Below the pieces are notes generated by a model that was given only the letters and a program-made list of their open reading frames with translations, was not told the DNA's origin and ran no database searches. A DNA stretch of 64,000 bases from Octopus vulgaris (lineage: Eukaryota), in NCBI GenBank assembly GCA_951406725.2, contig OX597816.1:174902001-174966000 (forward strand), written 5' to 3'. Both the position numbers and the translations under genes were made by a program. This document shows positions 1 through 64,000 of the stretch, piece after piece (position 1 is the first letter of the stretch; each line of letters starts with the position of its first letter).

Positions 1-533
1 GCAGTGGCTCTCATGGCTTCTGATCTTAACTGATTGGAAGGGTTATCATGTACATTGTTTTGTTTTGGTATAAAAGATGGGCTACAGCAAATATTCTGCT
101 CAATACCACAGATTTGATTGTCAGTTGTTTGACCTTAACCAGTTGAGCATGTCCCTTAGTGGCTGACGATATGCGCATCTCTGATCACGAGCAGAAGTAG
201 TGGGGGTGCAACATAGCCATGTGTTGAGAGGAATTCTTTGGGGTTTGAATAATTCACGTCTGGAAGCCTAGGTGTTTCATTCAACATTCTTAAACAACCC
301 TTATTCAGGGACCTTTTGAGTGGGATGGGCTACTCAGCCTGATGAAAATTCTAACTGGGCCCCACCTGCAAGGTCATGTGCTGTTTATCTTGATATGAGA
401 TCACCATGTCGCTCACATATGGTTGTGACGCATGTGCCTGGTGTACCCCTATCAGATGGGTAGTCATGATAGGTATATTGGGCTTCATATATTTTATCCT
501 AGTGTCACTTTGATGGCAAGCATTGCTCTCTCA
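1..533 (+). repeat. Interspersed repeat ending in (AAT)n; a second, inverted copy lies at about 38575-39001
   Basis: About 430 bp aligns to the reverse complement of 38575-39001 (e.g. gggccccacctgcaaggtcatgtgctgtttatcttgatatgagatcaccatgtcgc). Confidence 0.8.
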
Positions 534-534
534 C

Positions 535-589
<55 letters not shown>

Positions 590-618
590 CAACAATAATA
601 ATAATAATGATTATAATA
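535..618. repeat. (AAT)n microsatellite
   Basis: Direct inspection. Confidence 0.95.
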
Positions 619-619
619 A

Positions 620-1267
620 ACATGTAACTGCAGAATATGTGGAGATGGACAAGAAACAATAAATCATATTATCTCTGGCTGCCCAGTCCTGGCTAAGAAG
701 GAATATATTCACTGGCTCGACAGATTTGGGACCTATATACACTGGAAGCTATGCCAACACTAACAGAAAAAAGATGGTATAGGCACACGCCAGAAAAGGT
801 CACAGAAAATGAGAAAGCAACCATACTACGGAATATGCCAAAACACACAAATAGAGAAATTAAGGCTAATAGGCCAGATATAGTTGTCAGAGATCACCAA
901 GAAAAAATGTTTTCTAATTGATGCATCAATACCAACAGATGACAATGTTTCTTTAAAAGAAACAGAAACTTTCAAAATACAAAGTCTGGAAATAGAGGTA
1001 ACTCGAATGTGGAGTCTAAAAACAGAAACAATTCCTATCATAGTAGACGCATTAGGTATGATAAAAAAATATTCAGACAAATACACAACAAAAATACCAG
1101 GACTAACAAGTATATATAACATACAGAAAATAGCACAACTGGGCACTGCACACAACCTATGTAAAACACTTTCAATACAGTAACCATCAGAGCATCACAG
1201 CAAACCACAGCACATACCCAAGGCACACAAAGCACATGATAAAAATAGTAGTAGTAATAATAATAAT
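620..1267 (+). mobile_element. 3' fragment of an R4/Dong-clade non-LTR retrotransposon (CCHC finger plus restriction-like endonuclease), degenerate
   Basis: CRIC...HIISGC finger, RPDIVV...CFLIDASIP.D.N...IPIIV.ALG. Flanked on both sides by (TAA)n. Confidence 0.75.
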
Positions 1268-2139
1268 TTCTCAAACACGGCATTTTATTTTACAGACCTC
1301 AGAAAGATAAAAGCGTCTCAGTTTAATCCATTGTTTGACCTTCATGGAATTTGAACATGGGACATATGAAGCCAAAATAAATGCCATAAGAAATTTTGTT
1401 TAATGCTCCAATGATTCTACGATCTATTGCTCATGCCATATGTAGCCCTAATAATATTTCCTTATGTAGGCATAACATCAACAGTTTGAAAGTAAGGGTT
1501 AGATCAATTAAATCAGCCTAATATTTTACTGATACTTTATTTTGTTGATCCCAGAAGAATGAGAGGCAAAATTAACCTTGGCAGAATTTGAACTCAGAAC
1601 ACAAAGAGTTCAAATAATAGTAATATTAATTATTTCTAAGATGCACAAGACCAGAAACTTTGGGGAATCTGCTGCAAGAAAAGACAAAAACAGTAAATGA
1701 GTAAATCAAAACCAAAGATGACATACATTGCTTCACAGTTCATGGAAGTATCAAAAAATTTCAAATAAAAAGGAAGCAAAAATATAGAAATAAAACTCCA
1801 TTTTTTTTCCTTCTGAATCAAAATAACTCTAAAGTTCATTTGCAAAGTCAAGGGGGTGTGTGCATGCGAGAGAGAGAGAAATAATTGGGATGTCAATAAT
1901 AAAACACAAAGTATGTTTGTAACTGCAAAACAAACATGTTTTCAAGAATTAAGTTTTTTTCTTTCACTTGACAAAATAATTTCAAGATTCAAACTATTTC
2001 AAAATGTTTTGTCACATAAGAAAAAAAAAAAGAAGAAACCAAATTCTCTCTTTTCTCTCTGATCTCCAGCAGGCAGGGCTATCCTTTTTATATCTTTGCA
2101 CACTATCTGTAGCTTCATTTTGGTCTCATTATGTCTTTT

Positions 2140-2174
2140 CTACCGCCATATACGGCAGCTGTTATCTTTACTAC
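2140..2174 (-). CDS. DAW1: DAW1 terminal coding exon (GSKDNSCRIWR*)
   Basis: tgtacag|GT AGT AAA GAT AAC AGC TGC CGT ATA TGG CGG TAG. Phase 1 matches the preceding exon; the human C-terminus is GSKDNTCRIWR. Confidence 0.93.
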
Positions 2175-2292
2175 CTGTACAATGAATAGAACCAAAATTA
2201 TTAGCATCCATTAAAAGTTATTTTTAGGAAGTACAAAGTCAGAAATGATACAGCATTGAATTAAACTCTTAACAATATTTAGTTCTATTCTG

Positions 2293-2733
2293 TCTTTTAC
2301 TCTCTTTTACTTGTTTCAGTCATTTGACTGCGGCCATGCTGGAGCACCACCTTCTAATCGAGCAACTCGACCCTGGGACTTATTCTTTGTTAGCCCAGTA
2401 CTTATTCTATCGGTCTCTTTTTGCTGAACCGCTAAGTGATGGGGACATAAACACACCAGCATCAGTTGTCAAGTAATGCTAGGGGGACAAGCACAGACAC
2501 ACAAACACACACACATACATACATATATAAATATATATATATACGACGGGCTTCTTTCAGTTTCCGTCTACCAAATCCACTCACAAGGCTTTGGTCGGCC
2601 CGAGGCTATAGTAGGTCGGCCCTACTTTGGTCGGCCCGAGGCTATATAGACACTTGCCCAAGGGTCCATGCAGTGGGACTGAACCCGGAACCATGTGGTT
2701 GGTAAACAAGCTACTTACCACACAGCCACTCCT
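2293..2733 (-). mobile_element. tRNA-derived SINE, family A
   Basis: Head with A/B-box-like motifs (tggctgtgtggt ... ggttcagtcc), central microsatellite and (GAGTAAAA)n tail; at least 8 copies in the window. Confidence 0.85.
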
Positions 2734-2885
2734 ATCTATTTTATGAGTGCAAATCTTTATAAAAATTAACCCTAATTTTGTACTGAAATTGATTTAATTC
2801 ATTTACATTCCTTTCCTTCAATATGAAGATTATTTATTAAACTAGTTCAATACTTATTGCTATGCTGCTAGATAAAAATATTTCT

Positions 2886-3043
2886 TGGCTGTGTAGTAAA
2901 TAGCTTGCTTACCAACCACATGGTTCCAGGTTCAGTCTCACTGCGTGGCACTTTGGGCAAGTGTTCTCTACTATAGCCTCAGGTCGACCAAAGCCTTGTG
3001 AGTGGATTTGGTAGATGGAAACTGAAAGATGCCCTTCATATGT

Positions 3044-3116
<73 letters not shown>

Positions 3117-3330
3117 TGTGTGTGTGTGTGTGTGTTGTTCCCCCAACATCGCTTGACAACTGACGTTGGTGTGTTCACGTCCCCATAACTTAGCAGTTCA
3201 GCAAAAGAGACCGATAGAATAAGTACTAGGCTTATAAAGAATAAGTCCTGGGGTCGATTTGTTTGACTAAAGACAGTGCTCCAGTATGGCCACAGTCAAA
3301 TGACTGGAACAAATAAAAAAATAAAAGAAT
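2886..3330 (+). mobile_element. SINE family A with an expanded (GT)n
   Basis: Same consensus as the copies at 14432 and 31671. Confidence 0.85.
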
Positions 3331-3650
3331 ATACCTTCATAAATTGTGCAAATAATGTTTAGATTGACTTTCTTGGTGAACATTAAATAATAGTTTGAAT
3401 ACTGTTGAAGAATAACATTTATTTAAAACACTAACAGATTTGCACTTAAAAATTTGTGGTTTTAATCAAAACTTGTTAGTTACTTCAGTGACAACAATAC
3501 ATACCTACCTCTTTATCTGTCTTTCACATGCATGCACTCATGCACACACACACTCACTGTATTTCTCTCTCAACAACCCTTCCTCTTCCCCTTGTTTTAT
3601 TCAAAGCGAAAGTCTGTATTGCATTTTTTATATGTTGAAAGACACACAAA

Positions 3651-3698
<48 letters not shown>

Positions 3699-3786
3699 AA
3701 TAAGCAAACAATCAAAAAGAAAAAAAAAACTATATATCTTTCAAAACTTCTCATTCACAATGGTGACAACACTACCTATCTAGCTA

Positions 3787-3833
<47 letters not shown>

Positions 3834-4823
3834 CTCTCTCTCTCTCTCCTCTCTTAACAACAACTCTTCCTGTTCCCTCTTTCTAATAGATGTTGTGAAA
3901 GACAGACACAGAGATCCATTTGTCCTTTGTAATATAAGATTACCACATTTACACATCTCCTAAAAGAAGAAATCTCTCTTCATATGGTGATCAGTTCCAT
4001 GCACAGAAAATGGCAAAGGTGAAAGAGGTCAAACTACTGAACACAACCTAAGCTATGATACATCTTAGCTATGATCTTTAGTTATGGCCAGTGCTGGAAA
4101 AGACCCATAAAAGATCTAAGCACTTATGATTTTGGTGTAATTCAAAATATAAACAATAATAAACCATAAAATCAATTTATATTTTCCAAAATGAAACAAA
4201 ACTAACAGAAAGATGGATAATAATGTTAATTTTTTATACTTCCACTTTATATTTGAAAAGTTTTCTCCTACTTTTTTTAATTGCAAAGTTTTTGATCAGA
4301 TCCTCAAATGAGATCCTGCTTCTAGACTTAGTAGAAATAAGGCATTCCAAATATTATTTTAGCATGCAATTTCTTCCTTTTTTTTTTATCATTTCATTAT
4401 ATGTAAACCCCTACACTTTATGTCTTTGTATTGTCTCCCTCATCCTCCACCCTGATGGTAAATAAAAGAAATCATCATCATCATCATTATTACTTTTGAG
4501 ATTTTTACATGAATACAACTTATATAAGTCAAATGGTACACATGCCATGAAAAATGTTATTGCAGTCAGACTCTATCGTTAATACAACTCTATCATTGTC
4601 CTTTCTGTTATAGGCACAAGTCCTGAAATTTTGAGGGAAGGGGATAGTTGATTACATCAACCCCAGTGCTCAACTGGTGCTTATTTCATCAACCCCAAAA
4701 GGATGAAAGTCAAAGTTGACCTTGGTGGAATTTGAACTTAGAATGTGAAGCTGGAAGAAATGTCACTAATAATTCTGTTAGCTTGCTGCCTTAATGATAA
4801 TAAAATCATTATAGCCATTAAAA

Positions 4824-5302
4824 ATGCACATAGTGTCTATCTATGATGTTTCTCCATTAGTGAATGAAGCTCATGTGTCCGCATGCATTCCACGCATTAT
4901 TATTGCTGGTTTTCAGAGCACTAGAATTCTGCCATTCAATAGTGACATATTTTCAGATGGAGATTATGCACCAGCAGATGTCTCAGGCAAAGAATATCAT
5001 GCAGGTTCGGATCCAAATGGAAGCACAGCAGGCCCAGCAAGGAACCCTGATGCACCCACAGCAGGCCCAGCAGAGAACCCTGATGCACCCACAGCAGGCA
5101 TGGCAGGGAATCCTGATGTACCTACAGCAGGCCCAGCAAGGTACCCTGATGAATCCATAGCAGGCCCAGCAAGGAACCCTGATGCACCCACAGCTAGCCC
5201 AACAGGGAACCCTACTATAAATACTGTGGGTTATTACAACCCCAGATGCTGGTCCATCATCTACATATGTATCACCTAGGGATATACAGCCTTTACCTAA
5301 AT
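4824..5302 (+). repeat. Duplicated fragment of the pogo-like transposase region (copy of about 7370-7853), including the 33-bp minisatellite
   Basis: Near-identical to 7370-7853 (ILPFNSDIFSDGDYAPADVSGKEYHAGSDPNG followed by AGPARNPDAPT repeats). Confidence 0.9.
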
Positions 5303-6375
5303 TCAATTGTTTTACTAAGCTAAATGGTAGAGCAGCAGATTAAATGACTTGTACTCAGTTATGCACCTTTACACTTGAGTATGCTTTTGCTTTTCATGCT
5401 TTCATGGTAAATAAGTACCAGTCTTGTACTAGGCTTGATCTAATCAACTGTGTTTCTCCACAACATTTATGGCTGTGTACCTATGTTAGAAATAATTATT
5501 TTGTAATAATAATATTATATACAACAAAGTAGCAAATTATCTCACTATATGCCTATGATCTGGTTATAGAGTTGAGAAACTTGAAGAATTTAAGTACTCA
5601 TTATTATTTAACCCGAGATCAATTCTGATTGTGCAGTTCTATAATTACATCCACTCCACCTGTGACCATCCTATCCTTTTTTTAGGACTAAAACTGCAGG
5701 GTATGATTTGAAAGATATTTGGATATTTTTTTAGCAAGTCATGCAATCACTTAGAGCAGTGGTTCTCAACTGGGGTCCATATAAGATTTTTGGGGGTCCA
5801 TACAACAAAATAGTAAACTGGAGATCCACAGTAGTATTTTAAGGGCCCCTGAAAAAATTTTACTTTAGATGTATGTATTGGTATGTATTGCAAGAAACAG
5901 CTAAGTTTCTTTCTCTAACATTTTAGAGGAGATCCAGGTGAGTTGAGCCACAAGGAGAGTTGATCCACCCCCTAGAACTACTACTTGCATTCCAGAAAGA
6001 AAGTTCAAACGTCCTCTGTTGGTAGAGTGTCACATATTTTTCTTTTCAGTTAAGGCAAATAACAGCTCTATGGACATGAGGTGAAGGAAGAGAATTGTCC
6101 AAGAAAGTGAATTTCAGAGCTAGAGGTAAGACCCTTTCTATTAATTACATAGGAACAGTTATTTTTGTGGCATTGTAGGCAACATGTAGCCTATGCATTG
6201 TAGATTTATTGAGGAGGTTTTGATCGAATTTGACACAACTGCCTTGAAGTGAGTCAAAGGACATGTCAAAATGGCTGACCTGGGGAGAGATGAGCCATTA
6301 ATCACTAGGAGACTAGGTCCATGGCTCAACTCTCCTTTTTTCTAAATTGAGATATTATTTACATCTTTTCAGACA

Positions 6376-8420
6376 ATGCCACAGATCTACAAAAGGAAAT
6401 CGGATTGTGGGAGTGATGCGCTATTGCTTAATTGAGCAGCAAAAGCAGTCCAAGAGGGGAACAGTGTTTGGGCTGCCACACAAGCATTTGATGGAGACGG
6501 AATGACACTCGAGCAGTTTATGGATAGACAGAAAAGTGATCCTCAAGGAGAAAACGGATATAAGAACTGTCAACTGAAGAATATGATATTCCTCCCAGAA
6601 ATGGAAAGCGAGCTAGCAGATCACACAAAAACAACAAGCTTCGAAAGACAAATGTCAAAGCTTAGTGTATGAATATGCTGTGGAGAATGGAATTGATGTT
6701 CCTGATAACTGGAAAACAAGCAAAAAAACAGGGTAAAGTTTACAGTTGAGCTTCAAAAGTCACCATAACTGTGTTTAATTGTCATACCGTGTGCCAGTTT
6801 TACAATAACCTTGCCGAAGTAATGAATCGACACAGATTTGAAGCACAGGATATATACAATCTTGATGAAACAAGATGCCATACTGTATAAAAGCCTGGAA
6901 TCATGAAAGTTGGCTCAGTCACATCGGGCGAAAGAGGTGAATTGGTGACTGTTGTTAACGCTGTCAATGCTGGTGGTGGAGTGCTTCTGCCCTTCCTGAT
7001 TTTTCCCTGTGTGAACTATTGTGATCATTTCATACATGGAGCACCAGTGGGCTCCAATGGGCTCCAATGGAGAAGCCACAAGATCAGGATGGTTCAATGA
7101 ATAAACTTTTGTGAAGTACCTTCAATCATTTCATGAAACAAACACATTGCTCTCCAGACAGAAAGATGTTCCTCATTCTAGATAATCATGACGCTCATGT
7201 TTCAATAGCAGCAGTTGAGAAGGCAAAGGCAAATGGCATTGTGCTGTTAACAATCACCTCACACACACCCCACAAACTTCAACCCTCAGACAAGACGATA
7301 TATGGACCATACAAAAGGGCCTACTCATGAGCAAAGAATGGGTGGATGCGATCCAATCCTGGCAAAACGGTGTCCACCTATGATGTTTCTCTGTTAGTGA
7401 ATGTCTCTGTTAGTGAATAAAGTTCAAATGTCAGTATGCATTCAACGTAATATTCTCACAGGTTTTCAGAGCACTGGAATTCTGCCATTCAATAGTGACA
7501 TATTTTCAGATGGAGATTATGCACCAGCAGATGTCTCAGGTAAAGAATATCATGCAGGTTCAGATCCAAATGGAAACACAGCAGGCCCAGCAAGGAACCC
7601 TGATGCACCCACAGCAGGCCCAGCAGAGAACCCTAATGCACCCACAGCAAGCATGGCAGGGAATCCTGATGTAACCACAGCAGGCCTGGCAAGGTAGCCT
7701 GATGAATCCATAGCGGGCCCAGCAAGGAACCCTGATGCACCCACAGCTAGCCCAGCTGGGAACCCTACTATAAACACTGTGGGCTATTACAACCCCAGAT
7801 GCTGGTCCATTATCTACATATGTATCACCTAGGGATATACAGCCTTTACCTAAAGCAGGGCCCCAGAAGATGAAAGTTCCCAACAGAAAGAGAAGTAGTA
7901 CTAAAATATTGACTGACACACCACTTAGAGATGAGATTGCAGCAGCAAAAGTAGCCAGAGAAAGGAAGAATGAAGCCAAGAAACTCTCTGCCACAGCAAA
8001 GAAATCTTTGTTCACAAAGATCACAAGAATCAACAGCAAAATGATGCCATATGATGACAGTACATTGTCCAATGAAAGTGAGTCTGAGATGAAAATAATT
8101 TATGACAACATTGATGACACTGGAGAAGAAGATCAGAGTATCATCAAAGATGATTTTGTCATAGTCAAAGTCTCAGGGAATCTTTCACTACATCGCGAGA
8201 GTTGATGAGTTTGAAGGAGATGAGTTTGAAGGAGATTTTCTTCGTTGTGTGTTGAGCATGCATAACTGCTCTACATTTGTTGTAGATGCCAAGGATGAAG
8301 CACTTTGGTCAAAGTCAGACATCGCAAAGAATTACAAATGCCAGCCATTCTTGGAACATCCCGCCGCACATATTTTCAGTTTCACTGTAATCTCAATGGG
8401 TGGAACCTGCAGTAATTTTG
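6376..8420 (+). pseudogene. pogo-like transposase pseudogene
   Basis: MPQIYKRK start, IYNLDET, ERGELVTVVNAVNAGG, LILDNHDAH, HKLQPSD...YGPYK; many stops and frameshifts. Confidence 0.82.
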
Positions 8421-8664
8421 GCATCAACTTTGACATCTTGTGTTCTTAACATTCTATATTTCTTTGGACTCCGAGTGATTGTTTGACTCGAGAAGAGTGT
8501 TGAAACTTGCCTTTCCCTATGTTTTGCTTAATATTTGACTGTTTTTAGATTCTGTTAGCAAATGTCATCGTATTTCTATTCACAAAATCACGCATAATTA
8601 TGGCAACAATTATCATTGTACCAGCACTTTATACTAGGCAATGCAGGTAAATTCACAAGCAAAA

Positions 8665-8939
8665 TGTGGTGTGGTGTTGAAGGAGTGTGACGGAGCGGGA
8701 GGGAGCGGAAGTGGGTCTTGCAGGTCTTGCAGGGCGCATGCGCCGGCGGAAGCGGAAGTGACAGACAGAACGCACGTGCGGCATTGACCAGGCCAGACAG
8801 ACTCGAGAACGACGCGAAGACGACAAGATGCTAGCAAGTTGGCTGAAGGCGAATCCGACTTCATCTCCTCAGGTAAGACCAAATTACACTTCTAATTCTT
8901 TCCTTGTTCTGTTACGCTCCTTTCACCACACATATTACA
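8665..8939 (+). repeat. 5' LTR
   Basis: Four substitutions relative to 12643-12917 by eye, all transitions, three at CpG. Confidence 0.95.
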
Positions 8940-8951
8940 AGCTATTTCGGC
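8940..8951 (+). promoter_or_regulatory. Atypical primer-binding site AGCTATTTCGGC, complementary to nt 1-12 of tRNA-Phe
   Basis: Abuts the 5' LTR. Its reverse complement GCCGAAATAGCT is the 5' end of metazoan tRNA-Phe(GAA). No TGG-type PBS is present. Confidence 0.7.
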
Positions 8952-8989
8952 AAAATAATCACTCGGTTTCGTAAAAAAAAAAAAAAATT

Positions 8990-9745
8990 ATGCAGGCTGC
9001 TATGATTTCACGCGACCCTATAACACCGTTTTGCGGCGACACCGACGTGGTCGCTTGGTTGAGGAGGGTAAAATTGGTGGCGAAGCTACACGGCATAGCT
9101 GACCTGGCTAGTTTTATGCCGTTGTATTTGGATGGCCCGGCGTTGGCGTTATATCTGGAGATGGAGGAGACGGACCAACTCAGCGCGGACAAGGTGGAGA
9201 TCCGACTTATGGAGGCCTTCGCGGAAGGAATGTTTGAAGCGTACACTCGACTGGGTAGAATGAGGTGGACAGGACAACAGGTGGACGTGTTCGCCGGCGA
9301 GCTTAGAAGGTTGGCTAAACTTGCGGGATATGAGGGAGAGTCGCTAGAACGCACGGTCAGGTTAGCGTTCGTGACCGGCTTTCCCGACATCATGTCGGTC
9401 GAGCTACAGAAGCTCCCGAACGTGCGTTCGATACCGATGGCCGAGATCATATCGCGGGCATGTGTACTGGTGTCGTGCAGCAGGTTGATGTCGGTAGCAG
9501 CGACTGTAACGTCGAAAAGTGGCCCAGCTAGGAGCAACGGAGAGGGGCTGGGGAAAGAACGCGTGCGATCGTTCAAGGGACAGTGTTTCCGGTGCCAGGG
9601 CCCACACATGGTCCGTGACTGCGCGTCGCCCAAGCCTGAGGTGATTTGCTACCGGTGTCGAGAGCCGGGGCATGTGGCCAGCGAGTGTCTGCGGGGAAAC
9701 GGACCGCGGGAGACTACTGCGCCGGTAGTTGTCCCTTTGGATTAG
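8990..9745 (+). CDS. gag: Gag with two CCHC zinc knuckles, 251 aa
   Basis: CFRCQGPHMVRDC and CYRCREPGHVASEC. Confidence 0.92.
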   Translation: MQAAMISRDPITPFCGDTDVVAWLRRVKLVAKLHGIADLASFMPLYLDGPALALYLEMEETDQLSADKVEIRLMEAFAEGMFEAYTRLGRMRWTGQQVDVFAGELRRLAKLAGYEGESLERTVRLAFVTGFPDIMSVELQKLPNVRSIPMAEIISRACVLVSCSRLMSVAATVTSKSGPARSNGEGLGKERVRSFKGQCFRCQGPHMVRDCASPKPEVICYRCREPGHVASECLRGNGPRETTAPVVVPLD

Positions 9746-12606
9746 TAGCTGCGCGTTTCTCATCGTTACCTGTGGTCGACATTCTGGTGAAGGGGAAGAT
9801 GTCGCGAGCCCTGGTGGACACGGGCTGTACGACGACCCTGATGACCACAGAAGTGGCAGAGACGTGGAGTGGAGGAAGCAGTGTTAGGGCAGTCGACGGA
9901 AGAGAAGTGCACTGCGAAGGGGTTACGGATGCGCAGATTGTGGTGCAGGGACTGCAGCTGACGTTGCAAGCGATTGTGGTCGGTCACTTGGTGGACGAGA
10001 TCGACGTGGTGATGGGGATGGATGCGATCACCCGTCTGGGAGGTGTTACCATCAACGAGGCTGGCGTAACGTTTGGGCTAGCAGGGAAGCCGCGTAGGGC
10101 GAGACCACGCACCGACGACAACCGTGAGGAAATGGATGCGGCGCACACCATTGAAGACCAGGATTTTCGGGCTGTCTTTGATGGCGAGAGGTGGACAGTG
10201 GAGTGGCACTGGAAGGGAGAGCCCCCGATGTTAAAGAACAAAGTGGGCTGCTATCAGCATACTCTAAAAGGAAATGCCAGAAGTGAGTTCGAGGGGGAGG
10301 TGGAGCGGTGGATTAAGGAGGGCATACTGATCCCCTGGGAAAAAGAAGAGAGCGGAGTCCTGCCACTGATGGCGGTGATACAGCCCACAAAGCGTAAGGT
10401 CAGGCCAGTGCTCGACTTCCGAGAGCTGAATGACCACGTGTCGTGTCATACAGGCGGCGAGGCCACGGATGTCTGCGGAGACACCTTGCGAGAGTGGAGG
10501 CAGACGGCGGGGGCCTCCACGATTGTCGATTTAAAGTCGGCATACCTTCAGGTGCATGTGGCTGAGAAACTATGGAGGTACCAGCTCGTCAGGTATAGGG
10601 GCCGGACGTACTGTCTGACCAGGTTGGGATTCGGGCTGAATTCAGCTCCGAAGATTATGGCAACAATTCTCAAGGCCGTCCTGGGGAAGGTGGACAGAGT
10701 AAAAAGGGCCACCAATTCATACATCGACGACATTCTGGTGGATGAAACCGTGATGCCAGCAACGGAGGTCATAGGCCACCTGAAGAGTTTTGGACTGATC
10801 GCCAAGCCGCCAGAGGCTATGGAGGGAGGTGCTGCACTGGGCCTCAAGCTATGGAGAGACAAAGCCGGCGCCTTGGTGTTCCGGCGAGGGAATGAGATCC
10901 CTGAACTGGGCGCCAGCATGAGTAGACGGGAGCTGTTCTCTGTGTGTGGGAAACTGGTGGGACACTACCCGATTGCAGGCTGGCTCCGGACAGCATGTAG
11001 CTTCATCAAGAGACGAGCCGAAGGAGTGAAGTGGAATGATAAAGTGGGGGAGAGGACGATCGACATGATGCAGGAAGTCCTGGTCAGAGTAGGAGCAGAG
11101 GACCCGGTGAGGGGCAGCTGGTATGTTCCCAAATCAAAGAGCGGGATCGTATGGTGTGACGCCAGTAGCATCGCAATAGGGGTCGTCTTGGAAGTGGGAG
11201 GTGTCACGGTGGAAGATGCAGCCTGGCTCAGGAAGATGGATGACTGCAGTCACATCAACGTGGCGGAGTTGGAAGCTGTGCTGAAGGGGGTGAACCTAGC
11301 CTTGAAGTGGGGGTTGCACACCATAGAAATCAGGACTGATTCGGCCACTGTACTTGGTTGGGCGACGGCAGTCATCACCGATGAGCGGAGGGTGCGGACC
11401 AAAGGGGCTGTAGAGATGCTGGTAAAGCGTCGATTGGGGATACTGCGTGAACTGACCACTGAGTTCAATCTGAAGCTGAGCGTGATCTTTGTGCCTTCCG
11501 AGAAGAACAGGGCAGACGTCCTGACCAGGGTTAAGCGAGCATGGTTGCAAGTGCCAGAGGATGCGAAGCAGGATGTAGCTGCAGTATGCCATCTGAGCGA
11601 CTCGGAGTTGCGGAGACTGCACACCATGCATCACATGGGTGTGGACAGGACGTTGTTCCTGGCCAGAAAAGTCGACTCCGACGTAACAAGACAGAGCGTG
11701 CGGAGAGTGGTTAGCAGTTGTGACAGGTGCCAGTCCATCGACCCTGCTCCGGTCGTGCATGAAGCGGGAAGTATTCCAGTGGACCAGGACTGGAGACGAC
11801 TGGCGGTGGACATAACACACTACCGGCAGGGGACATACCTCTCAATGGTTGACTGCGGACCGGGGCGGTTCGCCATATGGAGGGAGATGAGGTCAGGAAC
11901 CGCAGAAGAAATTGCGAAAGTGCTGAACGAGATATTCCTGGAACGAGGCCCCGTGGATGAACTGCTTCTGGACAACGGCACTGCATTTCGCTCGGAGGCG
12001 CTGAGAGAAATGCTTGATGAGTGGAAGGTCAACCGCTTCTTCAGGGCGGCATACCGGCCAAGTGGAAACGGGGTGGTGGAAAGGCATCATCGTACCATCA
12101 AGGCCATGGCAGAGAGGGGTCACATTTCACCAGTCGAGGCCGTGTTTTGGTACAACATGTCGCCCAGATCAGGACAGGCCGAGGAGTCGGTGCCACACAG
12201 GGCAATATTCAGGTACGAGTGGAGGCATCCGTGTACTACATCAACGCGACCCGGGGCAGAGGAAGAGCACGCCTTCGTGCAGGTCGGGGAGGAAGTCTGG
12301 GTAAAACCCCCAAACGCACGGTGTACATCGCAATGGGGAAAGGGGACAATAACCTCCGTAAATTCAAAGAATAACATCTCGGTCGATGGTATGCCATGCC
12401 ACGTTTTAGACATACGGAGGATTGTCCATGCCCCGGAGGATGGGACAAGCAACAGTGGGCAAGACGATAACAACAGACAGGATGACGAGGTCGGCAGCAA
12501 CACGCCAGAAACAAGTCCTAGGGTCGCACTGCGACCACAGAGGGTGCGGCACCCTCCTCCCTGGTTGGCTGACTATGAAACCAGTTTCAGGTGCGGGAGC
12601 AAGTGA
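9646..12606 (+). CDS. pol: Pol (protease-RT-RNase H-integrase), probably expressed as a gag-pol frameshift fusion
   Basis: ALVDTG protease; RPVLDFRELN, FGLNSAP and YIDD in RT; CDAS, AELEA, TDS and RAD in RNase H; HHCC plus D-D-E (VDI, LDNG, VER) integrase. Confidence 0.95.
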   Translation: MLPVSRAGACGQRVSAGKRTAGDYCAGSCPFGLVAARFSSLPVVDILVKGKMSRALVDTGCTTTLMTTEVAETWSGGSSVRAVDGREVHCEGVTDAQIVVQGLQLTLQAIVVGHLVDEIDVVMGMDAITRLGGVTINEAGVTFGLAGKPRRARPRTDDNREEMDAAHTIEDQDFRAVFDGERWTVEWHWKGEPPMLKNKVGCYQHTLKGNARSEFEGEVERWIKEGILIPWEKEESGVLPLMAVIQPTKRKVRPVLDFRELNDHVSCHTGGEATDVCGDTLREWRQTAGASTIVDLKSAYLQVHVAEKLWRYQLVRYRGRTYCLTRLGFGLNSAPKIMATILKAVLGKVDRVKRATNSYIDDILVDETVMPATEVIGHLKSFGLIAKPPEAMEGGAALGLKLWRDKAGALVFRRGNEIPELGASMSRRELFSVCGKLVGHYPIAGWLRTACSFIKRRAEGVKWNDKVGERTIDMMQEVLVRVGAEDPVRGSWYVPKSKSGIVWCDASSIAIGVVLEVGGVTVEDAAWLRKMDDCSHINVAELEAVLKGVNLALKWGLHTIEIRTDSATVLGWATAVITDERRVRTKGAVEMLVKRRLGILRELTTEFNLKLSVIFVPSEKNRADVLTRVKRAWLQVPEDAKQDVAAVCHLSDSELRRLHTMHHMGVDRTLFLARKVDSDVTRQSVRRVVSSCDRCQSIDPAPVVHEAGSIPVDQDWRRLAVDITHYRQGTYLSMVDCGPGRFAIWREMRSGTAEEIAKVLNEIFLERGPVDELLLDNGTAFRSEALREMLDEWKVNRFFRAAYRPSGNGVVERHHRTIKAMAERGHISPVEAVFWYNMSPRSGQAEESVPHRAIFRYEWRHPCTTSTRPGAEEEHAFVQVGEEVWVKPPNARCTSQWGKGTITSVNSKNNISVDGMPCHVLDIRRIVHAPEDGTSNSGQDDNNRQDDEVGSNTPETSPRVALRPQRVRHPPPWLADYETSFRCGSK
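9694..9755 (+). promoter_or_regulatory. -1 programmed ribosomal frameshift signal
   Basis: G GGA AAC heptamer in the gag frame, 7-nt spacer, stem-loop at 9708-9735; pol is in the -1 frame. Confidence 0.8.
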
Positions 12607-12642
12607 GGAAGCCGGTTCAGTGATCTATAGATCAGGGGGGCG

Positions 12643-12917
12643 TGTGGTGTGGTGTTGAAGGAGTGTGACGGAGCGGGAGGGAGCGGAAGTGGGTCTTGCA
12701 GGTCTTGCAGGGCGCATGCGCCGGCGGAAGCGGAAGTGACAGACAGAACGCACATGCGGCATTGACCAGGCCAGACAGACTCGAGAATGACGCGAAGACG
12801 ACAAGACGCTAGCAAGTTGGCTGAAGGCGAATCCGACTTCATCTCCTCAGGTAAGACCAAATTACACTTCTAATTCTTTTCTTGTTCTGTTACGCTCCTT
12901 TCACCACACATATTACA
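12643..12917 (+). repeat. 3' LTR
   Basis: Direct repeat of 8665-8939. Confidence 0.95.
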
Positions 12918-13648
12918 CAAAATTTGTCTTTCTCTACTCCCAGTTACAAGGTGGCACAACTTTCTCAGGGTGGCTCAACTCTCATTATGAGTATGCTCAA
13001 CTCTCCTCACTCAGCAGGAGTCTTGTGCCATTTGACAAATTTCTTAAACTGAGTACTACTTTGAAATGCAATCACCTTGAATATCATAATCCACACTGTA
13101 TTATAACAGAGTATTTAAATTTCAAATGACAAGAAGTTATCCTACTAACAATGCAGATTTTGGGAAATGTGGTCCATTATGAAAAAGTGACTCAACTCTC
13201 CTGGATCTCCCCATCTTAGTTCAACCTACACAAGTTAATGTGTGAGAAACAAAAAAGGAATTTTGAAATAAGTTTCTATAAAACTATTTTTTAAACATCG
13301 ATTGACTATGGGAGCCCACCAGAATAAAATAGTAATCAAGGAGGTCCATAGATGAAAAAATGGTTGAGAATCCCTGACTTAGAGGTTCTTTTTCTTGTGT
13401 TCCCAAGTGCTTTATTGTGTTTCCCCTCATGTAGTAGTTGCCAATAGATTTCTGTTTGATTTTATCTAACCAGTAAATACTCTGCTAATTGTCTTGGTTT
13501 ACTTTCCCATTGAACCTAATTCTAATTAATAAGTATCAGCTGATGTGAAATAGCCTCTGTGACACTGAACTTATCAGGTACAAGGCATCATGAAACAAAA
13601 AAGACAATCCACTCCTACATATATAAATGGTATACTTTATGTGTTCAG

Positions 13649-13873
13649 ATGGCGAGCTGGCAGAAACGTTAGCACCCCGGGCGAAATGCTTAGCGGTATT
13701 TCATCTGCCGTTACGTTGTGAGTTCAAATTCTGCCGAGGTCGACTTTGCCTTTCATCCTTTCGGGGTCGATAAATTAAGTACCAGTACTGGGGTCGATGT
13801 AATCGACTTAATCCGTTTGTCTGTCCTTGTTTGTCCCCTCTATGTTTAGCCCATTGTGGGTAGTAAAGAAATA
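13649..13873 (+). mobile_element. SINE family B with a 20-bp TSD
   Basis: TSD GGTATACTTTATGTGTTCAG at 13629-13648 and 13874-13893; tRNA-like head (gagttcaaattc B-box). Confidence 0.88.
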
Positions 13874-14431
13874 GGTATACTTTATGTGTTCAGCTCTATG
13901 TATTTGTTGTCAGCCATAATGCACATGTATTTTTGTATGTATGTTTATATACATTTGTGTGTGTGTGTGTGTGTGAGAGAGAGAAAGAGAGAGAAAAGAA
14001 AGTGAAGGGATGTATTTGTCATGTATACATACATACATAAATATATATGCATACACCTTTTTTGTATGTATGTGTGTGTGTGAGTGAGAGAGAGTAGTGT
14101 CTAAGTAGCACTCTCTCTCACACGCAAGTACACACACGCACGCATACATACAAAAATGATGTATACATATATATTTATTTATGCACGTATACATGACAAC
14201 ACACCTATTCACTCGGTCTCCCTCTTTCTCACACACATGTCCATTTCATCTGATGTTTGATAATGTAGGTCAATGTATCTCTGCGTGTGCTTGTGTGTGC
14301 ATTCCACAATCACCATTTATTTCAATCACTTTTGTGAAGATATTTATGTAACTCATTTTTTTCATTTAATCTCCATTTCAAGATTTTTAAAAAATGATGA
14401 ACATTGGGACCTTGCATTGACTGAAGCATCA

Positions 14432-14851
14432 GTAGGCGCAGGAGTGGCTGTGTGGTAAGTAGCTTGCTTACGAACCACATGGTTCTGGGTTCAGTCCCAC
14501 TGTGTGGCACCTTGGGCAAGTGTCTTCTACTATAGCCTTGGGCCGACCAAGGCCTTGTGAGTGAATTTGGTAGATGGAAACTGAAAGAAGCCCATCGTAT
14601 ATATGTATATATATATGTGTGTGTGCGTTTGTTTGTGTGTCTGTGTTTGTCCCCCTAGCATTGCTTGACAACCGATGCTGGTGTGTTTATGTCCCCGTCA
14701 CTTAGCGGTTCAGCAAAAGAGACCGATAAAATAAGTACTGGGCTTACAAAGAATAAGTCCCGGGGTCGATTTGCTCAACTAAAGGCGGTGCTCCAGCATG
14801 GCCGCAGTCAAATGACTGAAACAAGTAAAAGAGTAAAAGAGAGTAAAGAGT
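14432..14851 (+). mobile_element. SINE family A, full length
   Basis: taggcgcaggagtggctgtgtgg head through (GAGTAAAA)n tail. Confidence 0.88.
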
Positions 14852-14859
14852 ATCAGATT

Positions 14860-16476
14860 CTCCAAGGAAACTCTGTAACCTTTTTGCAATTATACTGAAC
14901 ATGTATCAACTTGGCAGTCCCCTACAGCTTTGGATGAAACATCATGAGGACATGGCTGAGGACTTAAAGTATGCAATTCAACAGGCAAACCCAGATATCA
15001 GTATTCAGTTCTCTGAAACAATGTTTAACCAAGCACTGACTGAAATTGAGGATTGAGTTCTGACCATGGGAGGCAAAAATTTGCAAGAGTCCTGCTCTGG
15101 ATTGCTGAAAACAAGCCATCAAATTAGTGATTTAACTTCAGGAGACATATCAAGAGAGACAAATTATAACATCACAGACTTGGCTACATTTGTGAATGAA
15201 CATGAACCTAAACTCCTTCCAGAACAATGCTGTGCATATGATAAAATTATTTTGTCAGTCAGAGAAAAAAGTGGAGGAATTTTTTTCTTGATGCTCCTGG
15301 TGGCACAAGTAAAGCATTTGTAACAACATTGCTTATCTCCAAGGTAAGGCAACAAAAAAGAATTGCAGTTGCTGTACCATTGTTTGGCATTGCTTCCACC
15401 CTTCTCCCAAGAGGACAAACAGTTCATTCTGCTTTTAAATTACTGCTAAACCTGGTCACAAATGACAGTCCAATTTGTAACATAAGCAAAGATTCAGGTT
15501 CAGCAGAATTGTTGTGCCAATGCCACCTTATCATTTGGGTTGAATGCACCGCGTCACATAGAGGTGCAATGGAAGCTCTTGGTAAGACCTTACAGGACAT
15601 CAGAGGCAACAATAAATCTATGGGAGGAGTTATATTGGTTTTATCAAGAGACTTCAGACAGACATTTCTAGTCATTCTGAGACGAACAAGATCTGATGAA
15701 ATAAAAGCATACATTAAGCAAGTCTTCACACTTTTGGAATAAAGTACTGAAATTCTCTTTCAATACTAATGTGTGAGCTTCATTACATGGGGACCAATGT
15801 GCAAAACAGTTTTCAACTGGTTCCTCCAATTAAAAAATGGAAAAGTACCATTTGATGGGAACAGTGATATCAATTTGGCTCATATTGTCAGACTTAAGTA
15901 ATGATTATAATTCACATAAATAGTTGTGTGAAAGGGCAATTCTTGCTCCAAAAAATGTGACAACAGCAAGGATTAACCATGAATTAATGAATAAGATTCC
16001 AACAGTCATTAAAAAGTACAAATCAGTTGATTCAGTCCTTGACAAAAATCAAGCTGACCATTACACAACAGAGTTTGTTAATTCTCTTGAGTCACCTGGA
16101 ACTCCTCCGCATAAACTTTTTTCTGAAGGTAGGAGTCCTAATAATGCTTCTAAGAAAGTTAGATCCTCCTAAATTATGCAATGGGACAAGGTTGATGTGA
16201 TATAAGCTGTCATCATTACTGGATGTGCCTCTGGAGAAGAGGTTTTTATTCCAAGAATTCCAATCAAACCAACAAGCATGCCATTTGAGTTCAAAGGAAC
16301 ACAATTCCCAGTGTGACTTTGCTTCACAATCTACTGGCTTGCACTTAATTGAGCCTTGCTTTTCTAGTGGTCAACTTTATGTTAGTTGCTCCAGGGTTGG
16401 TAGTTTGCAAGATATATTTGTCTATGCTCCAAACCAGAAAATAAAGAATCTTGTTTACCCAGAAGCTCTTACGTAA
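14860..16476 (+). pseudogene. Helitron RepHel PIF1-type helicase remnant
   Basis: FFLDAPGG, GIASTLLPRGQTVHSAFK, DFRQ, ERAILAPKN, GTPPHKL, LCNGTRL, GQLYVSCSRV; frameshifted. Confidence 0.88.
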
Positions 16477-16834
16477 TTTCCTTCAACTTGTGATAGAATT
16501 TATCTACTTTCATAAAAGTGGTAAATTTTGTATTTTCGTTTTTTATTATTATTATTTTATTTATTTTTTATATTATGAATTCAGAATTGATTTCCCAATT
16601 GAAAAATAAATTGTATTCCAATTGAAGAATAAATTGAATTTAGAATAACAATTTTCTATAGAAAATAAAAGATAGGGAAGGAGAGATGGTTTGAATAAGG
16701 CACAAAGTGATGAACAAAGAGAAAGATAGGGGAGAGTAAAAGAAAGAATGAGAGTAGAGAAGAGAATGAGAAGCATTCATGCATCAGTCAAACTAAAATC
16801 TAAATTTAATGAAAATATAAAAACCATGAGTTAC

Positions 16835-16997
16835 CTGTTATAATGGTGTTGCCTTCATAATTGAAAGCACAGCTGAAAATTTCATCTGTGTGTCCTTCAA
16901 GAACTTGTTTGCATGCCCCTGTCTCAGGGTCCCATATTCGTGCAGTCTTGTCTGAAGATGCTGTCAAAATGGCTGTGCCCTGAGGGTTGAATGTTAT
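16835..16997 (-). CDS. DAW1: DAW1 exon ([54 protein letters not shown])
   Basis: 163 nt, ttccag| and |gtaac. Contains [17 protein letters not shown], the last WD repeat of DAW1. Confidence 0.95.
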
Positions 16998-17130
16998 CTG
17001 GAAATGATAAAGCAAACCAACAAAATTATAAATGTCAATGTACTTTGCAGGAATGTGCATGGAATAGTTGATCCAGTAAGCTCACAGTTGGAGCTGTTAT
17101 CTACAGAATATTTTTCATTGGTACATTTTG

Positions 17131-17363
17131 AAGGTGGCGAGCTGGCAGAAACGGTAGCATGCCGGGCGAAATGTGTAGCCGTTTTTCGTCTGCCGTTGCG
17201 TTCTGAGTTCAAATTCCGCCGAGGTTGACTTTGCCTTTCATCCTTTCGGGGTCGATAAATTAAGTACCAGTTACGCACTGGGGTCGATGGAATCGACTTA
17301 ATCCGTTTGTCTGTCCTTGTTTGTCCCCTCTATGTTTAGCCCCTTGTGGGTAGTAAAGAAAGA
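17131..17363 (+). mobile_element. SINE family B with a 24-bp TSD
   Basis: TSD AATATTTTTCATTGGTACATTTTG at 17107-17130 and 17364-17387. Confidence 0.88.
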
Positions 17364-17997
17364 AATATTTTTCATTGGTACATTTTGCAATCTTTTGGTA
17401 CCATATTCTTACATTTAATGTATCAATACCTATAAATATAGACTCACAGGCTGAATTAACAAAGCAACAGATTTCCAGCCAAATTACTGGCAGCAGCTGG
17501 TATTCTATCACTAGTATTGCTTCGAGTCCTTGATTGATACACTTCATTCTTAAAGGCTCAATCCACCTAGCAATAAAAAGGTACCATTGCTAGAAATAGC
17601 TCATGACTCCAAACAGTTGAATAACTATTAACTTCTTAGGGGTTTTGTTACTTCTTTCAAATATTCAGGATGGTACTGTGCTAACACAAACTGTTCATAC
17701 ACAAGGGATGGTGCATATTATCACCATCATTGTTTTAACATCTACTTTTCCATTTTCACTGAGGCAGATTTCCTAAGGATGGATGCCCTTTCTGTTAGCA
17801 AACCTCACCTGTTTTCAAGCAAGCTAATATTTCTTCGTGGCCAGGTATATTTTCATGGAAGATTGGAAATGGGAGACACCAGTTGCATGATGGTGACACT
17901 CATTTACAACAATCATGTGATGTTCAAGACAAGGAGGCACAACCCACCCCCTTATACACACACACATGCATGCATGCTCATCATTTGACTCTATATA

Positions 17998-18220
17998 TAC
18001 TCTTTTACTCTTTACTCTTTTACTTGTTTCAGTCATTTGACTGTGGCCATGCTGGAGCACCACCTTTAGTCGAGCAAATCGACACCGGGACTTATTCTTT
18101 GTAAGCCCAGTACTTATTCTATCGGTCTCTTTTGCCGAACCGCTAAGTGACGGGGATGTAAACACACCAGCATCGGTTGTCAAGCAATGCTAGGAGGACA
18201 AACACAGACACACAAACATA
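17998..18220 (-). mobile_element. SINE family A, 3' half
   Basis: Tail and body match the other family A copies. Confidence 0.8.
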
Positions 18221-18329
18221 TCTAAATTTTAAATTATTCAAATTTTATATTTTATTTTTATTTTTTGAAGGACACTCTGAAATAAATGAATGTATTCTTT
18301 GCTTTTTCCTTTTAATTCAGAGTAAATTT

Positions 18330-19400
18330 TTCACTGGCTACCTACTCAGTAGCAAGGTTGTGAAGGAAAGCATTCTGCAGATTTTTATAGTCTCTGATAT
18401 CATGATCTTTTGTAGAGTATGAATTAAGGATTTGCATTCCTTCCCCAAGATCAGCCATACTTTGTTCCAAACAGGTTGGTATGTATCCTGTTGCTCCAAT
18501 AATAATAGGTATGAAGCTGAAAGTGTATTTTGGGTATTGGATTTGAAAACCCTCTTGAGTTTTTAAACCACATTGGTGTGCAGAGGGTAGCTGATTTCCA
18601 CAACAGAACATAATTTCTCATGATCCCACACAGCACAACAATATCTGGCTGCTTGCTTTTAACTTGGTGACTGTTTTAATTTTGAAGTTCCACCAATATT
18701 CTTTGACCCATCAGTCTCAATATAGTCAACTCAGTCTGTAGGTGTTTTCTTTTTCTAGTTATTCTGTTCCTATCTGTTCTGACCATTGCATCATACCTCA
18801 TGGAAAGATAATATGTGGAAGACATTCTCTCACAGTTGTCAATAATATGGTTGATGTCTTCAGTTTTGGTCTTGCCCAGCTTACATTTATTGCCTACCAA
18901 CATTTTCTGCCTCTTAAAGGGGATCTCTTGTTCTTGAATTATATGGAGGTAGCCTTCAAAGCGGGATGTCATAAACTTATCAGTACTTCGTGCCAAGCCT
19001 TTGACATGATTAATCCCTTCTGTAGTTTATGTTTTCTGTGCCAAGTACCTATCTACTATCTTCTTAGTGAACTGCTCCATTTTTTATTTTGTTCTTCTGA
19101 TAAATAGAGATCTGTATCAGCTCTTATTTTATACTTCACAAGTTCATTAGTTATCCTAATTATGTTATTGATTTCATGGTCACAAACTTGGGCAAGATAA
19201 TTACCGGTCTCTTTCCTTGCAGTGAGCAGTTCAGAAGGCCAAATGTAGGTGTGAAAACAGACAATGCAAAGGTGTTGTGGGCAATATGCTTGTTGTAAGC
19301 TGAGAATTTTGATGACCATATTCTCCTTATCCTCCCAAGGCATTCATTCCTGGTCTTCTTCTTATTTGTATGTAACCTGACTGCTCTCTGTAGCTCAATT
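18330..19400 (-). pseudogene. Old R4/Dong-like retrotransposon C-terminal region
   Basis: EGYLHIIQEQEI, CKL...EDINHIIDNC and IPIIIGATGYIP motifs; disrupted. Confidence 0.65.
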
Positions 19401-19630
19401 TTTCTAATATTTGGTATGTTGACTTCATATGAGCAGTAATTACATACATCCAAGTATCAGACTGACCATAATGGTTGCCATGTTTTATGTATGTCTGTGT
19501 ATGTGTGAGCATATGTATGTGCATGTGTGTGTTTGTGAATGTATAGTAATGCTTCACTTTACAAGGACCCACTTTATGAGACCTCAAGTTTACAAGTTTT
19601 ATTTTAAGCTAGTATGTAGCTTTTAAGCAA

Positions 19631-20443
19631 CTAGCCCCAAATGGAAAGATCTGCAAACAGATCTCTGACTTGTTTTGGAGAATTTGTAGCAATTGCTTCG
19701 TCCAGAGTCATATCATGTAAAAGAATCGATGGAAACAATCCCAATAGTGTAAACGTAGGAATCCACAATTTCAGGATTGCAGGTCCGGATTTGGTTTGGA
19801 ATGTTTTTGATTTACTCATGGAGTTAGCCTGATTTCAGAATGGTATGATATGTTGAGCTACAGCCACTAGGAGTAAAGTTGAAAGAGTGTGACACACTGA
19901 CATTTGCATTTATTATATTAGATATGTTTAATTTTAATTTTGGGGAAACTGTATTTCAATTAAAGTACATATTATATGTGTGTGTGTATGTGTGTATATG
20001 TACATACACACACACACATAAATATATATGCATGTACATGTATGTATTAAAGAAAGCAAAAATGATAGTTTTTAGAAGTTTGTTCAGTATGCTGGCCACA
20101 GGAATTTCTATCCAGGAAAGTTGTACCTCATCTCCCTCTTTCTCTCACATACTCACTCTTTCTCTCTCTCTCTTATTATTACTCCCACTGCCACCATCAA
20201 CACTACTACTTTTAATAAAACATCATCAACTCTCCCTAAATTTCTTTGTCTCTCTTTCTCTCCCTATCTTTTTCTTTCTTTCTTTCTCTCTCTCTGTCTG
20301 TTTTTGTCACTGCCCTCACTGTGTCTATGCCTACATTTACTCTCACTCCAGCACAAGGAAGTGTCATTGAATAGTGAGAGAAGGGGTCAAAGTGTGACAC
20401 ACTGACACACAGAAATTAGTTTTCGCATTTATTATACTAGATA
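19631..20443 (-). mobile_element. Helitron-derived remnants
   Basis: TLDEA...SPKQVRDLFA peptide; two related ATCTA-TATAATAAATGC-AA termini on the minus strand near 19923 and 20442. Confidence 0.45.
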
Positions 20444-20879
20444 TAGAAAGATTAAACAGCCATTTTGTGGAGTAAAATGATGGCATAAAATTGCAATGTC
20501 TTTGTGCATGCACTTTGTTTAGAGAGATTATTATAAGCTAATTCTTCATGCCATACATTTTATATTGTGTGGTGGAAGGGTAATTGACCAGAAGGGAGAA
20601 AGAAAGATGTCGCAAGACATCTTGTGGATGAGATGATATCATGTCAGCGAGTGGCAGGGCACCTCTATCCCTTTTTTTATGGTGTCTGCAGAAGAGGCAA
20701 GTCATGCAGCTATCAGTAGTGTGAAGTGATCCAAGCTGGTGAGAGATTGGTAGAGTCAACACATGATAACAACTGAATGATCTGGCCATGGTTGCCAATT
20801 GCAACTCAAGGTAAGAACAACTATATTTTTGTGCTGTTAAACTACTCAGCATTTTTTAAACCCACCCAATATGTATAAA

Positions 20880-21800
20880 CAAAAGTGTACAACAGACACC
20901 AATGGAAACAAAAAACCATCACTTTGGAAATGAAGTATGAAATTGTAAAAATGCTCAATAGCAGTACAACTGTGAAAAACATTTGTGACAAATCTCCACT
21001 TAACTCATCAACTGCACAATTCTCAAAGGGAAACAAAAATATTTATTTCAAGTGAGAAATGCGTAGCCTTTGCAATCAACCTGGGCTTGTGAAAGAGATG
21101 CTGGAAGCATTATTCTGGAAATGGAAAAACTTTTAAATGCATGGATAAGTAATAAAGCACAATGAATGCATGTGAATGTTAACAGAGCATTGATTTGAAG
21201 CAAACCAAAGCATTGTCTGTTTTCAGTATACTTAAAGAAATGAAAGATGACACAAATGAAACTGTCGTTGCAAGCAGAGGATGGGTTGGTCGATTTAAAA
21301 ATCAACACAGGTGGCATTCCATTAAAGTGCAAGGAGAAGTGTCAAGTGCTGATGTAGATGCAGCAGAAAAATTTCCAGAAACATTGGCAGAAATAATTGA
21401 AGAAGGGGGGGGGCTATGTGTCACAACTGATTTTTAATGTCAGTGAAACAGGACTTTTCTGGAAATGTATGCCATATGGAAATGTTACATTGCTAAGGAA
21501 GAATCTGTGCTGCCTAGTTTTAAAGTTGCAAAAGACTGACTGACATTATTATTTAGAGGAAATGCATCTGGGGATTTAAAATTCAAACCGATGCTAGTTT
21601 ATTGAGTGGAAAATCCTAGGGCACTTAAAGATATCTTACAAAGTACCCTTCCAGTCATATGGAAATCTAATAAAAAAGCTTGGGTTATGGCAACATTATT
21701 TGAAGAATGGTTTTTATATCACTTTGTGCTGAAAGTTAAGAAATGTGATAAGAACAAATTTCCATTTCATGTAATGTTGTTTATTGACAATTGCACCTAG
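20880..21800 (+). pseudogene. Tigger/pogo transposase remnant
   Basis: ASRGWVGRFK, GEVSSAD, ETGLFWK.MP, GNASGDLKFKP, WKSNKKAWV, FIDNC. Confidence 0.85.
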
Positions 21801-21804
21801 GGAA

Positions 21805-22538
21805 ATACCTAGCCAAAGATTACAAGGAGAAAGCCTTTGACAGAGTCCCCCAATCCTTTATCTGGTGGTCAATGAGGAAACTAGGGATAGATGAACGGTT
21901 AGTGATAGCTGTGTAAGCCATGTACAGGGACACTGTCAGTAAGGTGAGGGTTGGCAATGAGTACAGTGAAGAATTCCAGGTAGAGGTAGGGGTCCACCAA
22001 GGTTCAGTCCTCACCCCCCCCCCCCTATTTATCATAGTCCTCCAAGCAATAACAGAGGAATTCAAGACATTCAATGACTGGCATCCGTGCTAGTGGAGCA
22101 CTAAGAGCACCATCCAAGCGTGATCGTTGCCAGAGCAGGAGACTGGCTTCCATGCCAGTGGCATGTAAAAAGCAGCATTCAAGTGTGATCATTACCAGCG
22201 TCACCTTACTGGCACTTGTGCTGGTGGCACATGAAAAAACATTCAAGCAAGGTCGTTGCCAGTTCCGCTGCACTGGCTCCTGTGCACCTGGCACATAAAA
22301 AGCACCATTTGAGTGTGGCCGTTTCCAGTACTGCCTGACTAGCCCTTGTGCCAGTGGCACATAAAAGCACCCACTACACTCTCGGAGTGGTTGGCGTTAG
22401 GAAGGGCATCCAGCTGTAGAAACTCTTCCAGATCAAAATTGGAGCCTGGTGCAGCCATCTGGTTTGCCAGTCCTCAGTTAAATCGTCCAACCCATGCCAG
22501 CATGGAAAGCGAACGTTAAAAGATGATGATGATGATGA
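21805..22538 (+). mobile_element. RTE LINE fragments (RT piece plus 3' UTR with (GAT)n tail)
   Basis: EKAFDRVP and VGVHQGSVL; the 3' end is shared with the copies at 32091 and 55117. Confidence 0.8.
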
Positions 22539-22800
22539 ATGCATTAGGGCCTATTAAATCAATAACTTTTTTGTCATGTGTCACTGTGAAAAATACTTAT
22601 TGATTTTTGGAGGCAAGAATCAAAGAGCAAAGCCTAAGGCTTTGATAAGCTGACTCAACATGTTGGTTACAATTTCTGATTGAAACCAACTTTGCCTACA
22701 TTGAAAATACCTTTTAGTTAAAAGCATGAACATCACATCTAACTTTTGTTATGCAAAGGCAAACCTGTACAAAAAAAAAATTCTAATTATAAGAATTTAC

Positions 22801-22973
22801 TTTTGAAATTTCTCCTTCATGTCCTTCCAGTTTTGAACAAAGAATGTGAGTGGTAGTGTTGTAAACACGAGCTGTGCCATCAGCAGAAGCAGTCAATAAA
22901 TATTGACCAGTCAGGTCAAAGCCAACATCTAGAACTTCATCCTTATGACCACGGAACGTTCCAATACATTTTC
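22801..22973 (-). CDS. DAW1: DAW1 exon ([58 protein letters not shown])
   Basis: 173 nt, tctccag| and |gtaaat. Contains TASADGTAR and [11 protein letters not shown]. Confidence 0.94.
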
Positions 22974-23058
22974 CTGGAGAAAATAAAAAGAGGAAAAATA
23001 TAGAACATTTATACACACATCTATCTATCTCTATCTATATCTATATCTATATATATAT

Positions 23059-23263
23059 TTACGGAGATGTACTTGCATAGCAAGTGATTTGATCTGAGAT
23101 CGTGTGCTGGAACGAAAACAATTGCAGCGTGGAAGGTGTTTGTAAGCCATTTAAGAAACACACAAAAGCCGTTCGATTCACTTCAACATTTAAGTTTAAT
23201 TTGTCAAAATACTTTCGTTGCTTTAAGACCGCAACCTGTTTACTGACAAAAATCCGTGCTGCA
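23059..23263. repeat. Repeat embedded in (TA)n (probable Penelope terminal repeat); same family as 37668-38013
   Basis: High identity to the reverse complement of 37810-38013. Confidence 0.75.
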
Positions 23264-23283
23264 TCTGAATCTGTTATCTATAT

Positions 23284-23341
<58 letters not shown>

Positions 23342-23370
23342 GTGGGGGAGAAAGACAAACAATAGCAGGC

Positions 23371-23649
23371 ATGAGGAATGTATTGAGAGAGAAGTTAGGC
23401 ATAAGAGGAATTAGATGCTGTGTGCAAGAAAGAAGAATGCACTGGTTTGGTCATGTGTTGCAGATGGATGCCGTTAGCTCCATAAAAAAGTGCCGATCTC
23501 TCAAAGTAGATAGAATGTGTAGAGGTGGACCCAGGAAGACATGGGATGAGATAGTGAAGGACAACCTGAAAACGCTGAATCTTTCAGGCAAAATGACAAA
23601 GGATCAAGATGCCTGGCACTTTGCTTTACTGAAGAAGACCCGAAGGTAA
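23371..23649 (+). mobile_element. RTE LINE C-terminal fragment
   Basis: RRMHWFGHV...GPRKTWDE. Confidence 0.75.
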
Positions 23650-23850
23650 ATGTGTTTGAAAGTTGTGTTTTTCTTTTGGTATGTTTGTTCCCAAACAACA
23701 CTTCTTTTAGTGCTGTTTACACCACCGGATTGAATGGTACTGCCCAGGTGTAAAACCATAATATCTGTGGGGCAGCTGATGATGGAGGTATGTTGGATTG
23801 TTTGTATGTCTTTTTTTGTATATGTGGAATAGTGTTATAACATATCCTTT

Positions 23851-23906
<56 letters not shown>

Positions 23907-23908
<2 letters not shown>

Positions 23909-24372
23909 CAGCCAAAACTCATACCGCTAAGTAGTTGTAATTCTGAAATAGAAAGAGTAGACCGCGTTATTGCGGTAAGATTTGAAAATTTAGAGCATAT
24001 GTACTGGAGGCTTCTGTACCATAGCCTCGTGGACATATACTCGTCCTAGGCTCTCTGCCGACGAGGCACGCCAGATGTAAATGAATTTAATTTAATTTAT
24101 TTTAATTGATTCATTTGCCAAAGTTTTGCCAAAACTATGCATAGTCCAGAGATGAAAGGGGTAAACGTTTTTATTTCTCTTTCTATTTCAGAATTACAAC
24201 TACTTAGCGGTATGAGTTTTGGCTGCTCTTTCTAGTGAGTCGAATGTCCTATATGGCCATTCCTTATATTGTTGAATGTATATTATATAGTCTTTGACTA
24301 TTTTTTCTTTCTCACTAGACCACTGGTAGCGGAGAATTTTTCTAGAATTGTTTGCCACCCTTATATTTATTA

Positions 24373-24376
<4 letters not shown>
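23907..24376 (+). mobile_element. Penelope-like terminal-repeat remnant with an inverted segment and a degenerate hammerhead (24052-24152)
   Basis: 23909-23957 is inverted at 24178-24226. TCTCTG-CcGACGA-GGCA...TGCC-aAAA-CTATGCATAG-TC-CAGAGA. Flanked by (TA)n. Confidence 0.6.
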
Positions 24377-24430
<54 letters not shown>

Positions 24431-25877
24431 CTAAGAGCCCATAAATCAGAAAAAACAGGTACTCCTGTACTTGTAATGGAGTGAGTATATTAATATTGGA
24501 TTTTCAGATAAATTCATTAATTTTTTCTTAATTCATTTGAATCAAAGCCAAAAATATTTGTATCATATTATTTTATGGGTTTTTTTTTTAGTTCTAATAT
24601 TCCTCCATAGCTTTTTTTTTTTATTACTTGAATTAAATTATTTGAATAAATTTTACTGCATTTCAGACATACACAGTTTTTCTCCTAGCCAAGGAACATC
24701 CTTTGACCTAAGATATACAAATTTCACAAAAATTACTATGGTAGTCCTCTCAATGTCTTGTTGGCTTATGTTTTGTTGGACAGCAAACAACAGAGTTTTG
24801 ATAATAGTTTTCCGGTACTTTTAATTCTGTGCTGTTTGTGACTTGTGTACAATATCTAGTTGGCTCCACATCAAAGTTTTGTATTTGTGTTTGCTTGAAA
24901 GTCTGCATACTTAATCATGGTTTGCTGAGAACAGAACTTTTTGCATGCTTTATGATCCAGTTTGTCCTGCTTTCATTGTTAGAATGCCTTAATTTGTACA
25001 TCAAATGTTGTCTTTTCAAATTGAGTGATGATGTCATGAAAACTTAATCAATGACACCCAACAACTACTGTAAGTACGAGCAGAATAAAATATCAGCCAT
25101 GAAATCTTGTTTTAAAAATTCCTTTTCAAAGTGCGTGCGTGATGGTGGGACTGTTGATGGTGTGTGTGTGCGCATGCATGCAAATGTGCATGGCTCAGTG
25201 GTTAGCATGTCAGGCTCACAATCCTGAGGTAGTGACTTCAATTCCCAGACCAGGCTGTGTGGTTGTGTTCTTGAGCAAGACACTTTATTTCATGTTATTC
25301 CAGTTCACTCAGCTGTAGAAATGAGTTGCAATGTCACTGGTACCAAGTTGTATCAGCCTTCGCTTTTCTCTTGGATAACTTTGGTGGCATGGAGAGGGAA
25401 GGCTGGTATGCTTGGGCAACTGCTCATCTTCCATAAACAACCTTGCCTGGACTTGTGCCTTGGAGGGGCAATCCTATGGTCATTGATGACTGATGGGGGT
25501 ATATATAAATATATAAATATAAATATATTTATATTTACAACAAGCATAATAACAAGCATAATAACGGTACAACAAGCATAATAACAGCAAATATCCAGGG
25601 TCTTTATCCGAAAACAAAACAGTGTAAAGTCCCTTTCTTGGAAGAATTAGCAACAGAAAACAACTCCAAAATAATTGGAATTACTGAAAGTCATCTCAAC
25701 GAAAACATCCGCAACAGCGAAATCACAATCAATAGATTCAACATCTTCAGATGTGATAGACAAGGCAGATCCCATGGGGGCGTTATCATGTATATCCATG
25801 ATACCTATGCAGGCATAGAACTTGTCAATGAATCAAATGCCTACTGCAACCTGCTGTGCATAAAAATCATCCAACTT

Positions 25878-26108
25878 GTAGAGGTGCAATGGCCTAGTGG
25901 TTAGGGCAGCGGACTCGCGGTCGCAGGATCGCGGTTTCGATTCTCAGACCGGGCGTTGTGTGTGTTTATTGAGCGAAAACACCTAAAAGCTCTACGAGGC
26001 TCCGGCAGGAGGTGGTGATCCCTGCTGTACTCTTTCACCACAATGGCGGTGCCCCAGCATGGCCACAGCTCAAGAGCTGAAACTGGAAAAACAAAAAAAA
26101 AAAAAAAA
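25878..26108 (+). mobile_element. tRNA-derived SINE with an A-tail, inserted in the LINE endonuclease
   Basis: tggcctagtgg A-box, gtttcgattc B-box, poly(A), TSD AACTT. Removing it restores IIQL|NTVVTIMYRPP. Confidence 0.85.
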
Positions 26109-26651
26109 AACTTAATACAGTTGTAACAATAATGTACAGACCGCCAAACAGCCCAACATTATCCTTCACTGAGCCACTGACGACGCTCCAACAAATTCTG
26201 GGAAACATGGCGAGTCCAATGCCAGACATTATCCTCCTTGGTGACTTCAACTTCCCTAACATCATCTGGCCACATGGACACATACTAAAACTGGGACAAA
26301 AGCTGAACAAATACAGGCAGCCAAACTGTTGGAAGTCACAGAGAAATTATACCTCAAACAAATGATGACAGAAGCAACAAGAAATAATAATACGATCGAC
26401 TTGGTTTTCACCAACAACGAGGACACACTATTTGACCTTCACTCAACCCCAACAATCCTTTCAGACCACAATATTATTGAAATGCATTTACACATTGGTA
26501 ATGAGCCCAATGCCACAACTCTTAAACAAAAGGACATGCCAAAGCTATGCAGGTATGATTATCACCAGGCAAATTGGGAAACTATTAACAACCAGTTACA
26601 AATCATTGACTGGGATCTCTACCTTACTGGGCCAGATAAACACAAGAAATT

Positions 26652-29407
26652 TGTAGTGATGCTACTGTGTAGGGTTCAGCGCACATGCGCAGAATAGGAC
26701 TACTTCCGGGTGGCCACCGGAAGTCTTCCCCATGCGCATGTGCGGGAAACGTTCCCTTACCCGCCAAAACTCAAATCTATCTCTCCGGCTCCACAGCTCA
26801 TCGCGATTGGACGTACATTCAACAGGCTCTGACAACCTCACGACATAGCCGCCAACGACCACCAACAAACTTCAACAAACTAACAAGAAGCTGCACATCA
26901 GAGGTTGTCCTTTCTCCCATCAGACACACGTACGACATCGCGATAAATAAACGAACTGCTGTCTTTTTACCTACAACCTGACTTCGTCTGTATTGTCTTA
27001 TAAATTGTATGTGACTAGATCGGATATCGACACCCTTTCAGTGAATCGATAACAGATCCTTCGTTTCAATTGGTGACCCCAAGCTGAAAAAAAAAGAACA
27101 GAACAGAAGGCGCAGCAAACAGGTTTTTGCCAGATAGAGCGCTGAACATTCATTTTTTCATCCAGTTTTTCTGCTAAGTCTGAACACGATCAACTCTACG
27201 CAGTCATCATCCTTCGACGATTTGTTTCCGGTCCCCTCAAACAGTTATAAAAGGAGCCTCTCTTATTTACAGCAATAATGACGACACTAACATACACCAC
27301 GGACGCCTTCATATCATCGATGCTTTTTCTCTGCCGTCGTCATCACCATCGTCGTCTTAGAACTTCACGTCGTCGTTATCTTCGTCACCAGCAACACTAA
27401 GCAACAATGTGTCTCAAGTCCATCACTGTCGCCTTCAACACCATCGACCTCAACAAGATGTACATAGCAACTCGCGGAAGTTTAGCGTACATGCTGTTCG
27501 TGTATACACACCAGCATTAACAGCACAGTCTACCTGCGAGATCTTCTGTACCAATTTAACCTGTCACAGCATTGAAGCCATGACTGCTACACGACATGTG
27601 TTCAACCGGCATCTGCATTTGTGATCTCAACATTCTGTTACAGAACGAACTGCTATTATGTATCATGCTGTTACGAACTGGTAAATTAACTCCATCTTGT
27701 CTGAAATAGCCCTGACAGACTTTTTCCTATGCGCTGTATTTTATTTTGTCCGCATTCACTTTGTTGTATTTCTGTCGCACACACGTACACACACAAATGT
27801 TATCTCTGTCACATTCATACGTCACCCATGCCTTTCTCGCTTGTTTTTCCATGCTCAATTTGCCTTTGTGGACACAACTCATCTCTGTAAGACCCTAGGT
27901 CGGTCACGTATACATAGAGAAAGTTGTTTGTCCATGATAACGCGCCAGCATGTCACACTTTTGTTCCTGCACGACCGAGGCATATAATCGCTCAAGCACT
28001 GGCTGGCAGCCTCAGCCTTACTACATTAACCACTGGCATATTCATTGCTGTGTTTCAGTCTAGCAAGCCCTATTGCATTCACCGACTCAAAGAACGTCGG
28101 ATGTTCACATGTGCTGCGCCCATGTTTAGGCGTAATTTCCCCCTGTTAGACCCCTGTTGGTCACGTAATTAACAGAGAAAATTATCTGTCTCGCGCATCA
28201 CTCCAGCATGCTTACACTGTCACCTTTGCTAACCTTACACTTTCAGCTGAAGCACTGTCTGCCTTTTGTGTTACTAGCGATCTATCTGCCAGTTCCATTT
28301 CCTCTCCTGCAGCAATTGACTTAACTGCTATTTCGCAGGATCAACCACCTTTAGAGGAGTTGGATTTAACTTCGCCTAAGTTTATTAACTGTAAGTTTGC
28401 CTAGCTTCCGCTCCTTTCAGCGGACGGCTCTAGACTTTGTGATGTATCCACCGGTTCACCTAGACCATTAGTACCTGAGAAACATCAACGTTCTGTGTTT
28501 GATGCTCTTCATTCACTGTCACATCCAGGTATCTCTGCCACAGTTCTTTTGGCCCAATATATGACGATCGATTACCTCTTGGGCACGCTCTTGTTTGAAG
28601 TGCCAGAGTGCTAAGGTCCATGGACACGTTCGTGCTCCACTTGGACAGTTTTCTTCTCCTGAAGCCCGTTTTCGCCATGTCCACCTTGATTTGGTTGGAC
28701 CATGGCCTGTGAGTCACGGGTTCTCATATATATTTAACTTTATCGATCATTTCTCACGTTGGCCGGAAGCTATTCTTATTCACACATGCACCTTTGATTT
28801 TGCTCATTTTGAGTATTTTTTTCTTTTTTTTCCTTTTGGTGAATTTCTTATGTATATTATAAATTCTGCCATTTTGTTATATTGTATGATATTATGTACC
28901 AAGTCTTCTGGGGGATCGGCAAGCCTTCTGTTTTCTGCAGCACCACCACAAATTTTCTTGTTGTCGTACTTCGCACTCGAAGGGGAGCCTTGTAGTGATG
29001 CTACTGTGTAGGGTTCAGCGCGCATGCACAGAATGGGACTACTTCCAGGTGGCCACCGGAAGTCTTCCCCATGCGCATGTGCGGGAAACGTTCCCTTACC
29101 CGCCAAAACTCAAATCTACCTCTCCGGCTCCACAGCTCATCGCGATCGGACGTACATTCAACAGGCTCTGACAACCTCACGACATAGCCGCCAACGACCA
29201 CCAACAAACTTCAACAAACTAACAAGAAGCTGCACATCAGAGGTTGTCCTTTCTCCCATCAGACACATGTACGACGTCGCGATAAATAAACGAACTGCTG
29301 TCTTTTTACCTACAACCTGACTTCGTCTGTATTGTCTTATAAATTGTATGTGACTAGATCGGATATCGACACCCTTTCAGTGAATCGATAACAGATCCTT
29401 CGTTACA
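26652..29407 (+). mobile_element. Non-autonomous, internally deleted CsRn1-clade Gypsy element
   Basis: 417-bp LTRs (26652-27068 and 28991-29407, about 9 differences), 4-bp TSD AATT, PBS TGGTGACCCC (tRNA-Trp), PPT GAAGGGGAG, integrase remnant CQSAKV...HVHLDLVGP...DHFSRWPEA. Confidence 0.92.
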
Positions 29408-29434
29408 AATTCTTAAACAAGATCGAAGAAATAT

Positions 29435-31426
29435 GTGCAAAAAATATTCCTCTTAAGAAAACCAAATCCACAAAAAAAACCTGTACCACGGGAGCGAAAG
29501 ATCCTGATGCGCAAAAGGTCAAGACTAAGAAACAAAACATCTAAGCTGACATCAAAACATGAATTACAGAAAGTCCTTGACCAAATATACAGATTAGAAG
29601 ACAATCTAAAACAACACTATGATGAAGAACGTAACAATGCAGAAAAGAGAGCCATAGAAAACATCAAGAAAAACCCAAAATGTTTCTACAGTTTTGCAAA
29701 GAAATACTCGAATACCAAGTCAACAATAGGACCTCTCCAGAGACAAAATGGGGATGTAGTGAATAACCCTATTGAAATGGCAGAAATGTTGGGTCAACAG
29801 TATGAAAGTGTCTTCAGTGAGCCATCTAAAACCACGAAGATCCATGACCCAGGAAAATCCTTCAAGGATATCGACCATACTAAACCTACCCTATCCGACA
29901 TTGATTTCAACCCAGAAGACATAGAAAGAGCCATAGACAAGCTCTCCATGCACTCGGCTGCGGGGCCTGACGGTTTCAATGCCATGATACTTAAAAACTG
30001 CAAGGTACAATTGTTGAAACCCCTTTACATGATATGGAGGGAATCTATGGAGAATGGCAAAATACCAAATCCATATAAAGAAGCACACATAACTCCAATA
30101 CATAAAGGGGACAGCAAATCAAAACCAAAGAACTACCGACCAATCTCACTGACATCACACATTATCAAGGTCTTCGAAAGAATAGTTCGTGGAAAACTGG
30201 TTGAGTTCCTGGAATCTAACAATCTGATGAATTGCAACCAGCATGGATTCAGGTTAGGTAGATCATGTCTTTCCCAACTACTGGCACACCATGACCAAAT
30301 CCTAGAAAATCTAGAGAATGGATACAACACAGATGTTATTTACCTCGACTTTGCCAAGGCATTTGACAAGGTAGATCATGGCATCCTGGGTCACAAACTT
30401 CGAAAGCTAGGAGTAGGAGGAAAAGTTGGTACATGGATACATGAGTTCCTTACAAATAGAACTCAAACAGTCACTGTGAATGGAACCCATTCAACACCAT
30501 CACCTGTGACCAGCAGTGTTCCTCTGGGTACAGTACTCGGCCCAATCCTGTTTCTCATCCTCATCTCTGACATAGATGAAGATACAACCAGCAATGTCTC
30601 ATCCTTTGCTGATGACACCAGGGTCATGAGACAAATCAAAGACGAGGTGGATACAGAGGCCTTACAAAAGGACCTGACCACCATATATAAATGGCAGGAA
30701 ACAAACAACATGTTGTTCAATGATAAGAAGTTTGAACTAATTCGCTACGGAACAGATCAAGATCTGAAAAATACAACAAACTACAGAAACCCATCAGGAC
30801 AACAAATAATGGAAAAACAGTATGTGAAAGATTTAGGCATCCACATGGGAACCAGCCTAAAATTCAGAGAACACCTTGACTCAGTCTGTCTTACTGCAAG
30901 AAAGTACAGCGGGTGGATCTTGCGCACCTTCAAATCAAGAGATACCTCAACAATGAAAACCCTCTGGAACGGTATGATACTTCCGAGGATTGACTACTGT
31001 TCTCAGTTGTGGTCACCAACAACAAAGGGCCAACTATCTAAGATGGAATCGCTCCTTAGAAATTTTACCTCATACTTCTCAGAAACGAGGGACCTGGACT
31101 ATTGGCAAAGACTCAAAACCTTGAAGATGTACTCAATAGAAAGAAGATTTGAGCGATACCGAATTATATACATTTGGAAAATGATAGAGCAAAAGGTGCC
31201 AAACTTTGGTATCAAAACCTACTACTCACTGCGCCACGGAAGACGCTGCCAGCTACCACCAATCAACAAAAAGGCTGGCCAGGCAGCAAAAACCCTGCGA
31301 GAGTCAAGTCTGTTGGTTCGAGGAGCACAACTATTCAACTCCATTCCGGTACATGTCAGAAATCTATCAGGATGCAGTGTGGAATCATTCAAATTGCAGC
31401 TGGATAGATACTTAAGCACCCATTAG
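29435..31426 (+). CDS. LINE reverse transcriptase, 663-aa open segment
   Basis: NYRPISLTS, QHGFR, DFAKAFDKV, VPLGTVLGP, FADD, YCSQLWSP. Confidence 0.9.
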   Translation: MQKIFLLRKPNPQKKPVPRERKILMRKRSRLRNKTSKLTSKHELQKVLDQIYRLEDNLKQHYDEERNNAEKRAIENIKKNPKCFYSFAKKYSNTKSTIGPLQRQNGDVVNNPIEMAEMLGQQYESVFSEPSKTTKIHDPGKSFKDIDHTKPTLSDIDFNPEDIERAIDKLSMHSAAGPDGFNAMILKNCKVQLLKPLYMIWRESMENGKIPNPYKEAHITPIHKGDSKSKPKNYRPISLTSHIIKVFERIVRGKLVEFLESNNLMNCNQHGFRLGRSCLSQLLAHHDQILENLENGYNTDVIYLDFAKAFDKVDHGILGHKLRKLGVGGKVGTWIHEFLTNRTQTVTVNGTHSTPSPVTSSVPLGTVLGPILFLILISDIDEDTTSNVSSFADDTRVMRQIKDEVDTEALQKDLTTIYKWQETNNMLFNDKKFELIRYGTDQDLKNTTNYRNPSGQQIMEKQYVKDLGIHMGTSLKFREHLDSVCLTARKYSGWILRTFKSRDTSTMKTLWNGMILPRIDYCSQLWSPTTKGQLSKMESLLRNFTSYFSETRDLDYWQRLKTLKMYSIERRFERYRIIYIWKMIEQKVPNFGIKTYYSLRHGRRCQLPPINKKAGQAAKTLRESSLLVRGAQLFNSIPVHVRNLSGCSVESFKLQLDRYLSTH

Positions 31427-31597
31427 AGATGAACCCCATCTCCCAGGATATACACAATGAGCACAAACTGACTCAAACTCGCTCCTACACATGTCAAAAA
31501 AAATTAAGCAGAGAATACAACCTGGCAACCACACCAGACTCTGAGGGTGGAGTCTTTGACTTGGCCTGAGCATGGACTCAAACTCAAATGAAATGAA

Positions 31598-31670
<73 letters not shown>

Positions 31671-31674
<4 letters not shown>

Positions 31675-32083
31675 CGCAGGAGTGGCTGTGTGGTAAGTAG
31701 CTTACTAACCAACCACATGGTTCCGGGTTCAGTCCCACTGCGTGGCATCTTGGGCAAGTGTCTTCTGCTATAGCCCCGGGCCGACCAATGCCTTGTGAGT
31801 GGATTTGGTAAACGGAAACTGAAAGAAGCCTGTCGTATATATGTATATATATATGTGTGTATGTGTTTGTGTGTGTGTGTTTGTCCCCCTAGCATTGCTT
31901 GACAACCGATGCTGGTGTGTTTACGTCCCCGTCACTTAGCGGTTTGGCAAAAGAGTCCGATAGAACAAGTACTGGGCTTACAAAGAATAAGTCCCGGGGT
32001 CGATTTGCTCGACTAAAGGCGGAGCTCCAGCATGGCCGCAGTCAAATGACTGAAACAAGTAAAAGAGTAAAAGAGTAAAGAGT
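31671..32083 (+). mobile_element. SINE family A, full length
   Basis: Consensus match. Confidence 0.88.
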
Positions 32084-32090
32084 ATATATA

Positions 32091-33775
32091 TCATCATCAT
32101 CATCGTTTAACATCCGTTCTCCATGCTAGCATGGGTTGGATGGTTCAACCGGGGATCTAGGAAGCCAGAAGGCTGCACCAGGCTCCGGTCTTATCTGGCA
32201 ATGTTTCTACAGCTGGATGCCCTTCCTAACGCCAACCACTCCGTGAGTGTAGTGGGTGCTTTTTACGTGCCACCTGCACTGGAGCCAGGCGAGGCTGGCA
32301 TCGGCCACGGTCGGATTGGTGCATTTTACGTGCCACCTGCACGGAAGCCAGTCGAGGTGGCACTGGCTTCGGCCACGATTCAGATGGTGCTTTTTACGTG
32401 CCACCGACATGGAAGCCAGTCGAGGCGGCGCTGGCATCGGCCACGATTCAGATAGTGCTTTTTACGTATCTCCAGTCCAGGGGTCCTGGCATCTGCCAGG
32501 TGCCAGTCATAGGATTGGTTCAATTTCGATTCCGATTTCAATTTCACTTGCCCCAACAGGTTTTCGCAAGCAAAGGGGGGTAGGCATAGGTGCCTGTCGT
32601 CGGATGAGGTTCGATATCGACTTCGCTTGCCTCAACAGGTCTTTGTGTGTCCAAGGGAGGAAAGGCATGCATAAGTGGGCTGGACTCACTTATCCTGCCT
32701 GGTCTTTTCACGCACAGCATATTTCCAAAGGTCTCGGTCGCAGGTCATTTCCTCAGTGAGACCTAAAGTTCGAAGGTCGTGCTTCACCACCTCAGCCCAA
32801 GTTTTCCTGGGTCTACCTCTTCCATAGGTTCCCTCCACTGCTAGGGATTGGCACTTTTTCACACACCTATCTTCATCCATTCTCGCCACATGACCATACC
32901 AGCGCAATCATCTCTCTTGCACACCACAACTGATGCTCCTTAAGTCCAACATTTCTCTCAGGGTACTAACGCTCTGTCGAGCATGCACACTGATATTACA
33001 CATCCATCGGAGCATACTGGCTTCATTTCTCGCGAGCTTACACATATCCTCAGCAGTCACGGCCCATGTTTCACTGCCATGTAGCATGGCTGTTCGTACA
33101 CATGCATCATACAGTCTGCCTTTTACTCTGAGCGAGAGGCCTGTAGTCACCAGCAGAGGTAAGAGCTCCCTAAACTTTGCCCAGGCTATTCTTACTCTAG
33201 CCGTTACACTTTCACCACACCCACCCCCACTACTGACTTGGTCACCAAGATAACGGAAGCTATCAACTACTTCTAGTTTTTCCCCCTGGAAAGTGACGGA
33301 AGTTGTTTTCTGCAGATTTTCAGAGGTTAATGCTCCCAAGCATCTGCCACATACAAAAACACATCTTCCCAGTTAGCCTTCCTTTGACATTGCTGCACCT
33401 CTTATGTGTCCATAGCTTACACTGGGTACATCTTATAGAGTTTCTACCTACACCTTTTCTACAGATCGAGCAAGGCCACCTTCCTGAAGACATTAGTGGA
33501 TTGTCTACCTTCCTACTTATTAGGACTTTGGTTTTAGCTAGGTTGACTCTAAGGCCCCTCGATTCTAGACCCACCTTCCACACCTGGAACTTCTCCTCCA
33601 GTTCTGATAGTGACTCAGCAATTATAGCAAGGTCGTCAGCATATAGGAGCTCCCAGGGGCAACCTGTCTTGAATTCCTCCGTAATTGCCTGGAGGACTAT
33701 AATAAATAGGAGGGGGCTGAGTACTGAACCCTGGTGGACCCCAACCTCTACTTTGAATTCTTCTGTGTATATGTT
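32091..33775 (-). mobile_element. 5'-truncated RTE LINE with a PHD finger inside the RT region
   Basis: VGVHQGSVLSPLLF, YADD, FRYLG, WYGHV; (GAT)n tail; tandem repeats in the 3' UTR. Confidence 0.9.
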
Positions 33776-33939
33776 GCCATAGGACAAGGTATCTATATAT
33801 ATAAAACAAAGGCTGTCTGTATGTGTGTGTAATATGTATCCATTTCTACGGTTTACAACTGATTCTCTCCTTTTTCTCATTCCCTGTTTCTCTTGCTTAC
33901 ACACATACTCTCACCCTCTGTAATAGTTCCTCTCTTTCA

Positions 33940-34163
33940 GTTTGTCTTCTTTCCTTCCTTCTTTCTCCCTCCCTCTTTCTTTCTTTTTTCTTCATCTCTC
34001 TTTCTTTTGTTCTTTCTTTCTCCCTCTTTCTTTGTTTCCTTCCTTCTATCCCTTCTTTGTTTCATTCCTTCTATCCCTTCTTTGTTTCCTTCCTTCTATC
34101 CCTTCTTTCTTTCTTCCTCTTGCTTTCTTTCTTTCTCCCTCCCTCATCTTTCCTTCTTTCTGT
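33940..34163. repeat. Polypyrimidine low-complexity tract
   Basis: CT-rich, with repeated ccttctatcccttctttgtttc units. Confidence 0.85.
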
Positions 34164-35184
34164 TTGACTAAAGGCAGTGCTCCAGCATGGCCACAGTCAA
34201 ATGACAAACAAATAAAAGAATAAAAAAACTATGCCATTTTAATCCCAAGCAATCTTTGCTTGTAAATAAAGGTCATTACATATTTTTCCTTTATTAGAAT
34301 AAATTTGGCTTACAGATGTTTCCAGTAGTCGTTATAGGTATGTTACTGATAGGTTTACTCAATTGGTCTATTGATGAGTTGAGAGAAATTGAATGACCTG
34401 AAAGAATTAATGCTACTTTCATCAGAGCCATTTCTGGTTATAACAAAGCAGAACACTACAATAAATTGAAGAGAAGGAAGGTAAGAATAGAGAAAGGGGT
34501 CACTTAATAGATGCAGAAGTGGGGAGCAGATAAGATTTCCTAAATATCGGAAAAGGACAGTCATAAAACATTAATGTTAGTAATCAGGTCAACACACATG
34601 AGCATATTTGCAGTGTTTTAGGTTAGAAATTCTTCAAATTTCATTTTTGGATTTGGTTTGCAAGATTCTTTATGTGCATTAGTGTGTTGAAGCATATTCT
34701 GCTGTGTCTGGGGAGAGTCATTCTCTTTCTGTACCTTATAATTTAACACACTCTCTGGTAAAATTTCCACTCATTTACTTATTTATTTTTCAAAAATTTC
34801 TGCTGCATCTTGCTACTTTTTCAATAGTTGTTGACTCTGTCCGTTATTTAAGCTGTGTTCTTTTTCTTTGTTTGTGTATATGTGTGGGGGTCAGTGTGTG
34901 TATGTATGTATGTGTTATTGGAATCTGATGCCGCCTGTATCTCATCAGCCTTCTTACTCCACCATGTATCCCTCATCTGAGAGAGCCTTTGCCTCACACG
35001 TGATTTTGATGTCCTTGAGTTCCCTATGCAACACTTCCCTTTCCTGTGACTTTGCTGACAAATAGTGTGACAAAGTATGTCTTTTATCAGCCAATAAATC
35101 ATCTATATGTTCATCATTTTCTTTGAATCAATCTTGATGCTTTCTTTGTATCAATCCCAGAACTTTTTTGCCTATATCATAAAC

Positions 35185-35750
35185 TAACTTTTTAAGCCTT
35201 GCTGAAGGCTTCCTTAAGAGATGCTTGCATCTCTCCTGACACATGGGAAGGCATAGCTATTGATCGTAGCAGGTGGAGAAGGATTGTGCATGAGGGGACA
35301 GCCACGTTTGAGAAATCTCAAGTTGCACATGAGAAAGTAAGGAGGGATGTCAGGAAGGGCATCGCTGTTACACTTCCAGATTCTGACATGCAACGTCTGT
35401 GCAAGACTCTGCCTCAGTAAAGCTGGACTCATGAGTCATCTTTGTAGTCATAAAGCGAGACAGATGAGTGACAACCTGGCCACTGGTGGTGGTGTTACAC
35501 ACCATACTAATCATATCTGACGAGCATGTGGAAGAGAGTGTAATTCAGCAGGAGGACTTAAACAACATGCAAAGGTACATGAAGCCCAGTTACAACTACA
35601 GCCGGCTATTACCAGTAAAGGTTTTAATTGCCAATTTTGTACAAGACATTGTAGAACTTTAGCTGGGCTAAAAAGTCACATTCGATCACAGCACCAGTAA
35701 CAGTTAAGCTTCGTGCAATGGCCATACTTGATAACGAGGGGGCAGCCATA
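35185..35750 (+). mobile_element. Old RTE-like LINE 3' end
   Basis: LKASL...WEGIAIDRSRWR followed by degenerate C2H2-like fingers. Confidence 0.6.
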
Positions 35751-36293
35751 ATGTATGTATGTATGTATGTATGTATGTATGCCTGCATGTAAGTGTGTGT
35801 ATGCATGTATGTATATATATATAGATGTATATGTGTACGTTTGTATGTATGTATTCTGCATATTCATGTGTTTGGATGTTTGTGTTTGTGTGTTTTTATA
35901 TGTGTGTGCTTGCGTGTGTGTGCGTGTGTTTGCATGTGTGTGTGTGCGTGCACCTCTGTCTCCTTGTGTGTGCATATCTGAGTGTGTGTGTATGGGTTTT
36001 TGTGACCATGTACTGTGTCTGTATGTATGGATGTGCATCTCCATATGTGTGGACGCGTGTCTCCTTATGTGTCCTTGTGTGAAGTGAAGTGTGTGTGTAT
36101 ATGGTCATGTGTTTCAGTCTTCATCTGCGTATGTGTGCTTGTCTGTTCTTATAACCTATGTAACTATCCGTCTGTATGTCTATCTTTTTACTTTCATATC
36201 CATATGCCTACATACATGTGAAAACACACACACACACATACACACACACACATCTATCTATATAAGAGCCCACTAACTATTCTACTTGTATAT

Positions 36294-36582
36294 TGTGGTG
36301 TTAGTGGTGTTATGGGCTGTGATGAGCTATGTGGTGTTGGTGGAGGGGATTGCAGATGAGGTGGACAGAAGTAAGGATTGCAGGGGCCGGTGACACAAGC
36401 AGAGGGCATGCGTGGGCAGGAAGCATGTGTGGTCAGTTCGAGCAGAGACGGCAGTGGGACAAGACATGTTTAATTCGTAAGAGTGACCGCTGATTTCACC
36501 GAGGTCAACAGGTAAGGCCCTTTTATATTTCTTTCTCCCGTTTGCTTCTTTTTCTGTTGTCCTTTTCCTCCATCACACTACA
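36294..36582 (+). mobile_element. Solo LTR, architecturally similar to the Gypsy LTR at 8665
   Basis: TGTGGTG...CACTACA termini, 5-bp TSD TATAT, internal CAGGTAAG followed by a pyrimidine tract. Confidence 0.7.
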
Positions 36583-37630
36583 TATATAGATATAAACTGT
36601 GTGTATATGTGTATGATTATCTACTACGTATATTTCCTATTTAGTACTGGGGATGTTTCATTTATGAGGACATACTCCTGTATTTGTCTGAGTGTTGGGT
36701 CCTTTCGGTGCTTGGATAAAATGTGGATGTCAAGTTGACCCAGGTTACCTCAATGTTGGTCCTTGGCATGTTGGTAGAGTATGGAGGACTGTTTTTTATA
36801 AAGCATTAAAAGAGAATGACTCTCCCCATACACAACAGAATATTCTCCAAATGTTGTGTTGAAATTTCATATAGGCCGTTTACACACATGGTCAACCTAA
36901 GTCTTTAACCCTTTAGCATTTAGATTAATCTGTCAAATGTAAAGCCTGTTTAATTACATTATTTTAAATTAATTGTACAGCATCTTGTAACTCTGAAATT
37001 TTGATGATGTCCCTGTTTATTTTTAGAATGACTTTGTAGGGTAGGTGTGAGAAGTCAGAGCTGGCTGGTTTTAAAAATAAAACAGGAAGACAATTTTGGC
37101 CTGATATGGCCGGTTTAAACACTAAAGGTCATTGGAATGATCAAGCATATTAAGGGAATTGTATTAGAAAATGAATAATATATCAACAGTAATTATATTG
37201 TGATGTAGAAGTTGAGAAAGCTTCGATTAGCTAGGATATAAAATAGGATAATTTTGGGGCTGTGAGTTTGAAATGAGAATAAAGTCAAGTTAAGTCATTT
37301 AAAGTCACATAACATTGAAGGCCAGATATAATTTCAAATTAAACTCATTAAAAGTGTTTTAAAATTTAGATTACAGATTAAAATTTGAACTAAAGTTAAG
37401 ATTTATAAATTAAGCATTAAAGCAAACAAAATATTAAAAGAATTAAAATGGTGATGATGATGATGATGATATCAATAACAATACCAATAATAATATTAAT
37501 AAAATAACAATAAATAAATAAATAATAAAAAAATAACAATAAAATAGTAATAAAAAATAAACAATAAAAAAATATCTAAAAAACGAAAAATAAAAAAATT
37601 AAAAAAATTTAATGAAATAAAAAATACATT

Positions 37631-37667
<37 letters not shown>

Positions 37668-37672
<5 letters not shown>

Positions 37673-37955
37673 TGCAGCGTGGTAGGTGTTTATAAGCCAC
37701 TTAAGAAACACACAAAAACCGTTAGATTCACTTCAACATTTAAATTTAATTTGCCAAAATATTTTCCTCGCTTTGAGACCGCGACCTGTTCACTGACAAA
37801 ACTTCGTGATGCATCACGAAGTTTTGTCAGTGAACAGGTCGCGGTCTCAAAGCGAGGAAAATATTTTGGCAAATTAAATTTAAATGTTGAAGTGAATCTA
37901 ACGGTTTTTGTGTGTTTCTTAAGTGGCTTATAAACACCTTCCACGCTGCAATTGT
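37668..37955. repeat. 288-bp near-perfect palindrome with no spacer
   Basis: Centre ATG|CAT at 37811/37812; 144-bp arms; one mismatch seen. Confidence 0.95.
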
Positions 37956-38089
37956 TTTCATTCCAGCACATAATCTCAGAACAAGTCACTTGCTATGCAA
38001 GTACATCTCCGTAATATATATATATATAAATTAGGTAATTCACATTTATCACTTAGGCATCATACTTATCCCAACATTTCTCACTATAG

Positions 38090-41000
38090 TGTTAAAGTTA
38101 TCTAAGGAACATACTGAAGAATTTATTATAAAAATGCTTACAGCTTATCGCTAATTCCTATCTACAGTTAATAAGGTTATTCTCTGATGTAAGTATTTGG
38201 AATGACACCTCTTGGCATAATTTACATCTACTTCTTCCTATTTTGTATGGTTTCGCTCAACTTAACATTGACTGTTTTAGCTCATATTCTGTCTTTTCAT
38301 CCCTAAGTTGCCACATTAGCTTGCTAAGTGATGTCCCGTTTTTCCTTATTTTTGTTTGAATGATGAGATGTGATTGTAATAGCAGAGCTTAAATGTTGCT
38401 GTGCAACATCCTATGTAATTGCAAATTTTGTTTTGTGTTACTACAGTGCATTCATAGACTATGTTCCTTTCTTGACATGATCATTTAAAGGACATTCTCT
38501 ACCTCCTCCACAGTTACAACTGGCCCTGTCCTTCCTCTTGTTACTACCTGTGCAGTTATTATCACTATTATCATTGAGTGAGAGAGCAGTTCATGCCATC
38601 AAAGTGACACTGGGGTAAAATATGCGAAGCCCAATATACCCATCATGACTACCCGTCTGATAAGGGTACACCAGGCACATGCATCACAACCATATGTGCG
38701 CGACATGGTGATCTCATATCAAGATAAACAGCACATGACCTTGCAGGTGGGGCCCAGTTACAATTTTCTTCAGATTGAGTAGCCCATCCCGCTCAAAAGG
38801 TCCCTGAATAAGGGTTGTTTAAGGATGTTGAAAGAACCACCCATGTTTCCAGAGGTGAATTATTCAAACCCCAAAGAATCCCTCTCAACACATGGCTATG
38901 ATGCTCCCCCACTACTTCTGCTCGTGATCAGAGATGCACATATCGTCAGCCACTAAGGACATGCTCAACTGGTTAAGGTCAAACAACTGACAAGCAAATC
39001 TGAATTTTTGCTGCACTATTATTATAATTATTATTATCATCATTACCATTAAAGTTACCTTTATTGTTATTATTGTTATCATCACCATCACTGCTGTCGC
39101 CTCTTCATTAGTTTTACCATTAGCATTAATGTTAATTTTCTTGCCCTTATTACTAGTTTTTACTAAGTTTTCTAATTCTCTTAATCTACAGGTGTTGTGG
39201 GATGCTATTATTTGTGTGAGGTTTAGTTAAACAATCTTCCATATCTGCTTAAGGGAGGGAAATATTTGTCTCGGGCTGTGAAGAATTTCTTGGGAATATT
39301 AGTAGTGATTTGGACCCCAAATGGAGTACTGAACCATATTGTCTATATAGAGTACTTTCTTTTTTATATATGGTTGGAATCTATTGTATGCTTCTTTTCT
39401 CCCTGCACTATGTCATTTATGTTTATTCTGATCTATGTTGTCATAACTATTATCAACTGCATCAAGGCCCTTAAGCCTGCTGTCTCATTCAAGTGTCTCC
39501 CTATTCCTACTGTGGCTATCTTTCAGGAGATGTTGTTTTTGTTTGTCTTCAGGTGGACCTAAGATCTTATCCATTAGTCCATTCTAACTTTTGCATTCCA
39601 TTAGTGTGTTTGGTTTGCTATGTATGGGAGTGTCCACTCGCTGGTGGACCTACCATAAGGTTAGCTTTTGTGTCTAATTTCTTATTGCATTTATCCCTCC
39701 TATGATTTGTCGCCCCCCCCCACCATTACTTCTCCAGTTTGTACTTGAGTTAAGTTTTGTAGGTGAAGTGATATCATTATTCATACATGAATTGCCCTGA
39801 GGGATATATTGGGTCATCCCATAAATAATGCAATTTTTTAATACTTTTATTTTTCAAAATTAAGATATACAAAGTTCTTTATTGATCTAAAATATACTCT
39901 CCTTCATTTCCTACAATGCTCTTCCATCTATCTGGTAGACTTCCAAGGCCCCTCTTCCAAAATCTACTTGTCCGTGATGAAAAGTACTCCTCCAGTACTG
40001 TTCTGACCTCATCTACAGAATTCATATTTTTACTGTCCAAATGCTTTTGAAGAATGCAGAATAAATGATAATCAGATAGGGTAATGTTCAGCAAATATGG
40101 TGGGTGGAGCATCATTTCTCATTCAAACTGGTCCAGCCTTTGGAATGTCACCCTCGCTGTATGTGGCCGAGCATTATCCTGATGGAAGAATACCTTTCAT
40201 CTTGAAACCAAATATGGTCATTTTTCCTCTAGTGTTGACTCTCAATAAATCTCCTTTGTTATCATTTGGTTTAGGTTTAAAAATACAAAGTGGACTAAAC
40301 CTTTCATATCACGCCAAACAGACAACAACACCTTATATGAATGAAGATTTTCTTTAACCTGGGGTGCCAATGTTTCTCCTTTTCCCTACCCACTCTCTTC
40401 AACACTTGACATTTTTATAGAGAACCCATTTCTCATCACCAGTCATTATTTGGTCCAGAAAAGGTTCATTCATGAGATGTGACAGCAAGAAAGAGCACAC
40501 ATTCACTCTCTGCATGCGATTTGACTTGGAAAGTTTGTGAGGAACCCATTGACCCAATTTGCTGACTTTTCCAATGGCAAGTAGGTGTCAATGAATGGTT
40601 GAATGGCCAAATCCAAGCTTCTCTGCTAGTTCCTCAACAGTTATGATGGGATTTTGTTCCAGCGGGGTTTGCAGGATGCTCTCGTTGAGCTCTACAAATC
40701 TTCCAGGACAACTTTCATCTTCTAGGCTTTAGTTTCCAACTCAGAATTTCTGGAACCACCATTGACATTGGCTTATGCTTATTGTCCAGTCCCTATATAC
40801 TGATTTATTCCTCCCACTTTCCATTGCGTTGTTCCCTTTATTGAATTCATAAAGCAAAATATGCCAAATATGCTCCTTTGTCACTTCCATTATAGTAAAA
40901 TAACTGTTAAAACTGAACAGCACTCTTCAAAACTTGCACTTAAGGATAAGTACAAGATAAAATTACTACCTGCTTTTATAGCAAGTTGATGCAGGTAATT

Positions 41001-41970
41001 TATCCCATCCCCTCCAACTTTTAGTTCATGCAATTGAAAAAAACCACATTATTTATGGAATGACCCAATATTTGATTTTTCCACAATAATCAGCCTCTAT
41101 TAATGCCATGTTGTAGTATCCCTCATGTCTTTTAAATATGTTCCCATTTGTCAACGGCCTAGATATTTTAGCAAATACCACCCCTTTAGGGATAAAGTTT
41201 ATGTTACTTTTCAGATGAACAGATCCTCAACTTACATACTTTAAATTTCATTTTGCTTATGGAATGGGTGATGTAGCCCAGTGCTAAACTCGAGTGTGAT
41301 ATGAAGAAAATTAATTTTACTATACTCTGTTTCTATTGATATCTTAAGTCCTAATTGTTTAAAGAATTTTATTAGTTGCTTCCTAGACTTCTCTAATATG
41401 TGAATGTTACAATTTTGTACTGTAAAGAGTGTATTATCCCCATATAGTTCGCCCCTAGTTCCAGAAACTCTGCCCCTTAAGATGTAAATGCTTACAAGAT
41501 CTGTAACTTGAACCAAGTCATTTGAACCCATGGTTATATTGAAATTACTAGGTCTGTCTTTCTTCATCCAAAGTTTTCCATCATATTCTATAATCGTTTT
41601 TCTAGCCTCTGTTATAATATTTATTTCTTCCATTATCCTAGTGTTTTTCCTAGCCAAAATTAGTACCTTACTTAACAGTATGGGATTTATGGAAGTGAAG
41701 TAACTGGAAATGTCTATTTGTATAAACTTTATGTTCCCTTTATCCCTAATGTCCTTAAACCAGTGCAGTACCTCAAATGAATTAGACCATGAATCTAGCT
41801 TGATCATATTCCTAAGGGTGGGTATGTGCCTATCGATAATGAATTTACTTAATCTTCCTAACTGCAACTTGAACAGGTATATAAGCCTGACCATAGGTTT
41901 AGTGGTAAAGTTAGGTTTGTGATCCTTTAAAGTAATCCTTGGGATTCTTGGTTTGTAAAGCTCCATTCTG
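38090..41970 (-). mobile_element. Degenerate Penelope-like element (Naiad-type RT plus C-terminal GIY-YIG), interrupted by a mariner and another repeat
   Basis: RT at 41241-41966 (ITLKDHKPNF, FIQIDI, ITMGS); linker WFSTPF...TNI; CNC...CPL...IVY...YIG at about 38380-38520. Confidence 0.78.
39809..41068 (-). mobile_element. Mariner element (about 1.26 kb, degenerate)
   Basis: TIRs TTGGGTCATCCCATAAATAATG / CATTATTTATGGAATGACCCAA, TA TSD, WVPHKL, SDYHLF. Confidence 0.92.
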
Positions 41971-42164
41971 TCATCTATACATACATAAATATGAAATAGA
42001 TATCAAACATTGAGAATGAGCGTTCAACACCACATTGGTGGATAAAGATTCTTTATTTGTATTTTAAAGCTACCACTGGTTTTCTGTTAAAGAATACCTC
42101 AACAATTATTTAAGCCTACCACACACACAAAAAAAAAAATCAGAGATGAACAGAAAGGAATACG

Positions 42165-44190
42165 GAAAGTCCAAGATGACTACTGGAAAATGAGTTACTT
42201 TTAGTAAAGGCAGGTCATGTGGTATTGTTAGAAGTGAGATCAGCATTTCAGCAATACCAAATGCTTTAGAAAGGAGAATTTCTCAGACTGTGTGGTTGCA
42301 CAGGAAGCTGGTATCTAGGTGTCTGACAGACCTCTGAAGGGACATAAAAGCCAACAAACCAAGGCCAGCAAGTGTATGTGTGTGTGTGTATGTGTATGCA
42401 TATACTAGATGTATAAGTGTATGAATGTGCTTATGTTATTGTACAAGTGTGTTTGTAACTGTGTGTGATGTATGAGTATGAACACATGTACTTTAGTGCC
42501 TACTGTACACAGATGCATGCACGAGCATGTTTAGGATGCATGTATGGATGCGTGCACATGTGTACATTCTTGTATTGGTACATAAACATGTGTGTGCTTG
42601 TCTGGAAGAATATATATGCTTGTGCTTTTGTCTGGTGTGTGCATTTGTGTGTACATATATATTCATGATTTTGGTATTATGTGTACAGGCATGACAGATG
42701 TATGCTAGTGTAGTGGCAACAGGGTTGCTGAGGAGTGAGGAATAGGTATTGGGCTGAGGTTTGGTGGTATGGAGGAGAAGAGGGGAAAGGAAAAGTATAT
42801 AGACAAGGCCCCACTCTAGCACTCTCAACTGCCTGCTCTGTCTCTGCAAAAGACTGCACATTCTCCACCAACCTGCAATATCTATCAACAGGAAATATGA
42901 ACTATGTTATTGCTACCGCTGCCATTAGAGGTATGTCCTCCTGGCTGCTGGTAACTCAGATATACCATCTTAGCATTGGCTGGCCAACAACCAAGAACAG
43001 GGTTCCTAACCACCAATACTTACACAGGTCACAGGTCAACCTCACAACCTTATGCACCCCTATAACCTCCTACATTCACCCCCATAAACATGGAGTATGG
43101 ATGCAAACACACACATATACACATCTATGTATAGTCACTTACATATACAATCATACACACACATGCACACACACACAAATCTATATACATATAAGGCGGC
43201 GAGCTGGTAGAAACGTTAGCACGCTGGGCGAAATTTGTAGCCGTATTTCGTCTGTCGTTACGTTCCAAGTTCAAATTCCGCCGAGGTCGACTTTGCCTTT
43301 CATCCTTTCGGGGTCGATAAATTAAGTACCAGTTACGCACTGGGGTCGATGTCGTCGACTTAATCCCTTTGTCTGTCCTTGTTTGTCCCCTCTGTGTTTA
43401 GCCCCTTTATGGGTAGTAAAGAAATATATATACATATACTTCATCTGTCCTCTCTTTACCCATCATTCCACCAAACCTCAGTCCAATGCCTAATTCCCCC
43501 ACCTTCACCCCATCAGTGCTGTTGCACTACACTAACATACATTTGTCACACCTGCACACATACATACCAAAAGTATGCATATATATGTACATACACATGC
43601 ACACACCAGACAAAATCATATGCACATATATATGTTCTTATCAAACTTTTTGCTGGAGCAGAACCCCAAGGAAACATTCCACTGGCTTGAGGAACCCCTG
43701 TGCAATAATTTAATTGTCTTATGCACACATATCTGCACAGGAGAATTAAAAATTACTGCCGATTTTTGCAGTTTTGTAACTTCTTGCAGAACCCCTGGAC
43801 TGTGCTGGCAGAACCCTGGTTGAAAACCACTGTTCTAGACAAACACACACACTTATACATTTATACACAATTACTAGAATGTACAAACACCCATAGATGC
43901 ATCCTAAACATGCTTGCACATGCAAGCATATACAGTAGGACTAGCACATATTCATACACATTCACGTACACTCATACAGCCAATAACACATCCACATCCA
44001 TACACTCATATGCCTAGTATACACACATATATACACAAATATGCTCACACATACACACTCACCAGCCTTGCTTCTGTCAGCTTCCAAGTCCCTTCAAAGG
44101 CCTGCCAGACATCAAGACACCACCAGCTTGCTGTCCAGTCACATGGTTCAAGAAATTGGCCCATTTTCCAGTAACCATCTTGGATTTCCT
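42165..44190. repeat. Long diverged inverted repeat (arms about 42165-42800 and 43440-44190)
   Basis: For example ccaagatgactactggaaaatg vs cattttccagtaaccatcttgg, and ctgaggtttggtgg vs ccaccaaacctcag. Confidence 0.7.
43193..43423 (+). mobile_element. SINE family B
   Basis: Matches the copies at 13649 and 17131. Confidence 0.88.
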
Positions 44191-44354
44191 GTAATCCTCC
44201 ATTCAGTAATCTGAGCCTGAATGAGATTGCTTTCTGTTAGAAGCCTATAAAACTAAGTTGCATGGAACTGAATCAAACTGTTTTATATAAGGATACCATG
44301 TAACCCCTACTAAATGTGTTGAGTGCGTTTTCCTTTTGTTTATCTACTCACTCA

Positions 44355-44388
<34 letters not shown>

Positions 44389-44390
<2 letters not shown>

Positions 44391-45289
44391 AGGCTGAATA
44401 AAAAGTAAGCAACCTTTTGAAACATGAAATTCCTCACAATATATTTCAACAATGCAGAAATTTTATTCATCAAAGTAAGTACCATTACACTCACATTTTT
44501 GCCAACAAGTTACAAGTTTGTTTATTCTGGTAACATAAAAACCTGGAGTTCTAGAGCTGATGAATGCTTTGAACACACTTTCAGCATTGTTTTGATGTTT
44601 TAACTCTTTCTCTTGCAGGAAACCATCAAGGTACTTGAAAAAGTGGTAGTCGATAGGAGAAAGGTCTGGGGAATAAGCTGAATGGGGGAGAACTTTGTAG
44701 CCAAGTTCCCTCAACTTTTGGAGCGTCATTAGTAATTTCATGGCAATATGTTTCTGCAGTAATGGTTTTTCTGGGTTTTAAGAAGTTATAGTAGATGAGT
44801 CCAGCAGTACAGCCCCAATCAGTCACCATAGCCTTCTTTTTGAAGAGTTCAGGTTTAGGGAAGGTTTTCAGTGCTTCATTTTGGTCCAACAACTGTGAAG
44901 AATGTTTTTTTATTATTGTACAGAATCCACTTTTCATCACAAGTTACAATATGGTTGAGAAATGGATCAGTCAGGTTATGGAGAAGAAGTGACAAGCAAA
45001 TTTCATATCTGCACATTTTCTGATTTGCAGTCAAATTGTGTGGTAGCCATTTGTTGAACTATTTCGATTTTCCAATTGCCAGCAAATGGTTGCAGGTAGT
45101 TTTCTGGCTAAGTTCTTTTGCCAGTTCCCGCTCCGACTCAGGTGTAGCAAGCGGCCGGGGACCCGAAAGATGGCGATCCATGCCCGGTCGGGACGAAGCC
45201 AGAGGAAACTCTGGTGGAAGTCCGAAGCGCCTCTGACGTGCAAATCGATCGTCGGAACCGGGTGTAGGGGCGAAAGACCAATCGAGCCG

Positions 45290-45332
<43 letters not shown>

Positions 45333-45825
45333 CGCCAGCAGGAGAACGACACGCAATTCCGTCCGGCAAAGCGAATGACTGGAGGCCCCAGGGATGTTGA
45401 CAGCCTCGATCTACTCTCGAACTCGGAACGGGCGAAATGGGCCGCTCCTCTCCACTATGCTCAAGATCTTCAAGGCTCAGGTCTCCACTGCAAAATCATT
45501 TAAACTATTTTTGAGCTGACCACTCACTGGTCATTTCCTCACCAAATGTTTCATTGATATCGTAAGCAGTTTCAGCTGCTTTATGTCCTTTTTTGAAGTT
45601 GAATAGCAAAATTGCTCAAATATCGCACTTTGACAATTCCATTTCAGATGATTGTAACAACAGTGAAAAAAATATCGATGTTAATTTATTGATGCATTTG
45701 GGCAATTCTATGTCTTTATTATCAGACAATTTCAAAAAATATTTTTTTAAAAATTCAAAACTCTGCAAAAATCTGGTACACATTCTTCATGGTTCAAAAC
45801 ATTGCTTACTTTTTACTCAACCTAA
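44389..45825 (-). mobile_element. Mariner element (second family), degenerate, carrying a 28S insert
   Basis: TIRs TCAGGCTGAATAAAAAGTAAGCAA / TTGCTTACTTTTTACTCAACCTAA; YSPDLSPIDYHFF; DEKW. Confidence 0.88.
45135..45441 (+). pseudogene. 28S (LSU) rRNA fragment
   Basis: Conserved LSU blocks ACCCGAAAGATGG, GAAGCCAGAGGAAACTCTGGTGGA, CTGACGTGCAAATCG, TCTAGTAGCTGGTTCCCTCCGAAGTTTCCCTCAGGATAGC. Confidence 0.93.
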
Positions 45826-45837
45826 TATATATATATA

Positions 45838-46234
45838 TTCTTTTACTTGTTTCAGTCATTTAATTGTGGCCATGCTGAAGCACCACCTTTAGTCAAACAA
45901 ATTGATCCCAGGACTTAGTTTTTGTAAGCCTAGTATTTATTCTATCAGTTTCTTTTGCTCATCTGCTAAATTACGGGGACATAAACACACCAACATCATT
46001 TGTCAAGCGATGGTGGAGGGACAAACACAGAACACAAATACATACATTTATAGAAATATATATATATATACATATATGACAGGCTTCTTTCTGTTTCCAT
46101 CTACCAAATCCAGTCACAAGGTTTTGGTCAGCCTGAGGCTATAGTAGAAGACACTTGCCCAAGGTGCCATGCAGTGGGACTGAACCCAGAACCATGTGTT
46201 TAGTAAGAAAGCTTCTTACCACATAGCCACTCCT
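45838..46234 (-). mobile_element. SINE family A, diverged
   Basis: Consensus match. Confidence 0.8.
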
Positions 46235-46247
46235 ATAAATATATATA

Positions 46248-47134
46248 CAGGGTGTTTCAAAACATTTGATATCACTTCGCAATCTAATAACTTTGCCAGT
46301 CCTTGTTCAAATGACTTCAAACAGGTCAAAATTTTATGTTTAATGTTTGATATGTATATCTTTTCAGGTATAGAAATGGCATTCACTGGAAGAGAAAAGG
46401 CATTTTGTGTGTTGGAGTATACTCAAAATATAATATGCTCGAACACAGTTGAACAAGACTGTGCAGCATGCATTTGTGAGAGAGTTAGCTAAAAAGTCAC
46501 CAACAGCAATGCAGAGTTGGACATGGCACAAAAAATTCAAAGAGGAAGGCTGTCTGTGCAGGGCAAAAGGATCTGGACAACCACTAACATTGGAAGAGAT
46601 AGTTGAGCGGGTTCACCAAAGACTTTTGTGAAGCTCCAAGTTCCTAAGAAGAACAAGTCTGCAAACCCAGATTCTTCCAACAAGAGTTTACCATGTCCTG
46701 AGGAAACACTTGCTAGTGAAACCTTACAAGCTGCAGCTCATTCAGGCCATAATGGCAGATGACAAGCGAGAGTACAAACAAGGGGTTATGTGAAGGGCCT
46801 GGTCTATGTCCCCCCCCCCATCTTCCTGCCAACCTCGAGGAACTCGAGCAGAGAATCACTACCGCACTGGAGACTGTTACCCAAGACATGCTGCAGCGTG
46901 TTTGGGAAGAGCTGGACTACTGGCTTGACATGTGCCATGTCCCAGGCAGTGTGCAATATTGAATATTTGTGAAATCGTTCATGGAATCCACAGACCTTTG
47001 AGTTTCTCATTCAAAATTGGAAAAATGAATCTTATGTTGCTCAACACTAATCCTGTTTAGTCGCATTTGCTTTGACTGTGTAGTCTCTGTGATACTTACA
47101 TCTCAAATGATATCAAAGTTTTTGAAACACCCTG
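46248..47134 (+). mobile_element. Internally deleted Tc1/mariner-superfamily element
   Basis: TIRs CAGGGTGTTTCAAAA..TTTGATATCA, TA TSD; N-terminus MAFTGREKAFCVLEY and C-terminus ELEQRI...DMLQRVWEE. Confidence 0.88.
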
Positions 47135-47170
47135 TATGTATGTATGTATGTATGTATGTATGTATGTATG

Positions 47171-47222
<52 letters not shown>

Positions 47223-48177
47223 GATGTATATGGTACTTAAGTTGAGGCACCAGAATTTAGTATGGTATTATCCATACAATTTCAAAGTAAGGTGATTAAA
47301 ATCAAAATAATTATACTAATGTGTCCATCTGTTCTAACTTAATTAAATTCTATGTCTTTGTGCAGCTGAAGATTGCTCTAAATTTTAAACTGATGTAATG
47401 ATTGTATTGCTCAATTAAATGGAGTTGCATGAAACGATCGTACCGCATTACCTCTGGATATCCTTGTTGCTTATTTTGATATATATATATATATATATTC
47501 CTCCAATGCAATTTAAAGCTCCAGTTGTGTGACAAATAACTAGTATTTAAAACTTCATGTGTATTTCTATTTAAGTATTGCAATAGTTAAGAAATCCAGG
47601 TTTGAATATTATACAGAGTATATGTAGAAAATGAAATAAAACATGAGAGATTATTTATAAGACATTTAGTTACATCATCTCATGTATGCATCCTTAACAT
47701 AAGATGATGATTAGGTACATATGCAAATTTCATAAACAAGACATTGTCAAAGTGTAAGAGACTTGTAAGTTTTATGCATAACATTACTGCATTGAAAAGA
47801 CAACAGAATTGACCATCGTGGAGATGGTTAGAAGATATCATTCCCTGGAACGTGTGTGTGTGTGCGTGTGTGTGTGTATACCTATGTCTCCAGATTTTAA
47901 CATCACGTTAGATGGAAATGAATGCCACTGTCATACAAGCAATGTGCCTTGTTCTCAGTTTTCCATGAGAACATGGAAGGAAGTGAGATTTAGCAAAAGG
48001 AAAGGATAAAAATAAAGATAAAGATATATATATATATATAATTATTATTATATGTAGAAAAATACAAACTGGGACAAGAACGCAAAACACTTAGAAGACG
48101 ATACAAAAAACACAGACGGGACATTCGAAGCCCTCAATCTTCAGTCAAGAACCGGATCATCGTAGCAATTTCAGCTG

Positions 48178-48260
<83 letters not shown>

Positions 48261-48264
<4 letters not shown>

Positions 48265-49190
48265 AAATAAGAAAATGGAGGAATAGATTTCTATCAATCA
48301 TCAACTTCCAGATAATACCAATTCATATAATTTATTAACTGATTAATTAACTGGAATATACATATATATCCACATCAAAGGGTACATATACAAAGTCCAA
48401 AGTTCATTACAATACATTTCTAAAAACTATTAATATTATTATTATTATTAATGAACTTTGGACTTTGTATATGTACCCTTTGATGTGGATATATATGTAT
48501 ATTCCAGTATATAGATTTGATTAACTGTAACCTTATGTGTATGTAAATTATTATGTATATACTTATATATATGTATATGTAGGTGTATATACACTTATAT
48601 ATATATGTATATATGCATATTCTTGTATATATGTACCTTGTTTAATATTTATATTTGCATTTTATATCTTCATAATTGTACTTTATAATCTCTGACGAGG
48701 CCTTGAGATATATATATATATATAAGTAATTCATTTTTAACTGCATATTACCTCAATACATCTGACTAATATGGGCATAATGAGATACCCTTATCTACAG
48801 GCTGAAACAGCTGTAAGATCCATTTTATATATATTATTTTTATGGTATTATCTTACTTATTGATGTACATTGTTTTATTCTGTCTTATTCTGTTGGATTT
48901 GGATGTTCCTATTTAATTTAATTAATCAGTTAATAAATTATATGAATTAGTATTATCTAGAAGTTGATGATTGAAAGGAATCTATTCCTCCATTTTCTTA
49001 TTTTGTATTATGAATTTGATGTAAAACATTTTACCTTCGCCCATCTAATACAATAAATGAACTAATTGCATTGCAATTCTTAGCATTTATGTATTAGCCT
49101 TTTGGGTACTTCACTGGCAGTATATTGGATATATGATATCCCATAGTGGGTTACACTCATAACCCCTATCTCACTTTATACTTTTATGTA
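48261..49190 (+). mobile_element. Penelope-like terminal-repeat remnant with nested inverted repeats
   Basis: 48261-48350 is inverted at 48917-49007; hairpin 48350-48508; hammerhead; related copies at 53520-53875 and 60705-61085. Confidence 0.7.
48688..48819 (+). ncRNA. Minimal type I hammerhead ribozyme with a long stem II loop
   Basis: ATCT-CTGACGA-GGCCT-(95 nt)-AGGCT-GAAA-C-AGCT-G-TA^AGAT. Confidence 0.72.
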
Positions 49191-49423
49191 TGTATGTATA
49201 TTTTATCAACATAGAATAAAAAACAGAAAACTAAATATATGAATAGAATAAATATGTGTTGTGTTATTGTACATAGATGCTAAGTATCAGTTATTGCCAG
49301 ATTTATAAAGTTAGTTATGAGTTTGATTGGAAAAATTGTATTACCAATTAAAATGTAACTGAGTAGGTGAAACTAGCAGCAACTGATATATCTTGAATCT
49401 TTTCACTGTATACTGTTCAGATA

Positions 49424-50306
49424 CAGGTGCCCCAAAAGTAATTGATGGGTTTCAATTTTTAATAACTTCCTTAACTTTACAAATAAATGCATGAACTTTT
49501 GATACAATATAAAGGACATAATGGAAATTAATGTGCATGAGTCAAATTTTGTAACACCACTACATCACATTTGAAAAATGGCATCACTTAAATGGTAGCC
49601 ATTTTCAGCTTTGCATGCCTGTGCTCTTTCCAAAACTTGCACCAAAACACCCTCAAGAGTTTCAGAGCCCACTTCTCTGATTTTTCTATTCATGTTTTCC
49701 TTCAGTTGCACCAGGGTCTCCAGTTTGTTGACTTAAACCCTGTCTTTCAGGTATCCCCACAAGAAAAAATTCGGGCTAGTCAATTCTGGGTAACATGAAG
49801 GCCAGTTGACATTGCCACAGCAGAAGATTATTCTCTCCCCAAAGCACTGTTGTAGCAACTGCATTGTTTCTCTTGTGGTATGAACAGTTGTCCCATCTTA
49901 CTGGAACCATGCATGAGGTCTACTTTGAATGGCCTTCATTTCTTCAGACATGACTAACCTTGATATTTTCTTGTGGGGATACCTGAAAGAGAGGGTTTAC
50001 ATCAACGAACCGGAGACCCTAGTGCAACTGAAGAACATTAATAGAGAAATCAGAGAAGTGGGGTCTGAAATTCTTGAGGGTGTTATGCTGCATGTTTTGG
50101 AAAGAGCACAGGTGTGGGAGGCCGAAAATGGCTGCCATTTAAGTGATGTCATTTTTTATATATTGATGTAGTGGTTTTGCAAAATTTGACTCATGCATAT
50201 TAATTTCCATTATATCCTTTATATTGTATCAAAATTTCATGCATTTATTTGTAAACTTAAATAAGTTATTAAAAATTAAAACCCATTAGTGACTTATGGG
50301 GCACTG
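49424..50306. mobile_element. Foldback Tc1/mariner derivative with about 380-bp inverted arms
   Basis: TA-CAG...CTG-TA ends; both arms encode the transposase C-terminus (FLWGYLK.RV). Confidence 0.85.
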
Positions 50307-51309
50307 TATATAAATATACATAGGCATAGATATATGTGCTGGTATGATTATAGGTGTAGTCATGGCTACAAACACTAGCAATGCCATGTCATTAAGAAAT
50401 TCACTTCCTAACTACATGCTTTTGGGTTGCATCCCACTTCCTGATACACTGGGCAAGTGTCTTCTGCTATAGCCACAGGATAACCAAACCTTGTGAGTGG
50501 ATTTGGTAGACAAAAACTGAAAGCAGCTTGTCATGTATGTGTCTGTGCCTTTGTCATCACATTGCATGATAATTGTGAGTGAGTGTTACAATCATGTCAT
50601 ACAAAGTGTCATTTGTTCCTAATCTTCAGTGAAAACAAGTCCAATTATGGAGAAATATTACACTGCTTGGAAACAAGTGAAGATTAATGAGAAGAAGGAT
50701 ATTTGGCCAAAGAAATTCTGTCACGGTGAATTCCATCTAATCTAAGCAAGCCTGGAAAACTGAACATTAAAAGGATGATGATGATGATGATGATGATAGT
50801 GTATGTGTGTGTGTGTGTGTATAGGGCCTGGCAGGGTTGAGCTAACAACCATTAGAATGTTGTATTCTTGAGCAAAACACTTCATGTTGCATTGCTCCAA
50901 TCTACTCAGTCGGGAATGTGTACCAGCAACAGCTGGGCATTAACATGCAACGGATTAGCATCTCATTCTGAGGAGTCATATTGTACTCATGGAATTTGGG
51001 ATAAGCTCCAACTTAATAAACCTGTAAGCTTGTGGCAGATCTATCACACACACACACACACACACATATACTTCTAATGTCACTCTTACTGTGCTGACTT
51101 GTGTATGTGTTTATGAGTATATTTGTGTGCATGTACAAGAGCATATGTGCATCTATATTTTCAAGAATGAATATGATGAGGGTACTATACATCTCTGTGA
51201 GTTCTTATAAAGTATTTGTACTTGTATATGCACCTGGAAAAATATAAAGATATTTCTGTAATAACTCTTATACCTGGTGTTTAGCTGCTGTACTAATGAA
51301 CTATATTAC

Positions 51310-51431
51310 CTGAGGCTATGTCCCATAATTTGCATGTCTTGTCCATGGAACCAGAAACAACCAAGGAAGAGTCCCAGTTAAACTGACAGCTGCTAACCTC
51401 AGCTTTGTGTCCAATTAACTTGTGGATACGT
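51310..51431 (-). CDS. DAW1: DAW1 exon ([40 protein letters not shown])
   Basis: 122 nt, ctag| and |gtaat. Phases fit. Matches the DAW1 motif FNWD...[11 protein letters not shown]. Confidence 0.93.
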
Positions 51432-53247
51432 CTAGTGGAAACAGCAATACTGACAGTTAGACAGAAGGAAATTTAGGCAGACAGATAAATACAGTTCTAT
51501 ATAGACAAACTGACTAATGTATTGTTATTATCAAGCAAATGGAGAAAGAAATAGATCGAAAGTTATTGTGTATTTAGAGAGTTAGTTAATTGCAGGCTCA
51601 CATATCTAATGTAATGAACAAAAATATGTTAAACTAATTAAAATCACACTTGCGGTGAGAGTAAGAAATTTGGCATTAATGCAAAGCTGATGCCACATAA
51701 AAAGCACCCAGTCTACTCTGTAAAGTGGTTGGTGTTAGGAAAGACACCCATCTGTAAAAAACATGCCAAAGCAGATCTTACTTATGCCATGTGAAAAGCC
51801 CCCAGTCTACTCTGTAAAGTGGTTAGCATTGGGAAGGGCTTCCAGCTGCAAAATCATGTTGAAGCAGACAGTAGAGCTTGGCATAGTCTTCTGGCTTACC
51901 AGTTCCTGTCAAACAGTCCAACCCATGCCAGCATGGAAGATTGACATTAAATGATGATAATAACAATACATTTCAAGAAAAGTAAGAGAGAGAATTTGGA
52001 CATTCGAATTAGCAGAAAAACAGACATGCACCTAGATGCAGAGGAATGAATGGTCAGATTGGCAAAATGATAAAGAGATAAGCTTTGGCATTTCCAATAC
52101 TGAATACCAGGAGTTTCAACATCAAATGTCATTCTAAGAGAAAACACCTACACAATACAATGCTTTACACTAGTGTTATGTAGATTAAGCTTTCACACAT
52201 AGAAACATAAATATGTTTGCTAAGTCATTTATGGTAGGAAAGGATAGAATTGATTGATACACTAGTATCTTACAGTATTTCTTATTTTTTTTATGTATCT
52301 CAGAAGGAGGAAAAGCAAAGTTGAATAGAAAAGGGTAGCAAAGTTCATCTGAGTTCGCTGTTTGCTATTTGCTACAGACAAAGAAATTACTCAATAGTAG
52401 GTTATAAAATGAAAAGGAGGTTATGGGGTAATTCCATATGAAATCAACGCAATTTTTTTTAAAATTGAAGGTGACCAAAACCAATTTTTTTCAAACTTTG
52501 CATGCAAAATGGCCTTCATACGAAACCCTTAAGTATGGAATTTTTTTTACCTGACTCTAGTATTTGCTGAGTTATGGCCATTTGAAATTTTCAAAAAAGT
52601 GACATTTTTCAGTTACTCAATAACTTTGAGAAGTCATATCTCAGTCACTATTTGAGCTAGAAAACTCAATTTTTCTTTTCATTTTAAAGCATTTAAATAG
52701 ATCTGCAACACATGTTTAATGTATTTTTGTTCCTTGCGATAAAAATAAAAAAAGTTGACCTAAAATTTAACTTTTGACCTTTCATAGGTGAAAAGATTGA
52801 TTTTTTATGAAATTTTGTCCAAATATTGCCCTACTTAGTCACAGCTCACATAAAAAATTCACACTATGATTTCAATGAGAAGTATTTTTAATAAATGTAA
52901 TTTTACTGAAAAGAGTAGTGACAAATTATCAAAAATCGCTTACCAAGCAAGACAATTTGAACTTGAAGGAGAAAACACTGGAATTGTCCTTGCATTTCTA
53001 AATCTCTCTCGATAGATTTTCCTCATTCTGTATTTCATCATTTGAAGAGTAGATAATTCCAGGAATGTTTTGCTAACCATAATCATAAAATTCTCTTGGA
53101 GAGTCATGATTTGTTCATTGAAAGGGTGATGTAAACTTGCTTGAACTGCCATTCATTTAATTGTACCTCATAAACCATCACAAGGTCTCTTCCCATGAGT
53201 AATAGCAAAGAAGTGCCACTCTGCATCAGTTTGGAAATCTATAGAAT

Positions 53248-53473
53248 ACTCTTTTACTCTTTTACTTGTTTCAATCATTTGACTGTGGCATGCTGGAGCA
53301 CCACTTTCAGTTGAACAAATCGACTCCAGGACTTATGGTTTGCAAGCCTAGTACTTATTCTATTGGTCTCTTTTGCCAAACCACTAAGTCACAGATACGT
53401 AAACACACCAACATCGGTTGTTGAGTGATGGTGGGGAGACACAGACACACAAGCATATACATACATACATACA

Positions 53474-53519
<46 letters not shown>

Positions 53520-53870
53520 ACACCAAGTAACACCAATATACTGTTGGTATGATACCCAAATTATTAATACACAAGTGTTTTTAATTGCAATGCTATTAAC
53601 TTACTTATTGTATTAAATGGGTGAAGGTAAAGAAATATTTTACCATTAATTTATAATACAAATAAGAAAATGGAGAAACACATTAGTTGGTTTATCAGCT
53701 TTAGGATATTACAATGTTGACTTAAGGTTTTTATAATTGTATTCTTATCTTATATGTATTGAATTTTAATGTATGTTATTATGGTTCTCGTTTTGTTAAA
53801 TAAATAAGTCAACATTCTAATATCCTAAAGCTGATAAACCAACTAAATTGTTTCTCTATTTTCTTATTTG

Positions 53871-53912
<42 letters not shown>

Positions 53913-54483
53913 GAAATATTAAAATTACTAAGTCTCTCTAAAGGAGATTATGGCAGTGTTACTGGATATTAATAGTTATCGCCATACTAATATGGCAGTC
54001 TATAAATAAGACTAAAGCTGTTGCTGATTAGCTCCAAGAGGCCATCACCTCTAGCTAGCTATATGACACACGAACCTGCGTCCATTACAACCTTCGAACA
54101 GGGGAGGTCAGCCGCTTCACCTTGCTGGTCAGACATCTGCAGACATGTTTCAGGGTTGTTGCTCTTTATCAATGCAGCGTAGTCAGAACCAGCGGGTGTC
54201 GCTACTGACCGTCTGTTCGAAGATTTTATTTACCTAGTTACAGTGGAATAAATCCACTTGTTTTCAATAATAGAAATATTAAAATTACTAAGTCTCTCTA
54301 AAGGAGATTACGGCAGCGTTACTGGATATTAATAGTTATTGCCATACTAATATGGCAGTCTATAAATAAGACTAAAGCAGGTTCGTGTGTCATATAGCTA
54401 GCTAAAGGCGGTGGCCTCTTGGAGCTAATCAGCGACAGCTTTAGTCTTATTTATAGACTGCCATATTAGTATGGCGATAACTA

Positions 54484-54524
<41 letters not shown>

Positions 54525-54683
54525 GGCTTCTTTCAGTTTCTGTCTACCAAATCCACTCACAAGGCTTTGGTTGGCTTGAGGCTAGAGTAGAAGACACTTG
54601 CCCAAGGTGCAACGCAGTGAGACTGAACCTGGAACCATGTAGTTGGTAAGCAAACTACTTACCACACAACCACTCCTGCACCT
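53248..54683 (-). mobile_element. SINE family A split by Penelope-like remnants inserted into its central microsatellite
   Basis: Tail half at 53248-53460, head half at 54518-54683. Confidence 0.8.
53908..54490 (-). mobile_element. Penelope-like tandem plus inverted terminal repeats with a degenerate hammerhead (54137-54177)
   Basis: 53908-54018 is repeated at 54268-54378, then inverted at 54379-54490. Minus strand reads CTGCA-tTGATaA-...-GAAA-CATG-TC-TGCAG. Confidence 0.65.
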
Positions 54684-55116
54684 GTATGGTAGCATAAATT
54701 TATAAAATTCTTACAATTTTTATGTTGTGAAGCATCACTATCTGAAAAATAAATAATTTTGTTGATATTAAAGGCATTGCCCCTAAGAAAATCTATCAGC
54801 TTTTTTGGGGAAGAGATGGACTGCTACTGTATCATGCTTCATACAGTCAGATATAGCAACAACACTGATGTTAGTCACATCATTGTTTAGTTCACAATAA
54901 CAGACAAACAGATGGATAGAGGCTTGGGTATTGTTCCAATGAAATCCTTGTACTCCATCTTGCAAGATGAATAATTCTCTGAAAAACCTGCTATGATTAA
55001 GATTTCTCCTTCACTTAAATAGCCTTTTGTTGAAGTACAAAATTTAGATTGTTCTTCTGCAATGAAATCATGTACTTTAAGTGCTTCAAGCTTTTGACAG
55101 AAATTTTCAACAAAAT

Positions 55117-55800
55117 CATCATCATCATCATCATCATCATCGTTTAGCGTCTGCTTTCCATGCTAGCATGGGTTGGACGGTTCAACTGGGGTCTAGAAAG
55201 CCAGAAGGCTGCACCAGGCCCAGTCTGATCTGGCAATGTTTCTATGGCTGGATGCCCTTCCTAACGCCAACCACTCCGTGAGTGTAGTGGGTGCTTTTTA
55301 CATTCCACCGGCACAGGTGCCAGACGAGGCTGGCAATGGCCATGAACGGATGGTGCTTTTTACATGCCACTAGCATGAGGCCAGTCGGGGCAGCACTGGC
55401 AATGGCCACGTTTGGATGGTTCTCTTACATGCCACCGGCACTGGTATCACAGCTGCAATTTCCATTGATGTTGATCAATTTCGATTCTCACTTGCCTCAA
55501 CAGGTCTTCACAAGTAGAGTTTTGTGTCCCCAGAAGGAAAGGTATGCATAAGTGGACTGGCACATCCCGGGTTATGGTCTCACTTGTCTTGCCAGGTCTT
55601 CTCATGCACAGCACACTTCCAAAGGTCTCGGTCTCTAGTTATTTCCTCAGTGAGACCTAAAGTTCGAAGGTTGTGCTTCACCACCTCTTCCCAGGTTTTC
55701 CTGGGTCTGCCTCTTCCACAGGTTCCCTCAACCGCTAGGGTATGGCACTTTTTCACACAACTATCCTCATCCATACCAGTGCAAACGTCTCTCTTGCACA
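55117..55800 (-). mobile_element. RTE LINE 3' end
   Basis: GRGRPRKTW, 3' UTR repeats and (GAT)n tail; similar to 32091-32930. Confidence 0.85.
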
Positions 55801-57280
55801 TATATATTCCCTTTTGGCAGTCTGATACAATTCCCTGCTACCACCATTCTTCCAGTCCTTTCAAGCCTGTCTCTCTTCTCTAATAGCCCTGTCTACAACA
55901 TTGTTCCACCACCACGTTATTTTGGGTCGAGGGGGGACTTTGCACCAGCCACAGATCTGGTCAGTGGCTTTCAGAAGGTTGTCCCTTAGAAACGTCCAAT
56001 TGTCTTCTACCCCATGTGATGCTCTATCCCCTTCTACTTCGTCAAAGGCTATCTGTTGATTTTGATATATATTTTTGGGATTGTTCTGTCAGTTGTTAGC
56101 CATTGCTTATACTGTACTTTATCAATGATATTCACATTAAACATTTCGTATAACAATTTTTCAAACTCTTCTAGCAAAGAATTACAATTTGTACAGTTAT
56201 CCATGTGGCAGCCGTTTGTTCTTGGGTTACAAGTAATTGATTCCAAACATTGTTTATAATCAATCAAGTAAAACTTCATATCCTTGGTTAAATCAGATAG
56301 TTTCATGCCAGAAATCATTAGTTTAACATTCTGATGAATGGTGTATGCACATACATTATATGCACCAGTACTACCTGCAAGTGTGCATTCTTCTGGCCTT
56401 GTCTCTGCAAATTTTGAGAAACTCATTTTGATTTCAGGATTTTTTTCATTTAAACAATTGGAAGGCTTCCTTGAAGTTACAAAGTATGGTGGTACTTTTT
56501 CTCATGGACTCTTTTGCTATCTGTTTTTTTTTACTGATTTGTAATCCTTTTTTCCTGGCATAACTCTGCTTACTTCATTTTTATGAAACTGAGAAACACA
56601 ATTGGCAGTTTTTTTGAGGAAATGTACTTTTTCTATGGCTAGGATGTAATAAAATCCCTTCCTCATTGACCAGCCTTTTAGCTTGTCTAGCCATGTAATT
56701 AGGCACATCGAATTCCTGGAGTTTTCACAGATACCAATTTTTGGCAGAATTGTTAAAATTTGCAGTTTTTCTGATCTTTTTTCTGTTGGAAATTTTTCTT
56801 TTAACTGTTTGATTATTTCAATTTCAGGGTGATGATTCACCAACTTCCCTTCTAGGTGAAATCATTTTCATCTTTTGACCAAAAGTACATGAAGGTAGTA
56901 TCTATCTTTAGTTTTTAAAAATTTTTTATTGAAGATTCTCCAATTTCAGACAGAGCATTGTTGAGGATATCTAATTCTGCATTTTCTTCTATGAAGACAT
57001 CTGTTGATGATGAAGTTACTTCAGTGGTAGTTGATGTATCATCTCTTGTATCTTCTGATGATAGTTCAACTTGAAATGTGGGCAAAGTTTTTCTGCAAGA
57101 GTCACATATTTTTTTTCTAGGAATTAGGCTTGTTTTAGGATATTTTGTTGCAAAATTTGCTGTTACTGTTCTTAAACCCTCTTTCATGAGTGCTTTATGA
57201 TTTTAAATGGGTCACAACACTTTTCTTGCTCAGCTAAAAAATTTTCTTTTACGTCCATCTGTAACCAGAAATTAACTAAA

Positions 57281-58569
57281 ATGGTCATCCCATAAATAAT
57301 GCAGTTTTTTCAATTGCATGAACTAAAAATGGGAGTGGGGACAGGATAAACTACCTGCATCAACTTGCTATAAAAGCAGGTAGTAATTTTACCTTGTAAT
57401 TATTCTTAGTGCAAGTTTTGAAGAGTGCAGTTTGATTTTAACAGTTATTTTTTCAAAGCTATAATGGAAGTGACAAAGGAGCATATTCGGCATATTTTGC
57501 TTTATGATTTCAATAAAAGCAACAACACAACAGAAAGTGTGAGGACTATTAATGCAATATATGGGGATTGGACAATTAGCGTAAGCCTGTTTCTAAGGTG
57601 GTTCCAGAAATTCCAAGCTGGGAAACAACAGCCTAGAAGATGAACCTCATCCTGAAAGATCTGTAGAAATCAACAAGGACGTCCTGCAAATCCTGATGGA
57701 AAAAATCCCATCGTAATTGTTGAGGAAAAAGCAGAGAAGCTTGGTTTTGGTCATTCAACCATTCATTGATACCTGCATGCCATCAGAAAAATCAGCAAAT
57801 TGGGTCAATGGGTTCCTCACAAACTTTCTGAGTCTAATCGCACGCAGAGAGTAAATGTGTACTCGTCTTTGCTGTCACATCTCATGAATGAACTGAATGA
57901 ACCTTTTTTGGACCGAATAGTAGTAACTGGTGACAAGAAATGGGTTCTCTATAAAAATGTCAAGTGTTGAAGAGAGTGGGTAGGGAAAGAACAAACACCA
58001 GCACCCCAGGCTAAAGAAAGTCTTCACCCATGTAATGTGTTGTTATCTGTTTGGTGGGATATGAAAGGTTTAGTCCACTTTGAACTTTTAAACCCAAACC
58101 TAAAGATAACAAAGGAAATCTACTGTGAGCAGCTTGAGCGGCTTAAGTCAGTTCGAGAAGAAAATCAACCATCTTTGGTTTTAAGATGAAAGGTGTTCTT
58201 CCATCAAGATAATGCTTGGTCACATACAGTGAGGATGACATTCCAAAGGCTGGAAGAGAAGCAATGCCCCACCCACCATATTCACCTGACATTGCCCCAT
58301 CTGATTATCATTTATTCCACTGTCTTCAAAATCATTTAGATGAAAAAAATATGAATTCTGTAGATGAGGCCAGAACAATACTGGAGGAGTATTTTTCATG
58401 ACAGACAAGTGAATTTTGGAAGAGGGGCCTTGCAAGTCTATCAGATAGATGGAAGAGCATTGTAGAAAATGAAGGAGAGTAGATTTTAGATTAAAAAAGA
58501 ACTTTGTATATCTTAGTTTTGTAAAATAAAAGAAATATAAAAAAAACCATTATTTATTGGCTGACCTAA
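57281..58569 (+). mobile_element. Mariner element, same family as 39809-41068
   Basis: MEVTKEHIRHILLY, WVPHKL, PHPPYSPDIAPSDYHLF; same TIRs. Confidence 0.92.
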
Positions 58570-59142
58570 TATATCTAATCTGAAAAGAATAAGAATTAAG
58601 TAATTTAATTAGGCTGTATAACATGAACCATAGTTAATAGACTATTAACTCAGTTTCCACTGAGATTCCAGCATGAATTTTTGTATGTGAGTTGTAACTA
58701 AGTAGGGCAATATTTTGACAAAATTTCAAAAAAATTGATGACCATGTCTTTTGATCTATGAAAGGTCAAAGGTCAAATTTTAGGTAAACTTTTTTATTTT
58801 TATCACAAGGAATAAATACACTAAACATATGTTGTAAATCTATTTAAATGCTTTAAAATGAAACAAAAAAAATATGTGTTTTCTAGCTCAAATAGTAGCT
58901 GAGATATGACTTCTCAAAGAAATTGAGTAACTGTAAAAATGAGACGTTTTTTGAAAATTTAAAATGGTCATAACTCAGCAAATATTAGAGTCAGATAAAA
59001 AAAATATTTCATATTTAAGGGTTTCATATGAAGGCCATTTAGCATGCAAAGCTTGAAAGAAATCGGTTTCAGTCATCTTTGGCATCTGCCTTGAGTTTGC
59101 ATGGCTTCATCATGAAAATAAGCTTGAATAGGAGTAACTTAC

Positions 59143-59249
59143 CTGCCACTGTTAACATCCCATAGGGTTACTGTACGGTCAAATGATCCAGTGATTAGTT
59201 GTGTACCTGTGCAGTTGAATGCAACAGAAATAATCTCTTCACTGTGTCC
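59143..59249 (-). CDS. DAW1: DAW1 exon ([35 protein letters not shown])
   Basis: 107 nt, ttttcag| and |gtaagt. Phase 0 start, phase 2 end, compatible with both neighbours. GH...WD repeat. Confidence 0.93.
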
Positions 59250-61091
59250 CTGAAAAAGACAATAGATTTTTCTTACTACATTTTTATTGTTAATTGTGCT
59301 TGTAGCAGCAGCATTGTCGTTGTCATCATTATCACCGTCATCGTCATCATCATAAATTTTTCCTTTATTGTTGTCACCATCTTTCTTTTTTTTTTGCTTT
59401 TCTTCATCTCACTTCTCCCTATGCATCAAGTAAGTTTTTGCAATGTATTTGATGATGACCAGAGAACTGTTATGAGTGTGGGTTACATTTTGAGGTTACT
59501 GTAAGTTAAGGGTTCATATTAACATCAATATTCATCAACATTATTACAAAATCACTCTCAGATGAAGGGAAAAGCTCAGAATGCTATACTTACTTTTTGA
59601 TGCAACTGAACATATCAAACTCAGTTATAGACTAACTGCTGTTGTCTACAATTTCTCCAGACCCCAGACTTTACCGTTTTATAGGAATAGTGGATTTACC
59701 ATTACTTGCCACTGAACTGTACTTAATATGATAGAAAATAATGCAATGGTATTTCAGTTTCTCTTTTTATTCATCAACTTTATTATTTTGCTTCTCTGTG
59801 CTGGTATGCATTGACTGGACCCTAGCATTGATCAGATCTTTAATCATAGCTGTCTGGTGCCAAACCAACTGCAAGACATATCTAACTGCAATAATTCTAA
59901 CCAGTTTCTACCATCCCTACTTATTACATACATATCTATACAATGATAATTGTCTTTAGACACCAACTAATGATTCTATTCAGTTGCTTTCTCTCTATGA
60001 GCACAGATAAGCTGGGGAAAAAATGAATATAAAAGGAATCAGATGATGTTGGTGCCATAATCAAATGTGCTAAGTACATACTATAAAGTAGCTGGCAGCA
60101 TAGCGTAGAGGAGTCCTCAGTCTTGTTGAGGAAAAGGTATCCTACCAATCAGAGGTCCCACAAAATACATCAAGTATATTCTGTAAAATGGCTCTCATGT
60201 TAAGAAGGACATCCAGCAGTAGAAACTATGCTGCAAATGGAATTTATGGACAAGGTGTGGCCCAACTCATCTAATATCATCATCATCATCATCGTTTAAA
60301 GTCTGCCTTCCATGCTGGCATGGGTGGAATGACAGAAGCCTGCCCCAGACTGCTGTAACTGTTTTGGCAGGATTTTTACAGCTGGATGCCCTTCCTAACA
60401 CCAACCACTCAGCAGAGTGGGCTTAGTGCTTTTTACATGGCACAAACACAGACAAAGTCAGTTTTGGCAAAGTTTTTACAGCTGGATGCCCTTCAAAATG
60501 GCAACCACTTTACAGTGTGGACTGAGTGCTTTTGAGTGGCACCTGCACTGACAGGGTCACCAAGTACTTGCAAGACAAAAAAAAAAACTCTTTTGAGAGG
60601 GGAGGGAGCATTGGAGGAGGTGTTCTTGTGTTCCCAGACCTCGATTGAAGCATCCAACCCATGCTAGCATGGAAAACTAACGTTAATCGATAATGATGAT
60701 ATATAAATAACACAAAGTAAGTTAGAGGTTATGGGTGAAAACCACTAAGGGATAGTATTTATCCAATATACTGTTGGTAAAGTACCCAAATTCTTAATAC
60801 ATAAATGTTTTTAATTGCAATGCAATTAACTTATTTATTGTATTAAACAGGTGAAGGTAAAGAAATATTTTACCATTAATTTATAATACAAATAAGAAAA
60901 TGGAGAGACAATTTAGTTGGTTCATCAACTTTCGGATATTAGAAGGTTGGATTATTTATTCATTTAACAAAATGAGAACTATTAAAGTTCTCATTCATTT
61001 TGTTAAATAAATAATTCAACATTCTAATATCCGAAAGTTGATGAACCAACTAAATTGTTTCTCCATTTTCTTATTTGTATTATATATATAT

Positions 61092-61308
61092 ACTCTCTTT
61101 TACTCTTTTACTTGTTTCAGTTATTTGACTGCAGCCATGCTGGAGCACCGCCTTTAGTCGAAGAAATCAACCCCGGGACTTATTCTTTGTAAGCCTAGTA
61201 CTTATTCTATCGGTCTCTTTTGCCGAACCGCTAAGTTACGGGGATGTGAGCACACCTGCATCGGTTGTCAAGAGATGTTTGGGGACAAACACAGACACAC
61301 AAACATAT

Positions 61309-61364
<56 letters not shown>

Positions 61365-61499
61365 GTACAACGGGCTTCTTTCAGTTTCTGTCTACCAAAT
61401 CCACTCACAAGGCTTTGGTTGGCCCGAGGTTATAGTAGAAGACACTTGCCCAAGGTGCCACACAGTGGGACTGAACCCGGAACCATGTGGTTGGTAAGC
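61092..61499 (-). mobile_element. SINE family A
   Basis: Consensus match. Confidence 0.85.
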
Positions 61500-61576
61500 A
61501 ATATATATATATTGTTCAAAGGATGAGGTATATATATATATATATATAAATTAAAACAGTTTAGGAGATCGAAAAT

Positions 61577-61619
61577 CCACCTGACGAATGTCATTGAAGA
61601 CATGAAACGATTGTAGTGG
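61577..61619 (+). ncRNA. Minimal type I hammerhead ribozyme
   Basis: CCAC-CTGACGA-ATGTC-attgaa-GACAT-GAAA-C-GATT-G-TA^GTGG; complete core; lies in an insert flanked by (TA)n. Confidence 0.82.
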
Positions 61620-61792
61620 CGGTTTATTTCTTTATATTAAAAATTTTTATGTATTGATTAAGTCTTTCCTTGTTTGTTTTGCAAAATAGTGGTTTTGTCT
61701 CAAATTAATATTATATAATATTTTACTATGAAATTGGATTTAATCCTAAATCTGATTTTTTCCCTGTAAATTTGGATTTATTCCCTAATATT

Positions 61793-61852
<60 letters not shown>

Positions 61853-62354
61853 TATATAATTCATTGATTAGAGAAGAAACATCAAATTTAGGCCAATGAC
61901 TTTACATAACTCCATGCTCCTATACATTTCATTATATACAAATAATACCATGGCCTTCAACATATAAAAGAAATACATATATAAGCACAGAAGTTTAAAA
62001 ATATATATGCGCATATAAAAATAAAAAATATATAGAAGTACCTGTCAAGAAAAAGTATATATAAATCGACTAAAGTAGTTGATCAAAATGAATTACTAAA
62101 ACATATCAACTGACTAAAAAGTTTTTACTTCTTGATTAAAAATATATCAAAATAGTTTGTTTTTAAAAATGAAGCGATCCATGGTAGGTCCATGGTAGCT
62201 TTTTTCCTTCAAAGTACTTGATATAGTTACTTGCTGCTGCCACCCTTCCAAGTCTATTGCTTTGCTCCAAAGGCCATGTCAAGTACACTGTTCTACCACC
62301 ATGCCACCCTAGGTCTTGTTGGGACTTTACATCAGCCACAAATTTGGTCTGTAT

Positions 62355-62385
<31 letters not shown>

Positions 62386-62426
62386 AGTATAGGGGAGGGC
62401 AAAATATAAAATTCATGTTAACTTAC

Positions 62427-62534
62427 TGATAAATTAAAAAGTTCTTTCCCAGTTTGTACATCCCACAGCTTTGCATCTGTATCCATACTGCCAGTTGCAA
62501 CTATAGTGCTTTGGGGGTTAAAACTCAAACATAC
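62427..62534 (-). CDS. DAW1: DAW1/WDR69 internal exon ([36 protein letters not shown]); upstream exons lie outside the window
   Basis: 108 nt, ccag| acceptor and |gtaagt donor. WD40 repeat closely matching human DAW1 as I recall it ([25 protein letters not shown]). Confidence 0.93.
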
Positions 62535-62583
62535 CTGGCAAAAGGTAAAAAAAAAATGTAACACAAATTAGTATGATTATTCA

Positions 62584-62834
62584 CATATTTATTCTTAATG
62601 TGCCTAGGCAGGTTCAGATGCAAAATATGCTGGTTGCAGTGGTGTATGTCATAGGAGAATAACTTCTTTTTTTTACAATGATGGTGTGTTCAACAGATTT
62701 GGCTCATTGGCACACAGGATTCTGGAGGGGACACTAGTGTTTCAATATGTTGTGTCTTATCAGCTGGAGAGACACTGCAGCAATCAGCATATTTTTGAGC
62801 CTGAACTTGCCTAGATGTATTAAGAATAAATATG
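62584..62834. repeat. MITE-like inverted repeat (about 58-bp arms)
   Basis: catatttattcttaat...ctaggcaggttcag...aaaatatgctg vs cagcatattttt...ctgaacttgcctag...attaagaataaatatg. Confidence 0.7.
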
Positions 62835-64000
62835 CAAATAATTTATCCAGGTCTTGCTGGAACATGGTATAAATAATGATTTGTTAATGAATCAGTGTAT
62901 AAATATCTTTTTAAAACAGTGTCTGGACTTGAATTTATAGAAAATGAAACTAATACCATAATAGGGGATCTCACATCTGCTTCAATGAACAAGAAATGCA
63001 GTTGTTTGATAAACTACTTATTTATTGAATTTTTGTATAATTAAGTAAGTGGTCGAGTGTTCCATAAAATTTGTACACTTAATGTTGTAATGCACAGACA
63101 GAATCATATATATGTGCATATACTGTATTTATTTTGAGATGCTCTGTGTTTCTTTCAACTACTTTAACTATAACAGACAATTTAGTAAAATAACTTAGTT
63201 ATCATTAAGCTAGTGTTAGGGACATAAATTGTGACTAAGGTTTGGTGGAAGATTTTAATTCAAAACTTATGAAAACAAGACATTTGTCACTCAGAACCAG
63301 AGCCGGTTTCAGCCTGGTTGGTAACGAAAGGGTTAACATTGTGTGTGACAAGGATTGCACTCAAATCATGGATAAAGTATATTCAACAGGTTTCCACACA
63401 GTTTTCATTGATCCAAAAATGTATGTTAGTCTACTTTAATAATACAAAATAGTGATATAATAATGATTTCAAGTTTTGGCACAAGGCCAACAATTTTGAG
63501 GATGGGGGTAAATTGATTACACCAATCCTAGTGCTAAACTGGTATTTATTTTATTGACTCCAAAAGGATGAAAGGCAAAGTCAACCTTGGTGGAACTTGA
63601 ACTTAGAACATAAAGACATATGAAATGCCACTAAGCATTTTGCCATACTGTACCAACTTAATTCCTTCAGTGAAATTGCTGGCCTTGAGCCAAAATTTGA
63701 AACCAATATCATACAGTAATATAATATTCAACTGGCAATAAGAAAGCTTTCTATTTATCATATGACTATGTGCGCACACACACACACATAGATATACATA
63801 TACACAATACTTCATTTTTTTTTACTATTAAGTTCATCTTTTATGGATTTTTCTCCACCACTATTCTGATTGTTTATCGGTCTTAATTGTAGATTGTAGT
63901 TGTAATTGTAGCAGTGTGTCTTAAAGGCAGTAGAGCAATAGAAATTATGCCTCAATAGATTAAATGTTTGGCAGTGCTTACTTTCATGCCTCAACAATTT

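Follow-up and report, generated by a model that had tools for sequence, protein, structure and literature searches.

A primer-binding site complementary to nucleotides 1–12 of tRNA in an octopus LTR retrotransposon and its relatives

How does an LTR retrotransposon begin minus-strand DNA synthesis when the site beside its 5′ LTR pairs with the 5′ terminus of a tRNA? The question is raised by a 4,253-bp element at positions 8665–12917 of a 64,000-nucleotide stretch of the Octopus vulgaris genome (the window; contig OX597816.1), in which the Pol domains follow the Gypsy order (Table 1). In a systematic survey, LTR elements fall into three primer types, namely a whole tRNA, half of a tRNA severed in its anticodon stem, or a self-primer (PMC6317226). 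The site described here, complementary to tRNA nucleotides (nt) 1–12, is real, is found across the element's clade and lies outside these three catalogued types.

Table 1 Features of the retrotransposon, in window coordinates
Feature	Position	Strand	Detail
Left target-site duplication, CAAAA	8660–8664	+	
5′ LTR, 275 bp, TG..CA	8665–8939	+	4 differences from the 3′ LTR
Primer-binding site (PBS), flush with the LTR	8940–8951	+	Exact complement of host tRNA-Phe(GAA) nt 1–12
gag open reading frame with CCHC zinc knuckles	8990–9745	+	zf-CCHC profile match; ATG at 8990
Candidate −1 frameshift heptamer, G GGA AAC read in the gag frame; a hairpin is predicted after it	9694–9700	+	
Open pol frame of 988 aa between stops, encoding protease, RT, DUF7047, RNase H and integrase	9640–12606	+	
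Polypurine run AGGGGGG plus 2 nt (CG) ahead of the 3′ LTR	12634–12642	+	
3′ LTR	12643–12917	+	4 differences in 275 nt from the 5′ LTR
Right target-site duplication, CAAAA	12918–12922	+	

The LTR ends can be taken as exact because a 5-bp target-site duplication (TSD) surrounds 33 of the 36 host copies tested. The heptamer is likely to act as the −1 gag-pol frameshift site, judging from its sequence context: the predicted hairpin follows 7 nt downstream (window 9694–9760), and 18 of 21 relatives have a slippery heptamer close to where gag ends, with the reading frame judged in the window element alone. DUF7047 covers Pol residues 428–484 (window 10921–11091) and corresponds in a predicted model to a helical segment that lies after the RT core and before RNase H, which would place it at the position of the RT thumb. 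This domain marks the Pol proteins of the element's clade, and no mention of it was seen among the papers listed by a full-text literature search.

Pol identity is 98% among many host copies, and in several the two LTRs do not differ at all, indicating that the host family is young; it looks recently active. One copy (L039, G000:C1:25606401–25611788) has an internal deletion that joins the PBS region straight to pol, together with LTRs that are 99.6% identical and a TSD, and is possibly a mobilised non-autonomous derivative. Two others (L023 and L024, about 1 Mb apart on opposite strands of G000:C1) share their flanks and their TSD, and so represent a segmental duplication or an assembly duplicate, not two insertions. 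Elsewhere in the window, a 669-codon frame with a strong RVT_1 match (29417–31426, E 2e-29) is probably a non-LTR retrotransposon by its sequence, and a PIF1-like helicase fragment (15245–15742, E 7e-33) possibly derives from a Helitron. Upstream of the insertion lies a 451-bp direct duplication (4851–5301 and 7404–7854, 93% identical) with 33-bp tandem repeats inside, and no Pfam match was found for the frames that overlap it.

The 12 nt that adjoin the last base of the 5′ LTR read AGCTATTTCGGC, the reverse complement of which is nt 1–12 of host tRNA-Phe(GAA), giving 12/12 Watson–Crick pairs. The site has no TGG start and, in the window element as in its relatives, does not pair with a 3′ CCA tRNA end. 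A tRNA-Phe 15-mer has 94 matches in the 2.8-Gb host genome, against 0 for the reversed control, and for each of the 10 loci fetched ARAGORN calls a tRNA-Phe(GAA) that begins where the match does. About 46 matches to this 15-mer, at 200-bp spacing, form a tandem array at G000:C18:30147732–30157146. Pairing ends at the LTR side, where C13 of the tRNA stands opposite the terminal A of the LTR and tRNA nt 13–15 (CAG) are unpaired with the LTR end ACA. At the opposite side, 8 of 8 tRNA-Phe genes are immediately preceded by A, and yet the base after the PBS is free (A 20, C 10, T 6 and G 2 in 38 loci chosen for carrying the site), so that the PBS matches the mature tRNA's 5′ end.

The calculated duplex energy of the PBS with the tRNA is −18.7 kcal/mol, compared with −10.7 kcal/mol for its best partner within the LTR, where the closest complement has 8/12 Watson–Crick pairs and a longest run of 7. 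CA followed by the 12-mer occurs 287 times in the host genome against 14 times for the control, and the site keeps its LTR-edge position in metagenome and MAG relatives that are 37–57% identical to the window element in Pol; together these results argue that the PBS is not a chance match. The bare 12-mer has 482 genomic matches and its reversed-pattern control 2,485, hence no contrast comes from that control. In these respects the first-pass annotation holds up. It had placed a 12-nt site without TGG flush against the 5′ LTR, at an edge now fixed by the TSDs, and had read the match as running from tRNA nt 1 exactly to that edge, as it does, with no pairing beyond either end; the tRNA-Phe start that it gave is the one that the host genes carry; and its statements that the LTR contains no complement of the PBS and that the match is no accident are both borne out.

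Across 49 host loci spanning 66–100% Pol identity, CA plus the exact 12-mer is present in 42, five have one or two changes and two lack the site, these last being loci without a detectable LTR pair. All host-genome families included in the tree belong to a single clade, and their match to host tRNA-Phe therefore counts once: it is one match to a host tRNA, which the family retained as it diversified. Other PBS variants have 17 matches in the host genome against 8 for the control, so there is no abundant second PBS type. Two element copies carry a PBS that matches a minor host tRNA-Phe gene. We dropped copying from such genes as evidence for the primer, since T-to-C changes are as common at other positions of the site (three to four elements at position 6, one at position 4 and none at position 8), and the minor-gene matches consequently give no support for run-off copying.

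A protein search that scored 8,000 candidates returned 553 relatives at E ≤ 1e-30. The named relatives come from Argonauta, which provides the best named homologue, Petrolisthes, Oratosquilla, Hydra and Macrosteles, and a search of viral contigs found none. We collected the DNA of relatives from 75 metagenome and 3 MAG contigs (78 loci, some of them near-duplicates). A gag start is present in 35 of the 78, and because one contig begins inside gag, 34 have upstream sequence. The full PBS lies upstream of gag in 31 of these 34, the other three differing in the last bases only, and it stands behind CA in all but two of the 31. The LTR edge of relatives was located by a 3′ junction for one family (L050 versus L051) and otherwise from the preceding CA. 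In 13 of the 78 loci the longest match to the complement of host tRNA-Phe is exactly nt 1–12, never reaching nt 13, and the AG opposite tRNA nt 12–11 is kept in nearly all loci. The contigs L124, L125 and L126 are eukaryotic retrotransposon contigs inside two bacterial MAGs, most likely through contamination from a eukaryote.

Nucleotides 4–6 of a tRNA are acceptor-stem positions, which differ between species and isoacceptors. It is almost only opposite these nucleotides that the relatives differ, in five PBS forms: TTC (12 loci), CGC (9), CAC (4, plus L126), CCC (3) and CCG (2). The CCG form corresponds to the start of tRNA-Lys(UUU), being an exact complement (12/12) of the human tRNA-Lys3 start printed in PMC8715211. 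On a 33-row integrase tree the PBS form changes at least 11 times, and a single clade of TTC rows is rejected (p-AU 0.002, for a group named after an earlier tree had been seen). Because their integrase matches were short, L075, L116 and L126 were omitted from the first tree and L338 and L339 from the second, which was also built without near-duplicate rows. L063, the sister of the host clade, has the CCC form, as does the more distant L051. This pattern is what the tracking of different host tRNAs would give, and it suggests covariation.

Scans for tRNAs that match the variants were negative. The first, of IMG/VR, found bacterial-type tRNAs (80 of 120 loci examined). A second IMG/VR scan found 28 eukaryote-type tRNA-Phe genes with ten other 5′ ends, none of them CGC, CAC, CCC or CCG; the constancy of nt 7–12 in these 28 genes is uninformative, because the search pattern fixed those positions. 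The 28 contigs that hold them (L254–L281) are in many cases labelled GVMAG. Two MAGs that contain relatives yielded no matching tRNA among 30 of 44 matches scanned, and a supplementary table of tRNA 3′ ends, in the rows searched, holds none for the CGC, CAC, CCC and CCG variants as Phe (PMC13524379). The proposal in the first-pass annotation that the primer is the 5′ end of tRNA-Phe is supported, in that the motif is conserved in distant relatives, host tRNA-Phe begins with the matching 12 nt and the element's own LTR holds no complement. Two amendments apply: with five variants in the clade, the partner is not throughout a TTC-type tRNA-Phe end, and the chemistry, whether a cut or a branch and by whichever enzyme, is putative.

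Minus-strand synthesis must begin at the LTR edge or no more than about 2 nt away from it. The nucleotide paired at that edge is U12, which in an intact tRNA has no free 3′-OH, and this leaves a tRNA cut after nt 12, a host-made fragment or priming from a 2′-OH. From the sequence evidence we consider it probable that the primer is a 12-nt 5′-terminal piece of tRNA. That this piece is the primer and that the element's own RNase H makes the cut, by analogy with Tf1, is a fuller claim to which we would give an even chance. In this scheme the PBS would invade the acceptor stem and D-stem of the tRNA, and a cut at the edge of the duplex, between U12 and C13, would free a 3′-OH on a host RNA supplied in trans. 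RT would then extend from U12 into the terminal CA of the LTR. Plus-strand synthesis would later run off the 5′ end of the primer, regenerating a 12-nt site that matches the host tRNA and ends at nt 1. Given the two variable bases that separate the purine run from the 3′ LTR, integrase might remove 2 nt, in which case the primer would stop at nt 10, although the AG opposite nt 12–11 is nearly always kept. All 40 aligned proteins retain the RNase H catalytic residues D507, E543, D567 and D626, which the proposed cut requires; this is no proof of a primer cut because ordinary replication needs RNase H anyway.

The same 5′ piece could instead be made by the host, through a nuclease cut in or near the D-loop and trimming of the 3′ tail to the duplex edge, or through packaging of a ready 12-nt fragment. 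D-loop cuts are known to give short 5′ tRNA fragments, and a host-made piece agrees with all of the sequence evidence; the half-tRNA primers of copia-type elements also arise by tRNA cleavage, according to the survey (PMC6317226). We nevertheless think it unlikely, given that an identical end point at the duplex edge throughout the clade suits a cut directed by the annealed structure and that 5′ fragments are usually longer than a free 12-mer would be. Leaving the tRNA uncut is a further way to start at U12: its 2′-OH would prime and create a branched 2′–5′ RNA–DNA link resembling retron msDNA. Branch priming by retron RTs is established, and such a reaction would need no nuclease and would give the register seen in the sequence, but we know of no demonstrated case in an LTR-type RT and the predicted fold is that of an ordinary PR–RT–RNase H, making this very unlikely.

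Other readings detach the site from tRNA priming. The PBS might serve packaging or dimerisation by binding the tRNA 5′ end or a different RNA, with the primer lying elsewhere, such as the 3′ end of another RNA. The primer is known here by inference from sequence, 101 of the 482 genomic matches to the 12-mer lie outside the LTR-junction and tRNA-Phe patterns, and the scans found no host tRNA for the four variant forms other than TTC, all of which this reading accommodates. It is made quite improbable by the junction itself, which offers no alternative site (TGG start, palindrome or self-complement), by a match that stops at the exact LTR edge across the clade, as expected of a primer end, and by variation that falls at acceptor-stem positions. 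The least credible account seems to us to be that the element primes itself from its own transcript in the manner of Tf1, or that the site is conserved for other reasons and resembles a tRNA by coincidence. The length and flush position do resemble those of the Tf1 site; however, the LTR offers only 6–9 of 12 pairs in the window element and 32 relatives (using as the LTR of relatives up to 400 nt upstream of the PBS), for 31 of the 32 the self-duplex energy does not leave the range spanned by 30 shuffles, and real tRNA starts are matched at 12/12 by two different variants. This lack of an LTR complement largely rules out self-priming in cis. A primer cut from the tRNA 5′ end at the LTR edge remains the reading that we prefer.

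Taken to its full extent, that reading describes a clade of DUF7047-type LTR retrotransposons, extending from Hydra to arthropods and cephalopods, with a fourth priming mode in which RT/RNase H would pair the genomic RNA with an intact host tRNA's 5′ terminus, cut after nt 12 and extend. We advance this as a tentative model, one that falls a little short of an even bet. If true, Tf1 chemistry would be acting on a host RNA, and a retroelement would encode a source of tRNA fragments; the model would also bring priming by tRNA fragments into Gypsy-order elements and connect the half-tRNA mode with that of Tf1, with a bearing on how non-canonical primers are made and possibly on how self-priming evolved. 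The first-pass annotation knew of no description of such priming, and our search agrees: among the papers listed by full-text searches, with Repbase, GyDB and the Cigr-1 paper outside their scope, we found no description of a PBS complementary to a tRNA 5′ terminus, and the 12-mer appeared, as far as found, only in tRNA probe or construct contexts. A pipeline described in PMC13524379 compares the last 12 nt of tRNAs only, and the clade would score as PBS-less in pipelines of this kind.

The element has the TG..CA ends, PR–RT–RH–IN order and CCHC gag of Ty3/gypsy elements (Metaviridae), and its 5-bp TSD falls in their range of 4–6 bp. The predicted model, with a mean pLDDT of 77, shows no tether between RT and RNase H: a single helical stretch (residues 429–486) is followed by RNase H from about residue 500. 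The RVT_1 match of the RT is weak (E 5e-5), RNase H (window 11140–11520) matches the RVT_3 and RNase_H profiles and not the gypsy-type RT_RNaseH, and the nearest solved sequences and structures in a fold search are retroviral, at 11–15% identity. Domain order, ends, TSD and the absence of a tether therefore fit Ty3/gypsy, with a divergent RT and RNase H, and on this sequence evidence the clade may be a deep lineage. We take the size of Cigr-1 to be near 4.2 kb, like the window element, and regard the Cigr-1 clade as a candidate identity. It is reported from cephalopods and tunicates, and seven of its families are listed for Octopus bimaculoides in PMC6238403 supplement 3. Troyka is likewise a divergent animal LTR retrotransposon without a tether domain, but its CG..CG ends and 3-bp TSDs, as given in PMC12440569, led us to reject it as the identity of an element with TG..CA ends and 5-bp TSDs. 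We also rejected the Saci2/lennie clade, as the 4-bp TSD and fused Gag-Pol of Se_Saci2 (PMC12471100) are not matched.

Among known priming systems, canonical 3′-CCA priming, including that of the tRNA-Phe-primed errantiviruses in PMC13524379, likewise uses a host tRNA and a site that adjoins the LTR and is about 12 nt long. The site described here differs in facing the opposite tRNA end and in pairing with no 3′-OH of an intact tRNA. Half-tRNA priming is described for copia, Ty5, Osser, Bryco, Bianca and fungal Helenus, with sites that pair with the anticodon stem-loop, and in the survey it is reported for Copia-type lineages only, with which the other source agrees (PMC6317226, PMC10886601). 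Common to both cases are a primer that would be a 5′ fragment of a host tRNA and a site without a TGG start; here, by contrast, the site pairs with nt 1–12 and covers the whole predicted primer, and the Pol has the Gypsy order, in which integrase does not precede RT. In Tf1, the RNA's first 11 bases pair with the PBS, and the cut by RNase H falls between bases 11 and 12 (PMC7175516). Tf1/sushi elements share with the window element a short site at the LTR edge paired to an RNA 5′ terminus and a Gypsy-order Pol (PMC7175516 and PMC4600332), and the primer proposed here would likewise be freed by a cut after 11–12 nt; they differ in that the partner here is a host tRNA in trans, with no complement in the LTR and no chromodomain match. 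The proposed priming would be a kind of hybrid, with traits of half-tRNA priming and of Tf1 self-priming, and belongs to neither.
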